Shown here: positions 1 through 64,000 of the stretch, piece after piece
Layout: every line of letters starts with the position of its first letter
Numbering within the stretch: the first letter of the stretch is position 1
Assembly (NCBI GenBank): GCA_019187405.1
Contig: JABAQZ010000027.1
Coordinates: 39,610-103,609 of the forward strand
Direction: 5' to 3'
DNA from: Ignavibacteria bacterium
GTDB lineage: Bacteria; Bacteroidota; Ignavibacteria; Tepidaquicellales; Tepidaquicellaceae
DNA length: 64,000 bases
Translations under genes and position numbers: made by a program
The notes under the pieces: model-generated
Databases searched by the model: none
Told to the model about the DNA's origin: nothing
What the model saw: the letters and a program-made list of their open reading frames with translations, nothing else

Positions 1-864
1 GTATTTTCTGTCAGCATAAATATCGCCTGTTACTTTACCGTCGAGATAAGCTTTGTCAATTCCAAGATACGCAAGGTGGTTTTTTATCGGACTTCCGTAA
101 ATGTTAAATTTTAACACGGAGTTTTTGCCGATAATTTTTCCGGCGCTTAAGAAAAAACTCCAGTGATCCGACCAAGAAAGATCTCTGTATCCGTTAGTCT
201 TGATGCGAGTATATTTTCCATAAACAGCATAACCGTTTTTCATGAGACCGGAAGAATATTCTGCTGAAAATCTTTTTGAGTTAAAACTGCCGTACCCCCC
301 CGAAATGTTCATAAATTTCCTTTTAAAATAATCGATCGTCTGAACATTGATAACGCCTCCAATCGAGGAAGAGCCGTAAAGAGAAGTTCCAATGCCTCGC
401 TGTATCTGAATGTTATCTGCTGACGCTGTGATATCAGACACATCAACCCAATAAACCTGATGATCTTCGGGATCGTTTTGCGGAATTCCGTTTATGAGAA
501 TGGAAATTCTCCTCTGATCAAAGCCCCGGAGAGTCAGATAAGAATAACCGACAGACGACCCGGATTCGGAATAAGAATTTATGCTGACGGCGCCGTTGAG
601 AAATTCGGGAAGATCCTGCATGGTAAACTTTTGTTCGATTGCATCTCTTTCTATATTTTCAAAAGTAACAGGAGTAAATCTTTCAAAGCTTTTGAGAGCA
701 TCGATATCGATGGTTTCTGTTTTATAATCCGTACTGTCCGGCGGATCTGCGTTTTGCGCAGGCAGCAGACTGGCAATCTGCATTAAAAGAATAGCTGTTG
801 CAATAAAGACGAGTGATGAGAAATAATTTAATATTCCCGCTTGTTCTGAAATTTTGTTTTTCAA
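1..864 (-). CDS. TonB-dependent outer-membrane receptor, N-terminal part (gene runs off the left edge of the window)
   Basis: Own translation of the minus strand; it is absent from the ORF track because it is open at the window edge. Signal-like N-terminus ..YFSSLVFIATAILLMQIASLLPAQ, then plug-domain-like motifs ..LRGFDQRRISILINGIPQNDPEDHQVYW.. and ..IQIQRGIGTSLYGSSSIGGVINV... Start uncertain: the in-frame TTG at 864 gives a signal peptide, the first ATG at 783 does not. Confidence 0.8.
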   Translation of the reverse strand, partial: MKNKISEQAGILNYFSSLVFIATAILLMQIASLLPAQNADPPDSTDYKTETIDIDALKSFERFTPVTFENIERDAIEQKFTMQDLPEFLNGAVSINSYSESGSSVGYSYLTLRGFDQRRISILINGIPQNDPEDHQVYWVDVSDITASADNIQIQRGIGTSLYGSSSIGGVINVQTIDYFKRKFMNISGGYGSFNSKRFSAEYSSGLMKNGYAVYGKYTRIKTNGYRDLSWSDHWSFFLSAGKIIGKNSVLKFNIYGSPIKNHLAYLGIDKAYLDGKVTGDIYADRKY

Positions 865-869
865 ATCAA

Positions 870-927
870 AATAATAAAATAAAAACGCTTCAATTTTTTC
901 CGAACCCAATGAAAAAACTAAAGCGTT
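870..927 (-). terminator. Intrinsic terminator-like hairpin acting as the riboswitch expression platform
   Basis: Minus strand reads AACGCTTTAGTTTTTTC-attgggttcg-GAAAAAATTGAAGCGTT (about 17 bp stem including G-U pairs) followed by TTTTTATTTTATTATTTT. It lies between the TPP aptamer and the receptor start codon. Confidence 0.7.
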
Positions 928-937
928 AAAAAAATCT

Positions 938-1012
938 TAACTTCCTTCGCCGGCATTATCCGTAGCAGGTTCGAGGGTTTAATCTCAGCTTGTGTCAGCA
1001 CCCCTTGTAAAA
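938..1012 (-). promoter_or_regulatory. TPP (thiamine pyrophosphate, THI-box) riboswitch aptamer
   Basis: Minus strand reads AGGGGTGCTGACACAAGCTGAGATTAAACCCTCGAACCTGCTACGGATAATGCCGGCGAAGGAAG. This carries the hallmark GGGGTGC..CTGAGA..ACCC..GAACCTG..GGATAATGCC.GCGAAGGGA blocks of the THI element. Confidence 0.85.
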
Positions 1013-1164
1013 TTTCCTATAAAAAGAGCTGATTAAATGTATTTTAAAGATGATCCAATTACAAGTTAATTTAAGATAAAAAAAATTTTTAAAAATTAAA
1101 TCCGAGTTGCTGAAATTTCCGTAATTTTGATTAGAATTTAATAAACTTTTGAAAGGAATTAAAA

Positions 1165-1608
1165 ATGAAAAAACAACTCGGATTTTTTCTTGCAGCAGTT
1201 TCACTTTTATTAATTTTAAACGGGCTGACAAAAGTTCATGCACAGGAAAGTCTTTATAAAAGACTCGGCGGTTATGATGCGATTGCCGCTGTTTCCGATG
1301 ATTTTATTTACAGGCTGGCTACAAGTCCTGATTTAAAAAAATTCACAATAGGTTTGAATGCCGATTCACAAAGAAAATTAAGACAACATCTTGTGGATTT
1401 TATCTGCAGTGCAACCGGCGGTCCTTGCTTTTACATCGGAAAGGATATGGAAACGGCTCATACTGGTTTGAATATCACAAAGGAGGAATGGAATATCGGC
1501 GCAGGCTTGCTCGCGGAAACGCTTGATAAGTTTAAAGTTCCGGCAAAGGAAAAGGAAGAACTGCTTGGCGCAGTGTCTTCACTTGAATCCAAAATCGTCG
1601 GCAAATGA
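1165..1608 (+). CDS. glbN: Group I truncated hemoglobin (trHbN-like) with N-terminal Sec signal peptide
   Basis: After the signal-like MKKQLGFFLAAVSLLLILNGLTKVHAQ comes the typical trHb start SLYKRLGGYDAIAAVSDDFIYRL, and a proximal-His region DMETAHTGLNITKEEW. Confidence 0.85.
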   Translation: MKKQLGFFLAAVSLLLILNGLTKVHAQESLYKRLGGYDAIAAVSDDFIYRLATSPDLKKFTIGLNADSQRKLRQHLVDFICSATGGPCFYIGKDMETAHTGLNITKEEWNIGAGLLAETLDKFKVPAKEKEELLGAVSSLESKIVGK

Positions 1609-1640
1609 AGTTTAAGTTAAGGGAGTAAATCTTACGAGAT

Positions 1641-2231
1641 TCATAAATCAAGATTATCAACAACAAGCAGAAGAGTGCAGCCGTTTTTAGTGGACAAAGC
1701 TCCGTGACGGCTGCCGGCTTCTGCATGATGAAAATCTCCGGGACCAAGAATTTTACCTTCTGCAATTACATCGCCTTCTATAACAAAACATTCTTCGGCT
1801 CCGTGATGAACATGCGATGGAAATTCAACGCCGGCTTTTACTTTCATCAGAAGCATTGAGTATCCCTTTTTTAAATTCTGTGATAGCAATTTAACTTCGA
1901 TGCCTTCAACCGGATGCTGCTGCCAATCTTGTGAATCGGAATATATAAATTCAAAATCATGATTATGAATATCCGAATCTCCGCTGCGTTTTTCTTTTAG
2001 CTTTTCAAATAAACGAGATTTTACATTTGCCTGAAGTTCAGGTACGGATTTTCTGCCGAGAGTTAATTTTGTGAGCAAAGAAAGCAGTTCATAAAACTCC
2101 GAAATACTTTTTCTCTCGTCGCCAATTGAAGACTTAATATAAGATTCAGCATCACCGTATTTCTCAAGATCTGCTGCTCCCAACAAATGCATTATCAAAT
2201 CATCTTCAAACATGAATTCGGAGTTTTTCAT
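1641..2231 (-). CDS. ChrR-like cytoplasmic anti-sigma factor with C-terminal cupin domain
   Basis: Starts 7 bp downstream of the ECF sigma gene. C-terminal cupin motif FPSHVHHGAEECFVIEGD...GDFHHAEAGSRH. No TM segment. Confidence 0.7.
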   Translation of the reverse strand: MKNSEFMFEDDLIMHLLGAADLEKYGDAESYIKSSIGDERKSISEFYELLSLLTKLTLGRKSVPELQANVKSRLFEKLKEKRSGDSDIHNHDFEFIYSDSQDWQQHPVEGIEVKLLSQNLKKGYSMLLMKVKAGVEFPSHVHHGAEECFVIEGDVIAEGKILGPGDFHHAEAGSRHGALSTKNGCTLLLVVDNLDL

Positions 2232-2237
2232 TTTTCT

Positions 2238-2804
2238 TCAGATTAAATGTTTAAGTTTGTTTCTTAAAATCATCATTGCTGTCCTCATTCGGGTTTTTAC
2301 GGTTCCGAGAGGAATTTTGAAATGCTCTGCAAGTTCGGATTGGGAATAACCTCTGAAGTATGCAAATTCAATAAGTTCTTTTTGATCATCTTTCAGCTCT
2401 TTCAGAGCATCGGCAATTTCTGCTCTGTGTTTTTTCGAATCTGCATGTTTTTCCGGATTATCCGAGTCATCCGCAATATCATAAAATCTTTCGATGTCTG
2501 TTTCGCCGGTTCTTTTTTTAAAACTTTTGCTTCTTAATCTGTCAATGGCTTTGTTACGGGCAATTTTTACAATCCATGAGATAGGGCTTCCGAGACTTTT
2601 ATCATAAGTATTCACTTTATCCCAAATTTGTATAAACACTTCCTGAAGTACATCTTCGGCTTCCGATTCATTTTTTAAAATATAAAATATCAGACTGAAG
2701 ATATGACGAGAATGAATGTCATAGAATTTACTTAAAGCGTTTGTATCTTTTTCTGAGATTTTTTCAAGAAGTAACAGGTCGGTATTGACATCCGGTTCTG
2801 TCAT
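2238..2804 (-). CDS. ECF-type RNA polymerase sigma-70 family factor
   Basis: Region 2 (EAEDVLQEVFIQIWDKVNTYD...SWIVKIARNKAIDRLR) and region 4 (ELIEFAYFRGYSQSELAEHFKIPLGTVKTRMRTAM) signatures. Confidence 0.9.
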   Translation of the reverse strand: MTEPDVNTDLLLLEKISEKDTNALSKFYDIHSRHIFSLIFYILKNESEAEDVLQEVFIQIWDKVNTYDKSLGSPISWIVKIARNKAIDRLRSKSFKKRTGETDIERFYDIADDSDNPEKHADSKKHRAEIADALKELKDDQKELIEFAYFRGYSQSELAEHFKIPLGTVKTRMRTAMMILRNKLKHLI

Positions 2805-2826
2805 GCGGGATATTGTAAAAAGAATT

Positions 2827-4443
2827 TTAGATTAACTTTTCGTTCAATTCAAACAATATTCGGTTAAGATCCGGACCGAATATATTATAAGCTTTAGCTG
2901 CTCCACCTTTTGTAATAAAAGGGGGACTGTTAAAGCTAAGCATGTTAATTTCCAGGAAAGTCGAGATATAATTTTTCATCATCACAAGCCATTCGGTTTC
3001 AATTTCATTAAATACTCTTCCGTTCTTTTCGTTTTCCATAATCCACTTATCAAACTCCCTGTCAACTTTGTCGGAAAATGGCACAAGCTTGTCAATTTTA
3101 CCAATTGCAAACTGTGTCAGCGAAATGATGTTTGCCGGATTCTTTTCTTCTTTGAGCGGTTTTACGTTGTTGTTATCAAGTCTGTAAAAAGCATTCCATA
3201 TTTCATCTGGAGTAATTTCATAAGGTGGTTTGCGCAATTCACGAGATACTTCTTTTATGTCGTCAAAACTTATGCTCTGATGCCCGTTTTTATTGCTGCT
3301 TATGATTTTTATTGCGGTGAGGTCCTTTTTATGAGAATCAATAAAACTCTTGAATTTAAAAACAATATCTTCGGATCTGTCTTTTGCAGCCTGCTCAATT
3401 GATGAAGTATTAATTTTTTCCCGGTTTCTGTCTTTTATTTTAAGCAGCGTATATCTGAATTTCGGATTATCAAAAGCCCTGCAGGCTTCATCAATCAGTG
3501 TTTCCGATGCAGTTCTGATTTCTTTATCGCTCGGCAGATATTCTTTGTTGTTGTTACCATACATTTCTTTGGCTTTGTTAATCTGATTTTCAACTTTGAT
3601 TGAATTGATCAGCAGATTTATTTCGTCTTTAAGACTCTTAATCGGCGGGTTCATTTCAGAACCAAGTGTTAGAAGTTCCTGAATGTCATCTTCAGTAAGA
3701 TTCTTTTCAATTCTTGTAAGATTGTCTATTAGAGAAGAAATTGTAACTTCATCTCTTATGCCGATTGCAACTGACTGAATCAATGATTCGAGCGTAAAAG
3801 ATTTTACAATTTCTTGTACTGTTTCAGTTTTTATTTTTACGGTGGCTACTTTTGAGGCAAGATAATAGCTTAGAAATGCGGCGGCAGCTCCGGCCAAGAC
3901 ATCAGCTACGTATGCCATCTTCAAAAAAATTGGAGAAAGAAAAATCAGAATACTCCAGATTAAAACTAAAATAAAGCGATTTAACTTTAGCTTAAAATAA
4001 ATTATGGCACATAATGTCGCAGCAGCAGCATGCCAGCTCGGGAAAGTATTATACGGCTTAACGGAAACATACAAAGAATTAATAGCTTCCAAGAAAAAAC
4101 CGTCAGATTTTACTACAGGCCGTATCGCATTATGTACCGGTACAAACGCATGGAAAAAATTTACTATGCTCAAGAGAATCAGTACAGATAACAAAAACTG
4201 CGAAAGATCTGCCCTAAAACCCTTAACAGCAAAAAACACACCGCAGAATATAAGTAGAAAATTGACTGAATAATAAAATATTATAAAAAAAGGAATACGA
4301 GGCAAGCTATGATCAGCGGAAAACATCATCGATACATAACTACTTTCTGATGGAAAGTCTAAAACGGACATAATATAAAGCTGTATTAATGCAAGAGCAA
4401 TTAATACAACATTCATTAAATTCATTTCTCTGAATTTAGTCAT
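2827..4443 (-). CDS. Multi-pass membrane PAP2-like domain, coiled-coil, and type I HsdR C-terminal (EcoEI_R_C-like) domain fusion protein
   Basis: The N-terminal ~200 aa are hydrophobic, with FPSWHAAAA (PAP2 'PSGH'-like) and YVADVLAGAA. The C-terminal ~140 aa (..IISLTQFAIGKIDKLVPFSDKVDREFDKWIMENEKNGRVFNEIETEWLVMMKNYI..FNSPPFITKGGAAKAYNIFGPDLNRILFELNEKL) match the pattern of the HsdR C-terminal tail. Confidence 0.6.
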   Translation of the reverse strand: MTKFREMNLMNVVLIALALIQLYIMSVLDFPSESSYVSMMFSADHSLPRIPFFIIFYYSVNFLLIFCGVFFAVKGFRADLSQFLLSVLILLSIVNFFHAFVPVHNAIRPVVKSDGFFLEAINSLYVSVKPYNTFPSWHAAAATLCAIIYFKLKLNRFILVLIWSILIFLSPIFLKMAYVADVLAGAAAAFLSYYLASKVATVKIKTETVQEIVKSFTLESLIQSVAIGIRDEVTISSLIDNLTRIEKNLTEDDIQELLTLGSEMNPPIKSLKDEINLLINSIKVENQINKAKEMYGNNNKEYLPSDKEIRTASETLIDEACRAFDNPKFRYTLLKIKDRNREKINTSSIEQAAKDRSEDIVFKFKSFIDSHKKDLTAIKIISSNKNGHQSISFDDIKEVSRELRKPPYEITPDEIWNAFYRLDNNNVKPLKEEKNPANIISLTQFAIGKIDKLVPFSDKVDREFDKWIMENEKNGRVFNEIETEWLVMMKNYISTFLEINMLSFNSPPFITKGGAAKAYNIFGPDLNRILFELNEKLI

Positions 4444-4561
4444 TAACTTTTATAGGTTTTCATGGTTTGTATGCGTAAATTAATTATTATCGATTAGCAT
4501 TTCAAGATTGAATTAAATATTCATTTTGATGTCAAAAAAATTGTGAAAGAAGGATCCCTGA

Positions 4562-5182
4562 CTATTTCTTTTTTGCAATTACCGAATAAACATGCCAATG
4601 TTTCTTTTCTCCTGTTGAAGTCTCACCGTCTTCATCCTTTTCATTAAAGTATTCAATTGTAAAATTATTAAACATGCCGTTAATTTTATTTTTTTCAAGG
4701 AATGTCATGTCAGAAAATTTAGACCAGTCATCATTTAATCCGAAAAAAACTCCCGAAAATCTTCCGCCTGATAATACGGAATTTTCAATTTTCATCCAAA
4801 GCTCATCAAAGTGTTCGGGTAAGCAGAAAGGAAGACTATAGCTGGCATTAACTAAATCAGCGGGTGGTAAATTAATTTTTTCAAATGATGATACGACCAA
4901 AGTTAATTTGTTCCGGAATTCCGGTGGAAGAGCGCCAATAATAATGTCAATTCCCGATTGCTCTTTATCAATTGCAAAAACATTCCAGCCTCTTTTTAAA
5001 AGTTCAAATGTGTCACGTCCCGAACCGCAGCCAAGATCAATTGCCAGTAATTTTTCCGAAACAATATTCTCTTTGTCAAATAATTCCAGAGCCGAAATAA
5101 GTGTTTCTCGCGGCGGACTGCCCTTTATGGCAGTGTAATATTCGCTCCATTTAAAATCGTCTTTGTGGAAAATTTCAGTCAT
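4562..5182 (-). CDS. Class I SAM-dependent methyltransferase (small, TehB-like size)
   Basis: Motif I LAIDLGCGSGRDTFELLKRGWNVFAIDKE. Confidence 0.8.
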   Translation of the reverse strand: MTEIFHKDDFKWSEYYTAIKGSPPRETLISALELFDKENIVSEKLLAIDLGCGSGRDTFELLKRGWNVFAIDKEQSGIDIIIGALPPEFRNKLTLVVSSFEKINLPPADLVNASYSLPFCLPEHFDELWMKIENSVLSGGRFSGVFFGLNDDWSKFSDMTFLEKNKINGMFNNFTIEYFNEKDEDGETSTGEKKHWHVYSVIAKKK

Positions 5183-5508
5183 AAATAAATCCTAATAAAT
5201 TATTTTATGATTTTGAAATTAAAAAGCGGAGTATTAAAATTACTCATGATTTTTACCCGGAAGGGTTTATCATTTTTATTATTATGGCTGCAATATTGTC
5301 TTCGAGTTCTTTTATTTAAATCCATCCTAAAGACCTAAAATTTCTATTTGCATTATTCACCAACCCTCTATCAAAGCTTTCTTTGCTTATGATAATTTTA
5401 ATACAACAATAATTTGAATTTGTAATCAAGCGTGTAAATCATTAAATGGTATAGTCATCCATTAATAACCATTTGCTTATAAAAAACTCCTTAACGGCAT
5501 TTATCCAT

Positions 5509-7317
5509 TTAGTTTCCTGCCTTTGTCGAGTCATTCAAATTTTCTTTCCTTTTGATTCTAATTGACCTGACAACAGATTCTATTTCTTTTTTATATTGAT
5601 CAAAAAACTGCTTCCTTACCGAAGCGCCAATGGATAATTTCTCAGTGCCGAGTTTATTAAATACATAAAATTTATATTCGGTAAAACCCGCGATTGTCTT
5701 CGGTTCTTTTGAAAATACCGTTATCGTAGAGTCAAATACCGGAAATTCTGTTTTAAAATCTTCGGGATTATAATCTTTATTCTCCAGGTCAAGATAAATA
5801 AACATTGTCATTGTTCCCGGCTGCTCTGCCGTAGTATCAGTCAGCAATATTCCTTTAAACTCTGTTTCATTTTTATTTATCTCTCTCTGATCCGTAAGCT
5901 TCCAGTTTTTCGGAAAATACAAAGCAAGACCAATGTCATTTTCATTAAAATCATTTCTGAGAGAATCGGGAATCTGATAAGTCATAGCAAGCGAATCAAT
6001 TTTTGTCGAATCAAGTCCAAGCGTGTCAATGTTATCAACGAGTTTTCTAAGTGAATCAAGTTCTCTCTCCAGCTCAGTCTGACTTGAAGTGTCTTTTGGA
6101 GTATTGAAATCTTCTCTATGAGGTCTCTTCACTTCGGGCGGCTTTACCGTTCTCTTCGGATTCAAATCCCTGACGATAGCTTCCTTTTTTTCCGATTCAC
6201 TTTCAGGCATTGGAATTTCCGGAGGTTTATTTGGATCTTCGACATTCTGTATGTTAATCTTGGGATCAGGAAGATCCTGAATTACAATGAGTCTCGGCAG
6301 TTCTTCCGGTTTCTGAATTTTTGATTTCTTAGAAACATTAAAGTAAACTAAGCCTGCAACAGCAGAATGAATAGCTACTGCGGCAACAATTCCAATAGTA
6401 ATATTTTTTCTGATTAGTTTTCTTAATGCATCAAAAGGATTCTTGTAACCTCCGCTTAAATCAGTATAATCATCATCGCCTGCTGCAACTGGATATGAAG
6501 GCGGCTGTATCAAATCCACTACGTCGGGATTTGGTATCAGTTTTAATTCTCCTTCTTTTGAAATGACGTCAGCATTTACAGCTTCAATCTCTATTACGAT
6601 TTCAGCAGACTGAACTTCATTTCCCGCTTTTGGATGAATGTAAATTTTATTTGTCTGAGAATCTTTGAGTGAAAATTTTTCTTTCGAAAAAGAATCTATC
6701 CTGATTCCCCTGTCTGTTTCTATTTTAATGCTGAGCAGATTTTCATTGATCAGATTAATCTGAAAATTGCTTTTTTTCTGAGTGTCTGTTTTTAATTCTT
6801 CCTGCTTAATCTCTTTGGTATCTCCGGATTTAACAGCTGATTCATCTTCGATGGAAATAAAAACGCTGATTTCCTGCTCGTTAAAATTAAATTTAGGATA
6901 TAAAAAAATCTCGTTGCTTTGTGATTCTACGGAAGTATTTATATCTTTGACCGATGAAATTATTTTTACACCCTGCTTTGTGTTTATCGTAACCTTAAGC
7001 TGATTTTCATCGACCAGACTGATCTGATAATTGCTTGGTTTAATTTTTTGCTGAGAGGAAGTTAATGAAGTTTTTTTGTCATCAATTGATTCTTTATCAT
7101 CAGATATTTCTTTGTTATCAGTTGATTCTTTATCATCAGATAATTCGTTTTCAGCAAATGATTCTTTTTTATCATTTTCTGTTCCAGAATTTTCATGCTG
7201 TATTTCCGGATTACCAAGCGGTTTGTTTCCGGAAGAATCATGCTTTTCAGGCTTGTTTTCGAAATTTTGGTTATCGGATAGAGATTTTTCTTCCGGATTT
7301 ATGTTGTTTTCTGACAT
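5509..7317 (-). CDS. Acidic, repeat-containing single-pass membrane protein of unknown function
   Basis: 602-aa ORF. Acidic N-terminus, two ~95-aa internal repeats (SNYQISLVDENQLKVTINTKQG.. / SNFQINLINENLLSIKIETDRG..), one TM (ITIGIVAAVAIHSAVAGLVYF), a Pro/Lys-rich linker and a C-terminal globular part. Confidence 0.6.
   Translation of the reverse strand: MSENNINPEEKSLSDNQNFENKPEKHDSSGNKPLGNPEIQHENSGTENDKKESFAENELSDDKESTDNKEISDDKESIDDKKTSLTSSQQKIKPSNYQISLVDENQLKVTINTKQGVKIISSVKDINTSVESQSNEIFLYPKFNFNEQEISVFISIEDESAVKSGDTKEIKQEELKTDTQKKSNFQINLINENLLSIKIETDRGIRIDSFSKEKFSLKDSQTNKIYIHPKAGNEVQSAEIVIEIEAVNADVISKEGELKLIPNPDVVDLIQPPSYPVAAGDDDYTDLSGGYKNPFDALRKLIRKNITIGIVAAVAIHSAVAGLVYFNVSKKSKIQKPEELPRLIVIQDLPDPKINIQNVEDPNKPPEIPMPESESEKKEAIVRDLNPKRTVKPPEVKRPHREDFNTPKDTSSQTELERELDSLRKLVDNIDTLGLDSTKIDSLAMTYQIPDSLRNDFNENDIGLALYFPKNWKLTDQREINKNETEFKGILLTDTTAEQPGTMTMFIYLDLENKDYNPEDFKTEFPVFDSTITVFSKEPKTIAGFTEYKFYVFNKLGTEKLSIGASVRKQFFDQYKKEIESVVRSIRIKRKENLNDSTKAGN
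7082..7142. repeat. 36-bp-period tandem duplication inside the 602-aa ORF
   Basis: TCAATTGATTCTTTATCATCAGATA (7082-7106) and TCAGTTGATTCTTTATCATCAGATA (7118-7142). They encode ..SDDKESTDNKEISDDKESIDDKK.. on the minus strand. Confidence 0.8.
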
Positions 7318-7534
7318 TATTTATATTCGGGTTCAATTTAGAAAACTTAAACTAAACATTAAATTCATTTCATTGAAAAACGGATTTTCTTATTCTTACA
7401 AAAGCTAACTCAGCAGATCAAACAGTTTAATTCATTTTCTGGGGATTTTGTTCCTATTAACTTTTTTCAAAAACCGTTTTAATCTTCAAAACGTAGTAAT
7501 TAATAGAATTTACCGTTAAAGGTTTTTAAAATAA

Positions 7535-8338
7535 TTGAATATAAAAGAATTTATATCATCAGGCATTCTCGAAATGTACGCCTGCGGCGCATTAACAAAG
7601 GATGAATCAGCAGCTGTGGAAAAACTGATACGAAATAATCAGGATGTAAAAAATGAATTTGAAGAAATTCTGAAATCAATTATGCTTTTATCTTCTCTTC
7701 GACAAAAATCTCCCGAAGAGTCTGTAAAATCTTCTCTGTTAAAAAGTATCAGATTAAAATCCGGAATTAATAATGACAATTTGCAAAACGTGACCGAAAA
7801 ATCAAGCATAAAAAAATATTCTTACATGCTCGCTGCTGCCATTGTTTTATTGATGTTAAGTATTACTGGAAATATTTATTTAATTAAAAATCTGAAAGAA
7901 TATGAAAGACAGACTGCAGTTCTGAATGACAAGATTAAACTTGTGAATCAGGATTTCGATGCAGTTAATAATAAACTTATCAGGTCAACTGCAGATATGA
8001 AAATTGCAATGGATAAAAATTATAAAATGGTAATATTAAATGGACTTGAAAAATCTCCTTCCTCAAAAGCATTTGCTTTCTGGAATCCGGTTTCAAAGAA
8101 AGTTTATATCATGGTTGAAAGTCTTCCCATACCTCCGGTTAACTTACGGTACCAACTGTGGGCAATAAGCGGAGGAAAACCATTTAATCTTGGAATGATA
8201 GATCTCGATCCTTCAGACAATAGTCTTCATGAAATGAAAAACACCGATAATGTGCAGGCATTTGCCATAACTCTCGAACCCCAAAACGGCAGTCAGAATC
8301 CTACAATGACTGAAATGTATGCAATGGGAGAAATATGA
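7535..8338 (+). CDS. Anti-sigma factor, RskA-like C-terminal domain (TTG start in ORF track)
   Basis: One central TM (YMLAAAIVLLMLSITGNIYLI). C-terminus AFAFWNPVSKKVYIMVESLPIPPVNLRYQLWAISGGKPFNLGMIDL...AFAITLEPQNGSQNPT is typical of RskA-type extracytoplasmic domains. Confidence 0.7.
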   Translation: MNIKEFISSGILEMYACGALTKDESAAVEKLIRNNQDVKNEFEEILKSIMLLSSLRQKSPEESVKSSLLKSIRLKSGINNDNLQNVTEKSSIKKYSYMLAAAIVLLMLSITGNIYLIKNLKEYERQTAVLNDKIKLVNQDFDAVNNKLIRSTADMKIAMDKNYKMVILNGLEKSPSSKAFAFWNPVSKKVYIMVESLPIPPVNLRYQLWAISGGKPFNLGMIDLDPSDNSLHEMKNTDNVQAFAITLEPQNGSQNPTMTEMYAMGEI

Positions 8339-8373
8339 AATAACTTTACTTATGAATAGCAGTTTAAAGCGAA

Positions 8374-11300
8374 TCAGAAAAATGCTTTAATCTCGCCTCT
8401 GCCTGTATGAATGACTTTTCGTCCTCCTTCTGCCCTGCCGTCATAATTTAATGTTGCCTGAAGATTTTTGCTGATGCTGTAATCAAAGAACAATCTCCAG
8501 ATATAACTTTTTCCCGGAACGCTCCCGTTAGTAAGCTCATAAGGATAAGTCACTCCTGCATCATTAAGCAGAATTTCATCCCGTTGGAGTTCAAACCGCA
8601 CCCTTCCCTGAAGCGTAAAGGAATAAATAAATCTCAAAACTTGCTGATTAATGTCGGCAGTTGTAGGAACAAAAGGATAATAATCAGTAGCTCTGCTGAA
8701 ATTTATCTGAAAACCGCTTTCGACTTCTTGAATCGGTCTGTATGAAAAGTCCGTGATCACCCCGTCTGATTTGATGTTTCTGTTTCTTACTGAGTTTGAA
8801 GGAGCATCATTTCTGTCAACTTTATTCTGATATTCCAGAAATGTAGTAAGATCTTTTGTAAGTCCGAGCTTCAGCTTTACTGACTTTTGAATGGTGAAGA
8901 ATCTTTCGTTTCCGCTGACAAACTGGTTAAATGTTTTTTGCTCAATGTATCTGAGTTTCAGCGAATAGTTTGGATTGAATTCAAAAAAATTAATGTCCTG
9001 TTGAAACAGCTGTGTACCGAAAAGCGTATTTGAGTCATTCTGAAAAGTTGAAAAGTTAAGAAAATAAATATTATCCGTATTCGGATCCTGACTGTTTTCT
9101 TCCGTTCGAAAATAAGTTTCCGTTGAAATATTTCTTAATACATCGGAGAAAAAATCATCTCCGGAAATTGTAAAAAATCTCGAAGGTCTGAAATTTAGTC
9201 TTGCTGAAGTATTGAGACCGGTTATTGGAAACAGCTGTGTGGACTGGCGGAAGATTCTGATGTAATTACCGTCATTAAAATTTGTAAGTTGAAATTCATT
9301 TTCATCCTTAAGTCCGTTGCCGTTCAGGTCTCCGAGATAAATATAATTGCCTTCTCCTAAAGGAACCTGCACAAAATCTTTTTCTCTTTTTGATTCCCTT
9401 TCACTTGTAACATTATAATACAAATCCGTCTGCAGTCCCGTATTAAACGGGTCAATCCTTGTCTGCCAGTTAACCAGCGCTGTTTTGCTGTTGGTATTGG
9501 TTTCCGAAACAAATTCATCTGTAAATTTTTTATTTCTGAAAGTAAGTTCAAAAATTGTCGACAGCCATTGAAGCCCTCTGTATCCGACTCCGTATGTCTG
9601 TGTAAAAGCTTCGCTTTCTTTTTGCATAACGCCTCCGACAGGCAGATTATCTTCTCTGTATCCGAATTCAGTAAAGATGTTCAGATTTTCAAAATTATTC
9701 AGAATGAACTTCGGCTTTATTTCGTAATAAGAAAAACTTCCTGATGTCAGGCTGTCGTTTCTAACCGTACCGATATTGTTTTCCCTGTTTTCCTGAATGT
9801 AATCTGCTCTGAATTCGAGATTCGTATTTTCAAATGACAAACCTCCGAAATATTTTCTGTAACCTGCCGTTGCGAATTGCCTGATCCAACTGCTTTTTGT
9901 GTTTATTGTTCTGTTGTCTGATTTAATGTATTCTATTCTGTATCTCGCATCAGGTATTCCCATTGTATCGTTTCTAATAAAAAATTCTCCCGTTGCTCTG
10001 GTTGCGTCAAATAAATCTCCTCTTAAAAGCTGACCGAATGACGCATTGAAGTTCATGTAATTTACCGGAGACAGATTCAAATATGCTTCATGAAGATTTT
10101 CCGTAAGTTTATTTGAATCCTGAATGTCATATTCTCTGTAAAACTCTACCGGATTGTATCTCTCAAGAGGAGTAAAAATTTTGTTTACCAGTTTTTCTCT
10201 GAGTTTAAGTTCAAATGCATTCAGCTTCATGCCAAACAGCTTGAAATCATATTTGTTTATTCCGAGTTCACCAAGCATTGCTACACCTGAATTGTTGTTG
10301 TCATCCGCATCGGAAAATTTATTTGCATCCAGTACAGAAACGGCAGACTCGAGATTAAATGTAAACTCTTTTCTCGGAGATGATTCATATTTTAAGTTTA
10401 TATCAGCCACCTGATATGAATTCGGAATGGGTATGAAAATAACCGTATCATAGATTCCCTGTCCCGGTCCTTTAAAGTTATACTGATAAGAGCTTTCCTG
10501 AACATAATTTCCTTTTCCCTGTCCGACAAACGAAAATACCACCTGATAAACTGCAGATGAATCCCCCGGTAAATACTTGTAATATGAAAGAGTTTCTTTA
10601 TTTATGATTGTATCTGCTTTGGCATAAAGTCCGAGACCTATTCCGGTGGAAGTATCGGCGCCGACAAACTGTACTCCCGATTTCACGGCTTTAAATTTAT
10701 CATCGCCTGCATTGGTAAGTATTTCCCTGTCTTCTTCAGTTAAAGTAAAATCAATAGTTTTATCTTCATTATCATTTTCATTAACATAAGATGCCGATAG
10801 TGAGAGTTTGTTATTAAGAAACCTCAGCTCATTTGCTCCGGTAATAATTGATCGTGAATATTTTCTGTCAGTATATTCAAAGTCAACAATTATTCTCGAT
10901 GCGCTTGTAATGAGGCGTTTATTTGTAAAAGTTATCGTTCCGATTCCGTAATCTATAACATAATCTGCCTGTTCGCCTCTTGTCATAGAAACGCCGTCGA
11001 GATAAACCTGTTCTGAACCGGATAAAACGAGAATGTTAAGTTCGTTATCATTTCCAACAAGTATGTAAGGTCCCTGATTGTTGTCCTGACCGTTGAAAGA
11101 ATTTGAGCTGAACTTACCTCTCTGTATAGCGCCGCTTAAAATAATATTGCCTGGTCCGTAGTCGCTGTATGCTTTTGCACCCTGTATTTTCCTTTTGAAA
11201 TTCATAAACTCGGTGTTAATAATATCCACGTTAATGTCGCCGATCGTTCCGGTAAAGCGGGGATTTTTAATTTCAATAAATACATTGTCAAGCTCCTGTA

Positions 11301-11922
11301 GTTTTTCGGTATTTCCTTCCGGCTGAATCGGCGAGCTTTCGTCCGTAAGTGCGGCATTGATTTCAAAATCACTTGAGAGTCTTCCGTTAAGCTGAAGGCG
11401 GAATCCGGAATTTACGGTGAGGTCTTGATTTGAACCAAGTGTTATGCCGCGGAAAAGACTGCCTGATTTTTCAAGATCGGTTCCTTCAAATATGCTTCCG
11501 ATGAAATCTTTTTTTTGAGTTGCAATCTGAATAGTATCTCCTGTGATGGTATCAGTTTCTATTACAACGTCAAAATTAGAATATTCCTGCTTAAATGAAT
11601 AAGGAAAAACATCATATTCTATTTTAAGATTATAAATCTGAAATGTATCGAGATTGTATTTTTTGAAAAGGTCTTTGCTCAGAAATATAATTCCGTCTCT
11701 GTAATTAAAATCATAGTCGCTGTATGGAGTAAGAATGGTATTTTGAAGTGTAAGTATATCAGAAAATTGTATGACAAAATTGTCGCCCAGAGTTATCAGA
11801 GAATCCTGATAACCGATTTTTGCAATCTGAGTTTTTACGTTCGGATTATCCTGCTGTGAAAAAACCGCACCGGCGGTTATTAAGATCAGCAGAAATTTTA
11901 AACAAATCCTGTTTAATACCAT
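8374..11922 (-). CDS. Very large predicted outer-membrane beta-barrel protein, family not recognised
   Basis: Long ORF. The internal Met giving MVLNRICLKFLLILITAGAVFSQQ (signal peptide) is preferred over the track start at 11985. Alternating beta-strand-like composition throughout and a C-terminal ..GEIKAFF (terminal Phe typical of OMPs). Confidence 0.6.
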   Translation of the reverse strand: MVLNRICLKFLLILITAGAVFSQQDNPNVKTQIAKIGYQDSLITLGDNFVIQFSDILTLQNTILTPYSDYDFNYRDGIIFLSKDLFKKYNLDTFQIYNLKIEYDVFPYSFKQEYSNFDVVIETDTITGDTIQIATQKKDFIGSIFEGTDLEKSGSLFRGITLGSNQDLTVNSGFRLQLNGRLSSDFEINAALTDESSPIQPEGNTEKLQELDNVFIEIKNPRFTGTIGDINVDIINTEFMNFKRKIQGAKAYSDYGPGNIILSGAIQRGKFSSNSFNGQDNNQGPYILVGNDNELNILVLSGSEQVYLDGVSMTRGEQADYVIDYGIGTITFTNKRLITSASRIIVDFEYTDRKYSRSIITGANELRFLNNKLSLSASYVNENDNEDKTIDFTLTEEDREILTNAGDDKFKAVKSGVQFVGADTSTGIGLGLYAKADTIINKETLSYYKYLPGDSSAVYQVVFSFVGQGKGNYVQESSYQYNFKGPGQGIYDTVIFIPIPNSYQVADINLKYESSPRKEFTFNLESAVSVLDANKFSDADDNNNSGVAMLGELGINKYDFKLFGMKLNAFELKLREKLVNKIFTPLERYNPVEFYREYDIQDSNKLTENLHEAYLNLSPVNYMNFNASFGQLLRGDLFDATRATGEFFIRNDTMGIPDARYRIEYIKSDNRTINTKSSWIRQFATAGYRKYFGGLSFENTNLEFRADYIQENRENNIGTVRNDSLTSGSFSYYEIKPKFILNNFENLNIFTEFGYREDNLPVGGVMQKESEAFTQTYGVGYRGLQWLSTIFELTFRNKKFTDEFVSETNTNSKTALVNWQTRIDPFNTGLQTDLYYNVTSERESKREKDFVQVPLGEGNYIYLGDLNGNGLKDENEFQLTNFNDGNYIRIFRQSTQLFPITGLNTSARLNFRPSRFFTISGDDFFSDVLRNISTETYFRTEENSQDPNTDNIYFLNFSTFQNDSNTLFGTQLFQQDINFFEFNPNYSLKLRYIEQKTFNQFVSGNERFFTIQKSVKLKLGLTKDLTTFLEYQNKVDRNDAPSNSVRNRNIKSDGVITDFSYRPIQEVESGFQINFSRATDYYPFVPTTADINQQVLRFIYSFTLQGRVRFELQRDEILLNDAGVTYPYELTNGSVPGKSYIWRLFFDYSISKNLQATLNYDGRAEGGRKVIHTGRGEIKAFF

Positions 11923-12122
11923 CTTAATAAATATGAAAATATTTATTAGTTTATAAGCATTCAATACAATATATTGTATAACCAAACTAAATTTGAAACT
12001 AAAAGAGTTTCAAATAAAGATAGGTTATAGTAAATCTTCTTTGACAAAGTAAAGATTTAAATAGGTATTATTTTATAGTTAGAATTTCTTTTTGTATAAA
12101 GTTACATTGCAATGTATTTGAT

Positions 12123-12308
12123 ATGGACAAAGAAAAAATAAAACATACATATAAATGGGATCCTTCACTCGGAGATTATTCAAAGAGCTATACTTCTTAT
12201 GAAAAAAGGATTCTCGAAAAAGAACAAAAGAAAAGGTTTTATCTGATAACAGGGTTTGTTATTGTACTAATATTAACCGTAGTAATTTTACTGATAAAGT
12301 TTATTTGA
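12123..12308 (+). CDS. Small single-pass membrane protein (hypothetical)
   Basis: 61-aa ORF in an otherwise empty gap, with a C-terminal TM FYLITGFVIVLILTVVILLIKFI. No homology recognised. Confidence 0.35.
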   Translation: MDKEKIKHTYKWDPSLGDYSKSYTSYEKRILEKEQKKRFYLITGFVIVLILTVVILLIKFI

Positions 12309-12414
12309 TTTACTTAATTTCTGTTTTTTCTTTTAAGTAAAGACTTCACAAACTTTTTAGTAAATTTTTTTTTTGAATAGCGAAAGTGATTTCTTAATCT
12401 CTGACATAAGGAAA

Positions 12415-14697
12415 TTAAAACTGTACGCTAATTCCACCGACGGGAAAAAATGCCCACTGATAAATAGTTCCCGGCTTTTTCGAATTTTCATTCCAGTAAT
12501 AAGAATATATATTTTCCCTGTCCAAAACATTTTGTAGCTCGACATATCCGATAATACTCGTGCTTTTAAAATCAAATTTCTTGTCAACGCGAATATCAAT
12601 TCTCATGTAATAAGGATATCTTGCGCTGTTAAATTGGTCGGTAGCATAAACTTCTCTGTTCACCTCTTTCGAAGCTTCATAATCGATTGGCGTGTAAGGT
12701 CTTCCGCCTGCATATTTAAATTTAAATCCCGCTAACCAGCCATCATTGAACTGATATCCGCAAATTAGCGTAAACTGATGTCCAGGGTCGTATGCTCCTG
12801 GTTTTTCGCCTCCGGCAAGTGCAGTAAAACCCGATTTGATATACGAATAATTTATCATGCCGTATAATCCGTTTCTTGAGGATAATTTTTTTTGAATGGT
12901 AATATCAAATCCGTAAGCATATCCAGTGCCTGCACTGACAGCTTCACCAACTATGTTGGGACCAAAATCCGCCCCTCCGTCAATGAGTATGTAATTTGGA
13001 ATGTCTTTCCAGACAGGATAATCTTTGTATCTTTTGTAATAAGTCTCGGCTGTTGCTTTCAGGTCGCCGGAAAAATAATGCTCTAATCCTGCGATAAAAT
13101 GTTCGCTTCTGATACTGTTAAGATTTTTATTTACCGGTGCAGAACTCAGCCAGATGTATTCAGGCGTCTGATAATAAATTCCGTATGCGGCATTTAGCGA
13201 AGTAATTCCACTTAGCTTATAAGAAATTCCGATTCGGGGAGAAAAATATGTCTTTAACCTGATGTAATCAAAATAATCTATTCTGATACCTGTATTGAGA
13301 ATTAAAGCATCGTTAAAGAGTTTAGAAGTCAGATTCATGTGTGAAAAAAGTTTAACCGATTTGATATTAAAATCCGAGTTAATTGTATCATAAGCATATC
13401 CTGCAGCGCTTGTATCTCCTGCAAGAAAAATCAGATTGTTTATATTTGCGGATTTTAATCCGGCGCCTGCGTTTAAAGTAAACAAATTTGAAAGTTTGTA
13501 ATTTATTGCAGAGCGCAGAATGAATTCATTATTGGCAGCCGTGTTTTTAAATACAGGTAATGCCGACTCTCCGTCAATCTGCAAGATGTAATTATCCGTG
13601 TATGAATCCGACAATACAGTTTCTATATATCCTTTTTTAAAAATTTTTTTATAATTAATACCTGCGCCTAATGTTTTCTGATTTACATTTGAGTTACCGT
13701 AAGGATTGTCTTCGGCAGATTCTTCCGAGAAATCAATTTTATCCAGACCGAGAAGTCCTATAAGAGTTAGCTTGTCTTCAGAAGATAAATCATAAGTGCA
13801 TTTTAAATTGACATCCCAGTAATTAGGTACTGAAGTGAGTCTGATGGCATCTCTTAACAGCTCGAGATAGCTTCTTCTGACGGAAAACAAAAATGTTCCT
13901 TTTTTGGCGAGAGGTCCTTCAAAGATTCCGCCGAATCCTGCCAGTGAAAGATTTACATCGCCGAAAAATTTTTTTCTGCTTCCTTCACGAAAATTAATAT
14001 CGATTACACCCGATAGTTTATCGCCGTATATTGATGGAAATCCTCCCGTTAAAATATTTGTCTCGCGAATGAATTTTGAGTTAATGAATCCTATTGCTCC
14101 GCTGGATGAACCATCGGTTCCGAAATGATTTATGTTTGGGATTTCTATGCCGTCTATCATGATGAGATTTTCCGAAGGCGAGCCACCGCGGATAATGAGG
14201 TCATTTCTCTGATCATTTCCAATTGAAATTCCGGGAGCAGTCTGCAGCATTCGGGAAATGTCTTCGGTAGCTCCAGGAGCTCGGCGGATCTCTTCAAAAT
14301 CAAGATTTGTCGTGCTTAGATTTACCGCGGAGCTTTGCTGGAAATAATTTGACCTCACGTCAATTTGTTCCGTATAAATTCCCCGTGGAATTAAAGTTAT
14401 AGTTACTTCAAGCGGCTTGCTTGCATAAACGATTAAATCTGATTTGACGGAAGATTCATATCCCTTGCAAGTAATTTTTATCTGATATGAATCATACTTC
14501 AGTTTTTTAAATTCAAATTCTCCTGCATCATCAGAAATTGATTTTTCACCTGAGTTTATCAGTTCAACGGAAGCATTCTTAACAGGATTCTGAGTTTCCA
14601 TGTCAACAATTTTTCCTTTTATGATACCGTTTTCCTGTGAAAACAATAATTCCGGAAAGACAGCCGACAGAATAAATAAAATATATATCTTAAACAT
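12415..14697 (-). CDS. TonB-dependent receptor with N-terminal carboxypeptidase-regulatory-like domain
   Basis: Signal peptide, then GIIKGKIVDMETQNPVKNASVEL (CarbopepD_reg-like), a plug (..DISRMLQTAPGISIGNDQRNDLIIRGGSPSENLIMIDGIEIPN..) and a barrel ending ..GGISVQF. Confidence 0.85.
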   Translation of the reverse strand: MFKIYILFILSAVFPELLFSQENGIIKGKIVDMETQNPVKNASVELINSGEKSISDDAGEFEFKKLKYDSYQIKITCKGYESSVKSDLIVYASKPLEVTITLIPRGIYTEQIDVRSNYFQQSSAVNLSTTNLDFEEIRRAPGATEDISRMLQTAPGISIGNDQRNDLIIRGGSPSENLIMIDGIEIPNINHFGTDGSSSGAIGFINSKFIRETNILTGGFPSIYGDKLSGVIDINFREGSRKKFFGDVNLSLAGFGGIFEGPLAKKGTFLFSVRRSYLELLRDAIRLTSVPNYWDVNLKCTYDLSSEDKLTLIGLLGLDKIDFSEESAEDNPYGNSNVNQKTLGAGINYKKIFKKGYIETVLSDSYTDNYILQIDGESALPVFKNTAANNEFILRSAINYKLSNLFTLNAGAGLKSANINNLIFLAGDTSAAGYAYDTINSDFNIKSVKLFSHMNLTSKLFNDALILNTGIRIDYFDYIRLKTYFSPRIGISYKLSGITSLNAAYGIYYQTPEYIWLSSAPVNKNLNSIRSEHFIAGLEHYFSGDLKATAETYYKRYKDYPVWKDIPNYILIDGGADFGPNIVGEAVSAGTGYAYGFDITIQKKLSSRNGLYGMINYSYIKSGFTALAGGEKPGAYDPGHQFTLICGYQFNDGWLAGFKFKYAGGRPYTPIDYEASKEVNREVYATDQFNSARYPYYMRIDIRVDKKFDFKSTSIIGYVELQNVLDRENIYSYYWNENSKKPGTIYQWAFFPVGGISVQF

Positions 14698-14882
14698 TGA
14701 ATAATCTTTCTCTGCGGGAAAGGTAGTTCAAATTAAGATTATATTTTTTTTGGATAAAGTTAAATTTTACTGTTGAAAAAAATTGATGTTCTGAAAAATG
14801 TATTATCAGCAAAGACGAGAATAATGATAAAGCCAAGGCAGAGTTTTCCGTGATTAAAAATTTATTATGTGAAATGTCACAA

Positions 14883-14912
14883 TCCGGAAAACCCTGCAAA
14901 AATTTTCCGGTT
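14883..14912 (-). terminator. Hairpin terminator after the beta-helix gene
   Basis: CCGGAAAA-ccctgcaaaaa-TTTTCCGG lies immediately after the stop at 14916 (minus strand). Confidence 0.5.
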
Positions 14913-14915
14913 AAA

Positions 14916-16328
14916 TTATTTCAGCAACATCATACGCTTCGTTTCCGAAAAATTTCCTGCTTTCAAAACATACAAATACACTCCGCTGGGAAATCCCGAG
15001 CCGTCAAATTCAGCTTCATAACTTCCGGGAGATTTATGCTCGTTAACAAGTACCGCTGATTGCTTTCCCAGTGCATCATATATTTTCAAAGAAACAAAGA
15101 TGCTCCGATCATTGAGATCAGATAAAGTATAACCGATAATAGTTTTCGGATTGAAAGGATTTGGATAATTCTGAAACAAAATTATGCTTTCGGGATTTAA
15201 TGCTTGCTGATTTGAATTTACTCCGACGGTAGTATTTGCAATAACACTGCTGAACGGTCCGCCGTATGCGCCCATGTCATTTCTAAGAGTTCCTCTTGAA
15301 GGCCACTTTGCTTGACCCGGATTTCCCGGATCCTGCGGATCGTTGTAAACAATACTGCTGTCGCCTTTGTCAATGCATGGAGAAGAACTTCTTAAATAAT
15401 AATTTGAAGAATCAAACATTGGCTCGACATTAATATTGCCGGCTCCCGAAAATCCGCCCTGAACGTTGCAATATCTTACGGTAAGCCCGCTTCCGGATAT
15501 CTGTACACTTGAACCTGCCGTGTTTCCCCAGACAATGTTGTTTCTTAAAGTTGCCGGCGCGCCCAAGCTGTAAACTCCGGCAGTTCCGCTCAAAGCCGTG
15601 TTGAATACTATCGTATTATTTTCCACAAGCACAGGTCTTGAGAAAGAACCGTTTATCCATAAGCCTGAGCCGGCTCCAAATTCAAGCGAGCCGTAATTTT
15701 TATAAACAATATTATTCCTGTATTCGCCGCCGGTATAATTAAGGACAATTCCTGCACCGTATCTTCCGGTATTGTTAGTGACGACGTTATTGTAAAATCT
15801 CGGATAACTGTCGCCAATTCTTATGCCTCCGCCTCCCGTACTACTCACGCCTCCGGACGGAGTCTGATTACCATGTATGATGTTGTGCTGTATTACAGGT
15901 CTGGCGTATTGTATCAGCACGCCACCGCCTTCTCTATATAATCCAGCGCCGTGTTCATCCATCCACTTTGTGCCTGTGCCTCCTGTAATTGAAAAGCCCT
16001 GAAGAACTGCCGTAGAATCCTCATTGCCGGAGATGATTACACAACTTCCGGTATCCGGAAATTGCGGAGTGCTGCCGTTGATGATGGTAGTATGGATAAA
16101 TGAATAATCGTTGTTCACATAATACCGGCTTGTAAGCACAATGTTTTTTCCTCTGAAATTTATGTTTTCGAAATACGTTCCCGGCTGAACAAGTATGGTA
16201 TCATGATGTGAACTGGCATTTATCGCCGATTGAATTGTACTATACTGTGAGGGTACATTTCTTATTAATGCAATTGCAGGTAGGTTAACTGCAAACAGGA
16301 AAATTAAAATGAGTTTTACTCTGTTCAT
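14916..16328 (-). CDS. Secreted right-handed parallel beta-helix repeat protein with T9SS C-terminal sorting domain
   Basis: Signal peptide, Gly/Asn-rich beta-helix repeats (..NNVVTNNTGRYGAGIVL..NNIVYKNYG..), and a C-terminal ..FQNYPNPFNPKTIIGYTL...GVYLYVLKAGNFSETKRMMLLK tail. Confidence 0.8.
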   Translation of the reverse strand: MNRVKLILIFLFAVNLPAIALIRNVPSQYSTIQSAINASSHHDTILVQPGTYFENINFRGKNIVLTSRYYVNNDYSFIHTTIINGSTPQFPDTGSCVIISGNEDSTAVLQGFSITGGTGTKWMDEHGAGLYREGGGVLIQYARPVIQHNIIHGNQTPSGGVSSTGGGGIRIGDSYPRFYNNVVTNNTGRYGAGIVLNYTGGEYRNNIVYKNYGSLEFGAGSGLWINGSFSRPVLVENNTIVFNTALSGTAGVYSLGAPATLRNNIVWGNTAGSSVQISGSGLTVRYCNVQGGFSGAGNINVEPMFDSSNYYLRSSSPCIDKGDSSIVYNDPQDPGNPGQAKWPSRGTLRNDMGAYGGPFSSVIANTTVGVNSNQQALNPESIILFQNYPNPFNPKTIIGYTLSDLNDRSIFVSLKIYDALGKQSAVLVNEHKSPGSYEAEFDGSGFPSGVYLYVLKAGNFSETKRMMLLK

Positions 16329-16369
16329 TTTCTTTTTTTAAATTTTGAATAAAAAAGTTGAAAGTAAGG

Positions 16370-17254
16370 TTAATTGAAATTAAAAATTTTTTTGAATTCA
16401 CTGCTTTTAAGAATTTCATTCAGTGATTTTACAAAATCCGGAGTTTCGTGAAACGGATGTTTTCTGAATAAAGCAACTGCTTTTTTTTCAAACAATTTGT
16501 CAGTCATTTCGATTTTCCCGGGTACGGCTTTCTCAATTGTTCTCAAATAATTTTTACTAAAGAGAAGGTTATCAGGATTCACATGACCGTTGAGCATCAT
16601 GAGTTTGGTTTTCTTTTCGCAATGACAGGGATTGCTTTTCTTAATAAGTCCGCATTTATCATTCATAAAATTTGCCAGCTGTTTTCTTGCACGCGATAGT
16701 TTTTGCCTGAAATTATCTTTGCTTATATCCAAAATTTCGCTTCCGGCAGCATCGCTTATGTTAAACATGTTTCCGAGAATAAAAATAAGTCTTTGTTCCC
16801 TGTCAAGACACAGAAGCATGGCATTCATGCATCCTATTTTTGTTTCTTCAATAAGCAAATTCAAATCAACAGGTACGCTGTCTCTGTCCGGCAGTTCCAT
16901 GTCGGGAGAAGTTATAATTTCATCTCCGTATTTTTTAAACGAAAAATAATGAAATTCCATTTTTCTTTTCTTCATGTTGATAACATGATTACTAACTATT
17001 CTGTAAGCCCATGTTCTGAAGCTACTTTCCATTCTGAAAGAGGATAATTTAGTTATTATCTTGATGAGTGTTTCCTGAGTTACATCTTCGGCATCGGCTG
17101 GATCCCAGACCATTCGTAAAGCAATGTTATAAATCCATGCCTGATGACGCTTGATCAGCTGTTCGAGACTTTTTTTATCACCAGCAACGGATAATTCAAC
17201 AAGTTTTTCATCGGGAGGGAAATCAGAAATATTTTCTTTAAAAGGATTTGTCAT
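16370..17254 (-). CDS. ECF-type sigma factor with ~100-aa C-terminal extension
   Basis: Region 2 (DAEDVTQETLIKIITKL..FRTWAYRIVSNHVINMKK) and region 4 (..ISDAAGSEILDISKDNFRQKLSRARKQL), followed by an extra tail containing CGLIKKSNPCHCEKK. Confidence 0.8.
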   Translation of the reverse strand: MTNPFKENISDFPPDEKLVELSVAGDKKSLEQLIKRHQAWIYNIALRMVWDPADAEDVTQETLIKIITKLSSFRMESSFRTWAYRIVSNHVINMKKRKMEFHYFSFKKYGDEIITSPDMELPDRDSVPVDLNLLIEETKIGCMNAMLLCLDREQRLIFILGNMFNISDAAGSEILDISKDNFRQKLSRARKQLANFMNDKCGLIKKSNPCHCEKKTKLMMLNGHVNPDNLLFSKNYLRTIEKAVPGKIEMTDKLFEKKAVALFRKHPFHETPDFVKSLNEILKSSEFKKIFNFN

Positions 17255-17463
17255 GATATTGAAATAAATTTTCTTATATACATATTGACAGTTTTATAGG
17301 TCAAGTGTGACAAAGTAAAATCAGTTTTTTAGGATCTTCATACAGACTTAAACAAAAACAAGTTCTATTGAGCACAAATATACTTAAAATACAGGTAATA
17401 TAAATAAATTGATTAAACGAAAATAATTTAGAACATTTGCACTCTATTTAAATTATTACAGAA

Positions 17464-17727
17464 ATGAATAAAGCACAGCATGAAAAAGAAGACCATGAAA
17501 AGCTTGTAACTGTTTTTGAAACGGGAAACGAAGCCGTGGTTGCAGTGGTAAAATCCATATTAGATGAGGCAAAAATTAGGTATCTTGCGCAGGGTGAAGG
17601 AGTTCAGGATCTTTTTGGTGTCGGAGTAATCGGAACCGGATTTAATCCCATTACCGGACCGGTCGAGTTTAAAGTCATGCCGGAAGACGAAGAATATGCC
17701 CGAGAACTTTTAAAAGACATTAAATAA
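17464..17727 (+). CDS. Small DUF2007-like (putative signal-transducing) protein
   Basis: 87 aa. LVTVFETGNEAVVAVVKSILDEAKIRYLAQGE resembles DUF2007 proteins; the assignment is by eye. Confidence 0.5.
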   Translation: MNKAQHEKEDHEKLVTVFETGNEAVVAVVKSILDEAKIRYLAQGEGVQDLFGVGVIGTGFNPITGPVEFKVMPEDEEYARELLKDIK

Positions 17728-17770
17728 TATTAAACACAAAATCCCCCGGAACTAAAGTTTCTGAAATTTT

Positions 17771-18280
17771 ATGACTGAAATAAAATACGGAATCTTCACA
17801 TCATTTTTATTATTTATCTGGATGATACTCGTATATACTCTTATAATTCCCAACTTTCATCAGTCAAAAATGTTTATCGGATTCCTTGCTCTTATATTTC
17901 CGGCAATCGGAATATATTTCGGAATTAAAGAAAGAAGGGACAAATCAAATTTCGGATTCATAAAATTCAAGGATGCTTTTAGAACAGGAATAGTTATTAC
18001 ATTTATACTTACCGTAATGATAGTACTTTTTACCTATGCATATTACAAATTTGTAAATCCGGGATATGTAAATTATGTAGCTTACGAAACCGAAAAAGCG
18101 CTGATGAATGCAAATCTAAGCAGACAGATCATTGACGAAGAAGTAGCAACGGTAAAATATAAATTCAGATTTGACATTCAGATAATTCAGCAGCTTCTAT
18201 ATGTTCTCATAGGAGGCACAATCATATCTTTAATTGCAGCACAGATTCTGAAAAAAGAAAAGCGGGGAATTTCCGTCTGA
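17771..18280 (+). CDS. Four-TM membrane protein (DUF4199-like)
   Basis: 169 aa with about four hydrophobic helices. Family assignment is tentative. Confidence 0.5.
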   Translation: MTEIKYGIFTSFLLFIWMILVYTLIIPNFHQSKMFIGFLALIFPAIGIYFGIKERRDKSNFGFIKFKDAFRTGIVITFILTVMIVLFTYAYYKFVNPGYVNYVAYETEKALMNANLSRQIIDEEVATVKYKFRFDIQIIQQLLYVLIGGTIISLIAAQILKKEKRGISV

Positions 18281-18283
18281 AAT

Positions 18284-18865
18284 ATGAAAAGCATCTGTGT
18301 CTTTTGCGGATCAAATTCCGGTAAAGGAACTAAACATCTACAGACAGCACAGCGACTCGGAAAACTCATCGCAGAAAAAAATCTCACGCTTATTTACGGC
18401 GGCGGTAATATAGGAATCATGGGCGAGCTCGCTAATACCGTTCTTCAGTACAATGGAGATGTTACCGGAGTCATACCGGAAAATCTTGTGCAAAGAGAAG
18501 CGGCATTAAAAGAAGTTACAAATCTTATTGTCGTAAATTCAATGCATGATAGAAAAGCAAAAATGATGGAACTCTCGGACGGATTCATAGCTATGTCGGG
18601 AGGCATCGGAACGCTCGAGGAATTTTTTGAAGTCTGGACATGGGCTCAGCTTGGAATTCATTCAAAACCGATAGGTCTATTGAATACTGATAATTATTTC
18701 GGAGGAATGATAGAGTTTCTGACTAATTCAGTCAGTCAGGAATTTCTGAAGAGGGAAATTTTTGAAATGATTATTATAGATGACAATGCCGAATCGATGA
18801 TTGAAAGAATGAATAATTACACTCCTCTTCAAGTTGATAAATGGATTGATAAAAATCAGACATGA
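18284..18865 (+). CDS. LOG family protein (cytokinin riboside 5'-monophosphate phosphoribohydrolase-like, TIGR00730 type)
   Basis: ICVFCGSNSGKG...LIYGGGNIGIMGELANTV...MHDRKAKMMELSDGFIAMSGGIGTLEEFFE motifs. Confidence 0.9.
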   Translation: MKSICVFCGSNSGKGTKHLQTAQRLGKLIAEKNLTLIYGGGNIGIMGELANTVLQYNGDVTGVIPENLVQREAALKEVTNLIVVNSMHDRKAKMMELSDGFIAMSGGIGTLEEFFEVWTWAQLGIHSKPIGLLNTDNYFGGMIEFLTNSVSQEFLKREIFEMIIIDDNAESMIERMNNYTPLQVDKWIDKNQT

Positions 18866-18889
18866 ATTTTATCAAGTTAGTTCGGAATT

Positions 18890-19240
18890 TTGAAACAAGA
18901 TGAATTCAGAAGATATTGTCTTTCCAAAAAAGGTGTTACGGAAGAATATCCTTTTGACGAAGTTACACAAGTATTTAAAGTAAAAGGCAAAATTTTTGCG
19001 ATTACGGTTTTCGATTTTCCTTTGAGAGTCAATCTGAAATGTGATCCCGAAAGAGCTGCAGAACTCAGAGAAAGGCATGAAGACATCGTTCCCGGATATC
19101 ACATGAATAAGAAGCACTGGAACACGGTAAACTTTGAAGGTAAATTATCCGATAAAGAATTAGAATCAATGATTAACAGTTCTTACGAGCTTGTTGTCAG
19201 TGGTTTGAATAAAAAGTTAAAAGAAGAGTTAAATAAATAG
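18890..19240 (+). CDS. MmcQ/YjbR family DNA-binding protein (TTG start in track)
   Basis: 116 aa. ..YCLSKKGVTEEYPFDEVTQVFKVKGKIFA...HMNKKHWNTV pattern. Confidence 0.7.
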   Translation: MKQDEFRRYCLSKKGVTEEYPFDEVTQVFKVKGKIFAITVFDFPLRVNLKCDPERAAELRERHEDIVPGYHMNKKHWNTVNFEGKLSDKELESMINSSYELVVSGLNKKLKEELNK

Positions 19241-19279
19241 AGAGCAGGCGATTTATTTTCACATAAAAAGTGAACTGAA

Positions 19280-20836
19280 ATGATAAAGAGAATTGAAATC
19301 AAATTAACTCCCGAAGAATCCTTTTATCCGGAAGGCATCAGAAAAAATTTAGCTCATAAATCAGGACTTTTACCCGCTGATGAATTTGAATACAGAATAA
19401 TCAAAAAGTCTATAGATGCGCGTTCGAAACATCCGTTTATTTTATTGCTGGCAGATGTTTTCATAAATGAAAAGCCCGATGAGCCAGCTGAATACAAGAA
19501 AAGATTGAAACATTCATCGGATAAAAAAAAAGTGATCATAATTGGTTCGGGACCTGCGGGATATTTTGCTGCACTTCAGCTACTTGAACTTGGCATTAAG
19601 CCGGTGATATTTGAAAGAGGAAAGGACGTGAGAGAAAGAAGAAAAGATCTGCGAGAAATACAGCAGTTCAGCAAAGTGAATCCGGATTCCAATTATTGCT
19701 TCGGTGAAGGAGGAGCTGGCACTTATTCAGACGGAAAGCTTTACACAAGATCTCACAAAAGAGGAGATATTTTTAAAATCCTGAAACTGCTTGTTGAGCA
19801 TGGAGCCAGACATGATATTTTGTATGACTCGCATCCACACATTGGCTCGAATAAACTTCCATTAATTATTCAAAACATCAGACAAACGATTCTTCATTTC
19901 GGCGGCGAAGTTCATTTTAATTCAAAAGTAACGGATCTAATCATCACTGATAAAAAAGCCGAAGGAGTAATTGTAAATAACAGTGATGAGTATTTTGCTT
20001 CTGCGATAATTCTGGCTGCAGGACATTCGGCAAGAGACATTTTTTATATTTTAAAAAATAAAAAAGTAAACCTGAAATCAAAACCGTTTGCACTTGGAGT
20101 AAGGGCTGAACATCCGCAGGCTTTGATAGATGAAATTCAATACGGTCAAAAAGACCGCAGCAGATATTTGCCTCCGGCGAGCTACAAGCTGGCTGAACAA
20201 ATATCCGGAAGTGGAGTTTTTTCATTTTGCATGTGTCCCGGAGGATTGATAGTGCCTTCTGCAACTTCACCCGGCGAGTTAGTCGTAAACGGAATGTCAA
20301 TGTCGCGCCGCGATTCAGAATTTGCAAATTCAGGAATTGTAGTAACAGTTGAAAAGGAAGATCTGAAAGGTTTTGAAAAGTTTGGCGAGTTTGACGGACT
20401 GGAGTATCAGAAGCATACGGAAAAAAAATTCTTCGAAGCAGGTGACGGAACGCAAAAAGTTCCGGTACAAAAATTAATTGATTTTACCGAAGGCAGACTA
20501 TCTATGTCAATAAAAAAATCTTCATACATTCCGGGAGTTTACAGTTATATGCTTGAAGAGCTTTTGCCTGTTCAGATTTCAAAAAGATTAAAGAAGGCAT
20601 TTGTATTATTCGGAAAAAAGATGCGCGGATATTATACAAACGAAGCATATATCTGTGGACCTGAATCAAGGACAAGTTCACCTGTTAGAATTCCGAGGAG
20701 TCAGGAAACCTTTGAGCAGCTTCAGGTAAAAAATTTATTTCCATGCGGAGAAGGTGCAGGGTATGCCGGAGGAATAATATCGGCGGCAGTTGACGGACAG
20801 AATGCGGCAAAAAAATTAATTGAAAAAGTATCATGA
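19280..20836 (+). CDS. FAD-dependent oxidoreductase (COG2509-type uncharacterised dehydrogenase)
   Basis: Rossmann motif KVIIIGSGPAGYFAALQL, then GEGGAGTYSDGKL, and a C-terminal ..FPCGEGAGYAGGIISAAVDG. Confidence 0.8.
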   Translation: MIKRIEIKLTPEESFYPEGIRKNLAHKSGLLPADEFEYRIIKKSIDARSKHPFILLLADVFINEKPDEPAEYKKRLKHSSDKKKVIIIGSGPAGYFAALQLLELGIKPVIFERGKDVRERRKDLREIQQFSKVNPDSNYCFGEGGAGTYSDGKLYTRSHKRGDIFKILKLLVEHGARHDILYDSHPHIGSNKLPLIIQNIRQTILHFGGEVHFNSKVTDLIITDKKAEGVIVNNSDEYFASAIILAAGHSARDIFYILKNKKVNLKSKPFALGVRAEHPQALIDEIQYGQKDRSRYLPPASYKLAEQISGSGVFSFCMCPGGLIVPSATSPGELVVNGMSMSRRDSEFANSGIVVTVEKEDLKGFEKFGEFDGLEYQKHTEKKFFEAGDGTQKVPVQKLIDFTEGRLSMSIKKSSYIPGVYSYMLEELLPVQISKRLKKAFVLFGKKMRGYYTNEAYICGPESRTSSPVRIPRSQETFEQLQVKNLFPCGEGAGYAGGIISAAVDGQNAAKKLIEKVS

Positions 20837-21169
20837 AAAATTCCATTGCATGAATACATTAAAATTTTTTTATGAAATTGATTAAATACTTGTTTTTGCA
20901 CTTTTCAATTGTATTTCAGATTATGAATAAGTAATTTACTGTGAGTTAAATAAACAGTACAGCGTTTTTGTTCCGGTAACACGGAATTGTTCTACCAAAA
21001 TTAAGGAAGTAGTAACAAGCTTTTAAGATTTTGCTGATGTAACGTTTCAACCTCAAACAGGTGTTTGACGCAGCAAAACCGGCAGAAAAGAAAACAGCCG
21101 GGGAGTATTTTTTAAGAGCCAAACTGCAAGCGTACAATTTCTAAACACCTAAAAAAGGAAAAACCTTAA

Positions 21170-21373
21170 ATGGAAAAAGGTAAAGTTAAATGGTTCAACG
21201 TTACAAAAGGTTATGGATTTATAACCAGAAGCAACGGTGAGGATGTGTTTGTCCATTTCAAAGCTATTAATGCCGACGGTTTCAAAAAACTTGACGAAGG
21301 CGATGAAGTAGAATTTGATGTGGAAGACGGAGCAAAAGGTCCTCAGGCTGCAAACGTAAAAAAAGTTGACTAA
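21170..21373 (+). CDS. csp: Cold-shock protein (CspA family)
   Basis: [15 protein letters not shown] (RNP1) and DVFVHF (RNP2). 67 aa. Confidence 0.95.
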
Positions 21374-21379
21374 CTGAAC

Positions 21380-21412
21380 AAGCCCGCAATTACAAATGCG
21401 GGCTTTTTTTTT
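21380..21412 (+). terminator. Rho-independent terminator of csp
   Basis: AAGCCCGCA-attacaaa-TGCGGGCTT followed by a T-run. Confidence 0.85.
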
Positions 21413-21435
21413 ATAAAAGAAAAACTTCTCTTCTC

Positions 21436-22212
21436 TTATTTTATTTTAATCTTTGAAATCATTTCTCTTGCATTTTCATTTCCCGGATTAATCTCAAGTG
21501 ACTTTTCATAATTTCTAACGGCTTCATCTTTATTGCCATCCATCAGATAACCTTCTCCGAGACTGTCATAAACATTTGCCGATCCCGGATAAGCTTCGGC
21601 GTTGAGTTTGAATATTTCAATTGCTTCCTTGATTTTACCGACCTGAAGCAGTTTATATCCGAGATTATTCAGCTGAGATTCTTTAAAATTGTACTCTTCA
21701 GACTTTTCGTTTTTCAGAATGTAGTACAGACTTTTGGCTGAATCAATTCCGTTGTTAATAACAGTTTCAAGCATTACGGATTCGAGCGGAATTTTCGGTT
21801 CGCTTATTCCGACGAGTTCAACGTCAAAAATCAGAGTGGCATTTGGAGGTATTACATTACCGGCGCCTTTTTCTCCGTAAGCAAGTTCGGGGGGAATAAT
21901 AAGTCTGAGTTTATCACCCTTTTTCATCAGCGCAATGCCTTCATCCCATCCTTTTATGACCTGTTTATTTCCGAGTATAAATTCGATCGGCTCGTTTCTT
22001 TCTACTGAAGAATCGAAAATTTTTCCGTCAGTAAGATAACCGGTATAATGAACTTCAACGGATTTTCCGGCAATGGCTTTTTCTCCATCACCCGAATAAA
22101 TAACAATATACTTCAGTCCTGAGCCTGTACTCATTGTATCTCCCTGAGATTTTGCTTTGTTAAATCCTGCAAGTAAAGCAAGGATAATTAAAAACATTTT
22201 CATTTTGTGCAT
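21436..22212 (-). CDS. FKBP-type peptidyl-prolyl cis-trans isomerase with C-terminal TPR region
   Basis: Signal peptide, FKBP core ([18 protein letters not shown]...[29 protein letters not shown]...LIFDVELV), and TPR-like repeats at the C-terminus. Confidence 0.85.
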
Positions 22213-22895
22213 TAGAGTTTTTTATTTTTAAAAATTAAAATTTCTTCGAGACTTTCCTCGACTTCGGTTTTAGAAAGATTTCCTTTAAGAAGTTCTTCTT
22301 CAGGTAAAGATTTTAGCTTATTATAAAAGTTAGTTATTTTCAAGAATGCTTTTTCCAGGTCAAGATCAGTGTCATTTTCTTCAATGTAATTCATAAATTC
22401 AAATGCAGTATCTTCAAATTTTGAGAACCGGTTTGTCAGAGCAAAATAATCCAAAAGCTGCAAATACATTTCACCGGAAAATGTTTCCGGATTTATTTTT
22501 AATAGGAGCTCTTCAATTTTTTTTATATAAGGAGCATTGTCAGGAAGATCTTTTGATAAAACTGCTTCAATGAAAAGTCGGAATGATTTCAGATAAGAAT
22601 CAGCGCTTTCCGCCAAAATTCCAGTTTCTTCTTTTAGCTTGCCGTATTCATAAAGCAATTCTGCAGAAGCAATACATTTACCGGCAAAAAGGTCAGAAGT
22701 TTTTACGAGTTTTATCAGATCTTCTGCTGAAAACAGTTTAATAAGTTTCATATCCATACCGGCAATTGACATTGAGGCTTCTTCAAGTTCATTTTCTGCT
22801 TCATCAAATTTCTTCAGGTCTTTTTTTAAGACCATTCTTGCTATCACTGCTGAAAGCATTTCGGCAATTTTCATGAAATAATCTTTTTGAATCAT
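22212..22895 (-). CDS. Hypothetical all-helical protein
   Basis: 227-aa ORF whose stop overlaps the FKBP start by 1 nt. No family recognised. Confidence 0.5.
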
Positions 22896-22902
22896 AATTT
22901 TA

Positions 22903-23694
22903 TCACAGATTAAGAATTCCTGAAATTATAGTAACGGCTTTGCCGGAAATCAAAACTCTGTCTTTCTTCAAAGCAATCTTAAGCGCACCACCTCTTTTAG
23001 ATGCCTGATAAGCGCTTAGAGAAGATTTCCCCAGTTTTTCAGACCAGTAGGGAGCAAGAACGCAATGTGCAGAGCCAGTTACCGGGTCTTCGTTAATGCC
23101 TTTTTTAGGAGCAAAAAATCTTGAAATGAAATCAAAGCTGTCAGTGTCTGAAACCGAAGTAATTATAATACCATATTTTGAAAGGTTTTTCAGAGATTCA
23201 AAATCGGGAGTTGCATTGATTACTTCTTCTTCGGAGTTAAGTTCTGCAAGATAATGATGTTCTGTTTCAAGCAAGGTTTTTGGAGCGACTCCCAGAGCAT
23301 GATTCAGCTTGGGAATGTCTTTGCATTTAACGGGAACATTTACCGGAAAATCAAGAGTAATATGAGGATCATTGAAGTTTGCTTTGAGAATTCCTTTATA
23401 AAGAGTTTGAAAGACCGCAGGTTCATTTTTAGCAAGAAATTTTTCCTGCCAGAGAATGTGAGCGCTTGCAAGAGTTGCATGTCCGCAGAGATCCACTTCA
23501 CATTCGGGAGTAAACCATCTAAGATTAAAAGCACCGTTTGATTTAAACACAAAAGCAGTTTCAGAAAGGTTCATTTCAAAAGCTATGTTCTGCATCATTT
23601 TTTCGTCCAGAGGAAAATCCGGAAGGCAGACGGCTGCGGGATTTCCATTGAAAGCATCGTCAGTAAAAGCATCTACGGTGAAAATTTTTATCAT
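22903..23694 (-). CDS. PhzF family isomerase
   Basis: MIKIFTVDAFTDDAFNGNPAAVC...LSETAFV...RWFTPECEVDLCGHATLASAH...DPVTGSAHC. Confidence 0.85.
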   Translation of the reverse strand: MIKIFTVDAFTDDAFNGNPAAVCLPDFPLDEKMMQNIAFEMNLSETAFVFKSNGAFNLRWFTPECEVDLCGHATLASAHILWQEKFLAKNEPAVFQTLYKGILKANFNDPHITLDFPVNVPVKCKDIPKLNHALGVAPKTLLETEHHYLAELNSEEEVINATPDFESLKNLSKYGIIITSVSDTDSFDFISRFFAPKKGINEDPVTGSAHCVLAPYWSEKLGKSSLSAYQASKRGGALKIALKKDRVLISGKAVTIISGILNL

Positions 23695-23958
23695 GAAAAA
23701 TTTTAGTGATACTACTTATTTAATAAAAATTATTCAATTGAAATATTACTATGCTCAAAAAAGCCGATAAAATTTTTTTGAAAGAAAAAATTTATTTTAC
23801 TGTTAAAAAAAATTTAAAATCAATAGTGAAATTTTTTTATGAAGTTTGCATTTAAAAAATGTTTATACTAATTTTACACATAAAGTTTTTCACAAACATT
23901 CCGTAAAAAAATTCTTGAACAAGAACAATTTTATCAAACGAAATATAATTTTATGTAA

Positions 23959-26900
23959 ATGAAAATAAACCGCTTTTTTGTAAAAGAGGGAAGCTCTGCT
24001 TTTGACTTAATAGAGTTTGACAACCGCACATCGGTAATCAGAAATCCAGACGGCTCGATAGTTTTTGAAATGAATAACATAAAGGTACCTAACCATTGGT
24101 CACAGGTAGCCACTGACATTCTTGCGCAGAAATATTTCAGGAAAGCGGGAGTTCCCGTTTATCTGAAAAAGGTGCATGAAAAGGGAGTGCCGGTATGGCT
24201 TCAGAGGTCGGAGTCTGATTTAGAAAAAATGAAAAATTTTTCGGAGGAAGACAGATACACATCGGAAAATGATTCTGTTCAGGTATTCAACAGGCTTGCA
24301 GGATGCTGGACATACTGGGGATGGAAGCATAATTATTTTTCAACGGAAAGTGATGCAAGAAATTTTTACGAAGATTTGTGTTACATGCTTGCAATGCAGT
24401 TTGCAGCGCCTAATTCACCTCAATGGTTTAATACCGGACTGAACTGGGCATACGGAATAACCGGACCTTCACAGGGGCATTTTTATATTGATCCGAGGAC
24501 TGATAAAGTAACAGTATCAAAAGATGCATACACTCATCCTCAGCCTCATGCATGTTTCATTCAGTCGTTGACTGATGATCTGGTAAATGAAGGCGGCATA
24601 ATGGATTTGTGGGTAAGGGAAGCAAGATTGTTTAAGTACGGGTCCGGAACGGGGTCTAATTTTTCTGACATAAGAGGAATCAATGAGCCATTAAGCGGAG
24701 GTGGCAAATCTTCCGGATTGATGTCATTTTTGAAAATCGGAGACAGAAGCGCAGGAGCAATTAAGTCAGGAGGTACTACTCGTCGTGCAGCTAAAATGGT
24801 TACTTTAGATCTTGATCATCCGGATATTGAAGAATACATTAATTGGAAGGTAATAGAGGAAGAAAAAGTAGCATCTATGGTAGCCGGTTCAAAGCTTCTG
24901 AATTTTCATCTTAACAAAATAATGAAAGCCTGTCACAGTGTACATCCTGAAAATGACGGCTTTGACAAAAAAAGAAATAAACAGCTGATGCAGGCTATTA
25001 ATGAAGCAAGAAAAGTACAGACACCGGAGAATTACATTGAAAGAGTAATACAGCTTGCAAAATTAGGTTACAGAGAAATTGAAATTCCTGTTTATGATAC
25101 TGACTGGAATTCTGAAGCATATTCAACAGTATCGGGACAAAATTCAAACAACAGCGTAAGAGCTACAAACAACTTCATGCAGGCTGTAGTTGATGACAAA
25201 GAATGGAATTTATACTGGCGGACAGAGCTTAAAAAATCAGCAAGGGAAGGACGCGAACCTAAACCTTGCAAGACTCTCAAGGCGCGGGAGTTGTGGGATC
25301 AGATAAGTTATTCAGCATGGTCATGCGCAGATCCGGGTATTCAGTTTCATACTACAATTAATGAATGGCACACTTGTCCTGCCGGCGGAGAAATCCGTGC
25401 ATCGAATCCTTGTTCGGAATATATGTTTTTAGACGATACAGCATGCAATCTTGCATCTTTGAATCTGATGAAATTTTATGACAACAAATCAGGCGGATTT
25501 GACATTGAGAAATACAGGCATGCAGTAAGATTATGGACTATAGTACTCGAGATAAGCGTTTTGATGGCGCAGTTTCCGAGCAGAAACATTGCACAGCTTT
25601 CATATGATTACAGAACATTAGGTTTGGGATATGCAAATCTTGGAGCTTTGCTGATGGTTAAAGGAATTCCGTATGATTCTCCGGAAGCTTTGGCAATTAC
25701 CGGAGCGCTTACAGCTATACTTCACATGAAATCTTATTCAACTTCAGCCGAAATGGCAAAAGAGCTCGGTACTTTTCCGCGTTATAAAGAAAATGAAAAT
25801 GAAATGCTGCGTGTAATCAGAAATCACAGGCGTGCAACATACAATACGGGCGGAAATGAATATGAAGGACTTTCGATTTTTCCTATGGGGATAAATAAAA
25901 ATCATTGTCCCGAAGTGCTTCTTAAAGCTGCAAGGGAAGATGCCGATAAGGCATTGGAGTTAGGAGAAAAATATGGATTCAGAAATGCTCAGGTAACAGT
26001 GATAGCTCCGACAGGTACAATAGGTTTGCTTATGGATTGTGATACAACAGGTGTCGAGCCGGATTTTGCATTAGTAAAATTCAAAAAACTTGCCGGAGGC
26101 GGATATTTTAAAATCATAAATGAATCAGTTCCGCCGGCGCTTAAAAATCTGGGTTATTCAGAGGAGCAGATAGAGCAGATAATTAAATACACAAAAGGTC
26201 ACGGTTCACTTATCGGATGTCCTGAGATAAACGCTAAATCGCTTACCGAAAAAGGATTTACCAAAGAGATAATTACAAAAATAGAGAAATCGCTTCCGTC
26301 AGTATTTGACATTAATTTTGCATTTAATAAATGGACGCTTGGCGTAGGATTCTGCAAGAATGCATTGGGTTTTACGGATGAGCAGCTTGATGATACAGGG
26401 TTTAATGTACTTAAAGAGTTGGGATATTCAAAAGATCAGATCGAAGCGGCTAATGATTATATTTGCGGAACTATGACAATCGAAGGCGCACCTAATTTGA
26501 AAGAAGAACATTATCCTATTTTTGATTGTGCAAACAAGTGCGGTAAAAAAGGAACAAGGTATATTAAAGCAGATGCGCACATTAAAATAATGGCTGCTGC
26601 ACAACCATTTATTTCGGGAGCAATTTCAAAGACAATTAATCTTCCTAATGATGCAACAATAGAAAATATAAAAGAATCTTACATGCTTTCATGGAGGCTC
26701 GGTGTAAAGGCGAATGCATTATACAGAGACGGATCAAAACTTTCACAGCCGCTTAACACAGTGAAAGATGACGAATCAATGAGCATGGAAAGCGGGGAAG
26801 ATCTGAGTACGGAAATATCAAGGACGCATGATATTGTTAAAGTTGCGGAGAGAATAATTCATCGATACATTGCAAAGCGGAGAAAGCTTCCATTCAGACG

Positions 26901-27564
26901 AAAGGGATACACTCAAAAAGCAAAAATCGGAACGCACTCTGTATACCTAAGAACGGGTGAATATGAAAACGGTCAGCTTGGAGAAATATTTATTGATATG
27001 CATAAGGAAGGCGCTGCATTCAGAAGTTTAATGAATTGTTTTGCAATTGCGATTTCGCTCGGATTGCAGCACGGTGTACCTCTCGATGAATTTGTTGATG
27101 CGTTTGTTTATACTAGATTTGAGCCTAATGGAATAGTGGTTGGCAACCCGAATATAAAAATGAGCACTTCGATTATTGATTATATTTTCAGGGAACTTGC
27201 CGTAACATATTTGGGAAGGTCGGATTTGGCTCACATAGAAAACGTAGCGGAATATCAGAAATCTCCGATAGATGCATTATCAAAACTTGAGGGCGACATT
27301 GAGTTTGACGAGGAAGAGATATTCAGCGAGAGGATAATAGAAGAAGAGACACGTATAAAGGAAAATTTATCTGAAAGAAATGACAAAGGGATCAGATTGT
27401 TACAAAAGCCAGTTATAGAAAAGCCGACGGTTGAAAAAATTAAGGAAGCAAAGTTAAAAGGATATACGGGAGATATATGTTCGTCTTGCGGCAGTGTTAC
27501 AATGGTAAGAAACGGGACATGTCTGAAGTGTATTACATGCGGAGACACGAGCGGCTGCAGTTGA
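23959..27564 (+). CDS. nrdJ: Adenosylcobalamin-dependent (class II) ribonucleotide reductase
   Basis: Active-site blocks ..[23 protein letters not shown].., ..[24 protein letters not shown].., ..[16 protein letters not shown].., and a C-terminal Cys-rich tail [20 protein letters not shown]. Confidence 0.95.
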
Positions 27565-27590
27565 ATTGAAGGATAAAGAGTTTTTTGATT

Positions 27591-27630
27591 GCGGGGAAAA
27601 CCGTTTAAACGGTTTTTCCCGCTTTTGTTT
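27591..27630. terminator. Hairpin terminator between convergent nrdJ and the PAP2-like gene
   Basis: GCGGGGAAAACCG-tttaaa-CGGTTTTTCCCGC followed by TTTTGTTT. Confidence 0.8.
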
Positions 27631-27642
27631 ATGTCACTGTAT

Positions 27643-28992
27643 TTATTTCAAAAACTGTAATGCTCCGATATTTAACCCAATCTGTATTCCCTGCGACACG
27701 CCTTTCTCAATTGCTGCTCTGTAATGAATTCCTCCATACAATCTTGAGATGGCAGCTTCGTTTGCAAACTCGAAAAATGAATTGAATGATCTGGGAGTAT
27801 ATCCTAAATCGGAATTTGAATTATCGGTAAAAGCATAATTATAACCAAACAAATCAGATAAAATTTGTGCTGCAGCACCTGACTGTACAGAATGTCCGGA
27901 AGTAAATTCAGGAAATGGAGGAGTAGTTATAAACGGACTCCAAGTCGGATTAATCAAATTTCGAATGTAAGTGATAGGACGAAGCAAATTATAATTGTAT
28001 TTTGCTTTCCAGCAAGAAATAAAAGCATCACTGACGGCAATACCCACTTTTGCAAAACTAACCGCTGAAAAGTCAAGCATTGAATTTTTTTCTTTTAGAG
28101 CAATCATTAAAATAGCAACAGAATGTCCGGGTGGTGTGTAAGTTCCTCCACCATCAGCCCAGAACAATGCAATGTCTTTTTGTTCCTGCGTGAGTTTATT
28201 AAAAACTGAATATACCTCCAGCGCTTGTGTATAGAAAAGAGAAGTTGTGTTTTCAGAATATACAGGATGAGAATCGGGCTGACATCCGACAACATTCTGA
28301 TTCAAGAAAGGACGGTTGTTTCCCCAATGAGGATGAGCAGCAGCTCCGAATCCCGGAGCAGTAGGTATCCATAATCCCGGACCGACAGGAGGTACATATG
28401 ACGGGTCAGTAATATGAAGCTGACCTTCATTTCCACCGTCAGTCACCGACCAATCATATATAGCAGATGCAATACTGATACCAAAATTTTTTGATCTTTC
28501 AAAAATATCCGCCGATACAGAAGTTTGATAAAATGCATTGTTTGCAGTTTCCAATGAATCAATCGAAGCGAGATTTTGTGAAGTTGCATTAAAATACATT
28601 TTCCGCGTAATGTAAGCTAAGGCTGCATTTGCAGAAGTAGGCCAATGGTATGACTCTGAGGAGTTAATCTCAGGCATTGAAGGCATTCCATTTAACTGAC
28701 CGGAAAGAGATTTATATTCCGGCATTCCTGGAACGACAGATTCATATAATGTAATACCTGTATATCCGAAAGCTCTCGAAGATACAGGAGGCGTAATACC
28801 GGAAGTTTGCTTGATAAGCTTCATTTGCAGATTATACCAGTCCAATGCGACTTGAGAAGTGTAAGATTTAGTTAAGTTTCCGGTAGTGGGATTGGAGTTG
28901 GTTATTTCATCATTGCTGCAACCCTGAAAATGGATTATAAAAGTAAACATGATCAGAATCGCGCTTAAAATATTTTTGTAAATTTTTTTCAT
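27643..28992 (-). CDS. PAP2-superfamily / vanadium-haloperoxidase-like lipoprotein
   Basis: Lipobox-like ..IIHFQGCS. PAP2 motifs PFPEFTSGHSVQSGAAA and SRLYGGIHYRAAIEKG. Confidence 0.75.
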   Translation of the reverse strand: MKKIYKNILSAILIMFTFIIHFQGCSNDEITNSNPTTGNLTKSYTSQVALDWYNLQMKLIKQTSGITPPVSSRAFGYTGITLYESVVPGMPEYKSLSGQLNGMPSMPEINSSESYHWPTSANAALAYITRKMYFNATSQNLASIDSLETANNAFYQTSVSADIFERSKNFGISIASAIYDWSVTDGGNEGQLHITDPSYVPPVGPGLWIPTAPGFGAAAHPHWGNNRPFLNQNVVGCQPDSHPVYSENTTSLFYTQALEVYSVFNKLTQEQKDIALFWADGGGTYTPPGHSVAILMIALKEKNSMLDFSAVSFAKVGIAVSDAFISCWKAKYNYNLLRPITYIRNLINPTWSPFITTPPFPEFTSGHSVQSGAAAQILSDLFGYNYAFTDNSNSDLGYTPRSFNSFFEFANEAAISRLYGGIHYRAAIEKGVSQGIQIGLNIGALQFLK

Positions 28993-29208
28993 AATTATTA
29001 CAGTTTAATTTGAAAAGGGTTTACTTAAAAAATTAATTTTTTGAAAATAAAAACATTAGTTCATAAATAGCCGTCATATTACTTGAAAGAAATAAAAGTA
29101 TAAATGACACATTGACAGTAAATAAAATAATGGTATTAATTTTATTTATGAAAAAAAGGTGAATTAATCAAATGACGAAATCGGAAGTAAAATCAGAGAT
29201 AACGGAGA

Positions 29209-29997
29209 TTAATTCATCAGAAGTTCAGGTCTGAATTCAAAATGCATAGTATCATAATGATACCATTTGCCACCCCAAATGAAACCGTATTTTTCGAACA
29301 CTGTAGCGATTTCAATTGGTATTCTGTTTACATATTCAGTGTTACCATTCCATTTCCAGTAATCGGAATACTTTGTATTAATGTCAATTGCGATTCCGAA
29401 AGAATGCGTGCTTAAGCGATTTGTACCTGCAATTACTCTCCAGTAGAATGTTCCGCCAATATTTTTTAGATACTTCTGATATTCTTCAGGGAGATCTTTT
29501 AATTCATTTACCACTGACTTCAGATTTTTGTCGGCGCTGTTTATTTTGGTGAACAGGACAACAGAGCCGTCAACCCATTCAACTTCGGTTAAATTATTTC
29601 TTACTTCATCTTCATTGTTTCCGTACATTTTTAGAAAAAACGGTTCATATCTTATTCTGCCTGGTTCGAAATTAAAATCAGGAGGAGATTTCCATTCGGT
29701 TCCTTTTTCGTATTTCTGAAACATCATATCTTCAATATCTGGATTATTGAGCAAGTCATCATGATTTTTATCTGAAATGCCGTCATGATAAATCATTTCG
29801 GTTCCATCTTTCCAGTATAATATATTATCTGCAGCTGAATCAAGAAAATCCGGATAAGCAATTAGTAAATCTTTTAAACCTTTTGATAAAAGAGAATCGG
29901 AATTTGGTTTGGACGATTGAAGTTTATGAAATGATGCAACATTATTATTTGTATATAGGACAAAGTGTAATAGAATTAAAAAAACTGCAAGTTTCAT
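29209..29997 (-). CDS. M15-family metallopeptidase (D-Ala-D-Ala carboxypeptidase-like)
   Basis: STHSFGIAIDIN (SxHxxGxAxD) and DTMHFEF motifs, plus a signal peptide. Confidence 0.7.
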   Translation of the reverse strand: MKLAVFLILLHFVLYTNNNVASFHKLQSSKPNSDSLLSKGLKDLLIAYPDFLDSAADNILYWKDGTEMIYHDGISDKNHDDLLNNPDIEDMMFQKYEKGTEWKSPPDFNFEPGRIRYEPFFLKMYGNNEDEVRNNLTEVEWVDGSVVLFTKINSADKNLKSVVNELKDLPEEYQKYLKNIGGTFYWRVIAGTNRLSTHSFGIAIDINTKYSDYWKWNGNTEYVNRIPIEIATVFEKYGFIWGGKWYHYDTMHFEFRPELLMN

Positions 29998-30041
29998 ATT
30001 AGATATAATAAATAAAAAGTATTTAACTAAAAATAAAAAAA

Positions 30042-30384
30042 TTTTTTTTTGGGGGGAGGGGGGGGGGAACCCTGACAGCGTTTTGAAAAATTTTTAGGGT
30101 AATAGGGATTTCGGAAAAACGCTGTCAGGGTTTTCTTTTTCTGAAGCTGAGACATCAAATTTATATTGTACAGAGTTACGGCATTTTTTAATAAGCTCAG
30201 CTAACATTTAAAATTTATTTTCTTGTGTGTCATGGATAATTACATAATATACGGCTTTGTATGTTTTATTAACAAAACAAAGACTCTGCTCCGAAAAAAG
30301 CAACCCTGACAGCGTTCCAATACACCTCCCCTCTTTCCCGATTTTCAAAAACGCTGTCAGGGTTCCCCCCCCCCCAAAAAAAAA
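30042..30384. repeat. Composite palindromic element: homopolymer-capped terminal inverted repeats, each end forming its own long-loop hairpin
   Basis: Left end: T9-G6AG10-AACCCTGACAGCGTTTT (to 30084), which pairs with AAAACGCTGTCAGGGTT at 30116-30132. Right end: AACCCTGACAGCGTT (30302-30316) pairs with AACGCTGTCAGGGTT (30350-30364), followed by C11-A9. The outer ~40 bp of the two ends are reverse complements apart from homopolymer length. Confidence 0.7.
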
Positions 30385-30549
30385 TTAAAAATCTCAACCG
30401 TAAACCCATATTAACGGTATCTCACTTAAATAAAAAGTTACGCTGCAGCAAATTGTTATGAATTTCAATTCCACTGCAGCGCCGGAAGGAAACGGTTTAG
30501 GAGAACAATTCGGAAACTCCTAATCCCGAATTAAATTTAATCTAAAATT

Positions 30550-30927
30550 TCATTTGCTTTCTTCTTGTGATGTCCGTTTATTGATAGTGACGGTTTTAAA
30601 TAAGTATGATAAAAGAAAATATCCTTGCATGCCAGTCAGCAATGTCCATAAAAGAAAACTTCCTTCCTATCCTGCATAGAATTTTGAAATCAGCAGACTA
30701 AGCGGTAAGTCCGATGAGTTGAGCTCCCTAACATGACAGAATTGAAACTGATATGTAATTATCAGATACATTAAATATACCGAAATCAGTATAGTAACAA
30801 AAACAGAAAATCTGAAAAAAATTCTTGCTGGCTTGATGAACTTTATTTTTCCTCTGAATACCAGAAAATATAGTATTGCAGAAATGATACTTAAAGCAAA
30901 TCCCGTGATTATTAAACTCTTTCCCAT
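30550..30927 (-). pseudogene. ccmF: ccmF (cytochrome c heme lyase) N-terminal remnant with in-frame TAG, 3'-truncated
   Basis: The 86-aa ORF ends ..VRELNSSDLPLSLLISKFYAG-TAG. The same frame continues EGSFLLWTLLTG.. (compare E. coli ..[33 protein letters not shown]..). The reading frame closes at 30550, only ~125 codons in total, whereas E. coli CcmF continues well beyond this region. It lies directly downstream of ccmE. Confidence 0.7.
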
Positions 30928-30969
30928 TTTTTAAATTTGATATTTTAAAATTATCATTGAATTATCAGT

Positions 30970-31362
30970 TCAGCTTCCCGGATGTTTTACTTCTTCACCT
31001 TTTCCTTCATACTTAGAAGGACATTTTGTCAGTACTTCTTTTGCATAAAACACACCGTCTTTTACTTTGCCTTTTGCTACCACAGATTCTGCCATTTCAA
31101 AATTGTTAGGACGTGCTCCGGTTAGCACCACTTTCATTTCTTTGTTATTCTCATCTTTCATGTAAAAAATGAATTCATTTGTCTCTGATTCAAATTTTGA
31201 TTCTTTATCTTTAATCCAGATGCCTTTAACCTGACATGTCTTTTTATCAATCGTTGCCTTATCAAAATTTGAATACTCGATCTGGTTTTCAGAAAATGTC
31301 AGAAATCCTGCTATCAGAAAAACCACTATTGCTGTTATTGCTGCTATTGTTGACTTTTTCAT
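30970..31362 (-). CDS. ccmE: Cytochrome c maturation heme chaperone CcmE, CxxxY variant
   Basis: N-terminal anchor, OB-fold-like core (..MKVVLTGARPNNFEMAESVVAKGKVKDGVFYAKEVLTKCPSKYEG). Cys114/Tyr118 replace the canonical HxxxY heme-binding motif. Confidence 0.85.
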   Translation of the reverse strand: MKKSTIAAITAIVVFLIAGFLTFSENQIEYSNFDKATIDKKTCQVKGIWIKDKESKFESETNEFIFYMKDENNKEMKVVLTGARPNNFEMAESVVAKGKVKDGVFYAKEVLTKCPSKYEGKGEEVKHPGS

Positions 31363-31845
31363 GTTAAATTGCTTTTAGATTTTAAAATCAAAGCAGTTCA
31401 TTCCTTAACCTGCCTTGTCTTTATTTATATCAATTGGTCTATTATATAAGAAACAGTTTTTTAATATATGCATAAAAATTATTGACAATTCGGAATGAAC
31501 TCCGGATATAGAGCATTCCAGTAGAGTTGTAATCTTTTCCGGTATTTTTAATCTTCCGTTCATTGAATTGTTTTGACTAATTTGATATCAATTAACGTGC
31601 CGTCTGTATTATGCTGATTTTACAACGAAATTAACTTTTACTAAAACGATATGTCCAAAAAATCCACACTTGTTCGGTACAAAGTGTGCTGAAATTGCTT
31701 TAAATATCGTCAGGCTAATTTTTAAAAAACATCAAATACATATTCAGATAATAATGTTTTCAACAGCAGGAAATTTTAAACTAAATTTCTAATTCATTTT
31801 GGTTTGATAAATTTTGCCTTAATCAGTAAATTGCAAATAAATAAA

Positions 31846-31919
31846 CGGAGCGTAGCGTAGCCCGGTATCGCGCCAGTTTTGGGAACTGGAGGTCGCTGGT
31901 TCGAATCCAGCCGTTCCGA
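31846..31919 (+). tRNA. tRNA-Pro (anticodon UGG)
   Basis: CGGAGCG acceptor pairs with CGTTCCG. Anticodon arm CCAGT-TTTGGGA-ACTGG. T arm GCTGG-TTCGAAT-CCAGC. CCA is not encoded. Confidence 0.9.
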
Positions 31920-31936
31920 CAAATGAAATCCCTCTT

Positions 31937-31970
31937 AAAGTCCTTGAATTTTTTTTTGAGGACTTTTTTT
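31937..31970 (+). terminator. Weak hairpin plus T-run after tRNA-Pro
   Basis: AAAGTCCT...AGGACTTT followed by TTTTT. Confidence 0.45.
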
Positions 31971-31993
31971 ATATCTTTTAAAGACTCAATTCA

Positions 31994-33022
31994 GTGTATA
32001 AATATTTAATCAGACCAATACTTTTTTTATTCGATGCAGAATTCATTCATAATCTGATCCTGAGTTTTTTTTCAAAATATACTTTCTTTTACACGATGTT
32101 GAGTTTTCTTTATAATCCGGGAAAATCAGAAAATATTATTGCAGGCTCGAATGAATTTAAAAACCGGCTCGGTCTTGCGGCAGGGTTTGATAAATATGGA
32201 ACTGCAATACGCTTCTTTCACTCGCTTGGCTTTTCTCACGTGGAAATAGGAACCGTTACTCCTTATCCGCAACCCGGAAATCCAAAACCAAGAATTTTCC
32301 GCCTTCCTGATTATCAGGCAATAATTAACAGAATGGGATTTAATAACGGCGGAACAATTGAAGTGATGAGCAATATTCTAAAAGCAAGAAAATATATCCA
32401 AAAAGATTTTATTATCGGTATTAACATCGGTAAAAACAAAATGACAGAAATTGAAAATGCCGTACTTGATTATAAAATCTGTCTTAATCATCTTTATAAT
32501 TATGCTGATTACTTTACTCTGAATGTATCTTCTCCAAACACTGAAGGACTTCGTAAACTCCAAGACAGAGATTATCTAGATAATCTTCTATCAGAAATTC
32601 AGTCGGAAAATAAATCTTTATCCGCAGAAAAATCACTTAAACTTAAAGATATTTTTTTGAAAATTGCTCCCGATATTGACGATGAACAGCTGAACGTAAT
32701 TTTCGAATTATGCATTAAACATGATATTACAGGTATTATTGCAACAAATACAACCCTAAAGCGTCCTGGAATAAATACAAAAACTACAGAAGAAGGCGGC
32801 TTGAGCGGTAAACCTCTCAGAAAATTATCAAATGAAATTTTGGATAAACTAAATAAATTAAACTCGGTGTTACCTGACAAGAAACTTTTGTTAATCGCAT
32901 CAGGTGGCGTGTTTAATAAAGATGACTTCAACGAAAAACTCAGGAGCGGTGCCGCTTTGGTTCAAATATATACCGGCTTGATTTATGAAGGTCCTGCAAT
33001 AATAAAGAAAATTTTAAAATAA
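31994..33022 (+). CDS. pyrD: Dihydroorotate dehydrogenase (quinone), class 2 (GTG start)
   Basis: N-terminal membrane-associated helix region, NRMGFNNGG, GINIGKNK, LNVSSPNTEGLR, ATNTT, GGLSGKPL, ASGGV. Confidence 0.9.
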   Translation: MYKYLIRPILFLFDAEFIHNLILSFFSKYTFFYTMLSFLYNPGKSENIIAGSNEFKNRLGLAAGFDKYGTAIRFFHSLGFSHVEIGTVTPYPQPGNPKPRIFRLPDYQAIINRMGFNNGGTIEVMSNILKARKYIQKDFIIGINIGKNKMTEIENAVLDYKICLNHLYNYADYFTLNVSSPNTEGLRKLQDRDYLDNLLSEIQSENKSLSAEKSLKLKDIFLKIAPDIDDEQLNVIFELCIKHDITGIIATNTTLKRPGINTKTTEEGGLSGKPLRKLSNEILDKLNKLNSVLPDKKLLLIASGGVFNKDDFNEKLRSGAALVQIYTGLIYEGPAIIKKILK

Positions 33023-33032
33023 GTAAAAAATT

Positions 33033-33650
33033 ATGACTGATTCACCGGTTACCATTACATTACTGTTTGCTAATATTGCCATTTCATTATGGGCGTTTTA
33101 CGGAAATCCAATTTACTTTCAAAAGTTTTCTGAATGGCCATATCAAATCGTTTATGAAAAATCATTTTATCAGATAATAACTTCGGCTTTTCTTCATGCA
33201 AACTTTATGCATCTTTTGTTTAATATGTTTGCTCTTTATACATTTGGAACTTATCTCGAATCATTTTTCATAAAAAATATAGGGAGTTTCGAAGGCAGCC
33301 TGTATTTTTTCTTGATTTATTTTATTAGCCTGATTGCCGGATCGTTGCTAACTGTGTTATTTCATTTTAAAGACCCGAATTATGTTGCAGTCGGAGCTTC
33401 AGGCGCAGTGTCAGGAATTGTTTTTTCTTACATCATATTTTTTCCGAAGGATATGCTTTATGTATTCTTTATTCCAATGCCTGCATATCTGTTTGCGGTA
33501 TTGTGGATCGGATTTTCAATTTATGGTATGAAAAGCAAGCTTGGTAATATCGGACACGAAGCTCATCTTGGCGGAGCAGTCGGCGGTTTCATCAGCACTT
33601 TGATTTTAATAAATGGTTCTTTTAAGATTTTATTAAGTCATTTCCAATAA
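33033..33650 (+). CDS. Rhomboid family intramembrane serine protease
   Basis: Six TM helices, HANFMHLLFNM, catalytic GASGAVSG and HLGGAVGG. Confidence 0.85.
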   Translation: MTDSPVTITLLFANIAISLWAFYGNPIYFQKFSEWPYQIVYEKSFYQIITSAFLHANFMHLLFNMFALYTFGTYLESFFIKNIGSFEGSLYFFLIYFISLIAGSLLTVLFHFKDPNYVAVGASGAVSGIVFSYIIFFPKDMLYVFFIPMPAYLFAVLWIGFSIYGMKSKLGNIGHEAHLGGAVGGFISTLILINGSFKILLSHFQ

Positions 33651-33664
33651 TTAAAATCAATAAT

Positions 33665-34612
33665 ATGAAAAAACTGAAATTAAATTCTGAAGAAAAAAAT
33701 TTTCTTGCTATTCTGTATAATAATTCAAAGGAAAGGTTTACTGACGAATATCTTAAAAAAGAAGCAGATTACTGGAAAGTTGATAATTATGTTGATATTA
33801 TAAATTCGCTGATAGATAAATCAGCGCTTGAAAAAACTAACGGTGATTTGGTTTTTACTAAAGCCGGATTTAACGAGGCTGAAAAATGTTACAATGAATT
33901 TCAAAAGAAAAATTTTGATGAAAACTTTTTGATTCATTATAACAGCAAAACTTTCAGAAAATTCTGCAAAGAAGTTAACGGAATAGAAATGTTTCTATTC
34001 AGTATGTTAAACAAAATCCAGATTGAATCGCTCGAAGAAGCTGCCGGATTTAATAACACTGATAAAGTGCTTGATATTGGCTGCGGTGCCGGTGATTTGG
34101 TTGAATACCTGCACGATAAATATAATTTCCATGCTGTGGGAATTGACTTTGCTCCAAAAACAATTAAACTCGCAAACGACAGAGTTAAAAATAAGAAAGA
34201 CATTAAATACCTGGAAATGGATATCAGGGAATTATCTGAATTGAAAGAAAAGTTTACAAAAATAATTGCTGTTGATTCATTGTACTTTCATAAAGATATC
34301 AGAAAAACTTTAAAGGATATTTTCGAATTGCTCGAAGAAGGCGGGTCAGTCTTTATATTTTATACGGAAATGATAAATTCCGGGAAAGAAAAATTTCGTG
34401 CCATTCTTAATAATCTAAACATCAAATATCAAAAAATCGATTTCACCGTCGAAGAAAAAAATCTATGGATAAATACAAAAGTTGCAGCTGAAAAATATAA
34501 AAATGATTTTGAAAGAGAAAACAACTTAAGTATCTATGAAGGCAGAATCTCTGAATCTGAAGAGGTAATGCGGATGGAATATGAAAGGTTTCTTTATATC
34601 ATCAGAAAATAA
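33665..34612 (+). CDS. Class I SAM-dependent methyltransferase with ~120-aa N-terminal extension
   Basis: Motif I VLDIGCGAGDLVEYL. The N-terminal part was not recognised. Confidence 0.7.
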   Translation: MKKLKLNSEEKNFLAILYNNSKERFTDEYLKKEADYWKVDNYVDIINSLIDKSALEKTNGDLVFTKAGFNEAEKCYNEFQKKNFDENFLIHYNSKTFRKFCKEVNGIEMFLFSMLNKIQIESLEEAAGFNNTDKVLDIGCGAGDLVEYLHDKYNFHAVGIDFAPKTIKLANDRVKNKKDIKYLEMDIRELSELKEKFTKIIAVDSLYFHKDIRKTLKDIFELLEEGGSVFIFYTEMINSGKEKFRAILNNLNIKYQKIDFTVEEKNLWINTKVAAEKYKNDFERENNLSIYEGRISESEEVMRMEYERFLYIIRK

Positions 34613-34918
34613 AATTGAATTAAATTAATAATAAGATTCTTATCAAATGATTTATCGTTTTTGTATTCTTGTGTAGGAGAAGAAAAGCATTTAGAAATTT
34701 ATAAAAAGACTGGTAACTAAAAGAGACTTTTTATGATTGTGATGTTTACTACAGACCTGAAGAAGTTGTAATTTATTTTATTATAAGAAAATATTTTAAT
34801 TGATTTTTAAATGATGTGTAGTTTAGATTTAAACATTTATAATTATTTAAATGTGTCATAGAAAAAATGATAATCAATGTATATATTTAACAGAAAAATA
34901 TAAAATTGACTTAGTAAG

Positions 34919-35821
34919 ATGAAAAAGAAAGTTGTGAGAGAAAATGATTATTTAAACTCTGATAAAGTTTTTGATAAACTAGTTTCTTATATTTCTAAAA
35001 ATGGCGTTCAAAATGCTATATTTCCCATTTTTAAAACTAAAGATTTTGCTTTATATAATAATGATTGTTTGGAAGTAATGACCAGATTTCCAGATAATTA
35101 TATTGATATGGTTTTTGCTGATCCACCTTATATGCTTTCAAATAATGGTTTTACTTGTCAAAATGGTAGAATGGTAAGTGTAAACAAAGGTAAATGGGAT
35201 AAATCAAAAGGATTTGAACAAGACTTAAATTTTCATGAAGAATGGATTTCTGAATGTAAAAGAATTTTGAAGCCTTCCGGTACAATTTGGATAAGTGGAA
35301 CATATCATTCAATATATCAATGTGGTTATTTACTTCAAAAATTGGGATTCCATATATTAAATGATATTACTTGGTTTAAACCAAATGCTTCTCCTAATTT
35401 ATCTTGTAGATTTTTTACAGCTTCACACGAAACACTAATTTGGGCTCGAAAAGATAAGAATGCAAAGCATTATTTTGATTATAAATCAATGAAAGAAGGT
35501 CATTTCCCTGAAGATCAATTAAAAAAAGAAAAATCTCAGATGAGATCTGTTTGGAGTTTAAATACTCCTTCTTCTGCAGAAAAAGAATTTGGGAAACACC
35601 CTACTCAAAAACCGTTGGCTTTACTTCGAAGAATAATTAAAGCTTCCACTAAGGATGGAGATATTATTTTTGATCCGTTTAATGGTGGAGGTACAACAGG
35701 TATTGCTTCAGTACAAATTAGTAATAGAAAATACATTGGATGTGAAATTGATTTAAAATTCATAAACTTAACAATTAAGAAATATCAAAGTTTGAATATG
35801 ACGCAGAAATTATTCAATTAA
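34919..35821 (+). CDS. Type II DNA methyltransferase, beta-class (N6-adenine or N4-cytosine; the DPPY motif favours N6A)
   Basis: Motif IV VFADPPYML lies upstream of motif I IIFDPFNGGGTTG (beta-class order), and ..HPTQKPLALLRRII.. is typical of the N4/N6 MTase family. Confidence 0.85.
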   Translation: MKKKVVRENDYLNSDKVFDKLVSYISKNGVQNAIFPIFKTKDFALYNNDCLEVMTRFPDNYIDMVFADPPYMLSNNGFTCQNGRMVSVNKGKWDKSKGFEQDLNFHEEWISECKRILKPSGTIWISGTYHSIYQCGYLLQKLGFHILNDITWFKPNASPNLSCRFFTASHETLIWARKDKNAKHYFDYKSMKEGHFPEDQLKKEKSQMRSVWSLNTPSSAEKEFGKHPTQKPLALLRRIIKASTKDGDIIFDPFNGGGTTGIASVQISNRKYIGCEIDLKFINLTIKKYQSLNMTQKLFN

Positions 35822-35836
35822 AAATTTTAATTTTAA

Positions 35837-36358
35837 ATGATTAAGAAAGGTAAAGGTGGAGCAAATACAATAAGTGGTTTGCTTTTTGAGGGTAAGACGG
35901 ATCTATCCACATTTCTAAATTCTTTGAAGGATTATGAAGTTAAATCAAATAAAGTATTCTATAAAGAAAATCAAGTAGCAGAGATTTGTAAAAAACATGA
36001 ATTGTATAAATTTCTGAAAGCGAAGAAAGTTGATTGGAAAAAAATAATTTCTAAAAAATTATTACCAGATGATAGTATTTATATTATTGTTAAAAACACT
36101 TTGTTTATAATCGAATGTAAATTTCAGCAAGTTGCCGGATCTGTTGATGAAAAACTTCAAACTTGCGATTTTAAAAAGAAACAATATAAAAAACTTTTAT
36201 CTCAGGTCAATATAGACGTAGAATATATATATCTATTGAGTGATTGGTTTAAAAAACCCGGGTACAAAGATGTATTAGATTATATAATAAGTGTTGGATG
36301 TTCTTATTATTTTAACTTTATTCCATTAAAAAAATTTGGATTACCAGTGTCTGATTAG
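35837..36358 (+). CDS. Putative type II restriction endonuclease (PD-(D/E)xK-like)
   Basis: Starts 15 bp after the methyltransferase stop and shares its extreme AT-rich composition. Candidate motif ..LPDDSIYIIVKNTLFIIECKFQQ (D...ExK). No specific enzyme recognised. Confidence 0.5.
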   Translation: MIKKGKGGANTISGLLFEGKTDLSTFLNSLKDYEVKSNKVFYKENQVAEICKKHELYKFLKAKKVDWKKIISKKLLPDDSIYIIVKNTLFIIECKFQQVAGSVDEKLQTCDFKKKQYKKLLSQVNIDVEYIYLLSDWFKKPGYKDVLDYIISVGCSYYFNFIPLKKFGLPVSD

Positions 36359-36469
36359 TTAAAATGATTTTTAAATTGTAAAGCTATATACGTCATCAAA
36401 TAAAGTCACCAGTAATTTATCATTCGTAAATTGCAACTCGCCGTAGCAGAGTTATCCCCAATTTGTAAT

Positions 36470-39400
36470 TTATCTCTTCTCAAGCAAATACGTAAGATAC
36501 ATATTGCTCAGTTTCTCCAATACCGAATTCGACTTCAGTCTCTCATGCAGATAATCAAAATCTACTTCATCAAGTTTCTGATCCTGATTGAAACAGGAAA
36601 ATACAAAACTTTCCTTACCGGTTACCGGATCTGAATGCCTCTGTAAACACTGTGCGCATATCTCTTTCATCATGCACTGCATCGTTGAATTTATGCTTCC
36701 TATCGCTACATGCTCTTTGAGTTTGTCCTTAAAAATAGTAAGTCTTGCCTCCTTTACTGCATTCATCATTCTGTCGCTTCCAATTGCAATTATTCTGTCA
36801 ATGCTTTCAAACTCAGTAATCTTTTCTCCCAGCTCGCCGCTGCAATATGCCTTCATCGCCTGAACGATGTTGCCTTTAAACGATAAATCCTGAGATCTTC
36901 TCGGTTTAATTTTATCTCCCGTATCATTGCTCCATATTACCTGATGCGTTCCCGCCTCCACTTCATCCATTTTGTAAACATCTTTTGAATCTTTGAACCC
37001 GGCAAAATATATTACTTTGTTTCCCTTTTTTTTCATCGCATCCGCAATAGAAAATAAAACTGCATTGCCTAATCCTCCGCCGGCAAGCAATACAGTCTCT
37101 CCTTTAGGAATTTCAGTTGGGTGTCCCGTCGGTCCCATGACTATAATTTTTTCTCCCTTCTTAAGATGAGCAACAAGCCGCGACGTAACTCCAACCTCAA
37201 GCACAATCATTGAAAGCAATCCTTTCTTCGTATCTGTCCATGCCCCGGTCATTGCAAGTCCCTCCATCGTAAGAACAGTGTTGTTAATTATTTCTGCATT
37301 CATTTCGTAATTCTGAAATCTGTAAAACTGCCCCGGCTTAAATTTTCCGGCGGCGAACGGCGCTTTGACAATGACTTCAACTATTGTTGGTGTCAGTCTT
37401 ATAACTTCCTCTACCGTCGCTATTAATCCTTCATCAAATTTTAAAACTAATTCAGAAAATGTCTGTTGGTTCTTTTCATGATTATTATCATCTGAAATTT
37501 CAGCAGGAAAAAGATTAACAATTTTTTTATAGCCGTCTTTTGCGGATGCCATTGCTTTTACAACATTACCTGCATAATCAGGATGATTGTCTCCGTAAAA
37601 TGAAATTAATTTATCGGAATACTTGTATGATGTAAAAAATGCACCCTTTCCTTCTTCTTCCGGAATTAGAGTAATGCCTCCTGTTTTATTTCTCTCGGCT
37701 GAATAAGGTTTAAAAAAATTTTTCGTTTCGTCAATCCGGAAGGTTCCGGGATACTCTTTTTCATAAATAATGTTTGGAGATGTTCCTGCAGCTACCATCA
37801 CAGACCTTGCTTTGAAATTTACATACTCACCGGAATTTACAAGCTTTTTCTTTCCGGTTTTTTCATCCGTAATTTCTTTCTGCAATTCAAATTTTATCTC
37901 TTCTACAGAACCGTACTGGTTTTTTACCGCTTCAACCGGCGACATCTTTTCTATAAACCTAATGCCTTCCTCAAATCCTTTTATAATTTCCTCGTGATTT
38001 AATCTGTATGCAGGCGAATCCTTCATAGTTTTTCTGTAAACAATTGTAACTCCTCCCCATTTATTCAACAGCGGAAGAAAATCCGGTTCCCTGTTTTCTC
38101 TTTGCGAAGAATCAATTTCATTTCTGATTTCTTTTCCGTGTGAAATGAATGTCTTCATGATTTCTTTTTCTTCATCATCATACATTTTCCAAAACTCTAC
38201 TTCATTAAATACGGAAATCAGTTTTTCGTATTTCTCGAGCGCCTTCAAAACCTGTACCGGATAGTATGCAAGTGATTCTGTTGCCGTATCAATTGCCGTT
38301 AGTCCGCCACCGATTACAATAGCAGGAAGCTGAAGCTGAAGGTTGGCAAGATTATTTTTCTTTGCAGCACCAGTAAGTTGCAGCGCCATGAGAAAGTCCG
38401 AAGCTTTTCTAATTCCGCGAATGAGATTATTCTTCATTCCGATTATTGTCGGCTTGCCTGCTCCCGAAGCCATTGCAATATGGTCAATGCCGAGTTCCCA
38501 TGCATCTTCCACAGTCAGCGTTCCACCGAATCTTACACCGTCATAAAGTCTGAAATACTCTCGCCTGGCAAGATTAATGTAAATCGCAGTAAGAAAATTC
38601 TTGTCCCATCTGACTGTGATACCGTATTCCGAAACTCCGCCAAATCCCTGCAGTATTCTTTTATCAAGCGGCTCCACTATTTCCCTGTAAAAATCTTTGA
38701 CAGGTGCGGGAAATTTTACAAATCCGTTTTTGTCCTTAACTCCTGTGTATTTTTCATGAATTTTCTCAATCTTCAATCCATCAATTCCAATCACGCCGAA
38801 TCCTTCATTCAGAAGAAAATGAGACAATGTATAACCCGCAGGACCCATCCCTACTACCATCACGTTTTTTCCGTTATAAGTTTTCTGATATGACTGTTCG
38901 CAATTTAACGGATTCCACCTTGTAAGCAGTGAATAAATTTCATAACCGTAAGGAAGACCGAAAACGTCAGTTAGTACGTTTGTCTCGATCTGTGGAATGT
39001 TAACCGGTTCCTGATTTTGAAAAATACAGCTCTTCATACAATCATTACAGATCCTGTGTCCGGTACCCGGAAGATTAGGATTGTCAATGATGATCAATGC
39101 AAGCGATGCAACCGGATATCCGAGTTTTCTAACATAATGCATTTCTGAAATTTTCTCATCGAGCGGACAACCGTCGAGTTTTATTCCGAGCGGATTTTTT
39201 TTTCTAATACCCAATCTGTCATCAAGACCTATAGAGCACGAGTCTTTTTCACGTTCGTGGCAGAACATGCAGTAATTAATCTGATTCAGTACTTCCCGCT
39301 TTTTCATTCTCTTATCGGTAAGACTGAATCCAAATCTTTTTCTGTGATTGTTTTTCGGACCCTTGATAACGGAATAATTATTATGTGCTTCCATTTCGGT

Positions 39401-40186
39401 TTTTACTAGCTCGTCATAATTCATTTTATCAGGTTCAAAAAACGAAATCCATTTGCTTATATTTTTGTCGGAATGTTTTTTTACAAAGAGCCATTCGAGT
39501 AATTTTTCTGAAATGTATTTTAGTATAAAATACGTTCTATCGATCTCTTCGGGGATTTTATCATCTATTAAATTTGATTCAGCAATTTTATCAGCAATGC
39601 TTTCCGCTCTTTTTTTGATATCAAAGGGAATAAGAAAATTCTCCGGAGCGAATTTATCACCTTCAAAAAACCATCTGTAATTTTTCTCGAGTTCAAAAAT
39701 TTCAAGCAAAAATTTTGCCGTATATTTTTCTTCATCTGAAATAAAATCATATTCAGAATAAATATTCTTTTTTATTTCGGAAGCAAATCGTTCCAAAACT
39801 TTTATATCAAAATCATCCGGCTTTGAATTTTTGAATTTGTTTGACATTTTTTTCTGAATAATCTCTTTTTTGAAAGTGAGGATGTCTTTCTCAAAAGTGA
39901 CTTCTTCAAAAAATCCTGAACATTCATTTTCCAGACAAAAAAGTTTTACGATAAAATCCGACAATACCAGCGATGCATCAATGAGAATTTTAGAAATTTC
40001 CGAATGCTTGAGATTTTTCCCTTTGGTAGTAATGTAATTCAGAAATATCGAACAGGCATTCTCGTTTACTGAGTTGTAATATCTGTGAAAATCTTCTGTA
40101 AGAGATTTGAGCTTCTCGGGTTCGTACAAATCACGGTAAGAATATCCGTATTCCTGATTTAAAAAATTATTATCAGCCATAATCAA
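36470..40186 (-). CDS. Large fused flavoprotein: helical N-terminal extension, then GltD/NfnB-like Fe-S/FAD/NAD(P)H module, then PyrK/NfnA-like FAD/[2Fe-2S] module
   Basis: Cys clusters (CMFCHEREKDSCS..GCPLDE..ICNDCMKSC), Rossmann motifs VMVVGMGPAGYTLSHFL and AIVIGGGLTAIDTATE, then FNR-type KPGQFYRF..LLAGGGLGNAVLFSIA and a terminal Cys motif MQCMMKEICAQCLQ...SCFNQDQ. Confidence 0.75.
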   Translation of the reverse strand: MIMADNNFLNQEYGYSYRDLYEPEKLKSLTEDFHRYYNSVNENACSIFLNYITTKGKNLKHSEISKILIDASLVLSDFIVKLFCLENECSGFFEEVTFEKDILTFKKEIIQKKMSNKFKNSKPDDFDIKVLERFASEIKKNIYSEYDFISDEEKYTAKFLLEIFELEKNYRWFFEGDKFAPENFLIPFDIKKRAESIADKIAESNLIDDKIPEEIDRTYFILKYISEKLLEWLFVKKHSDKNISKWISFFEPDKMNYDELVKTEMEAHNNYSVIKGPKNNHRKRFGFSLTDKRMKKREVLNQINYCMFCHEREKDSCSIGLDDRLGIRKKNPLGIKLDGCPLDEKISEMHYVRKLGYPVASLALIIIDNPNLPGTGHRICNDCMKSCIFQNQEPVNIPQIETNVLTDVFGLPYGYEIYSLLTRWNPLNCEQSYQKTYNGKNVMVVGMGPAGYTLSHFLLNEGFGVIGIDGLKIEKIHEKYTGVKDKNGFVKFPAPVKDFYREIVEPLDKRILQGFGGVSEYGITVRWDKNFLTAIYINLARREYFRLYDGVRFGGTLTVEDAWELGIDHIAMASGAGKPTIIGMKNNLIRGIRKASDFLMALQLTGAAKKNNLANLQLQLPAIVIGGGLTAIDTATESLAYYPVQVLKALEKYEKLISVFNEVEFWKMYDDEEKEIMKTFISHGKEIRNEIDSSQRENREPDFLPLLNKWGGVTIVYRKTMKDSPAYRLNHEEIIKGFEEGIRFIEKMSPVEAVKNQYGSVEEIKFELQKEITDEKTGKKKLVNSGEYVNFKARSVMVAAGTSPNIIYEKEYPGTFRIDETKNFFKPYSAERNKTGGITLIPEEEGKGAFFTSYKYSDKLISFYGDNHPDYAGNVVKAMASAKDGYKKIVNLFPAEISDDNNHEKNQQTFSELVLKFDEGLIATVEEVIRLTPTIVEVIVKAPFAAGKFKPGQFYRFQNYEMNAEIINNTVLTMEGLAMTGAWTDTKKGLLSMIVLEVGVTSRLVAHLKKGEKIIVMGPTGHPTEIPKGETVLLAGGGLGNAVLFSIADAMKKKGNKVIYFAGFKDSKDVYKMDEVEAGTHQVIWSNDTGDKIKPRRSQDLSFKGNIVQAMKAYCSGELGEKITEFESIDRIIAIGSDRMMNAVKEARLTIFKDKLKEHVAIGSINSTMQCMMKEICAQCLQRHSDPVTGKESFVFSCFNQDQKLDEVDFDYLHERLKSNSVLEKLSNMYLTYLLEKR

Positions 40187-40836
40187 TTAAAAGTTTTTCA
40201 ATTTACTTTTTTTAATAAAATTTAAATATGTATAAAAATCTCAACAAAGCGGAACAATTTACACCGGTTGATGCTTTAAAATCAGAATCAATTTATTTTA
40301 ATTGATCCCGGATTTTAAACTGTTTTATCAACATAAAAACTTGAATTGAAACTTTATACAGTCGTAACCACTGTTATGTCATCAGCCGGCTACAGGTTTT
40401 TTTCGGAAAGTATGAATATATTTACGGTAAGTCAGACGGAAATGAGCATAAAGTTGATCTGTCATCAATTAGGTTTCTTGTTCTGAATTTTAAAAAACAA
40501 AAATAATAATTGCAGCAAGGGTCGAAAACAGATTAAGCCGGTTACAGGCTTATTTACTCTAAAGCAGATATTGTGATTATCAGATCTCCGCTAAAAGAGT
40601 AAGAATTTTGATTTCCATTTATTGTACTTTAAATTTGTGCTTAATTAAATTTATCTGAAAATCTTTAATGCAATGTATAAAGAATTTATTTTAGATTTAT
40701 GCAAAATGAAATTTTTAAAAAATGAATCGCTAATAAATTGAAAAGATGCATTTGTTTTAAAGTATGTAAATTAGTCAATAGAATATTTCTGCAATGAATA
40801 TTAAGTTAAACTTAAAAATAAAATCAGGAGAAAATC

Positions 40837-41346
40837 ATGCTTCAATCATTTAATTTCAAAAAATGGATAGAAGAAAACCGACATCTTCTCAAACCACCGG
40901 TAGGTAATAAATGCATGGTGGACGGAGATCTCATAGTAATGGTTGTCGGCGGACCGAATTCAAGAAAAGATTATCACTACGAAGACGGCGCTGAATTCTT
41001 TTATCAGGTAGAAGGAGATATAACGGTAAAAATCATTGAAGACGGAAAACCCCGCGATATTCATATCAAAGAGGGCGAGATGTTTTATCTTCCGCCGAAT
41101 ATTCCCCACTCGCCGCAAAGACCAGCAAATACTGTTGGTCTTGTTATAGAAAGAAAACGTGATGAAAAAGAACTTGACGGCTTTCAATGGTATTGCGAAA
41201 ACTGCGGTGAAAAACTCTATGAGGAATTTGTTAAGCTGACAAATATCGTTACGCAACTTCCTCCGATTTTTGAAAAATACTGGAGCGATGTTTCCAAACG
41301 AACTTGCAAAAAATGCGGAACGGTTATGGCTCCGCCAAAGAAGTAG
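40837..41346 (+). CDS. nbaC: 3-hydroxyanthranilate 3,4-dioxygenase
   Basis: Near-collinear with bacterial HAO: ..WIEENRHLLKPPVGNK..VVGGPNSRKDYH...EFFYQVEGD...EGEMFYLPPNIPHSPQRP...GLVIERKR...DGFQWYCENCG...CKKCG. Confidence 0.9.
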   Translation: MLQSFNFKKWIEENRHLLKPPVGNKCMVDGDLIVMVVGGPNSRKDYHYEDGAEFFYQVEGDITVKIIEDGKPRDIHIKEGEMFYLPPNIPHSPQRPANTVGLVIERKRDEKELDGFQWYCENCGEKLYEEFVKLTNIVTQLPPIFEKYWSDVSKRTCKKCGTVMAPPKK

Positions 41347-41354
41347 TTTCAATT

Positions 41355-41475
41355 AAGAAATTACGAATTGCAAATTACAAATGAAGAATTATGAATTGCG
41401 ATTTGCAAATTATGAATGACGAATTACGATTAACAAATGACAAATTTCTCCGTCGTGACGGATTACAAATAGTTT
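41355..41475. repeat. Left array of degenerate ATTAC(G/A)AAT-type short repeats flanking the four-helix-bundle gene
   Basis: AAATTACGAATTGCAAATTACAAATGAAGAATTATGAATTGCGATTTGCAAATTATGAATGACGAATTACGATTAACAAATGACAAAT...GATTACAAAT. Confidence 0.65.
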
Positions 41476-41521
41476 AATTATTTAGTATTTTTGTTTGAAA
41501 ATTAATTTTAAGGAGGATTTT

Positions 41522-41875
41522 ATGTACGAGGAAAGTATTATTCATGTAAAAAGTTATTCGTTTTCGATTAGAATTGTAAAACTATATCAGTATTTGATAA
41601 AAGAATATAATGAATATTCTTTGGCTAAACTGATTTTAAGATCTGGTACTTCTATAGGTGCAAACATTGAAGAAGCTACAGAGGGATATTCAAAAAAAGA
41701 ATTTCTGTCAAAACTTTCCATTTCTTACCGTGAAGTTCGCGAAACACTTAATTGACTGAGAATTTTGTTTGATACCCATTACATAAACAAAAGAGTTTTT
41801 GAATCATTGTTAATTGACTGTGAAGAAATTCTTAGAATTTATCAAAGATACAAGAAACAACAAAAATGTCATTAA
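41522..41875 (+). pseudogene. Four-helix-bundle protein ('23S rRNA intervening-sequence protein' family) interrupted by an in-frame TGA
   Basis: ATG at 41522 preceded by AAGGAGG. ..LAKLILRSGTSIGANIEEATEGYSKKEFLSKLSISYREVRETLN-TGA(41753-41755)-LRILFDTHYINKRVFESLLIDCEEILRI.. The family motif as I recall it (e.g. ..KEANETEYWLELL..) has Trp where the TGA lies. Total length is 117 codons, typical for the family. Confidence 0.8.
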
Positions 41876-41948
41876 TTAATCTTCGTTAAATTATTTGTAA
41901 TCTGTAATTTGTAATCTGTAATTATTTACAAAATTCGAAATTTGTAAC
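41876..41948. repeat. Right array of the same short repeats in inverted orientation
   Basis: ..TTATTTGTAATCTGTAATTTGTAATCTGTAATTATTTACAAAATTCGAAATTTGTAAC.. carries ATTTGTAAT units, the reverse complement of the ATTACAAAT units in the left array. Confidence 0.65.
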
Positions 41949-41954
41949 TTGAAA

Positions 41955-42968
41955 ATGAAAATAGACCTTCACACACACATACTTCCCGAAAACTGGCCTG
42001 ACCTGAAAGAGAAATATGGTTATGGAGGGTTTGTTAAGCTTGATCATTACAAGCCATGCTGCGCTAAGATGATGATTGACGGTAAATTTTTCAGGGAGAT
42101 TCAGAGCAATTGCTGGGATCCCGTTAAACGAATTTCCGAATGTAACAGCTCAGGCGTGAATGTACAGGTGCTGTCAACTGTTCCGGTAATGTTCAGCTAC
42201 TGGGCTAAGTCGCATGATACACTTGACTTGTCTAAATATCTCAATGATCATATTGCAGGCGTTGTAAAAGATTATCCGGATAGATTTATTGGGCTTGGTA
42301 CACTGCCAATGCAGTCGCCGGATCTTGCCGTTAATGAACTTGCAAGATGTGTAAACGATCTCGGACTTGCGGGCATTGAAATTGGTTCGCATGTTAATGA
42401 TTGGAATCTGAATGACGAAAATCTTTTTCCTGTTTATGAAGCTGCCGAAGATCTTGGGGCAGCAATATTCGTTCATCCATGGGACATGATGGGTAAGGAA
42501 AAAATGCCGAAGTACTGGCTTCCATGGCTTGTCGGAATGCCTGCTGAAACTTCACTTGCAATTTGCTCGATGATTTTTGGAGGTGTGTTTAAAAGATTTA
42601 AAAAACTCAAAGTGTGTTTTGCACATGGGGGCGGTTCATTTCCTTTTACAATTGGAAGAATTGAGCATGGATTTAATGTCAGGCCGGATCTGGTTGCAGT
42701 CGATAATAACGAGAATCCGAGAGATTATCTCGGAAAATTTTTCCTTGATTCACTTGTTCACGATAAGCATGCATTGAAATTTATTATCGATTTGATCGGA
42801 GAAGATAAAGTCATTCTCGGATCAGATTATCCGTTTCCGCTTGGTGAGCATGTTCCCGGAAAGCTCATTGAATCATCCGATTTCCTAACAGATATCATCA
42901 AAGAAAAATTATTATGGAAAAATTCATTGGAGTTTTTGGGTAAAGAAAAATTTGCCACTATGATTTAG
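41955..42968 (+). CDS. nbaD: 2-amino-3-carboxymuconate-6-semialdehyde decarboxylase (ACMSD, amidohydrolase fold)
   Basis: MKIDLHTHILPENWPDL.., ..VHPWDMMG...YWLPWLVGMPAETSLAI...CFAHGGGSFPFTIGRIEHG...GSDYPFPLGEH. ATG at 41955 is preferred over the track's TTG at 41949. Confidence 0.9.
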   Translation: MKIDLHTHILPENWPDLKEKYGYGGFVKLDHYKPCCAKMMIDGKFFREIQSNCWDPVKRISECNSSGVNVQVLSTVPVMFSYWAKSHDTLDLSKYLNDHIAGVVKDYPDRFIGLGTLPMQSPDLAVNELARCVNDLGLAGIEIGSHVNDWNLNDENLFPVYEAAEDLGAAIFVHPWDMMGKEKMPKYWLPWLVGMPAETSLAICSMIFGGVFKRFKKLKVCFAHGGGSFPFTIGRIEHGFNVRPDLVAVDNNENPRDYLGKFFLDSLVHDKHALKFIIDLIGEDKVILGSDYPFPLGEHVPGKLIESSDFLTDIIKEKLLWKNSLEFLGKEKFATMI

Positions 42969-43001
42969 TTTTATAAAATTTCTAAACAAACATTTTTTAA
43001 A

Positions 43002-43511
43002 ATGAAACCGGAAGAAATAATTAACCAGCTGGAATACAACATCGATGTTTATAAACACCTTCTGCTGCGTATTCCGGAAAATCTGATTAAATGGAAACCC
43101 GCCGAAAACATATGGTGCCTGCTTGAAATCGTCAGTCACTTATATGATGAAGAGCGTGAAGATTTCAGAGCAAGACTCGATAAAATTCTCAGCAATGACA
43201 ATAACTGGAACCCGATAGATCCTGCAGGTTGGGTAACTTCAAGAAATTACATTTACAATGATTATATGGATACAGTTGAGAAATTTTTATTCGAGAGGAG
43301 AAAATCTATAAAGTTTCTCCGAACGCTCGATCACATAAACTGGAAAGTGAAAGTGTTTCACCCGAAGTTTGGTGAATTTGTTGCGCTTAACATGCTTTGC
43401 AGCTGGCTGGCACATGATTACCTGCATGTGAGACAGATTATCAAAACGAAGTATCTTTTTCTTAATTCGGGACTTGCTTCGGGAGATCTTCGTTATGCGG
43501 GAGAATGGTAA
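43002..43511 (+). CDS. DinB-family (DinB_2-like) protein
   Basis: 169 aa, four-helix pattern with the His triad context ..EIVSHLYDEE.. and ..WLAHDYLHVRQI... Confidence 0.7.
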   Translation: MKPEEIINQLEYNIDVYKHLLLRIPENLIKWKPAENIWCLLEIVSHLYDEEREDFRARLDKILSNDNNWNPIDPAGWVTSRNYIYNDYMDTVEKFLFERRKSIKFLRTLDHINWKVKVFHPKFGEFVALNMLCSWLAHDYLHVRQIIKTKYLFLNSGLASGDLRYAGEW

Positions 43512-43512
43512 C

Positions 43513-44232
43513 TTACTTCTTTTCCCAGGGATTAGTTGCCCAGACTGTAAGCTCCGGTATCATTCCTCTGTCATCCATTTCAAGCATTGTTTTTATCGCA
43601 TGAGCAATTTCCACGCTTGTGAGTTTGTTCGGTTTTTCTTCTCTTTCTGTGCGGGTATTACTTCCGAAAGCAGTCGGTACTTCGCTCGGATTTATTTGCA
43701 TAACCCTTATGTTGTAAGGACGCAGTTCTGCCTGCCAGCATTCAGTCATGCTGCGAAGAGCAAATTTTGATGATGAATAAATCGTACCTCTTGCATATCC
43801 CTTCAGCGATGCAGTTGAAGCAACATTGATTATATTTCCGTAATTCTGCTTCTTAAAAATCTCCGCAGCTTTTTTTGCCGTCAGTGCAGCGCCGAATACA
43901 TTTACCGAATAGACTTTTATAAATGCTTCGACCGTGAGCTCTTCAAGCAGCAGAAACTCGCCTATTCCTGCATTGTTTACCAGACAATCCAGCCCTCCGA
44001 GTTTATCCTCGATGAATTTAAATGTTTTATCAATATCTTCCTGCTTTGATACATCTGCATGAACTGAATGCACATTCAATTGCTTTGCAGCAGCTTCAAG
44101 TTTCTTTTTATCCCTGCCTGTAATAATCACGTCAGCACCGCTTTCAGAAAGCAGCTTTGCTGTTGCTTTTCCAATTCCAGAGCTTCCGCCGGTAATTAAA
44201 ATTTTTGAACCTTTTAATTTCATAATAAACAT
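43513..44232 (-). CDS. Short-chain dehydrogenase/reductase (SDR)
   Basis: ILITGGSSGIGKATA, NNAG, and the catalytic S...YSSSK motif. Confidence 0.9.
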   Translation of the reverse strand: MFIMKLKGSKILITGGSSGIGKATAKLLSESGADVIITGRDKKKLEAAAKQLNVHSVHADVSKQEDIDKTFKFIEDKLGGLDCLVNNAGIGEFLLLEELTVEAFIKVYSVNVFGAALTAKKAAEIFKKQNYGNIINVASTASLKGYARGTIYSSSKFALRSMTECWQAELRPYNIRVMQINPSEVPTAFGSNTRTEREEKPNKLTSVEIAHAIKTMLEMDDRGMIPELTVWATNPWEKK

Positions 44233-44241
44233 TAAAAAAAT

Positions 44242-45309
44242 TTATTTTATGTATCTAAAATCATAACCGGATTTCAGACTGATTAAAAATTCATATATTA
44301 GCTTTATTGAATTTTCAATATCGTCTTTATGAACGCATTCGACGGTAGTATGCATATACTTAAGCGGAAATGAAATAAGCGCTGATGCAACTCCCTCATT
44401 TGAATATGCAAATGCTTCGGTATCAGTATTGGTAAAAAATGGAGTGGCTTTAAGCTGAAAAGGTATTTTCTTTTTCCGTGCAGTGTTGATTAGCATCTCG
44501 CGCAAATTATTCTGAACCGGCGGACTGCTGGTTATTACAGGACCTTTTCCGCAGGATATGTCTCCGGTAAATTTTTTGTCATAATGCGGCGACTGCGTGT
44601 CATGAGTTGCATCAGTTATTATTGCAACGTCCGGCTTTAGTCTTCTGGAAATCATTTCCGCGCCTTTTAAACCGATTTCTTCCTGAACAGCATTTACAGC
44701 ATACAAAGCGTAGTTTAATTTTGCCTTTTTTTCTTTCAGCATTCTTAAAACTTCGGCAATAATAAATCCTCCTATTCTGTTATCTAGCGCCCTACCGGTG
44801 AAATAAGTGTTGTTCAGCATCATTAGCTCTTCGGTGTATGTTACTTTGCATCCGATATTTACACCGAGTGATTCCGTTTCTTTTCGTGTTTTACAGCCGC
44901 AGTCAAGTACAATATTTTTCAGCGACGGTTGATTGTTGTCCTTTTCTCTTACGCCTATTGAAGGCCATCCGATAACGGCTTTCACTATGCCTTTCTTTGT
45001 ATGAATGTTTACTCTCTTTGAAGGCGCAATCTGATGATCCATACCACCGTTTCTTATAACGTATATGTATCCGTCTTCCGTAATGTAATTTACTACCCAA
45101 GATATCTCATCGGCATGAGCTTCGATGACAACTTTATAATCTTTATCCGGATTCAGCGCGCCTGCAACCGTTCCGTAAATATCGGTAATATAGTTATCGA
45201 TATACGGAGTTATGTATTCAAGCCATATTTCCTGACCGCGAGTTTCATTACCCGTCGGCGATGCATTGTTAAGATATTTTTCCAGAAATTCTCTGCTCTC
45301 TTTTTTCAT
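44242..45309 (-). CDS. M42 family metallopeptidase (aminopeptidase / FrvX-YsdC type)
   Basis: ..SPTGNE..., ..IEAHADEISW.., ..GRALDNRIG.., ..VQEEIGLKGA.., ..DATHDT.. motifs. Confidence 0.85.
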   Translation of the reverse strand: MKKESREFLEKYLNNASPTGNETRGQEIWLEYITPYIDNYITDIYGTVAGALNPDKDYKVVIEAHADEISWVVNYITEDGYIYVIRNGGMDHQIAPSKRVNIHTKKGIVKAVIGWPSIGVREKDNNQPSLKNIVLDCGCKTRKETESLGVNIGCKVTYTEELMMLNNTYFTGRALDNRIGGFIIAEVLRMLKEKKAKLNYALYAVNAVQEEIGLKGAEMISRRLKPDVAIITDATHDTQSPHYDKKFTGDISCGKGPVITSSPPVQNNLREMLINTARKKKIPFQLKATPFFTNTDTEAFAYSNEGVASALISFPLKYMHTTVECVHKDDIENSIKLIYEFLISLKSGYDFRYIK

Positions 45310-45316
45310 TTTATTC

Positions 45317-46003
45317 TCATTTCTTTAAAATTTTTGTGCCGTTGTCTTGACCGATAATAAGTATGTCAGCGATATCTATAAACACGCCTGTTTCAACGAC
45401 GCCGGTAATCATTTTTAATTCTTTATCTGTTGCTTCCAAATCTCTGTTTTCCTCCATACGAATATCCGCAATATAATTTCCTGAATCAGTTAAGAAAATT
45501 TTGCCTTCTTTTTTTCTTAACTCAGGCATGAAATTCTTTTCCCGGATCCGGCTGAGTGTGCTGCTGCTGCCAAAGGGAATTATTTCAACAGGCAAAGGAA
45601 ATTTCCATGGTCTGCCGGATAACTTTCCCGAATCTACTATCCAGATATTTGTTTCTGATTTAAAAGCAACAATCTTTTCAAACAGCAATGCGCCTCCTCC
45701 TCCTTTAATACCGTTGAGGTTTTTGTCAACCTCGTCTGCGCCGTCAATGTTCAGATTTATTTTTTCCGCATCATCAATGCCGGTAAGCGGAATATTCAGC
45801 GACTTTGATAATTCAGATGTGGCATTTGATGATGATACAGCAGAAATATTTAATCCCTGTTTCACCATCTCGCCGATTTTCATGATGGCATAATAAACAG
45901 TCGAGCCGGTACCGAGTCCAATGGTCATTCCGTCTTTGACAAACTCAGCCGCTTTTTCGCCAGCAAGCTTTTTTTCAAATTCAATCTGCTCTTTATTCAT
46001 CAT
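45317..46003 (-). CDS. rpiA: Ribose-5-phosphate isomerase A
   Basis: GLGTGSTVYYA, IDGADEVD..LNGIKGGGGALLFEKIV. Confidence 0.9.
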   Translation of the reverse strand: MMNKEQIEFEKKLAGEKAAEFVKDGMTIGLGTGSTVYYAIMKIGEMVKQGLNISAVSSSNATSELSKSLNIPLTGIDDAEKINLNIDGADEVDKNLNGIKGGGGALLFEKIVAFKSETNIWIVDSGKLSGRPWKFPLPVEIIPFGSSSTLSRIREKNFMPELRKKEGKIFLTDSGNYIADIRMEENRDLEATDKELKMITGVVETGVFIDIADILIIGQDNGTKILKK

Positions 46004-46008
46004 GTAAA

Positions 46009-46854
46009 CTAAAATACGGTGTAATTCAATCCGATGTTGAGACCTTCCTTGAGCTGTGTCTTTGGCGATTGTGATTTTTCATAAATTACAAGTACGTTTA
46101 GATTTACACTGAGAAAATCATTTACCTTAGCTGAAATTGTGTTGTCAAAATCTACGTCCCATACATCCATTGTTTCAAATGCCGAAAACAATCTTAGTCT
46201 GCCTGTATAAAGAAGATTATGAGCAATTGTAAGATTTGTTTCCGTTACTGATTCGATACCTGTTTGAAATTTAAAATTTTCAATTTCGTCTTTTGTATCA
46301 GGATCATCAGAGTACTGATTAAACTCATCCGTAAATGTTTCCTGAAATGCAAGTCCGAGTCTTGTTAGAAAATTTGGTTTTACATAAGTCATCCCTATGC
46401 TTTGAGTTATATACCCCGGATCAAAAAATTTCGAAAGCGGGACTTTCGGATCTTTTGAATAATCATAGCCGTTTAGTATTCCTGTTCTAATTTCATTTGA
46501 AACGTAAGGATCAACTGCCCATTTGATTTTTCTTATGAGCATATTTTCCAGCCGCGCCTGATTGTCGTTTGTCTGAAAACTTCCTCCTCCGGTTTTTGTA
46601 GTACCGAGCGAGAGCTTCAGTGAATTTTTGGAAATCCACGGCAGGCTTAAATACACTGCATCAAAATCGCTGAAACCCGTCATTGACAATGTACTCTCGC
46701 CGCCTTTTGACCAGTTAGTCAGTGCAACCTGACTCAATCCGAGACCAAGCACTCCTTTTGTATTCCATCCCTTCTTTAATACCGAGTCTGCTATCTGACT
46801 GTAAGCATCAGTAGAGAAAATTATTAAAAGAAGGATAATATAAATTTTTTTCAT
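46009..46854 (-). CDS. Predicted outer-membrane beta-barrel protein (DUF3078-like)
   Basis: Signal peptide, alternating beta-strand pattern, C-terminal ..LNIGLNYTVF. Confidence 0.5.
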   Translation of the reverse strand: MKKIYIILLLIIFSTDAYSQIADSVLKKGWNTKGVLGLGLSQVALTNWSKGGESTLSMTGFSDFDAVYLSLPWISKNSLKLSLGTTKTGGGSFQTNDNQARLENMLIRKIKWAVDPYVSNEIRTGILNGYDYSKDPKVPLSKFFDPGYITQSIGMTYVKPNFLTRLGLAFQETFTDEFNQYSDDPDTKDEIENFKFQTGIESVTETNLTIAHNLLYTGRLRLFSAFETMDVWDVDFDNTISAKVNDFLSVNLNVLVIYEKSQSPKTQLKEGLNIGLNYTVF

Positions 46855-46930
46855 AATTTAAATTTAAAGTTTATAAACTTTGCAATATAAATTTTTTAAT
46901 CTAAACTCTTAATGAAGTTAAATTGTCATT

Positions 46931-48316
46931 CTATTTTAATCTGTCATTACAAAGACAGTTTGTGTAATTATCTTTTTTTAAAAATGAAATTCCGCAGTAA
47001 TTGTATTTCCAGTCCCAAAGGTCTTCGGCAAAATCCCTTTCGTTGGAAGCGATGTAAAACCTTATGTAATTATTTCTGAATGTTGTATCGCTGTTAATCA
47101 AACCGAATATCTTCATTATGCTTTCAGGCGAAATGTCATTCAGACGATAAGCAGATTTAAAATCATACTGAAATCTCCATTCGGAAAAAACGGAAACGTC
47201 ATTTACCGGAAGATAATACGAATCAAAATTTATTATATTAAAGCGGGAAGTATCATAACTAAAAATTTTGTATGAAGGATTATTGTCGTAAACAGGACTA
47301 ATTGAAGGAGTAACGAGCAGATAAGAAACCGGCAGTCTTCTTTCATTTATAAAAACTCTGTAATCATCACGGTGAAAATGACCTGCAAATGCGGAGATTA
47401 TTTCATCGGAGTATTGCTCTGTTATATCAATGAACATGTTGTTATAATTTTCTTTCCAGGTATTGAAATATTTATTTTGACAATCAGCTTTCTTGTGAAT
47501 GGTCCCGTATATGTCAGCTCCGGGCGGAATATGATAAGACAAATAAACCCTGAAATTGTTTTGCCTGCATGAGTCGAGAGTATGCTTTAGCCAGTTAAGT
47601 TCATCTAATCCGGGATCAGCCGATAAATCGCCGCAGCGGTTTTCATATTTATAAGAGAAGAAAACAGTATTAAGAATAATCATCTTAAAATCTTCTTTAC
47701 CGGGAAAATTCAGCATGCAGTATCCTCCTTTTGAAAATCCGGATTTAAAATTTCCGTTGATTCCGGCTTTGTTAATCCACGGCTCCCATGTATCGGCAAG
47801 CATTTTAAGGAAATCGCCATCCGGCTCTACCATATAATTTCCGCAGTAAGCATCATCATTGCCTACGGAAGAGAAAATGGGAACATCGGAAAATTGTTTT
47901 GTAATGAATGATGCAATAAATCTCATTGTCTTTTCAATGAATCCGTTCAATCGTAAAGTGTCGTCCGTCTTTATAAAATGAAAATAATTTTCGTTAAAAT
48001 TGTGCGACATGAAATCACCGGTAATGATAATGAAGTCAGGCTTAGGGATTCTGCTTTTCATTTCCAGTAACGAAGATTTCAGGAGAGGATAGTTGCAGTC
48101 CTGTCCGTAAGTGCTGTAAGCAGTTGCAGACGAACTTTCAAAAATGTTCTCCCATTCCGTCCATGCTGAATTATCCAGCTTATAAATCAATGCGGAATCC
48201 AGAAACGGATCAAAGTGAATGTCGGAGAAGTTAAGAAACTTACCGGAAGGAACAGAACAGGGTAAATCATTCGAATGGAAAATTAAAAACAAAAGGACAA
48301 AGAAAATTTTTTTCAT
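46931..48316 (-). CDS. Calcineurin-like metallophosphoesterase (acid-sphingomyelinase-like phosphodiesterase type)
   Basis: Signal peptide, then FLNFSDIHFD, ITGDFMSHN, GNDD, and GHFHRDD. Confidence 0.75.
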   Translation of the reverse strand: MKKIFFVLLFLIFHSNDLPCSVPSGKFLNFSDIHFDPFLDSALIYKLDNSAWTEWENIFESSSATAYSTYGQDCNYPLLKSSLLEMKSRIPKPDFIIITGDFMSHNFNENYFHFIKTDDTLRLNGFIEKTMRFIASFITKQFSDVPIFSSVGNDDAYCGNYMVEPDGDFLKMLADTWEPWINKAGINGNFKSGFSKGGYCMLNFPGKEDFKMIILNTVFFSYKYENRCGDLSADPGLDELNWLKHTLDSCRQNNFRVYLSYHIPPGADIYGTIHKKADCQNKYFNTWKENYNNMFIDITEQYSDEIISAFAGHFHRDDYRVFINERRLPVSYLLVTPSISPVYDNNPSYKIFSYDTSRFNIINFDSYYLPVNDVSVFSEWRFQYDFKSAYRLNDISPESIMKIFGLINSDTTFRNNYIRFYIASNERDFAEDLWDWKYNYCGISFLKKDNYTNCLCNDRLK

Positions 48317-49001
48317 GGAGGTAAAATTTATTCAAACATAATTCATTAAAACTAATTATTCCATGTTGTTTAAAAAAACATTGGATAAGAACGGCATTTA
48401 ATATATTGCATAAAAACTAAAATTAATTTACATAAAAAATTTATAAATTAATCAATCAGCTGTCCGGGTATATGTACAATGTTTTTAATTATTTAGTAAT
48501 GGAAGGTGTGTATTAAGCGCTTCAATTCCGGTTAAATTTTACGCAAACATACTTTAGACATTTATTGTGATAATTTTTACAGGATAACAGCTCGTCTGAA
48601 TTTTAAATAAATTAATGAGAATTTTAAGAAAAAAAATTTTTCAAATTGAATTTTAGTGGGTATTTATAATTATAAAAAAGGCGGATTTTAATAAAAAAAG
48701 CGTGCTTTAATAATTTAAGAAAAAAAAAGTATGGGTATTTAAGAATAATGAATCTTTGTTTTAAATTTGTAGAATTGATAAATTAAACAACAATTCTGAG
48801 TAAGTTTTTAATATTTAAAGATTAACTCAGAATAAAAACTTTTTATTTTTCTGAGGATAAACAATTATGCGAAAATATTTTTTTAATTCAGAAAATTATT
48901 TTTCTTTTCAACCTCCATCAAGTTTTTCTAATTGCTTCATTTTAAGTAGAAAAAAAAATTTCTTAATTCGCAACACATTTTTAAACTTTAAAAAACAAAT
49001 C

Positions 49002-52000
49002 ATGAAAAAGATCTTTTCATTTTTACTGTTAGCATGGACATTGCTTTTGATTTCAAATTCAGCAATGTCACAAATAACAGTTTCTGGATCTACCGGAGCT
49101 GACGGAACTTATGCAGACCTGACAGGAGCTGCAGGTGCATTTTTTGCAATTAATAGTTCTGCTCAGACAGGAAACAATATTACAATTTCGGTAACGGCAG
49201 ATGTATTAACCGAGCCGGGACTAACGTCATTAAATGCAAATGACTGGACTACATTAACAATCTCCCCTTCCGGAGGTGCAGCAAGAACCATTTCAGGAGC
49301 GGTAGCCGGCACTTTAATTGATTTAAACGGTGCTGATAATGTTACTATTAACGGATTGAACACTGGCGGAAACAGTCTAACAATATCAAACACTGCAACC
49401 GGATCAGTTAACACAATCAGGTTTATAGCGGATGCATCAAACAATACTGTTACTAACTGCACGATATTAGGATCGACCACTTACAAAATCAGAGGAGTTA
49501 TTTTATTCAGCACAGGTTCGACAACAGGAAACGACAATAACAACATTGATAACTGTATAATAACTGCGGCAGGGAGCAATCTGCCTGTTAATGGGATCAC
49601 CTCAATAGGAACAAGTGCAGCGATTGATAACAATATGAATACCATCAATGCCTGTAACATTTCTGATTACTTCAAAGCTGATTCTATAACAAACGGAATA
49701 TTAATCGGGACAGGGAATTCCGATTGGGTAATTACAAATAACAGATTATTTCAGACAGCAAACAGAATATATACTATTGGAAATACTCATAACGGAATGA
49801 GCATAACATCCGGAAGCGGATATACAATTACCGGAAATGTCATCGGGTATGCCAATGCTTCGGGAACAGGTACTACTAACATGATAGGATTGACAACCGG
49901 AGCTCTCGGCGGGACATTCCCGAGTTCATATACTGCAGGAGGTACGGCAAATGCAACCAGATACATTGCAATCAGCTGTGCTTTTACATCAGGCGGAGCA
50001 GTTTCATCTATTCAAAACAATACAATCGGAGGTTTTGCATTATATACTTCAAGCGGCGCATCATTCTCAAACGGAATATTATGCGGAATTAACGTTACAG
50101 TCGGAAATGCAAATATCGGAAACGTAACAGGAAATACAATAAGTTCAATATATACTGTCAACACCACATCAGGCGGAGCAATAGTAGGGATTTTTGCACA
50201 GTGCTCAAGTACGGGGTCAAATTCAATAACTGTTCAAAACAATTACGTTCATTCTCTTGATGCAATGGGGAGTTCCGCTTCATCAAGTGGAAGCATAACA
50301 GGAATTAGCATAGCGAGTTCCGGGAATTTTACCGTAACAAACAATACGGTTGGAAATACAACCAATCCCAATTTAAGAATGGGAAATCTTACTGAAGCAG
50401 GAAATCTTTCCAATACAGGAAGTACATTTGGAACGGCAACAGGCATTGGAGCTTTTAGAGGTATTCTAAGCGCTGCAACATCGGTAAGCAATAATATCAA
50501 TTCAAACGTTGTCAGAAATGCATCATTGAATACGACTTCCAGTTCTACCAGTTCAGTTTTTAGAGGAATTGAGCATTCCGGCTCATCAGGTTTGACAACA
50601 ATTGCAGATAATTCCATTTCCAATTTGACTTCAGTTAGCGCAAATGTAAATCTTAATACAGCCGGACTTTCAGGTATTGGAATTCTCATAAGCGGATCGG
50701 CAACTGGTACTTCGGTTACACAAAATACAATCAGCGGATTATCATTAACTAATACAGGAACTGCCGGTACTAACGTTGCCGGAATCTCTATAGCAAATGC
50801 AAATACACTAAGTGTTTCAAAAAATATTATTTATGATATCACCAATGCAAGTACTTCAACCGGAACCACAAATCCGGGTACTGCATCCGGAATATTCATA
50901 AGAAACGGTGCAGTATCACCGATGAATATATTCAACAACATGATAACACTTGGAAACGGTCAAACAACGAATACATGTTTTGTGGGCATTTGGGGAAATC
51001 ACGGACAATCAAATAATCCTACTGTAAATATCTATTACAACACTGTTTACATTACAGGTACCGTATCTTCAGGAGCACAGCCGAGTTTTGGATATCTCAG
51101 AGGAGATCTTTCGGCAACTGCAAGAATGGTAACTGTTGATATCAGAAACAATATTTTTAACAATGACAGGACAGGCGGAACAGGTGGTCATTATGCAATT
51201 TCAAACAACTATGGTGCAACAGCAAGCACTACAGGATGGGGTTTAAATGCTTCAAACTTCAATGTGCTGAATTCTGCATCTTCATCAACTGTCGGTTACT
51301 GGAATGGTGATCAGACTTTGACAACATGGAGAACAGTTTCTTCAAGTGATGTACTCAGTCTTACAAGTATTCCTGTAACATTTACAAACATAGCCACATG
51401 TGATCTTCATATCAACATGGGATTAACTCCTACACAGCTTGAATCAGGCGGAACAGTAATTGCCGGATATACAACAGATATAGACGGACAGACAAGACCG
51501 GGTCCGGCAGGTTCAATAAACGGAGGTGCGTGGGCACCTGATTTCGGTGCAGATGAAATTGACGGTGTACCAAATGATCTTACTCCACCGCTCATTACAT
51601 ACAACCTTCTGCTCAATTCTGCATGTCTGATTTCAAGAGATCTTTCTGCAGATATATATGACGGACAGGGACTAAATACTTCACCTGGAACTAAACCGAG
51701 AGTATATTATAAAAAATCAACAAATCTGAATACTATGCCGGCTACCAATGATAATACTACAGACGGATGGAAATATGCAGAAGCAACAAACTCAAGCAGT
51801 CCTTTCAACTTTACAATAGATTACAGCATAATATTTGGCGGAGTTGCATCGGGAGATGTCCTTGAATATTTTGTAATTGCACAGGATATTAACCCAACTC
51901 CAAACGTTGGGGTAAATACAGGTAATTTTACTATAGCTCCTTCCAGCGTAGCTTTGACAGCATCAAACTTCCCTGTCAGCAGTGTAAATAGTTTCAGTTT

Positions 52001-55000
52001 TGTTTCCGGATTGAGCGGACTGGTAACAATCGGAGCAACAGGAACTTATACAACTCTTACTGATGCAGGGGGATTATTTGAAGCAATAAATACAAACGGA
52101 TTAAGCGGAAATTTAACAGCTGAAATACTTGACGCAAGCATTTCAGAGAACGGATTAACAGCACTTAACTCAATCTCTCTTGGATGCAGTGCGGGAATAA
52201 CGTTAACAATAAAACCCGCATCCGGAGTAACGACGATCTTATCGGGAAGCAATGCAAATACATTGATAGACTTGAATAGCGCCGACAATGTAATCTTTGA
52301 CGGTTCAAATAACGGCTCGAGTTCAAAAGACATGACAATAAGAAATACCGGAACCGGTGCTGCAATAAGGTTTATAAACGGAGCAACTTATGACATATTC
52401 AAAAACTGCATCATTGAAAGTCAGAATGCATCAACAACCAGTGGAACGGTATTTTTCAGCACTTCAACAGGAACAACAGGAAACAGCAACAACGAAATTT
52501 CCAATTGTGATGTTAGAGACCGTTCAGATATTGCAGGAGTACCTGCAAATGCAATCTATTCAAACGGTTCAGTAGGTAACTTAAATGCTTCAAATAAGAT
52601 CTCAGGGTGCAACGTATTTAATTATACAAATTCAGGGGTTTTGGTTGCTGCAACAGGTGCCGGTGATGGTTGGGTAATTAATCCAAGTAATTTTTATCAG
52701 ACAGCTCCAAGAACTACAAAAGTTACATTCATAGGGATTAACGGAGGAAACGGGCACTCCATTGTAAATAATTATATAGGAGGTTCCTTGCCGGGAGCAA
52801 ACGGAAGTTATTTTGCAACAACGGTTAACTTTGTTGGAATAGAACTGAATGTCGGCTCAGCTGCAGTTACAAACGTTCAAGGAAACGTAATCAGAAACAT
52901 CAGGAGCTCAAACGGATCCGGAAATCCAAGCTACGGAATAAATGCCAATTCAGGAATGATAAACTGCGGAAACATTTCCGGTAATTACATTGGATCTGCA
53001 GATACTTCTCAAAAGATTGATTTCAATTTCGGAGGATCCATGGGAATAATTTCCAGAAGTTCAAATCCTTTAAATTTCAGTAATAATACAATTAACAATA
53101 TTCACATGCCGTTTAACGTTGAAAGCTCGGGTATTATAGGCTTATATCTTGAGCAGACAGCATCTGGATCTTGTATTGTAAAAGACAATACAGTAACTAA
53201 CATGACAAACGGAAGCAGAGGCGGAAATCCTCTTTTATTAGGTCCCTCATCAATTGCAGGTATATATGTTTTTATAAAAGGAGTAAATACAATCAGCGGT
53301 AATGTAATTTCAAATATCGGCAACATACAAACACAACCGGGTGCATCTACAAATAGTGTAGTTGGTTTAGCTGTTTTACAAAGTTTAGCCGGTACAATTG
53401 TTGAGAAAAACAGGATTTCAAATTTATACGGAACAAATGCAGTTACAGGAAATAATGCAGATAATATCAGAGGAATTCTGATTACTCAACAGGCAAATGC
53501 AACCATTGTAAATAATACAATTTCTCTTGACGCAGGCTCAAATCCATCGGATAAAAAAATTGTCGGAATATCCGAAGAATGCGGTCCGACATCTACAAAT
53601 TATTATTACTATAATTCAGTAAATGTATATGGAACGAGCACAGGATCTAACAATACACATGCTTTTTCAAGAGGAGCATTCAATCAGACAAATGTAATAC
53701 TGATGAACAATTCTTTTGCAAATGTGAGAGCAGCAGCAACGGGGTCGAATATTGCACTTTCAAACGAAGTAGCTTCTCCAAACACTGCAAACGGATGGCC
53801 GTCAACTGCCTCAAACTTTAATGCAATTTATACTTTGAATGGAGCAACAGCTACAAAATGGGGAGCAAGCTTATTCGACCTTGCAGGCTTCCAGAATGTT
53901 TCAGGAGGTGATTCTTATACATTGTTCGGAAATCCGGGGTACACATCAAACACTGATTTACTTCCGGACGGAACAAATAATAACTGCTGGACTTTAAAAG
54001 GAAACGGAATGGCTATCAGTACAATAGGAAATGATATAAATAATAATTCGAGAAGTACATCAGTAGCTAACGGCGGGACAGATATCGGAGCTTATGAATT
54101 TTCTACAAGCGTTCAACCGCCAACATACACTAATACGACTCCTTCTACCGGACTTTACAAGTTCATTCATGCACAGGATACAATGGCAAATGTTGACGTA
54201 ACAACATTAGGAACGCTTGCCGATATTAATGTTCAGTATTATTCGGGTGAAAATCCTCCCGGACTTTTATATACATCTTACGTATATGGAAACGTTTACT
54301 GGGAAATTTATCCGACCAATCCTGCAAACTCAGGATACACCTATAATGTTACGCTAAGATATTCACCTGCTTTAATTGGACCAATATCAGGTGAAAGCAA
54401 TATTAAAGTTGCAAGGAATACTCTGATTGATACTCAGTACATTCCGTTTGTTGTTCAGGGTATAGGACCCGGCGAGTATCAGATAGATACTGCAAAAAAT
54501 TTGATTACGGTTTATGGTCTGACTTCATTTTCAAGATTCATACTGACAGACTCTGATGTTCCTCTTCCGGTTGAGATGGCTTCATTTACTTCAAGCGTCA
54601 AAGGAAGAGATGTCAATCTTAAATGGACAACTTCTGCCGAAACAAATAATTCGGGATTTGAAGTTGAAAGAAAAACAGAAAACGGATCATGGATGAAAGT
54701 AGGAAATGTTGCCGGTCACGGAACCACAAACAGTATTAACAATTATGCTTTCACTGATAAAAACTTAGCTACAGGTAAGTATGATTTCAGATTGAAACAG
54801 ATTGATTTCAACGGTAACTTTAATTACTTCAATTTAAGTAATGAAGTAGTGATCGGAGTACCTGATAAATTCGAATTGTCGCAAAATTATCCGAATCCGT
54901 TTAATCCTTCAACGAAAATAAATTATGCCGTACCGGTTGACGGAAAAATCAGCCTTAAGCTTTATGACATGACAGGAAGGGAAATCGCAACTCTTGTTAA

Positions 55001-55139
55001 TGATGTAAAAACGGCAGGTTATTATACGGTTACATTGAATGCTTCTAATTTAGCCAGCGGAACATATTTCTATAGAATGAATGCCGAAGGCAACGGACAA
55101 AAATTTGTTGAAACAAAGAAGATGGTTGTAATCAAATAA
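49002..55139 (+). CDS. Giant (~2045 aa) secreted beta-helix repeat surface protein with T9SS C-terminal sorting domain
   Basis: The ATG at 49002 gives the signal peptide MKKIFSFLLLAWTLLLISNSAMSQ, whereas the track start at 48867 has none. Hundreds of N/T/G/S-rich beta-helix-like repeats. C-terminus ..SQNYPNPFNPSTKINYAVP...GTYFYRMNAEGNGQKFVETKKMVVIK. Confidence 0.85.
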   Translation: MKKIFSFLLLAWTLLLISNSAMSQITVSGSTGADGTYADLTGAAGAFFAINSSAQTGNNITISVTADVLTEPGLTSLNANDWTTLTISPSGGAARTISGAVAGTLIDLNGADNVTINGLNTGGNSLTISNTATGSVNTIRFIADASNNTVTNCTILGSTTYKIRGVILFSTGSTTGNDNNNIDNCIITAAGSNLPVNGITSIGTSAAIDNNMNTINACNISDYFKADSITNGILIGTGNSDWVITNNRLFQTANRIYTIGNTHNGMSITSGSGYTITGNVIGYANASGTGTTNMIGLTTGALGGTFPSSYTAGGTANATRYIAISCAFTSGGAVSSIQNNTIGGFALYTSSGASFSNGILCGINVTVGNANIGNVTGNTISSIYTVNTTSGGAIVGIFAQCSSTGSNSITVQNNYVHSLDAMGSSASSSGSITGISIASSGNFTVTNNTVGNTTNPNLRMGNLTEAGNLSNTGSTFGTATGIGAFRGILSAATSVSNNINSNVVRNASLNTTSSSTSSVFRGIEHSGSSGLTTIADNSISNLTSVSANVNLNTAGLSGIGILISGSATGTSVTQNTISGLSLTNTGTAGTNVAGISIANANTLSVSKNIIYDITNASTSTGTTNPGTASGIFIRNGAVSPMNIFNNMITLGNGQTTNTCFVGIWGNHGQSNNPTVNIYYNTVYITGTVSSGAQPSFGYLRGDLSATARMVTVDIRNNIFNNDRTGGTGGHYAISNNYGATASTTGWGLNASNFNVLNSASSSTVGYWNGDQTLTTWRTVSSSDVLSLTSIPVTFTNIATCDLHINMGLTPTQLESGGTVIAGYTTDIDGQTRPGPAGSINGGAWAPDFGADEIDGVPNDLTPPLITYNLLLNSACLISRDLSADIYDGQGLNTSPGTKPRVYYKKSTNLNTMPATNDNTTDGWKYAEATNSSSPFNFTIDYSIIFGGVASGDVLEYFVIAQDINPTPNVGVNTGNFTIAPSSVALTASNFPVSSVNSFSFVSGLSGLVTIGATGTYTTLTDAGGLFEAINTNGLSGNLTAEILDASISENGLTALNSISLGCSAGITLTIKPASGVTTILSGSNANTLIDLNSADNVIFDGSNNGSSSKDMTIRNTGTGAAIRFINGATYDIFKNCIIESQNASTTSGTVFFSTSTGTTGNSNNEISNCDVRDRSDIAGVPANAIYSNGSVGNLNASNKISGCNVFNYTNSGVLVAATGAGDGWVINPSNFYQTAPRTTKVTFIGINGGNGHSIVNNYIGGSLPGANGSYFATTVNFVGIELNVGSAAVTNVQGNVIRNIRSSNGSGNPSYGINANSGMINCGNISGNYIGSADTSQKIDFNFGGSMGIISRSSNPLNFSNNTINNIHMPFNVESSGIIGLYLEQTASGSCIVKDNTVTNMTNGSRGGNPLLLGPSSIAGIYVFIKGVNTISGNVISNIGNIQTQPGASTNSVVGLAVLQSLAGTIVEKNRISNLYGTNAVTGNNADNIRGILITQQANATIVNNTISLDAGSNPSDKKIVGISEECGPTSTNYYYYNSVNVYGTSTGSNNTHAFSRGAFNQTNVILMNNSFANVRAAATGSNIALSNEVASPNTANGWPSTASNFNAIYTLNGATATKWGASLFDLAGFQNVSGGDSYTLFGNPGYTSNTDLLPDGTNNNCWTLKGNGMAISTIGNDINNNSRSTSVANGGTDIGAYEFSTSVQPPTYTNTTPSTGLYKFIHAQDTMANVDVTTLGTLADINVQYYSGENPPGLLYTSYVYGNVYWEIYPTNPANSGYTYNVTLRYSPALIGPISGESNIKVARNTLIDTQYIPFVVQGIGPGEYQIDTAKNLITVYGLTSFSRFILTDSDVPLPVEMASFTSSVKGRDVNLKWTTSAETNNSGFEVERKTENGSWMKVGNVAGHGTTNSINNYAFTDKNLATGKYDFRLKQIDFNGNFNYFNLSNEVVIGVPDKFELSQNYPNPFNPSTKINYAVPVDGKISLKLYDMTGREIATLVNDVKTAGYYTVTLNASNLASGTYFYRMNAEGNGQKFVETKKMVVIK

Positions 55140-55163
55140 ATTTTATTAAGATATAAAATCATA

Positions 55164-55196
55164 AATCCGGGAAGTATATGCTTCCCGGATTTTTTA
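55164..55196 (+). terminator. Rho-independent terminator of the giant gene
   Basis: AATCCGGGAAG-tatatg-CTTCCCGGATT followed by TTTTT. Confidence 0.8.
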
Positions 55197-55265
55197 TATA
55201 AAATTAATATTCAAAATATTTTTGCAATAACGAGATCAAAAAACCATTCAAATTGAAATAACAAA

Positions 55266-57761
55266 ATGATAAAAATCTTTAAATTATTTGCGCTGTTTAT
55301 TTTTGTCGGAATTCTGTTCCGGGATTTATATTCACAGCAAAATACAAACGGCTGGTACTGGGTAAACAGTCAGCCTCAAAGCAACAATCTTAACTGGGTG
55401 AAACAAATGGATGCTGCAACTTATTATGCAGTTGGGGCAAACGGAACTTTTATGAAGTCAACCGACGGCGGAGACAGCTGGCTGATAAATACTCAAGCAG
55501 GAGTATTGGATCCAATGTTTGGGTCGGGTGGAACTTTTGTATTATACACAGCCTGGTTTTTCAATGCAAATACGGGAATAGTGGGAGGTCAGTCAGTTAA
55601 CGGTGATGGCGGTATTATAAGAAGAACAACCGACGGCGGAACAACTTTTTTTGATATAAATCTTGGATTGTCTTCGGGTTTATCAAGAGTTAAAGACATA
55701 ACTTTTTTAAATTCAACAACCGGATTTTTATGTGGTAACAATACAGTACAGGCAATGAAAACTACAGATGCAGGTTTGACATGGACTATGTTGCCTAACT
55801 TACCAATGAATTCATATAATTTTAACTGCATTTATGTTAAAGATGAAAACAATATTTTACTCGGGGTGGAAGCTGATGGAAGCAGCAGAAATATTATGAG
55901 AACTACTAACGGCGGAGCGGTATGGTTTGATGATCTTCTTCCCGGTTCCGGAACAATTTCCATAAATGATATTGAATTTTTGAATGTAACTACCGGGTAT
56001 GCAGGCGGAAACAGAAATTATTTTGCTTATACTACTGACGGAGGCATTAGCTGGACACAACGTACTTATCCTAATACTAACAACGGAATTTATAAACTCA
56101 AAATTGCCGGAAGCACTTTGTATGCTCTAAGTTCATATTATACATATTATAATACATCAAATTCCGGTTTAACCTGGGATTCAGTCAGATTTGATGACCT
56201 TTCAAATTTTGATCAGCCGTTTCCTTATATTGTGACTGATTTTGACTTTTACGGAAACGATGTTATTGTTGTAGGGTACTTCGGAAAAATTAATATCTCT
56301 AATGATGCCGGAGCTTCATGGAGAAACAAAAATTACTCAGTTGGAAATTGCAATTATACTTTCTCATCTATACAAGCATTGCCAGGAACAGGTCAGGTTT
56401 GGGCCGGATCTAACGGTGGAGGAAAGATCCTTTATTCTACAAACAGTGGTGCAAACTGGATTATTTATTCAACCGGTGCTCAAGAAGCAATATATGATAT
56501 TGAAATGAAAAATTCATTTACCGGATATGCTACAGGTGGAAATGCTTTCAGCTCTGTAGGTTATTGTTATAAAACTACAAACAGCGGAATTAACTGGACT
56601 TCATTATCAATTCCTACTCCATATTATCAAATGAATGATGCTTCTTTTATAGATGTAAACACAGGCTGGATAGTAGGAGGAATGCCGTTTAATTCCGGAA
56701 GCGAAATTTCAAAAACAACCGACGGCGGTTTAACATGGACCAGTCAGGTAACGACGCCTTTATTTTTTAGCGCTTTTGGTGTAATAGAAATGGCAAATGC
56801 AAACACCGGGTATCTTTCAAGCGGATCAAATGTCTGGAAAACAACTAACGGCGGCACAAACTGGAATATGCTGACCGTAACTCCTTCAGCTTCGTGGAAT
56901 GCAATAAAGGCATTTTCGGAAAACAATGTTTATTTTGGAGGAGGACAAAGGATTAATAAAACTACTGACGGAGGAGTAACATGGACATCCGTGTCTTTTC
57001 TTTCTTCTTTAGCTAATTTGTTTTCTATGGACTGGACTGATCAGGATAACGGAACAGTCGTAGGAACCGCAGGTTATACGGCAAAAACTAAAGACGGAGG
57101 TTTAACATGGATAGAAAGAAATCCGGGCTCATCAACAATTACCGGTGTATCAATGGTAACTGCTGATACAGTCTATGCAGTTTGTGACAGAAACGTTTGG
57201 GGTGCCGTTTTTAAACTTATTGATCCGAGTTCATTTAACGTAAATTTGACGGTAGGAATAGAAGGATTCTGGAATGGATCGTTACAGGTAACCGATACCG
57301 TAAAATGTCATTTGAGAAATGAGTCATCACCTTATGCAGAAGTTGCTTCATCAACAAAAGTGTTAAACAATACAGGGTCCGGCACGTTTACATTCATCGG
57401 TGTTCCGTCCGGAAATTATTACTTGGAAATTACACATAGAAATTCGATTGAAACATGGAGTGCAAATCCTCAGATAATAACAGTTGGCGGAACACATAAT
57501 TACAATTTTACATCAGCTGCCTCGCAAGCATACGGAAATAATCAGATTTTCAAAATAAACAGATACTGCATATTCAGCGGAAATGCAAATCAGGATGAAG
57601 TTGTAGATGGAACAGACGGATTACTTATTGATAATGATGCTGCTAATTTCGCGACAGGATATCTGGTTACCGATATAAACGGAGATGAAATTATCGACGG
57701 CAGTGATTCGGCTATTACAGATAACAATTCATCAAATTTTGTTTCTGTAGTAAGACCATAA
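55266..57761 (+). CDS. BNR/Asp-box (Ycf48/sortilin-like) multi-propeller protein with C-terminal dockerin-like repeats
   Basis: About 13 copies of (S/T)T(D/N)GGxxW (STDGGDSW, TTDGGTTF, TTDAGLTW, TTNGGAVW, ...). The C-terminus has two Ca-binding-like repeats: NANQDEVVDGTDGLLIDND and DINGDEIIDGSDSAITDNN. Confidence 0.75.
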   Translation: MIKIFKLFALFIFVGILFRDLYSQQNTNGWYWVNSQPQSNNLNWVKQMDAATYYAVGANGTFMKSTDGGDSWLINTQAGVLDPMFGSGGTFVLYTAWFFNANTGIVGGQSVNGDGGIIRRTTDGGTTFFDINLGLSSGLSRVKDITFLNSTTGFLCGNNTVQAMKTTDAGLTWTMLPNLPMNSYNFNCIYVKDENNILLGVEADGSSRNIMRTTNGGAVWFDDLLPGSGTISINDIEFLNVTTGYAGGNRNYFAYTTDGGISWTQRTYPNTNNGIYKLKIAGSTLYALSSYYTYYNTSNSGLTWDSVRFDDLSNFDQPFPYIVTDFDFYGNDVIVVGYFGKINISNDAGASWRNKNYSVGNCNYTFSSIQALPGTGQVWAGSNGGGKILYSTNSGANWIIYSTGAQEAIYDIEMKNSFTGYATGGNAFSSVGYCYKTTNSGINWTSLSIPTPYYQMNDASFIDVNTGWIVGGMPFNSGSEISKTTDGGLTWTSQVTTPLFFSAFGVIEMANANTGYLSSGSNVWKTTNGGTNWNMLTVTPSASWNAIKAFSENNVYFGGGQRINKTTDGGVTWTSVSFLSSLANLFSMDWTDQDNGTVVGTAGYTAKTKDGGLTWIERNPGSSTITGVSMVTADTVYAVCDRNVWGAVFKLIDPSSFNVNLTVGIEGFWNGSLQVTDTVKCHLRNESSPYAEVASSTKVLNNTGSGTFTFIGVPSGNYYLEITHRNSIETWSANPQIITVGGTHNYNFTSAASQAYGNNQIFKINRYCIFSGNANQDEVVDGTDGLLIDNDAANFATGYLVTDINGDEIIDGSDSAITDNNSSNFVSVVRP

Positions 57762-57896
57762 AGAAATAATTAAAAAGAAATCTGTTTTTATTAATCTGCA
57801 ATCCCCTGTTTTCAGTAAGTTTTGTTTCAATCACTGCAAAAGCTTGTCAGATATAGGTTGATTTTTATATTGGGTGTCCGGCTGTATTTTAATTTA

Positions 57897-58306
57897 GTGT
57901 TCAAAAGAAGAAAAAAGAATAATTCCGGAAGCGTCAGCTTCCGGATTTTCAATAAGCACCGTGGTAAATACAAAGTCAAAAAACAATTGAGTGCGCTTTT
58001 GATAATCAAGAAATTGTTTTTATAGAATATCAAGCACGTAAAGAGATTATCGAAATCAAAAACAACCATCACTTTTTGTTAATAAGGAATATGCATTTCT
58101 TGAAGTTTTTAAAATCGTTTTCTAATGCGGATATGCATGGGGCAGGTCCGGTGATGGTATATGGGTTTGTTTATGACAGCATTGGCTATAATGCTATCAA
58201 TGAAAATTTATTTAATCTTTTGGTTATAAACCGATTAACATATTGGGCAGCAAGCTCAAGACAACAGTCTATCTCAGCAGTTATTTTAATTTATAACAAA
58301 TTATAA
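57897..58306 (+). pseudogene. IS1634-family (IS4-like) transposase N-terminal remnant, frameshifted and 3'-truncated
   Basis: Frame 1: VFKRRKKNNSGSVSFRIFNKHRGKYKVKKQLSA.. stops at 58025. A second frame continues ..FDNQEIVFIEYQARKEIIEI...VMVYGFVYDSIGYNAINENLFNLLVINRL.. The pattern resembles the N-terminus of IS1634-type transposases (..KNKSG.vSVQvi.K..GKYK..KTIGSS.D..EI.. then ..iyd.iGF..i.d.lf..Lv..Rl..). Only ~135 of the ~500+ codons remain. Confidence 0.55.
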
Positions 58307-58322
58307 AAGGACAAGTGTCCTT
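58296..58322 (-). terminator. Hairpin overlapping the stop of the BNR/T9SS gene
   Basis: AAGGAC-aagt-GTCCTT at 58307-58322, followed on the minus strand by T-rich sequence. Confidence 0.4.
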
Positions 58323-60807
58323 ATTTAATCAAAAGCATACTCTTCGAATAAACAGATTTATCGGTGATCAATTTATAAAAATAAATTCCCGATGAATACC
58401 TTTCCGCATAGAAATTAAACTCATAACTTCCTGCAGTAAGCAGTCTGCCGAATGCCGATTCGATTTCGTTACCGAGTAAGTCATAAATTTTCAGCGTAAC
58501 AAATCCTTTTTCAGGAATTTCGAATTTAATGGTAGTTGAAGGATTAAACGGATTCGGGAAATTCTGATAAAGTTTATAATCAGTTATATGTGAATTTTCT
58601 TCGTTTATACTTACAAGCCCGCTAACGTCAAATTTATAACATCCTCTTCCATAAGTTGCTGCAAGTAAAACTTTTGGTCCTTCTTTATACTTTAAGTCAT
58701 TTATTTCAATATTTGGAAGTCCGCTGTTAAACGAAACCCATGTCGAACCTTCATCAGTTGATTTATAAATTCCGAGATCGGTTCCGGCAAAGATCATTTT
58801 TGGAGTGAGATGTCTTACGGCAATTGAATTGACGGGAATGTTGGGAAGATTACCCGTTATGCTGAACCAGTTCATGCCTCCGTTTGTAGTTTTGTAAACA
58901 TGCTTGTCGGCAGTAAATCCGGTAAATGTCGCATAGCATACATCATCATTTGCATGGTCAACCCATAAGTCGCTAACGTATGGATAACCGGTTTGAGTTG
59001 TCCAATTGGTTCCGTTGTTTGATGTAACAAAAATTTTTCCGTTGCTTGTGCCGAGATAAATTTTGTCAGTGTTGATTTTACTGATGCCGATTGCCGAAAT
59101 ACTTCCGCTTATTACTGAAGTAGCGGCTATTTGTGTCCAGCCTGAGGAGGTAGTCGCAGTTTTAATGTTTGCCGTTTTCCAGACATTTGCTCTACCAAAA
59201 ACTACCGTATTTGGATCTCCCGGAGCCATTTCATAAGGATTGTAAAATAATCCTCCTGAAGATCCGCTTGGAGTTATGTTTGTAAATGAAACTCCGTAAT
59301 TCGTCGAACGCTGAATCGAACCGTTCACATACTGTCCATAAACATAATTCGTATTTTCCGGATCAACAATAGTGTAACCTCCGTCACCTGTAGATCTCTG
59401 TATCCAGACCACTCCGTTATTGGTGCTTGTCTGCTTGTTGTTATCCTGACAACCTCCGTAAAGCTTGTTTAAATCTGAAGGGTCATAATCAGCGCTTTTA
59501 TACTGAAGTGTGGAAATCTTTTCGTTTAAGTCGGACCAAGTGTCTGCATTGTTTGTTGACTTATAAACGCCTCCGTCCGAGCAGCAAAACAGAACGTTGT
59601 CTCTGTAAGTAAGGTAATGAATGTCTGCATGGGAAAAACTCAATGGATTGGATGTTGACCATGCGCTTTTTTTGGTTAAAGTAACTCCGCCGTTAGTTGA
59701 TACATATACATCGAGTCCGCCAACGACAACTCCTTCCGGATTGCCTGCAATAACGGTTACGGCATTATCATACCAGCCCTGAGAACTCATGTAATTTGTA
59801 GAAGAGTTTTGCAAAGTCCAATTGTCTCCGCCGTTTGTGGTTCTGTATAATCCCAGCAACGAGCCGCTTGATGAAGCAATGCTTGCATAAATATATTCGG
59901 GATTATCTTTTGAAATTGCGAGTTGAGTTCTTCTGCCGGCTGATGTATTTAATCCGTTTGTTAAAAGAGTCCAAATAATTCCGCCGTTTGTGGTTTTATA
60001 AATCTGGCTTGTGACATTACCTGATGCAGCGTAAAGAATTTGAGGATTAACAGGATGTATAATTAGCGAAGTAGAATTCAGAACGAGAAAGTTTGTCCAG
60101 TTAAGTCCTGCATTTGTGGATTTAAACACTCCAAGATTTCCGGTACAATAGACATTGTTTGTATTTGTATGATCAATGACAATTTCCGCAATGTATGAGC
60201 CGACATCAGCGGTTGTTGCAATCTTTGTCCAGCTAATTCCTCCGTTTGTAGTTTTATAAATTCCGTCTCCGTATTGACTGTCGCCGGAATAATTCAGTTC
60301 GCCCGTTCCATAGTAAAGAATATCCGGATTAAGCGGATCGATTTCTATGTCGCCGCTGGCAAGTGATCCGAGATTATCCGTAAGCTGAAACCAGTTAATG
60401 CCGCCGTCGGTAGTTTTCCATACTCCTCCTTGTGCCGCTGCAATATAAATTATATTTTCATTTGTAGGATGAAAGGCAATTGAGTTTGTCCTTCCGGATA
60501 TGTAATTATCATTAGTCAGAGCATAAAACATTCCCGTTGGATTTACGCTTTGCCAGCTTAATCCTGAAGTAGGGCTTCCCGGCAGGTTTCTGTCTTCCTG
60601 CATGGCGAACATCTGCTTTACCGCTTTTTCTCTTGCACCCGTGGGAACCTTCTTTCCCGGACCGCCTGCGCGTCTTTCGGCATAATAATTTTGGCGATCG
60701 AGTATCGATTCGCTCGATTCATTTTCCTCATTACTTTCCTGAGAAATAATATTTTCTGTAAAAATAAATACCAAGATAAATGCGAGTGTCAGATACAGTG
60801 ATTTCAT
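58321..60807 (-). CDS. BNR/sortilin(VPS10)/GH74-like multi-propeller protein with T9SS C-terminal sorting domain
   Basis: Signal peptide, about 12 (S/T)TNGGxxW Asp-box repeats, and a C-terminal ..YQNFPNPFNPSTTIKFEIP...GIYFYKLITDKSVYSKSMLLIK. Confidence 0.8.
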   Translation of the reverse strand: MKSLYLTLAFILVFIFTENIISQESNEENESSESILDRQNYYAERRAGGPGKKVPTGAREKAVKQMFAMQEDRNLPGSPTSGLSWQSVNPTGMFYALTNDNYISGRTNSIAFHPTNENIIYIAAAQGGVWKTTDGGINWFQLTDNLGSLASGDIEIDPLNPDILYYGTGELNYSGDSQYGDGIYKTTNGGISWTKIATTADVGSYIAEIVIDHTNTNNVYCTGNLGVFKSTNAGLNWTNFLVLNSTSLIIHPVNPQILYAASGNVTSQIYKTTNGGIIWTLLTNGLNTSAGRRTQLAISKDNPEYIYASIASSSGSLLGLYRTTNGGDNWTLQNSSTNYMSSQGWYDNAVTVIAGNPEGVVVGGLDVYVSTNGGVTLTKKSAWSTSNPLSFSHADIHYLTYRDNVLFCCSDGGVYKSTNNADTWSDLNEKISTLQYKSADYDPSDLNKLYGGCQDNNKQTSTNNGVVWIQRSTGDGGYTIVDPENTNYVYGQYVNGSIQRSTNYGVSFTNITPSGSSGGLFYNPYEMAPGDPNTVVFGRANVWKTANIKTATTSSGWTQIAATSVISGSISAIGISKINTDKIYLGTSNGKIFVTSNNGTNWTTQTGYPYVSDLWVDHANDDVCYATFTGFTADKHVYKTTNGGMNWFSITGNLPNIPVNSIAVRHLTPKMIFAGTDLGIYKSTDEGSTWVSFNSGLPNIEINDLKYKEGPKVLLAATYGRGCYKFDVSGLVSINEENSHITDYKLYQNFPNPFNPSTTIKFEIPEKGFVTLKIYDLLGNEIESAFGRLLTAGSYEFNFYAERYSSGIYFYKLITDKSVYSKSMLLIK

Positions 60808-60831
60808 TTTACTAAAATTAAATTTTTTATT

Positions 60832-63800
60832 TCAGTTTTTAAAAACAGATTTGCCGGATTTCTTTTTCTTTACAGATCCGTTTCCGTTTTTCGAATAAAC
60901 AAAATTCGGCAGTTTTAAAAGCGGTTTATTGTCAAACTTTGGCAATACAACAGGTTTCTTTTTCAGCTGTTCGAGAGTAACAGATATAGCTTTATCGAGC
61001 TGAGGGTCTTTCTTCTTTACGAAATCCTGCGGTGTGATGTCAACTTCAATGTCCGGATCAGTTCCGTAATTCTCAACTTTCCAACCGACATCTTTCATAT
61101 AAAATGCATACTCTGGCTGCGTAGTCATTGTACCGTCAGCAAGCGATAGCCGCGGATTAATTCCCACAACACCACCCCAAGTTCTTTTGCCAACAAGAGT
61201 TCCCAGTTTCATCTGCTTAAAGTTATGACTGAAAATATCACCGTCAGAGCCTGCATGTTCGTCTGTCAGCGCAACTATGGGACCTGCTACGCTATGATTC
61301 GGATAAGTATTCATCGTACCCCATCTCGATACATCATAAGCAATTTGCTTTCGGGAAAGTTTTTCCAGGAGCAATTCCGAGACATGACCGCCGCGGTTGT
61401 TTCTTAAATCCACAATCAAACCTTCTTTGTTTGACTCATGTAAGTAATACCTGTGAAACTCCGAAAAACCTGACGGACCCATATCCGGAATGTGAACATA
61501 CCCAAGTTTTCCTTTTGATTTTTTGTGAACGTATTCAAGATTTTTGTCAACCCATTCCCTGTACCTGACTTCATAATCTGTTGCAATGGTTCTGACACTG
61601 TATGTCTTTACTTCACCCGTTCCTGCTTTCTTGACTGTAAGACTAATGATATTCTTCGCCTGATTGACCAAAAGTTCACCCGGAGTTATTTCCTTTGTCA
61701 GCTTTTCACCGTTAATGGAAATCAGATAATCACCTTCGCTGAAATCAGTTCCAATAGTCCGAAGCGGAGAATCTTTTTTCCATGAATCACCGTTTGCAAT
61801 GTGGACTATCCTGTAAGCATTTTCGTTTTCATCGAATTCAAAATCAGCAGCAAGATTACCCAGCTTGTAATTCGGAACTGGCTTGTAATCGCCGCCCATT
61901 TCATAAGCGTGTGAAGTTCCAAGCTCGCCCTGCATCTCCCAAATCAAATCGGAAAACTCGGATCTTGTTGCAACTTTATCGAGCAGCGGGAGATATCTTT
62001 TGTGAACCTGATTCCAGTCAACTCCAGACATATCCGGAGTCCAGAAATGTTCTTTCTGCAATCTCCATGCTTCATTATACATTTGCTTCCATTCACTTGA
62101 TGGATCAATATTTACTTTCACTCTATTCATGTCGATCCAGTCGCTTTTACCTTTGTAAAATTCTGCCTCTTCCATTGAATGAATATCGTGATTTTGTTTC
62201 AGAACTTTAGAGTCAATGAACAGTTTATCTTCCTGCCGGTAGATGAGATTTTTACCATTCATTGAAACCTTGAAGCTTTTAATTTTTTTTGTAATTTGTT
62301 CGATCTTCTGAGTTTTGAAGTCAAACATCTCGAGAGCTTCGTCAGATGGATGTTTTTCCCAGTACCAATGCTCGAGCGCGCCTTTAATTGGTTCACGGCT
62401 GTAAAGCAGTCCGTCCTTTACTGCGGCAATTTGAAAATAATTTTTTTCCGGAAGAGGAAATGATATTATTCTTTCGGTAATTCCTTCAAAGTCTATCTTA
62501 ATCCCTTCTTTTTCTTTTTTCTTACTTTTATCCTTATGTTTGTGTCTGTGATTAAATAATTTTTCATACTCATGAGTAATCGGCGATGGAACATCTTTTC
62601 TTAGTGTGACCAGATAAGGTCTTACACCGAGATTAAATCCCAGTTGGAAGTAACTTGAGTCATAAATGGGATTGTATTCACGTTGTGAAAGGAAGTAGAT
62701 GTATCTTCCGTCCGGGTCGAATACAGGCTGTGTATCATGGAATCCCGAAGGAGTAATCTGTCTTGAAATTTCTTCGTCAAGACTGTAAATGAATACCGCT
62801 TTTAAAAAATGCATGTCTGACATGCTGTAAACAATCCATTTTCCGTCAGGCGAAAAACCGAAATCCTCAATTCTTTCAAAATTGCTTCGTGCAATTTTTT
62901 TAACTGTATCTTTTTCCAGATCGATAAGAAACAATTCATACCGGTTGTTTGATACAGCAATTTTTAATTCTTTCGGAGAAACTTTTAAATTGGCAATAAT
63001 GCCTGCGCTGAAATTTTTCAGTCTCTTGATTTCTTTTTTGCCGTCTTTGATACAATGAATTTCAATTGATTCGTTTCCCGTATCGTCTGAAACAGTTACA
63101 AGATTTTCATTGTCATGAAGCCACTGTGTCAGCCGGTATCTTACACCATGAGATTTTCCCAGCTGATAAACAGAGCCTTCCCAGTTTGAAAAGTAAAATG
63201 ATTTACCTCTTGATGTTACTGTTACAGAGCTGCCTTCAGGACTAATATTGTAATACTCGAGATATTTTCCTGCATCGACAAATTTTCTCTGCTTCTGTAT
63301 TTCAGGACTGTAATATTTTATTTCTGCTTTTCTTTCACTTACTTCATTAATATCATAAACATAAATCTCTGCTCCGCAGTGATACACAATTTTTCTGCCG
63401 TCGCCTGTTGCATTCCTTGCATAATATTCGGTGTTTCCGGAAAGACTTTTAATATTTTTTCCGTCAATATCGCAGGAGTATAGTTTTCCAATGCCTTCAT
63501 GGTCGGAGATAAAGTAGATTTTATTTCCGAACCATAGGGGGCTTGCAAGGTTGCCGTTAATTTTTTGAAGAAACTTTTCGAATTTTCCGTTTCCTTTTTT
63601 GTCAATCCAGAATACGCCCGCTGTTCCTCCTTTATATCTTTTCCATCTTGCGGGATCGAGAGTATTTCTTCCAAGCAAAACTCCGCCTTTAGGACCGAAT
63701 GCAATATTATTTGCCAACCCGCAGGGAATTATTTCTGGAAGTCCTCCTTTTATGGGTACTGCATAAAGCATATTATATCTTGTAAATGCCTGTCCGGCAT

Positions 63801-64000
63801 CTGAAGAAAAAATCACAGCGCTTCCGTCAGGCATCCAGCCTTTTACGCTTGTGTTTCTTCCGATATAAGTTAACCGTTTATTGCATCCGCCTTCTGACGG
63901 AATAATGTAAACATCGTTTTCTCCTTCCTCTTTACCTGTAAATGCAATAAACCTTCCGTCGGGTGAGTAATGGGGATTTGATACTTCACCTGAATTTGAC
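60832..64000 (-). CDS. Tricorn-protease-like protein (beta-propellers, PDZ, S41 peptidase), 5' end beyond the window
   Basis: The ORF continues upstream of the track's Met at 63834; own translation to the window edge gives ..HYSPDGRFIAFTGKEEGENDVYIIPSEGG... Repeated SPDG/WD-like propeller blades, a PDZ-like ..GDYLISINGEKL.., and S41-type ..LIVDLRNNRGGHVSE.. and ..LTDEHAGSDGDIFS... Confidence 0.85.
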   Translation of the reverse strand, partial: SNSGEVSNPHYSPDGRFIAFTGKEEGENDVYIIPSEGGCNKRLTYIGRNTSVKGWMPDGSAVIFSSDAGQAFTRYNMLYAVPIKGGLPEIIPCGLANNIAFGPKGGVLLGRNTLDPARWKRYKGGTAGVFWIDKKGNGKFEKFLQKINGNLASPLWFGNKIYFISDHEGIGKLYSCDIDGKNIKSLSGNTEYYARNATGDGRKIVYHCGAEIYVYDINEVSERKAEIKYYSPEIQKQRKFVDAGKYLEYYNISPEGSSVTVTSRGKSFYFSNWEGSVYQLGKSHGVRYRLTQWLHDNENLVTVSDDTGNESIEIHCIKDGKKEIKRLKNFSAGIIANLKVSPKELKIAVSNNRYELFLIDLEKDTVKKIARSNFERIEDFGFSPDGKWIVYSMSDMHFLKAVFIYSLDEEISRQITPSGFHDTQPVFDPDGRYIYFLSQREYNPIYDSSYFQLGFNLGVRPYLVTLRKDVPSPITHEYEKLFNHRHKHKDKSKKKEKEGIKIDFEGITERIISFPLPEKNYFQIAAVKDGLLYSREPIKGALEHWYWEKHPSDEALEMFDFKTQKIEQITKKIKSFKVSMNGKNLIYRQEDKLFIDSKVLKQNHDIHSMEEAEFYKGKSDWIDMNRVKVNIDPSSEWKQMYNEAWRLQKEHFWTPDMSGVDWNQVHKRYLPLLDKVATRSEFSDLIWEMQGELGTSHAYEMGGDYKPVPNYKLGNLAADFEFDENENAYRIVHIANGDSWKKDSPLRTIGTDFSEGDYLISINGEKLTKEITPGELLVNQAKNIISLTVKKAGTGEVKTYSVRTIATDYEVRYREWVDKNLEYVHKKSKGKLGYVHIPDMGPSGFSEFHRYYLHESNKEGLIVDLRNNRGGHVSELLLEKLSRKQIAYDVSRWGTMNTYPNHSVAGPIVALTDEHAGSDGDIFSHNFKQMKLGTLVGKRTWGGVVGINPRLSLADGTMTTQPEYAFYMKDVGWKVENYGTDPDIEVDITPQDFVKKKDPQLDKAISVTLEQLKKKPVVLPKFDNKPLLKLPNFVYSKNGNGSVKKKKSGKSVFKN

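Follow-up and report, generated by a model that had tools for sequence, protein, structure and literature searches.

Joining the C-terminal part of a type I restriction subunit to a membrane domain, and placing the gene ahead of a sigma factor gene, raises the question of what such a protein does. The case considered here is a 538-residue protein of an uncultured Ignavibacteria bacterium, encoded in the 64,000-nucleotide stretch of DNA that was analyzed (the window). An earlier note, made from the sequence of the window, had described the protein as a PAP2-like membrane domain, a charged linker and an HsdR tail, and had suggested a sensory or scaffold role in connection with a sigma/anti-sigma pair. 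The features of the locus are collected in Table 1.

Table 1. Features of the locus, in window coordinates
Feature	Residues	Coordinates	Strand	Basis
ChrR-like soluble protein, 196 aa		1641..2231	minus	Pfam Cupin_7
ECF-type sigma factor, 188 aa, regions 2 and 4 only		2238..2804	minus	Pfam, TIGR02937
538-aa ORF		2827-4443	minus	
PAP2_3-fold membrane domain, six-helix, degenerate catalytic motifs	1-204	3832..4443	minus	Pfam, AF2, Foldseek
Cytoplasmic all-helical HsdR-derived module	205-538	2830..3831	minus	Pfam, NCBIfam, BLASTP
Helical region of the module	~215-357		minus	
EcoEI_R_C domain of the module	358-537	2833-3372	minus	
Conserved promoter-like element upstream of the 538-aa gene		4477..4512	minus	Sequence and relatives

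Domain composition of the 538-residue protein

Both proposed domains were recovered with Pfam profiles. PAP2_3 matched residues 52-195 with an E-value of 8.7e-10 (39.1 bits, cut-off 27). EcoEI_R_C matched the C-terminal domain with an E-value of 3.1e-23 (83.1 bits, cut-off 24), and positions 1-162 of its 163, in effect the full profile, were covered. Both matches are far above chance. The PAP2-like plus EcoEI_R_C-like composition of the earlier note was thus confirmed, including the assignment of the tail, for which the note had suggested a profile search. No helicase or nuclease match was obtained in Pfam at E-values up to 1.

The ~200-residue coiled-coil-like linker that the note had placed between the two domains turned out to be HsdR-derived itself. 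Residues 215-537 are collinear with residues 592-911 of the 913-residue HsdR P0064 (33% identity, E-value 2e-56, BLASTP). In P0064 the nuclease and SF2 motor domains lie at 39-549, with Helicase_C at 447-549, and the aligned part is C-terminal of Helicase_C, so that residues 215-537 match everything after the HsdR helicase. Residues 230-537 were also aligned with positions 833-1118 of the 1123 positions of the NCBIfam HsdR model PRK11448. Of the three-part layout, the PAP2 domain and the HsdR tail therefore stand, but the separate linker does not; the protein consists of two parts, a catalytically dead PAP2 domain and the whole post-helicase module of HsdR. This combination is an undescribed reuse of the HsdR tail, for which a function can only be inferred.

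The AF2 model of the membrane domain shows six long helices with pLDDT values of ~85-95. Its best Foldseek matches were PAP2-fold enzymes (SMSr 8ijq, IPC synthase 9vj4, Aur1 9ivc and LPP1 9l0i), found with a probability of 1.00 but with weak E-values of 0.07-0.5. The distribution of positive charges predicts a periplasmic position for the motif loops and a cytoplasmic one for the C terminus. The tail-only model had a pLDDT of 87.2. The tail sequence gave no match in the PDB, and when the full and tail-only models were compared with PDB and BFVD by Foldseek, relatives were obtained for the PAP2 domain only, with no match to the tail at E ≤ 0.001. The combination of AlphaFold and Foldseek, which the earlier note had put forward for the tail, consequently gave no functional clue. 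When relatives of the membrane domain that stand alone were sought by a word-based search, only a fragment of the same protein was recovered.

The downstream sigma/cupin gene pair

The three consecutive minus-strand ORFs of the note were found again at the coordinates of Table 1. The sigma gene starts 22 bp past the stop codon of the 538-aa gene, and the ChrR-like gene starts 6 bp past the sigma gene. The sigma factor was matched by Sigma70_r2 (2.2e-17), Sigma70_r4 (4.5e-12) and ECF models in Pfam, and its score of 118.4 bits against TIGR02937 (cut-off 42.9) places it with the ECF (group IV) factors. The closest NCBIfam subfamily models were SigK-like, but their cut-offs were not reached.

For the third gene product, Cupin_7 (ChrR cupin-like domain) gave an E-value of 1.4e-16 with 60.6 bits (Pfam cut-off 27), and TIGR02451 gave 35.5 bits, under its cut-off of 124.5. 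Among 13 orthologs the HxH...E...H motif of the C-terminal cupin (H140, H142, E146 and H176) is invariant, as are two cysteines. The profile built from these orthologs matched the ChrR chains 3o14 (5e-5) and 2q1z (0.036) of the PDB, through the cupin only. The N-terminal ~90 residues are poorly conserved and presumably form the anti-sigma domain. No zinc motif (H...HxxxCxxC) is present in this part, and the N-terminal ~100 residues contain no cysteine. Neither zf-HC2 nor anti-sigma models of Pfam matched the N-terminal part, and a profile comparison with the orphan RskA-type anti-sigma factor at 7535-8338 was not significant. The ChrR-like protein is presumed from its gene position to be the anti-sigma factor of the adjacent ECF sigma factor. 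At 13 of 13 loci the cupin gene directly follows the sigma gene, at distances of -4 to +12 bp.

Conservation of the three-gene order

Members of the 538-aa family were found in Ignavibacteria only. Of 27 species genomes, 14 retain the order protein-sigma-cupin; these are the window and 13 of the 26 informative GTDB loci. The order is likewise retained in all 12 metagenome loci that have a close ChrR ortholog and are informative; these loci were located through the ChrR-like gene, and those with enough upstream sequence were counted as informative. In linked loci 9-69 bp separate the protein gene from the sigma gene, and the cupin gene either overlaps the sigma gene or follows it within 12 bp. 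The constant order, the shared strand and the short gaps are consistent with co-transcription of the three genes. The linkage that the earlier note had proposed to check in orthologs was observed at 12 of 12 metagenome loci, but in only about half of the species.

The linked species span the deepest division within the family (47-61% identity) and have at least four different flanking contexts. The tree fits an ancestral linkage with two or three losses, and only two changes of the linked state are needed. In 13 of the 26 informative species the protein is kept without sigma and ChrR genes. No ChrR-like gene was found anywhere in the sigma-less genomes G007, G016 and G020, which are 93-96% complete. 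Conversely, sigma-cupin pairs occur without the protein in the nearest out-group cases, L074 and L075 (40% identity) and G011 (39%), and in more than 50 more distant ones. The coupling to the sigma/anti-sigma pair is old but facultative, and the 538-aa protein must therefore also have a role that is independent of the pair.

The reading we tentatively favor is that of a non-catalytic membrane sensor or scaffold which, in the window genome, feeds the sigma/anti-sigma pair or is co-expressed with it. Its strongest competitor, possible though somewhat unlikely, is co-expression without any signaling. The membrane protein would then have a role of its own, such as binding or organizing lipids or acting as a structural pseudoenzyme, and an autonomous sigma/cupin module would have landed downstream of its promoter in one Ignavibacteria lineage, so that the products share a condition and never touch. 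The separate occurrence of the protein and the pair is in line with this, as is the wide distribution of sigma-cupin pairs as a stand-alone module. Tail conservation is equal in sigma-less and linked lineages, with no group-specific residues, and is unchanged by loss of the pair; the upstream promoter-like element is likewise kept regardless of sigma. However, the adjacency has persisted throughout the depth of the family, although both flanks have been rearranged several times. The protein gene also lies directly upstream of every one of the 12 close ChrR orthologs that have enough upstream sequence, more than would usually remain after a chance landing.

The HsdR-derived tail and its restriction context

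The tail is better conserved than the membrane domain (54-92% for the tail compared with 47-80% for the whole protein), and the best-conserved part of the protein in the conservation profile is the juxtamembrane stretch 207-250. An exhaustive search with the tail gave 753 matches. Ten relatives from outside the family were sampled among the best 150; they comprised HsdRs, truncated HsdR fragments and tail-only proteins of ~320-430 residues, and none of the ten carried another, non-HsdR domain. In a literature search no mention of EcoEI_R_C was found, and PF08463 was mentioned only in a defense-system census. C-terminal regions of HsdR have been implicated in binding of the HsdS-HsdM complex (PMC2878639). 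As an HsdR module that is thought to dock the motor on the methylase core, the tail would be a protein-docking module.

Given this origin, a function connected to restriction-modification was considered, in which the tail docks a type I methylase core (HsdM2-HsdS) as a membrane tether, or as a decoy that competes with HsdR, and thereby modulates restriction. We regard it as decidedly improbable. It would draw on the presence of the full module implicated in that binding and on a strong HsdM-like gene elsewhere in genome G000 (C5:20086-21084, 304 bits). However, in three of the five protein-bearing genomes examined (G000, G014 and G016) there is no other EcoEI_R_C protein and hence no EcoEI-type HsdR. 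Genome G014 lacks a strong HsdM match, and the G020 match is interrupted by a stop codon. Neither an HsdM-type methylase (N6_Mtase) nor a second EcoEI_R_C was found on C13, the contig that holds the window, which agrees with the statement of the earlier note that no HsdM is nearby. No PADLOC defense model matched the 538-aa protein, the sigma factor or the ChrR-like protein. R-M systems also vary between genomes, whereas the 538-aa gene is stable and vertically inherited among housekeeping neighbors (urocanase, a thiamine-riboswitch receptor and MsrA) rather than in a defense island.

The neighbors in the window are a TehB-like small methyltransferase, the sigma factor, the cupin protein, a globin and a TonB-dependent receptor. 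The receptor was considered as a FecI-type part of the module and rejected; it has no signaling domain, and at 10 of 10 loci it has a TPP riboswitch of its own.

The upstream promoter-like element

The conserved element upstream of the 538-aa gene reads TTCAATCTTGAAATGC, a 14-nt gap and TAATTT. It contains a -35-like box TTGAAA (4500-4505) and a -10-like box TAATTT (4477-4482) with a spacer of 17 nt, and a palindrome TTCAA-TC-TTGAA (4501-4512) overlaps the -35 box. Between the end of the element and the ATG of the gene are 33 nt. The element precedes the gene in nearly all relatives, sigma-linked or not, and the pattern occurs exactly once per locus, always at this position. In G000 there is one exact copy, and sites with one mismatch number 8 compared with 4 in the control. 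It is a putative promoter or operator. The element was not matched by any Rfam family and was rejected as a known RNA. It was also rejected as an autoregulatory promoter of the linked sigma factor, because it persists in sigma-less genomes and is found nowhere else in the loci or the genome.

The palindrome could alternatively be the target of the protein itself. In such a scheme the protein would bind DNA and regulate its own gene while tethered to the membrane, in the manner of ToxR or CadC, and its C-terminal end (PPF-x3-GG-x2-KA...FG-x-DL) would recognize the palindrome as a helix-hairpin-helix-like element. In favor of this, all lineages have the palindrome-bearing element ahead of the gene in strongly conserved form, the genome holds no second copy of it, and the AF2 model predicts two helices with a Gly-Pro turn between them for the last ~35 residues. 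Nevertheless, the tail is acidic (pI 5.4 overall, 5.9 for the last 44 residues), no HhH or HTH model of Pfam matched even at E-values up to 1, no DNA-binding fold was found by Foldseek, and an ordinary -35/-10 promoter would fit the element too. This scheme is very improbable.

Loss of the catalytic residues in the PAP2 domain

The three PAP2 motifs were inspected in 25 aligned members of the family. In motif 1 (KxxxxxxRP), R108-P109 is present with no lysine seven residues upstream, and two members also lack the arginine. Motif 2 (PSGH) is P135-S-W137-H138 in the window protein, and its histidine is replaced by Q, L or N in some members. Motif 3 (SRxxxxxHxxxD) is S170-P171-x5-A177-x3-D181. 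The position of the nucleophilic histidine is occupied by A, T, S, N or G in all 25 members, and the motif-3 arginine is a proline. The replaced motif-3 histidine of the earlier note was thereby extended from A177 of the window protein to the whole family. Near the periplasmic face, R108, P135, W137, S170, K175 and D181 are invariant or nearly so. A tail-less relative in genome G005 has equally degenerate motifs, with alanine in place of the motif-2 histidine. Since the nucleophile and the motif-3 arginine are lost family-wide, the domain is a conserved pseudoenzyme. It is extremely improbable that the domain is still an enzyme which works through non-canonical residues (H98, H138, K175 and D181) and is regulated or localized by the tail, as several periplasmic-face polar residues and the kinship in fold to the lipid phosphotransferases SMSr and IPC synthase might suggest, because the nucleophilic histidine and the motif-3 arginine are missing in every member, the motif-2 histidine is itself variable and, to our knowledge, all characterized PAP2 phosphatases and SMS/IPC synthases require the His-His-Asp triad.

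Proposed role

In the favored reading of a membrane sensor or scaffold, the protein would be a non-catalytic, integral PAP2-fold protein with its degenerate active-site pocket on the periplasmic side. The pocket may bind a phospholipid or lipid phosphate without cleaving it, which would make the protein a membrane-embedded ligand-binding sensor or scaffold. The cytoplasmic output would be the complete post-helicase module of an EcoEI-type HsdR, available for protein docking. The gene would be the first of a putative three-gene operon with its own conserved promoter, followed by the ECF sigma factor and the soluble cupin-type (ChrR-like) anti-sigma factor. In this arrangement the protein may offer the cytoplasmic pair a membrane-proximal input or an anchoring site, possibly through contact of the tail with the ChrR-like protein or the sigma factor. 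The sensory or scaffold role of the earlier note is retained in this form, but obligate wiring to the pair is weakened, because the protein is kept without the pair in 13 species, the tail is equally conserved there, and the element is retained without the sigma factor.

A more specific version is a dedicated relay from membrane to cytoplasm, in which the dead PAP2 pocket binds a damaged or phosphorylated envelope lipid of the outer leaflet, and the HsdR module captures or releases the cupin anti-sigma factor and frees the ECF sigma factor. We consider this relay distinctly unlikely. If true, it would be a concrete candidate route by which membrane signals reach cytoplasmic ChrR-like anti-sigma factors, and the first non-restriction function of an HsdR C-terminal module. 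In the model ChrR system the signal is membrane-derived, and how it is relayed to the cytoplasmic anti-sigma factor ChrR is acknowledged to be an open question (PMC6852236). No cupin, ChrR or PAP2 context is mentioned in the main text of the ECF reclassification paper. The repeated siting of the 538-aa gene ahead of an ECF sigma factor and a cupin anti-sigma factor is a testable candidate for a connection between ChrR-like proteins and the membrane.

Discussion of the C-terminal module of HsdR has to date been confined to its task of holding HsdR on the methylase core. In the 538-aa protein the complete module is separated from its motor, fused to a dead PAP2 fold and kept under selection across an Ignavibacteria clade, which shows that it can serve outside restriction. 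Because these bacteria have not been cultured and each step of the function is inferred, the present value of the locus is that of a lead.

Comparison with known systems

With HsdR of the EcoEI/EcoAI type, the protein shares the full EcoEI_R_C profile and an all-helical, collinear stretch of the last ~320 residues. In contrast to these subunits it has neither nuclease nor SF2 motor and no hsdM or hsdS neighbors, and its module is anchored in the membrane by the PAP2 fold.

The gene pair resembles the ECF11 sigma-E-ChrR systems of Rhodobacter sphaeroides and Caulobacter in that an ECF sigma factor is followed by a translationally coupled soluble cupin protein with an intact HxH...E...H motif. 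It differs in that the ChrR-like protein lacks the HHCC zinc anti-sigma motif and scores below the TIGR02451 cut-off, the sigma factor is nearest to SigK-like models rather than to ECF11, and the gene of a membrane protein leads the putative operon.

Compared with the PAP2_3 branch (SMSr, Aur1 IPC synthase and lipid phosphate phosphatases), the six-helix fold, a Pfam score over the cut-off and predicted periplasmic motif loops are shared, whereas the triad is broken and a cytoplasmic tail of 334 residues is added. The vertebrate PLPPR/PRG proteins are related to lipid phosphate phosphatases and have lost the catalytic residues, and some have long cytoplasmic tails that signal via protein contacts. 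They appear to share with the 538-aa protein a design in which a catalytically dead PAP2 domain of six helices is followed by a large intracellular tail for protein interaction. There is no sequence relation beyond the PAP2 fold, the tails have different origins, and the 538-aa protein is bacterial; the analogy may thus concern a mode of action and not family membership. Taken in this sense, the family would add a bacterial case to a recurring design in which a pseudo-PAP2 membrane domain is combined with a cytoplasmic output.

Architecture of the membrane protein

In the 538-aa membrane protein, Pfam recognises PAP2_3 over residues 52-195 with 39.1 bits, where the cut-off is 27, and EcoEI_R_C over residues 358-537 with 83.1 bits, where it is 24; the latter match spans positions 1-162 of the 163 in the profile. 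The 188-aa ORF contains ECF sigma regions 2 and 4, and the 196-aa ORF the ChrR cupin-like domain Cupin_7 (60.6 bits). Together with the ORF positions and the gaps between the genes, these matches bear out the three-gene arrangement and domain make-up described in the earlier note. The anatomy of protein and locus is thus solid, and it is unusual.

Features of the locus and its surroundings (window positions)
Feature	Position	Strand	Remarks
TPP riboswitch (RF00059, 55.9 bits)	925-1015	-	directly upstream of TonB-dependent receptor
Truncated globin (Bac_globin, 1.9e-14)	1165-1608	+	convergent to ChrR-like gene
ChrR-like cupin ORF, 196 aa	1641-2231	-	6 bp past sigma ORF
ECF sigma ORF, 188 aa	2238-2804	-	22 bp past membrane protein ORF
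Membrane protein ORF, 538 aa	2827-4443	-	first of three ORFs in 1641-4443
Promoter-like element	4477-4512	-	TTGAAA, 17-nt spacer, TAATTT; palindrome TTCAA-TC-TTGAA over -35
TehB-like SAM methyltransferase, small	4562-5182	-	gene upstream of module
RskA_C-type anti-sigma (2.6e-14)	7535-8338	+	no adjacent sigma; SigK-like ECF sigma 4.7 kb away

The relationship of the tail to the type I restriction motor subunit HsdR holds, but its extent is larger than the ~140 aa first proposed. Residues 230-537 match positions 833-1118 of 1123 in PRK11448, the NCBIfam HsdR model, and residues 215-537 are collinear with residues 592-911 of P0064 (33% identity, E 2e-56), a bona fide HsdR of 913 aa with HSDR_N, ResIII (155-341), Helicase_C (447-549) and EcoEI_R_C (736-911) domains. 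The presumed charged, coiled-coil-like linker is therefore not a linker; it corresponds to the helical stretch behind the helicase of HsdR. Judged from these alignments, the fusion retains the complete post-motor module. AlphaFold2 predicted a confident all-helical tail (pLDDT 87, alone and within the full-length model). A disordered hinge (residues 204-214; pTM 0.44) leaves the relative orientation of membrane domain and tail undefined in the model. The structure comparison proposed in the earlier note gave no match for the tail: sequence and structure searches returned no similar solved structure or viral predicted structure, and defence-system models had no match. A decayed EcoEI-type type I system was seen in the related genome G020 (contig C3:807967-814165), with its N6_Mtase gene split by TAA and a nearby 157-aa open frame holding an EcoEI_R_C fragment only.

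Six helices are predicted for the membrane domain, with Lys and Arg at the N-terminus, in loops 2 and 4 and directly after helix 6; this charge pattern predicts periplasmic PAP2 motif loops and a cytoplasmic tail. The nearest folds in Foldseek were a sphingomyelin-synthase-related protein, inositol-phosphorylceramide synthases and LPP1. Motif states were read from an alignment of 25 family members. Motif 3 is S-P-x5-[A/T/S/N/G]-x3-[D/E] compared with the canonical S-R-x5-H-x3-D, so the suspected replacement of its His proved correct; motif 1 retains R-P and lacks the Lys, and the motif-2 His is substituted in some members. With these motifs degenerate, the phospho-histidine chemistry of PAP2 enzymes would be unavailable, and the domain is a predicted pseudoenzyme. 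N95, R108, P109, P135, W137, S170, K175 and D181 are invariant or nearly so; the conserved pocket that remains would be the usual mark of a binding pseudoenzyme. The dead module also occurs alone: a tail-less 208-aa relative in genome G005 (L020:5986-6612; 35% identity to the membrane domain, PAP2_3 6.7e-9) is equally degenerate, with Ala for the motif-2 His and Asn for the motif-3 His.

Distribution and gene linkage

The full-length family comprised 63 clusters at 90% identity, of ~538-547 aa save three shorter ones (381-531 aa), and its named sources were all Ignavibacteria or unclassified Bacteroidota MAGs. The protein was present in 6 of 41 relatives of the window's genome. An exhaustive representative search with the tail gave 753 matches. 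Ten non-family matches sampled among the best 150 were all HsdRs, 5'-truncated HsdR fragments or tail-only proteins of ~320-430 aa, and none joined an additional non-HsdR domain to the tail. From this taxonomy and sample the fusion looks like a clade-specific invention. No paper on the fusion protein was found, and databases name it by domain only.

The order membrane protein, sigma, cupin on one strand was found in 13 of 27 GTDB species loci. In six a TonB-dependent receptor directly follows the membrane protein gene, in seven neither follows, and one is cut off by a contig end. The proposed ortholog linkage was thus upheld in part: with the window added the order is kept in 14/27, but the pair is absent beside the protein in 13 GTDB loci. 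Where the genes are linked, sigma starts 9-69 bp after the membrane protein gene, the cupin gene either overlaps sigma by 1-4 bp or follows within 12 bp, and the three-gene core is unchanged amid at least four different flanking arrangements. In a maximum-likelihood tree of 26 proteins the linked state occurs in the deepest branch, a nine-member clade and the window's own group, and two changes of label suffice. This fits ancestral linkage followed by two or three deletions, and gene-order maps agree. The ancestral order appears to have been protein, sigma, cupin, TPP riboswitch, receptor and MsrA; loci with the receptor next to the membrane protein gene look as if the pair had been excised cleanly.

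In the reciprocal direction, metagenomes were searched with a ChrR-like profile. The membrane protein lay directly upstream in 12/12 loci where the ortholog was close (identity of 42% or higher) and the sequence reached far enough upstream. It was missing from the next nearest pairs, L074 and L075 (40% identity, Ignavibacteria-like context), and from >50 more distant sigma-cupin pairs. No ORF in L074 matches the PAP2-tail protein. The stretch of about 1 kb in front of its sigma-cupin pair (L074:2360-3407) lacks any ORF of at least 80 aa; by eye it resembles the frameshifted remains of a gene for a small membrane protein and not those of a PAP2-tail gene.

Upstream element and neighboring genes

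In nearly all loci, linked or unlinked, a motif consisting of ATTCAATCTTGAAATGC, ~14 nt and (G)TAATTT is found 29-53 nt ahead of the ATG, once per fetched locus and always at this position. Its exact copy is single in the 3.78-Mb genome, and no Rfam family matched. Its conservation is far beyond expectation from ~55%-identical proteins. We read the element as the membrane protein gene's own promoter, probably with an operator; most likely the sigma-cupin pair is transcribed from this predicted promoter as well. An autoregulatory promoter of the linked sigma was ruled out, because the element persists where sigma is absent.

A TPP riboswitch likewise precedes the receptor in nine relatives (56-71 bits; L025, L026, L027, L031, L032, L036, L037, L042 and L047), and the receptor thus forms a thiamine-controlled unit of its own. 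Where sigma is missing, the riboswitch begins only 24-80 bp past the membrane protein stop codon. The convergent globin gene is seen again in a second linked locus (L040:5183-5626, minus strand), and an MsrA gene (PMSR, 1.2e-69) follows the receptor in several relatives; globin and MsrA hint at an oxidative-stress neighborhood. The TehB-like gene was not conserved beside the module in any other locus.

The sigma factor and the ChrR-like protein

As a plain ECF factor, the sigma comes closest to SigK-like models but scores below their cut-offs. In 13 orthologs of the ChrR-like protein the cupin residues H140, H142, E146, H176, C148 and C185 are invariant, and the ortholog profile matched the ChrR structures 3o14 and 2q1z. 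The first ~90 residues show little conservation, carry no HHCC zinc motif and matched no anti-sigma model; profile comparison with the N-terminus of the RskA_C-type protein was not significant except for a short P..VK..L motif. From its position, the protein is presumed to be the anti-sigma.

Possible roles of the membrane protein

As mechanism we infer, tentatively, a membrane sensor or scaffold without catalytic activity, which would give input to the sigma/anti-sigma pair or anchor it and would also have a pair-independent function. No ChrR-like gene was found anywhere in G007, G016 and G020, three genomes (93-96% complete) that all have the membrane protein, and G011 has a ChrR-like gene (39% identity) and no membrane protein. 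Tail pairwise identity is equal within sigma-linked, within sigma-less and between groups (0.53-0.70 by sub-region), and one trivial Ile/Leu position alone separates them; loss of the pair thus neither relaxed nor retuned the tail. Either every one of these organisms contains the tail's binding partner, or the tail does more than serve the pair. Mere co-expression of membrane protein and pair is conceivable, though somewhat doubtful.

A restriction-linked role, in which the HsdR-derived tail docks a type I methylase, is unlikely: G000, G014 and G016 have no other EcoEI_R_C protein, strong HsdM-like genes occur in only three of five genomes (that of G020 being split by a stop codon), and the membrane protein gene sits amid housekeeping neighbors and is inherited vertically. 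A membrane-tethered DNA binder is more improbable still; the tail is acidic (pI 5.4). Residual enzymology of the degenerate membrane domain is hardly to be expected.

For the sensor or scaffold reading, the Rhodobacter system offers a comparison. There, sigma release needs the cupin domain, and how a membrane signal is relayed to the cytoplasmic anti-sigma is described as unknown (PMC6852236), which makes it of interest that an operon of this kind begins with a membrane protein gene. The accessory membrane protein of this ECF module has an undescribed architecture.

Follow-up and report, generated by a model that had tools for sequence, protein, structure and literature searches.

The gene for an M15_4 (CwlK-like) peptidase of one uncultured Ignavibacteria species is preceded by an element of 343 bp, in which two hairpin modules are arranged in mutually inverted orientation and are capped by long homopolymer tracts. 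Comparison with related lineages suggests that two inverted copies of an older module make up the element and enclose an unrelated core of around 125 to 170 bp. The reading favoured here, which is tentative and held with slightly less than even confidence, is that of a fixed cis-acting hairpin doublet: an older module would have been doubled inversely, both copies would be terminator-like when read from the outside inwards, and the caps would be hypermutable. The whole stretch of DNA that was analysed, which has a length of 64 kb, is referred to as the window.

Organization of the hairpin doublet

Four copies of the 15-mer AACCCTGACAGCGTT provide the arms of two perfect hairpins, which were designated modules A and B (Table 1). 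Only 0.09 copies of this 15-mer are expected in the window, and four copies were reached in none of 100 shuffled sequences; no further boxes beyond the four at this locus were found in the window when up to three mismatches were allowed. Within each module, which has a length of around 100 bp, a T-run and a G-run precede the 15-bp arm; a variable loop separates this arm from its complement, and a T-rich tail comes last. On the plus strand, module B is followed by the T-rich tail TTTTCTTTTTCTG, and module A is followed by GCTTTTTTCGG when read from the ccm side towards M15. The inverted arms have a length of around 105 bp and show 85-95% identity, and a perfect 27-nt inverted repeat bounds a segment of 263 bp immediately upstream of the M15 gene. 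The window has a GC content of 36%, and its only G or C runs of at least 8 nt are those of the element. The T9 tract is adjoined by a run of seven A (30035-30041), which corresponds to T7 on the opposite strand and reads T7 or T8 depending on the strain.

The 15-mer, the stems and the inverted repeats were re-derived, and the original prediction turned out to have described the repeats, hairpins and tracts accurately. It had also proposed a folding analysis, which revealed that 366 nt covering the whole element (30030-30395) form one foldback as single-stranded DNA (dG -80 kcal/mol, z = -10.9). The statement that the core is devoid of ORFs needs to be qualified: gene callers predict an ORF of 37 amino acids; however, this ORF is probably spurious and not a gene, since it is confined to this locus and has no homologues except itself.

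Table 1. Position and properties of the element, its parts, its tract alleles and its neighbours in the window.
Feature	Position	Strand	Details
M15_4 (CwlK-like) peptidase gene	29209-29997	minus	signal-peptide-like N-terminus; ATG 44 bp from T9
T9 tract	30042-30050	no strand	outer end of the M15-proximal arm; pairs with A9 (30376-30384) in the foldback
G6-A-G10 tract	30051-30067	M15 coding strand reads C10TC6	strains: C10TC6, C9TC6, C10TC9
Hairpin module B (M15-proximal)	30068-30132		17-bp perfect stem (30068-30084 / 30116-30132), 31-nt G-rich loop
37-aa ORF	30094-30207	minus (30207 to 30094)	gene-caller prediction; spans the core into module B
AT-rich core	30133-30301		inverted repeat reaches 12-20 bp into either side; central ~125-145 bp unique
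Hairpin module A (ccm side)	30302-30364		15-bp perfect stem (30302-30316 / 30350-30364), 33-nt loop
C11 and A9 tracts	C11 30365-30375, A9 30376-30384	minus strand reads T9G11	strains: T9G11, T10G10, T12G10
15-mer, copy 1	30068-30082	plus	
15-mer, copy 2	30118-30132	minus	
15-mer, copy 3	30302-30316	plus	
15-mer, copy 4	30350-30364	minus	
Outer inverted repeat, 22 nt	30040-30061 / 30365-30386		95%
Outer inverted repeat, 34 nt	30058-30091 / 30341-30374		94%
Inner inverted repeat, 27 nt	30118-30144 / 30290-30316		85%
Two conserved hairpins downstream of ccmF	30441-30526	minus	between the ccmF remnant and the element
ccmF pseudogene	30549-30927	minus	residues 1-116 = 30927-30580; last 17 codons = 30599-30549
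Tract allele 1			T9G11 / C10TC6 / T7
Tract allele 2			T10G10 / C9TC6 / T7
Tract allele 3			T12G10 / C10TC9 / T8
Tract allele 4			T12G10 / C10TC6 / T7

Recurrence and tract-length polymorphism

Exact look-ups of the flanking M15 peptidase, the 37-aa ORF and CcmE returned 10, 18 and 24 contigs, respectively. Their sources are the JGI metagenome assembly 3300024274 and at least 11 sequencing runs assembled in Logan (SRR10609163, SRR10609165, SRR10609168, SRR10823753, SRR27710294, SRR27710295, SRR29149429, SRR29708229, SRR34141492, SRR34539590 and others). The element is present in every contig recovered for this uncultured Ignavibacteria species, and the order CcmE, element, M15 was found in a single orientation in every displayed contig that spans the region. 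Around 420 bp are identical across the contigs, with the exception of the homopolymer tracts. The window sequence of the element recurs unchanged in the contigs of JGI 3300024274, SRR10609163 and SRR10823753, and the partial contigs of SRR10609168 and SRR10609165 show no difference from it wherever they overlap.

Four alleles of the element were found in three strain backgrounds; they differ in the homopolymer tracts only, and these differences could in part be caused by Illumina or assembly errors in long G/C runs. Alleles 1, 2 and 3 were each recovered from at least two independent runs, and the flanks diverge by 0.25-0.5% between the strain backgrounds. L012 and L013, two contigs of sibling runs, align over 2352 bp without a mismatch and carry C10TC9/T8 and C10TC6/T7, respectively, which corresponds to a difference of three C and one T. 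The length variation anticipated for the slippage-prone runs in the original prediction was therefore observed, and it occurs among near-identical strains, as is the case for contingency loci. The homopolymer tract is located 60-77 bp upstream of the M15 ATG. In allele 3, an ORF that runs through module B and the poly-C tract is fused in frame to M15. It is conceivable that the caps act as slippage-prone tracts, which may modulate the expression of M15 or the 5' end of the gene.

Related lineages and origin of the doublet

The minus strand of the window has the gene order CcmE (30970-31362), ccmF remnant, element, M15_4 peptidase and PAP2-like protein. Homologues of the M15 peptidase are annotated as Ignavibacteria in their sources. 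In the related loci L021, L022 and L023, whose M15 proteins are 68-73% identical to that of the window and which have the downstream PAP2 gene in common with it, an intact ccmF is followed by the same two 3' hairpins and then by one module. This module has the structure GGGGG-AACCCTGACAGCGTTT-(34-nt loop)-AAACGCTGTCAGGGTT-GGTTTG, with a run of five G and a 16-bp stem, and is located around 65 bp before the M15 ATG. The single module of L021 aligns with both modules of the window when these are read from the outside inwards, and all of them have the G-run, both arms, a loop that starts with T(T/G)GAAAA and a T-rich inner flank in common. Judged by its position and inner flank, module A is the counterpart of the single module of L021. 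The module is absent from four other lineages in which ccmF lies directly upstream of M15 (L015, L024, L030 and L033). In a neighbour-joining tree of M15, the window groups weakly with L021, a grouping that is based on one protein and on small differences in identity (73% vs 71%). No homology of the core to the spacer of L021, to the window or to the other fetched loci was detected (shuffle p = 0.4).

Since the nearest lineage has one copy in the same place, the module is likely to be older than the doublet. The simplest history would be a single gain of the module in the common ancestor of the window and L021 lineages. In the window lineage, the T and G runs would then have expanded, and a second, inverted copy would have arisen, either via inverted duplication or via a second local insertion. 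A comparison with related lineages can separate an old hairpin module from a lineage-specific duplication.

Sequence constraint on the arms and a phage with the same hairpins

The 16-bp stems of the window and L021 are 100% identical, at 73% identity of the M15 proteins, while loops and flanks have diverged. Unlike the arms of the element, the stems of the neighbouring ccmF hairpins covary through compensatory changes. In four lineages, the 13-nt loop of the first of these hairpins (30494-30526) is invariant while its stem covaries; the second (30441-30481) has a T-rich tail and a terminator-like look. The 15-bp arm, AAC-C-CTG-A-CAG-C-GTT, is in addition near-palindromic and self-pairs at six of seven positions, for which a chance probability of around 0.001 was calculated. 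The arm therefore seems to be constrained in its sequence beyond pairing alone, which suggests that it is recognized by a sequence-specific factor.

Among the viral contigs scanned, the hairpins were found in one only, a Mu-like phage contig of 12.9 kb (L014, IMGVR_UViG_3300035394_000303), which encodes portal_Mu, Gp36 and other phage genes. A search for relatives of this phage via its portal protein returned the phage itself only. The contig contains seven box matches, compared to 0.63 expected, and three perfect hairpins, whose loops comprise 3, 3 and 27 nt. In the hairpin located in the 3' tail of the portal ORF, the centre base is exchanged in a compensatory manner; at one site, 20 of 20 nt agree with the window; and at the site 2704-2740, a 3-nt loop hairpin is followed by TTTT, which is the canonical form of a terminator. 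Both a unit for sequence-specific recognition and a small mobile palindrome would be compatible with the arm pattern. Arms identical to those of the phage are also what would be expected from a mobile element. Provided that the modules act as proposed, finding identical arms in a Mu-like phage would indicate that host and phage have a recognition system in common. There is an outside chance that the hairpins represent an undescribed family of small palindromic elements, which is distributed over Ignavibacteria chromosomes and a Mu-like phage and is bound by a putative sequence-specific protein; the doublet would then be a new, tract-tuned switch or insulator for a cell-wall hydrolase gene.

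Possible functions and alternative explanations

When the modules are read from the outside inwards, their RNAs fold with -38.6 and -45.7 kcal/mol, and the G-run is paired with the U-rich tail. In the opposite direction, the values are -26 and -28 kcal/mol, and C and A runs come next. Outside-inwards, each module would therefore form a highly stable hairpin with a U-rich tail behind it, and in RNA the G-run may extend the stem through G.U pairs. We favour the hypothesis that the hairpin pair would act in cis, in a terminator- or insulator-like manner, around the region immediately upstream of M15, because of the asymmetry of the folds, the U-rich tails and the phage copy of canonical form. However, a hairpin of terminator-like form already follows ccmF, and no nearby gene is transcribed from the direction that module B faces. 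No promoter could be assigned to the region either: the sigma-70-like hexamers of the core are weak, and its one TAnnTTTG (30163 to 30156, minus strand), which points to M15, is a motif that is not enriched in the window. Canonical intrinsic terminators have a G+C-rich stem, a loop of 3-8 nt and a U-tract, whereas the loops of the element are far larger with 31-33 nt, and modules A and B were not called in a terminator consensus scan.

Alternatively, the element could be a small non-autonomous mobile palindrome of the MITE, REP or REPIN type, which is possible but rather doubtful. Either two insertions of the hairpin module, as the mobile unit, would have taken place in opposite orientations, or a MITE with terminal inverted repeats of around 105 bp would make up the whole 343 bp, and L021 would retain half of it; in both versions, the 15-bp arms might be the sites for a putative transposase. 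The long terminal inverted repeats, the small size, the unique core and the lack of a real ORF or a transposase gene agree with a MITE, as does the combination of conserved ends with a variable interior, which is the usual MITE pattern. The absence of the module from four related lineages with the same ccmF-M15 neighbourhood could also be explained by mobility, and the same applies to the presence of the same arms with unrelated loops at three sites of the phage. However, the element occupies a single locus in the 64 kb, where no further boxes were found, in contrast to the high copy number of REPs and REPINs, and the 18 and 24 contigs recovered with the 37-aa ORF and CcmE all represent that locus; no empty site, second locus or insertion polymorphism was found among them. 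When 185,579 species genomes were searched for exact matches to the hairpin pattern, no Ignavibacteria were among the hits, and a match in Mycolicibacterium was an unrelated 62-bp palindrome. Viral sets and a collection of metagenome contigs, of which the source metagenome is evidently not a part, yielded the single phage and one unrelated match to a 12-nt stem, which is located in a secD/secF spacer and is compatible with chance. BLASTN had been suggested in the original prediction as a means to find further copies in this and related genomes; run against phage and plasmid records, it gave chance matches only (E >= 0.1), and no relatives were found among these records. The translation of module A had only weak matches to long repeat proteins among representative proteins, and the best match in Rfam 15 reached 31 bits (threshold 80), with all matches being generic long hairpins.

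The borders of the element likewise argue against mobility. The T9 and A9 tracts are inverted and hence belong to the repeat; further outwards, there is nothing but low-complexity A/T, with no adjacent direct repeat indicative of a target-site duplication. Neither a transposase nor a RAYT, recombinase or integrase is encoded among the scanned ORFs of the window. Two REP superfamilies are described to carry a GTAG/CGTC tag at one end of the palindrome (PMC3733652). This tag is missing 5' of each hairpin of the element and its counterparts, where the bases GGGG, TACC, TTGT(TT) and GAAC are located. Integron attC sites (RYYYAAC/GTTRRRY) have extrahelical bases and an imperfect stem; the stems found here are perfect, AAC is preceded by G or by A/C mixtures, and GTT is followed by the C-run, GCTT, GGTT or TTAA. 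A comparison with the ends of Tn3-family elements (GGGG...CTGAC) revealed only 5-7 nt in common, no internal TAAG and no 5-bp duplication. The element is thus not a proven mobile element, and the proposal that it is a MITE or mobile element gained no support from a single locus without target-site duplication, empty site or copies in the scanned collections.

An unlikely explanation is that the four 15-bp near-palindromes form an array of operator-like boxes, which are bound by a putative dimer controlling M15 and are also carried by the phage. The dyad symmetry of the 15-mer, the conservation of its sequence beyond pairing across lineages and phage, and the fact that either lineage with boxes has them immediately upstream of M15 are consistent with such a role. 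Identical arms in another lineage and in a phage would agree with a protein-binding array as well as with a REP-like unit. However, the boxes occur as exact complementary pairs in the same order in five of five hairpins, as well as in one with a swapped centre base, and this constant complementary pairing points to a hairpin unit rather than to independent sites. There is no constant helical phase in the spacing of the boxes (18, 18, 42, 48, 50 and 51 bp); in the phage, the sites are located within structural genes or between them and not at promoters; and no candidate regulator is encoded nearby.

It is very unlikely that the element is an inverton, in which a site-specific recombinase flips a promoter segment and thereby switches the expression of M15. 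The 27-nt perfect inverted repeat around the 263-bp segment next to the gene would be suitable for such a mechanism. In addition, the core contains weak sigma-70-like hexamers (30275 to 30244, minus strand), which point to M15. However, one orientation was found at the contig level in all displayed contigs, and a search for the hybrid ORF that is expected from an inversion of the core found the known 37-aa ORF only. No recombinase was found among the scanned ORFs of the 64 kb, and the lone module of the related lineage cannot flip a promoter. The earlier suggestion of an invertible segment is accordingly not supported by these contigs.

The element was further suspected to be a footprint or agent of a deletion in the neighbouring ccmF, from whose 86-aa N-terminal ORF the stop is around 280 bp away. 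The truncation itself is real: residues 1-116 and the last 17 codons could be aligned, a stop follows codon 86, and around 2 kb are missing internally in comparison to the intact ccmF of related lineages, which encodes 793-813 amino acids. As both ends of the gene are retained, the loss is internal to ccmF, with a junction near 30580-30600 and at least 195 bp from the element. Both 3' hairpins of ccmF lie unbroken between the junction and the element, which argues against the element being a scar of the deletion or having caused it, and L021 has the module beside an intact ccmF. This explanation is consequently highly improbable, and the decay of ccmF seems to be unconnected with the element.

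An assembly or sequencing artefact, namely a chimeric join via the poly-G of two-colour chemistry, can practically be dismissed: both ends of the element carry long G and C runs and two short Logan contigs stop inside it, in the core (L004) and in the loop of module A (L040), but the same 343 bp were found in the same place, base for base apart from tract lengths, in the JGI metagenome and in Logan assemblies made independently from at least 11 runs, whose accessions are widely separated; a homologous module is present in another species, and related genomes are collinear with the flanks. Long tracts of poly-G or poly-C in a metagenome contig need not be artefacts.

Comparison with known systems

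The proposed hairpin doublet resembles several known classes of elements in some respects. Like REPs and REPINs, it is composed of short intergenic palindromes with conserved arms and variable spacers, which occur in inverted pairs forming long hairpins, and REPs often act as terminators or as mRNA-stabilising hairpins. However, the copy number of REPs ranges from tens to hundreds per genome, whereas the element was found at one locus in 64 kb and at none in the scanned collections; it has neither the GTAG/CGTC tag nor a RAYT in view, and REPs lack homopolymer caps. MITEs such as the Correia elements of Neisseria and ERIC/IRU are similar in size (100-350 bp), have terminal inverted repeats and are non-coding; they form one hairpin when transcribed, lie beside genes and can supply promoters or terminators. 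Correia elements, ERIC and IRU are multi-copy and have target-site duplications (TA for Correia). In contrast, the element was found at one locus, without a duplication and with a single-module counterpart at the same site in a relative.

Uptake sequences, such as DUS of Neisseria and USS of Haemophilus, occur around once per kb, and inverted pairs of them double as terminators downstream of genes. The element has a sequence-specific motif in inverted pairs in common with DUS and USS, but its motif is present at one locus only. The invertons of Bacteroidota are comparable in that inverted repeats flank a segment of around 260 bp just upstream of a gene; the repeats of the element, however, are much longer (around 100 bp) and contain hairpins of their own, and no second orientation or recombinase was seen.

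Homopolymer contingency loci are known from the C-stretch of the Bordetella fim genes and from the poly-G/C tracts of Neisseria porA and opc. As in these loci, G/C runs of at least 10 nt are located directly upstream of an envelope-related gene, and their length differs among otherwise identical strains. The known tracts lie between defined promoter elements or inside an ORF, whereas those of the element cap both ends of a palindrome, and the host is an environmental Ignavibacteria and not a host-adapted pathogen. Defining tests for REPs, MITEs and invertons speak against the element, and the length polymorphism of the homopolymers is the one defining feature of a known kind that it shows. If the modules act as proposed, the element would be a compact natural case of a gene whose upstream region is enclosed by two inward-facing hairpins, with a slippage-prone cap at either end, and it would provide an example from a poorly studied, uncultured phylum.

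Conserved hairpins downstream of the ccmF pseudogene

The ccmF gene of the window lacks about 2 kb internally, no second ccmF copy is found within the 64-kb window, and the adjoining ccmE is intact. A pair of hairpins directly downstream of ccmF, hp1 and hp2, is kept in four Ignavibacteria lineages (the window, the closest lineage L021, and the related lineages L024 and L030) and is retained in the window although ccmF is a pseudogene there. Across these lineages the stem of hp1 covaries, while its loop of 13 nt (TTTCCGAATTGTT) is invariant. hp2 looks like a terminator hairpin, and both hairpins may jointly constitute a conserved 3'-UTR or small-RNA element. Elsewhere in the window, a TPP riboswitch (925-1015, minus strand) matches Rfam at gathering score (55.9 bits).

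Coordinates of the ccmF remnant, hairpins and M15-associated genes
Feature	Sequence	Coordinates	Strand	Remark
ccmF pseudogene	window	30549-30927	minus	residues 1-116 and last 17 codons left
hp1	window	30494-30526	minus	directly downstream of ccmF
hp2	window	30441-30481	minus	directly downstream of ccmF
hp1 + hp2	L021	1825-1920
hp1 + hp2	L024	1410-1500
hp1 + hp2	L030	140-232
Three perfect hairpins	L014	1442-1474; 2704-2736; 11164-11220		arms identical to the element's 15-nt arms
T4 gp19-like (tail tube) gene	L015	6844-7275		3' of M15 peptidase gene
T4 gp19-like (tail tube) gene	L033	3384-3815		3' of M15 peptidase gene
Extended M15 ORF	L010	1723-2673		C10TC9/T8 allele; gene callers
Extended M15 ORF	L012	1443-2351		C10TC9/T8 allele; gene callers

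Tract length and the M15 reading frame

In the C10TC9/T8 allele of the element, represented by contigs L010 and L012, the called M15 ORF gains 54 codons that cross the poly-C tract (read as poly-Pro) and the hairpin. An upstream extension in frame with M15 is thus switched on or off by the length of the tract. Two short Logan contigs end inside the element (L004 starts at about window position 30221, L040 ends at about 30319), and these breaks may result from a coverage drop or from heterogeneity around the hairpins and homopolymers. An N6/N4 DNA methyltransferase gene and, after it, a PDDEXK-family gene (window 34919-36358, plus strand) lie 5 kb from the element and likely form a small restriction-modification pair.

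Similar hairpins on other contigs and the gene after M15

In an unrelated metagenome contig (L007, 10085-10150), the spacer between secD and secF contains a hairpin whose arms are 12 nt long (CCTGACAGCGTT) and whose loop holds a third, degenerate box; this match could arise by chance. The Mu-like phage contig L014 (IMGVR_UViG_3300035394_000303; L006 is identical in sequence) carries three perfect hairpins; one of them, with a compensatory swap at its centre base, falls in the 3' tail of the portal ORF. The gene following the M15 peptidase gene is PAP2-like in the window and L021, whereas in the related lineages L015 and L033 it resembles gp19 of phage T4.

Follow-up and report, generated by a model that had tools for sequence, protein, structure and literature searches.

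The junction between nbaC and the gene for an ACMSD-type amidohydrolase in this Ignavibacteria genome probably holds a relic copy of a promoter-less gene cassette, in which a gene of the PF05635/TIGR02436 four-helix-bundle family is bracketed by inverted arrays of heptamer repeats. Alignment with relatives, mostly metagenome bins, shows the cassette to be an insert placed precisely between the nbaC stop codon and the ACMSD start codon, shows that its arms belong to it and travel with the gene, and shows that several cassette lineages have by turns occupied, left, and reoccupied the same junction in Ignavibacteria. Judged by its sequence, the present copy is a decaying member of an old cassette set resident at this site. 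The closest known relatives of the cassette are the ORF-bearing intervening sequences (IVSs) of 23S rRNA, and by analogy with these the stem that its arms can form may be processed by RNase III.

The insert and its neighbors

The insert comprises 608 bp (41347-41954 of the window, by which we mean the whole 64,000-nt stretch of DNA analyzed) and directly adjoins the nbaC stop codon, TAG at 41344-41346. Both neighboring genes, which serve the breakdown of tryptophan, had been named from the sequence alone, and profile matches agree with the names. The ACMSD ATG at 41955 is without a Shine-Dalgarno sequence of its own, no terminator was found within the insert, and a sigma-70 consensus scan for promoters inside the cassette stayed at background level, which says nothing on non-sigma-70 promoters. 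The features are as follows:

40837-41346, + strand: nbaC, 3-hydroxyanthranilate 3,4-dioxygenase (TIGR03037, E=1.8e-74; PF06052, E=1.1e-63)
41347-41417, + strand: outer upstream heptamer array (orthologue DNA alignment; TRF period 7)
41418-41477, + strand: inner, ancestral upstream arm, of which 41458-41477 pairs with 41886-41905 at 90% (orthologue alignment)
41510-41516, + strand: Shine-Dalgarno sequence AAGGAGG, 5 nt ahead of the ATG and conserved in orthologues (alignment)
41522-41752, + strand: four-helix-bundle gene, codons 1-77 (PF05635/TIGR02436; PDB 2RLD)
41753-41755, + strand: in-frame TGA, which is TGG (Trp) in 6/6 closest orthologues
41756-41837, + strand: codons 79 to about 105 of the gene, still in the original frame (translation; orthologue alignment)
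41838-41840, + strand: T-run with a 1-nt deletion, giving a -1 frameshift (TTT here, TTTT in six orthologues)
41839-41889, + strand: ancestral C-terminal frame, now out of frame (LSKIQETTKMSLINLR, stop TAA at 41887-41889)
41890-41929, + strand: inner downstream arm, ATTTGTA / ATCTGTA (inverted pairs, orthologue alignment, TRF)
41930-41954, + strand: outer downstream arm (...TTCGAAATTTGTAACTTGAAA), ending at the ACMSD start (sequence, inverted pair)
41955-42968, + strand: ACMSD-type amidohydrolase, Amidohydro_2 (PF04909, E=4.9e-43; start aligned with relatives)

The flanking repeats are tandem 7-nt units, AATTACG / AATTGCA / AATTACA upstream and ATTTGTA / ATCTGTA downstream; the second array reads as the reverse complement of the first. 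The sequence-only reading had described them as inverted arrays of ATTACnAAT; the arrays and their inverted pairing are real, but the unit is a heptamer. Nine matches to the 16-nt repeat pattern occur in the window against 1.26 expected, seven of them within the two arrays, and TRF, run on the whole 64 kb, reports period-7 arrays at 41358-41446 and 41896-41922 only. Inverted pairing between the arrays reaches, e.g., 87% complementarity over 23 nt and 90% over 20 nt. The outer upstream array is found only in the present copy when this is compared with six type-A orthologues, and at its outer end (TAGTTTCAA...) it looks like the arm ends of cassettes of type B (the L159/L161 sequences). The inner upstream arm is broken by an 11-nt insertion, TCCGTCGTGAC (about 41449-41459), which makes a small GC hairpin.

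A four-helix-bundle gene with two lesions

Assignment of the gene to the four-helix-bundle "23S IVS protein" family, made earlier from the letters alone, is upheld by profile search, with matches to PF05635 (E=6.6e-25, 87.8 bits against a cut-off of 33.8, profile positions 3-103 of 106) and TIGR02436 (E=8.4e-27, 93.6 bits against a cut-off of 24, positions 4-108 of 109). The translation carries the motif R-x3-S-x3-N-x2-E (LRSGTSIGANIEE, residues 39-51), which is part of the published GxxRxxxSxxxNxxE (PMC3936711). It is also linked by sequence to a solved structure, PDB 2RLD (E=9e-25), an entry with five chains. The gene was further said to have its own AAGGAGG-ATG start, and both the sequence and the orthologue alignment confirm this. 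The family is very large, and we know of no function for it outside diversity-generating retroelements (DGRs). In intact orthologues, dN/dS is 0.02-0.15 (with dS saturated), a range indicating that the cassette protein is under purifying selection in intact copies.

The copy in this genome is, by alignment, a pseudogene of the family with two lesions. As had been read, the ORF (41522-41877) spans a full-length 117 codons with a single in-frame TGA at codon 78. That this codon stands at the conserved Trp of the family needs qualifying: all six true orthologues have TGG there, but Trp occupies the column in only 67 of 136 copies of the order. Likewise, a nonsense mutation of TGG to TGA is what the orthologues indicate, but it is not the single lesion that had been proposed, the second being the 1-nt deletion in the T-run at 41838-41840. 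The deletion lies 28 codons past the TGA and puts the last ~16 codons out of frame, and the shifted frame from 41839 agrees with the C-termini of the orthologue proteins. Given the TGA and the deletion, the copy lacks the intact ORF of ~115-125 codons that marks the family.

Could the TGA be decoded, as Trp or Sec or by read-through, so that full-length protein is made? The codon occupies a Trp column and one other relative copy (L142) has TGA in the same column, yet the change of TGG to TGA is the only single-step way for a Trp codon to become a stop, and its repeated appearance at Trp columns is thus to be expected. TGA closes 12 of the 38 long ORFs in the window and is thus an ordinary stop here, as had been claimed; with a frameshift downstream as well, we rejected recoding as Sec or Trp. 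TAA and TAG are found in other broken copies, and the probability that the codon is decoded in any of these ways is next to negligible. Another concern is that either lesion, or both, arose as an error of assembly or sequencing and that the organism has an intact gene. The frameshift does lie in a homopolymer, a typical site of long-read error, and the assembly is in 38 contigs; against this, the remaining long ORFs in the window, up to 2090 aa, are unbroken, a substitution error giving precisely a stop would be unlikely, and several independent signs of decay accompany the lesions. Error is for these reasons a highly improbable account.

These signs are the 11-nt stem insertion, the long branch of the copy, and an arm complementarity that is the lowest among the 24 cassettes at the nbaC/ACMSD junction. 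Combined with the nonsense codon and the frameshift, they mark this copy as decaying. Relaxed selection in the copy itself was sought by dN/dS with no informative result, because dS has reached saturation and the branch of this lineage is long for ACMSD as well. Decay is not peculiar to this genome: 23 of 133 copies in the order are broken, and other copies in relatives have TAA, TAG, or TGA stops at ordinary one-step positions.

Cassette lineages alternate at the same junction

In Ignavibacteria relatives, the junction is either empty or filled by at least three divergent cassette lineages. Where it is empty, nbaC and ACMSD overlap as TAATG; a first comparison of 23 nbaC loci gave five relatives with such an overlap, and 80 further loci gave another five, some of which may be the same genomes (L159 is the G020 contig). 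A cassette sits at exactly this position in about 30 relatives, and empty junctions include sisters of filled genomes. Uninterrupted operons of relatives thus have overlapping genes and no such spacer, and this contrast, together with sharp identity boundaries, substantiates the earlier view of the unit as an insertion cassette. The boundaries are clearest in two sister pairs (L170/L171 and L199/L202) whose flanks are 84-98% identical and whose cassettes belong to different lineages: identity drops exactly at the nbaC stop and recovers at the ACMSD start. Changes of the major cassette type number at least eight on the nbaC tree and eight on the ACMSD tree.

Replacement of one cassette by another could be plain homologous recombination via the conserved flanks. 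At the cassette loci compared, no recombinase, clear target duplication, or excision junction was found, any target-site duplication amounting to at most AAT at TAATG, which is indistinguishable from AT-rich arm ends.

Arms belong to the cassette

Across 133 cassettes in the order, the own upstream flank scored against the reverse complement of the own downstream flank has a median of 20, whereas flank pairs taken across loci have a median of 9 and a 95th percentile of 14, a level that 79% of the cassettes exceed; direct-repeat scores of the same flanks equal background. Tandem arrays occur in 52-55% of cassette flanks versus 2% of control windows, and the repeat period is equal in both arms in 44 of 47 cases. 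Both the length (7, 8, or 9 nt) and the sequence of the unit track the protein clade. Arm complementarity at the nbaC/ACMSD site is 20.3 within cassette types versus 13.0 between them, and for pairs at different genomic sites the period identity climbs from 0.48 to 0.9-1.0 with protein identity.

As the insertion view had anticipated, similarly built cassettes occur elsewhere, both in this genome and among its relatives, but each with its own unit sequence: the three copies in this genome have three different units. The same layout is present in finished isolate replicons, namely Nostoc punctiforme pNPUN01 and a Bernardetia plasmid. Dependence of the arms on an intact gene in cis was considered and rejected, the trend being weak at most, with a median of 16 around broken genes against 20.5 (one-sided p=0.048, among kin that are not independent).

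The tracking of unit by protein clade, also across genomic sites, would be expected if the arrays were binding sites of the four-helix-bundle protein, taken as an Avd-like and probably pentameric nucleic-acid binder, with the 7-, 8-, or 9-nt unit recognized being specific to each protein lineage and serving in autoregulation or in a nucleoprotein complex for transfer. Purifying selection on the protein fits this idea, as does its homologue Avd (the DGR accessory variability determinant), which is reportedly accessory to a reverse transcriptase acting on structured RNA. However, co-inheritance explains the gene-arm correlation with no need of recognition, and long, well-matched arrays persist around broken genes (e.g., in L088.1, where the gene has one stop and the arrays score 103 and 92). 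We consider such recognition quite unlikely.

A predicted stem around the gene and its possible roles

The suggestion that the inverted arrays could form a long stem around the gene gains support from folding of 41344-41960, in which the minimum free energy (MFE) and centroid structures both pair the upstream with the downstream array (z=-3.26). Six intact orthologues have a common consensus helix of 23 pairs with two compensatory pairs. In the intact copy at cysD/cysN, the MFE structure has the upstream array folding on itself and not with the downstream array. An Rfam E-value scan of three own-genome loci gave no Gut-1 or other motif, its matches being a tRNA beside locus L003 and chance miRNA-like matches on the self-complementary array of L001, and the three loci gave no match to rRNA either. 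The genome has an RNase III gene.

By analogy with ORF-bearing 23S rRNA IVSs, we infer co-transcription with nbaC and RNase III processing of the stem, in the following manner. The cassette would ride on the transcript of the host operon, its stem would form in that RNA, and RNase III would cut the stem, freeing a monocistronic, stem-capped mRNA that keeps its ribosome-binding site and leaving both host cistrons usable. Release of this kind would explain how inserts are tolerated inside operons and rRNA.

The arms may instead act on DNA, where hairpins or cruciforms extruded in single-stranded DNA would provide the substrate when cassettes move or are exchanged, by template switching at replication or by a putative hairpin-recognizing recombinase, and where complementarity would be kept by hairpin-templated repair and not by selection on an RNA stem. 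Arm mismatches have no excess of G-U over A-C (174 vs 144, p=0.10; per-locus sign test p=0.66), so nothing in them favors pairing selected on sense RNA over pairing on DNA. Exchange boundaries of cassettes fall exactly at arm boundaries, arms-only remnants occur, as does an arms-only hairpin in tandem before a loaded cassette (L046, L036, L162), and arrays grow and shrink, here by about 75 nt extra upstream. On the other side, no recombinase accompanies the cassette, unit sequences differ among cassettes, making a single sequence-specific enzyme unlikely, and the homologous rRNA arrangement is demonstrably an RNA processing site (PMC4990558). An action on DNA is in our judgment unlikely, and it and RNA processing by RNase III are not mutually exclusive.

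Comparison with known elements

In the literature searched, we found no intergenic cassette class of this kind, and among the papers found the Coxiella IVS paper alone links the family to heptamers. The Coxiella IVS has a PF05635-family protein, a 28-bp terminal stem, and tandem heptamers ahead of the ORF, and its excision by RNase III was shown in vitro (PMC4990558); for the cassette, excision is argued by analogy. The 23S rRNA IVSs of Coxiella burnetii, Leptospira, Xanthomonas, and Brucella resemble the cassette in having an S23p / PF05635 ORF in a loop whose stem is closed by complementary terminal sequences and tandem heptamers of variable copy number before the ORF, and also in that the ORF is often decaying and the element is sporadic, missing at the same site in close relatives. 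They differ in sitting in helix 25 or 45 of rRNA, whereas the neighbors of the cassette are two protein-coding genes in a catabolic operon. Further, entire tandem arrays, inverted and up to ~190 nt long, make up the cassette arms, a single junction is occupied in turn by several lineages, and the strong Shine-Dalgarno sequence would survive stem cleavage, while the putative one of the Coxiella IVS is removed.

Dispersed heptanucleotide repeats (GGGAATC in Xanthomonas, STRR in Nostoc/Calothrix, and the four-heptamer elements of Geobacter) are, like the cassette arms, intergenic, built of about four or more 7-nt units, and sometimes inverted; the papers describing them (PMC4692102, PMC2700814) draw no link to PF05635, whereas here and on pNPUN01 the arrays bracket a PF05635 gene. 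MITE/REP-type elements and integron cassettes are also small, non-autonomous, intergenic, and bounded by inverted repeats, and integron cassettes carry promoter-less cargo expressed from a host transcript, as the cassette, by analogy, would. However, copies of the cassette have no terminal sequence in common, each lineage having its own unit, and we saw no clear target-site duplication, no association with a transposase, RAYT, or integrase, and no attC-like site. A MITE-type element would have many near-identical copies with the same ends in the genome; the few found here share no unit, and no further arrays lie in the window. Finally, Avd is a helical protein, small and basic, that is generally assigned to the four-helix-bundle superfamily of the cassette protein. 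Next to the cassette gene there is neither a reverse transcriptase nor a template or variable repeat, the sole RVT_1 match in the genome being on contig C33 and the window on C13, and to our knowledge Avd genes have not been described as enclosed by inverted heptamer arrays.

Implications

For annotation, the nbaC-ACMSD operon of this genome is interrupted by a structured insert of ~600 bp; with the operon split and ACMSD without its own ribosome-binding site, expression of the pathway may depend on how the insert RNA is handled. More broadly, the junction is a tractable natural experiment on the origin of rRNA intervening sequences and bacterial heptamer arrays, a question of some 30 years, as close relatives present it empty, filled by at least three lineages, or holding arm remnants or a decaying copy. 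Its alignments indicate that arms and gene move jointly, that the protein is selected, and that the limits of the insert are the stop and start codons of its neighbors.

A bolder proposal, tentative and in our view unlikely, is that the gene and its inverted short-repeat arms constitute an autonomous relocating module that homes to operon stop/start junctions and rRNA helices, where one lineage takes the place of another. The Avd-like protein would bring this about by acting on the stem-loop, as RNA or DNA, of the cassette that encodes it, e.g., with a host polymerase or reverse transcriptase. If true, such a module would be a new class of mobile element and would account both for the intervening sequences of 23S rRNA and for the heptanucleotide repeat arrays found in many bacteria.

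Anatomy of the insert and lesions of its gene

In the window, a 608-bp insert separates nbaC from an Amidohydro_2/ACMSD-type gene.

Features of the insert and its flanking genes (window positions)
40837-41346: nbaC (TIGR03037, E=1.8e-74)
41347-41477: upstream array of degenerate 7-nt units (AATTACG AATTGCA AATTACA AATGAAG AATTATG ...)
41510-41516: AAGGAGG, ribosome-binding site of the cassette gene
41522: start ATG of the cassette ORF
41890-41954: downstream array of complementary units (ATTTGTA ATCTGTA ATTTGTA ATCTGTA ...)
41955: ATG of the Amidohydro_2/ACMSD-type gene (PF04909, E=4.9e-43)

The sequence-only reading had described a four-helix-bundle family gene with its own AAGGAGG-ATG, bracketed by inverted arrays, and both parts held. 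In HMM searches, the ORF translation (117 residues when TGA is read as Trp) matched PF05635 (E=6.6e-25) and TIGR02436 (E=8.4e-27), covering both models nearly end to end, and the closest solved structure was 2RLD (E=9e-25). The repeats exceed chance, because a 16-nt pattern matched nine times in the window against 1.26 expected; seven of these nine matches fell inside the two arrays, which were also the only period-7 arrays that TRF detected over the 64 kb. Inverted pairs across the gene reached 87% complementarity over 23 nt and 90% over 20 nt, and both MFE and centroid folds of 41344-41960 paired the upstream with the downstream array (z=-3.26 vs shuffles). Elsewhere in the window, a tandem repeat at 7071-7174 (18/36-nt unit, TTTATCATCAGATGATTC, 73-82% matches) overlaps a long minus-strand ORF (5509-7317).

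TGA is an ordinary stop in the window, as had been claimed, ending 12 of 38 long ORFs. Scanning species-representative genomes for nbaC gave 80 loci, the nearest from Ignavibacteria metagenome bins, and at six loci (L163, L171, L173, L192, L201, and L202) a gene 77-84% identical to the window gene occupies the same junction. In DNA alignments, all six orthologues have TGG where the window has TGA (41753-41755) and all six have TTTT where the window has TTT (41838-41840), while the frame shifted from 41839 reads LSKIQETTKMSLINLR to a stop at 41887-41889, agreeing with the orthologues' LSRIQITTKASLNNKLK-type C-terminal ends. The window gene is broken twice, by a nonsense codon plus a frameshift, though an assembly error is conceivable, above all for the T-run deletion (41838-41840). 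The TGG-to-TGA mutation proposed earlier thus stands, but not as the sole lesion; likewise, Trp occupies the stop position in the six orthologues, but across 136 copies of the order that column is W in only 67, with Q and M next. In relatives' copies, the other stops replace E, K, Y, and L codons with TAA or TAG and, once, the Trp of the same column with TGA; such one-step mutations are to be expected.

Repeated filling of the nbaC-ACMSD junction

The junction has undergone repeated cassette gain, loss, and replacement. Among the first 23 relatives, nbaC and ACMSD overlap (TAATG or ATGA) in five and lie 20-68 nt apart in three, which bears out the earlier view of the spacer as an insertion; in seven, a four-helix-bundle cassette with AATTACG-type arms occupies exactly this position, and further junctions hold gene-less arm remnants or a different small gene. 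A wider set, in which some genomes may recur, added 23 filled and five overlapping junctions in Ignavibacteria, and none of either kind in Hymenobacter or proteobacterial operons. On a host-gene tree (nbaC plus ACMSD), filled and empty junctions are interleaved, e.g., the filled genome G029 is sister to the empty G026. The cassettes fall into divergent lineages (A/A2, B, and C) whose proteins are 53-69% identical between types vs 85-96% for nbaC, and major types switched at least eight times on the nbaC tree and eight on the ACMSD tree. In two sister pairs of loci, L170 (B2)/L171 (A) and L199 (C)/L202 (A), both flanks share 84-98% DNA identity, which is lost exactly at the nbaC stop codon and regained exactly at the ACMSD start. 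Several type-C copies place the nbaC stop within the first upstream unit and the ACMSD TTG start within the last downstream unit (AAATTG), and any target duplication would be limited to the AAT of TAATG, which looks the same as the arm ends. It is possible that cassettes are exchanged by homologous recombination through these conserved flanks; no recombinase was found as a means of cassette movement, and the own genome's single reverse transcriptase lies on a contig other than the window's.

In its record of small-gene insertions, the junction also resembles a hot spot. Some Ignavibacteria loci (L035-L037, L040, L044, L039, L046, and L180) hold other passengers there, namely a 151-aa GyrI-like/Cass2 ("integron-associated effector binding") gene and a short-chain dehydrogenase gene, occurring alone, together, or beside a four-helix-bundle cassette or arm remnants.

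Several individual loci show further arrangements. At L162:3008-3230, upstream of a loaded cassette, AGTTACG/AATTACG units run straight into their complement without any gene between them, a complete arms-only hairpin; the arrangement looks like an empty and a full cassette in tandem. At L197:3008-3400 the left arm, leader, and first ~35 codons are tandemly duplicated ahead of a full cassette. Genome G032 has ten copies of a 9-mer (AGTTCATAA) after the nbaC stop without a four-helix-bundle gene (L050), and elsewhere an AATTACG-armed cassette between a radC-like gene and queF (L133). Histories of nbaC and ACMSD are discordant (L158-L204; window 40837-42968): compared with the window, nbaC identity is 71% but ACMSD identity 79-81% for L201/L202, and 86% but 70-71%, respectively, for L176/L190, which places recombination breakpoints at or near the cassette.

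Cassettes across the genome, the order, and finished replicons

The cassette layout holds generally across this order. Family matches occur in 36 of 40 same-order relatives (about 175 in total); 140 gene instances with flanks were gathered, and statistics were computed on the 133 having full 250-nt flanks. The arm score, i.e., the local alignment score between a cassette's upstream flank and its reverse-complemented downstream flank, had a median of 20 vs 9 for cross-locus pairs, whose 95th percentile (14) was exceeded by 79% of cassettes; the direct-repeat score was at background (9). Clear tandem arrays were present in 55% of flanks upstream and 52% downstream vs 2% of control windows; their period was mostly 7, else 8 or 9, and matched between the two arms in 44 of 47 cases, and unit sequences differed from cassette to cassette.

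The own genome has three family members, of which the only intact one sits exactly between cysD and cysN (L001:1193-1981, contig C8), within very long arrays, GTTAACT/GTTTACT units covering about 190 nt upstream and TTAACTA/CTAACTA units about 135 nt downstream; in the MFE structure its upstream array, being self-complementary (AACAGTT then AACTGTT), folds back on itself. The third member besides this one and the window copy (L003:1429-1962, contig C5) has two TAA stops and short, vestigial heptamer arrays, and follows ahcY directly before a tRNA gene.

The build is not a binning artefact, because it also occurs in finished isolate replicons. A Bernardetia plasmid carries GATTAGT x15 vs its complement around a family gene, and Nostoc punctiforme pNPUN01, a conjugative plasmid, has GGAGGTC/GGAAGTC vs GACCTCC/GACTTCC arms (44 nt, 86% complementary) at a four-helix-bundle gene adjoining an XisH-family excision-factor gene (L240, 162142-163644). 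The pNPUN01 locus ties the cassette build to cyanobacterial heptamer repeats; published descriptions of dispersed heptamer arrays in Xanthomonas, Nostoc, and Geobacter do not connect them with the PF05635 family (PMC4692102, PMC2700814).

Arms and gene as one unit

On a tree of 134 family copies, the repeat units track the protein clades in both length and sequence: one clade has 9-mers of the GAGTGTGTA type, other clades have 8-mers, and one half of the tree has AT-rich 7-mers. Among pairs without a common flanking gene, the same-period fraction rises from 0.48 (<30% protein identity) to 0.9-1.0 (>50%), and arm sequence similarity likewise increases with protein identity, although kin are not independent. 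These comparisons show that the arms move with the gene and are not derived from the target, and shared descent of whole cassettes explains the correlation without protein-repeat recognition. At the nbaC-ACMSD junction, arm complementarity was 23.7 for own arms, 20.3 for same-type partners, and 13.0 across types. The six intact type-A orthologues share a 23-pair consensus helix in which two positions keep pairing via two-sided changes, modest evidence given six sequences and arms joined by an artificial linker; the G007 arms (AATTAGA/AATTAGG vs TCTAATT/CCTAATT) show a compensated change relative to AATTACG/CGTAATT. Since dN/dS is 0.02-0.15 (dS saturated) among the intact type-A orthologues and AAGGAGG ahead of the ATG is kept in all of them, the cassette protein is evidently made and selected in intact copies.

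The window copy itself is a relic, a pseudogenised, decaying IVS-like four-helix-bundle cassette. An 11-nt insertion (about 41449-41459) breaks its ancestral stem, and relative to orthologues it gained about 75 nt of degenerate units upstream (41347-41417) and about 25-30 nt in the downstream arm. At 15.5, its arm complementarity is below that of every other among the 24 cassettes at this junction, and the upstream arm is a better partner for the downstream arms of other genomes than for that of its own cassette. At their outer ends (TAGTTTCAA... / ...GTAACTTGAAA), the arms are similar to those of type-B cassettes in genomes with the most similar nbaC, hinting at a composite history. Order-wide, 23 of 133 copies are broken, with a median arm score of 16 vs 20.5 (one-sided p=0.048, not robust), and very long arrays are retained around some broken genes.

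Discussion

The feature is real and was correctly read from the start, while its mechanism we infer. Among described systems, the ORF-bearing 23S rRNA IVS comes closest: the window element lacks its defining location, rRNA, but shares its other tested features. In Coxiella burnetii, the IVS carries a decaying ORF of this protein family preceded by three to four tandem GACAGAT heptamers that vary among strains, is closed by a 28-bp terminal stem, and is excised by RNase III in vitro (PMC4990558). 23S_rRNA_IVP genes have been noted within cas loci (PMC3936711), and our literature search found no description of the intergenic four-helix-bundle cassette as a class.

By analogy with Coxiella, the stem would form in the operon transcript and then be cut by RNase III, whose gene is present in the own genome. 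With the window element's ribosome-binding site 33 nt inward of the stem's inner end, cleavage would yield a translatable, stem-capped mRNA, in contrast to Coxiella. Arm mismatches did not separate RNA from DNA pairing (G-U-type 174 vs A-C-type 144, p=0.10; per-locus sign test p=0.66). The ACMSD gene lacks its own ribosome-binding site at empty (TAATG-coupled) and filled junctions alike, and we therefore speculate that its translation in filled operons may hinge on the stem's fate. The nbaC-ACMSD junction supplies a filled/empty case with lineage replacement for this cassette family.
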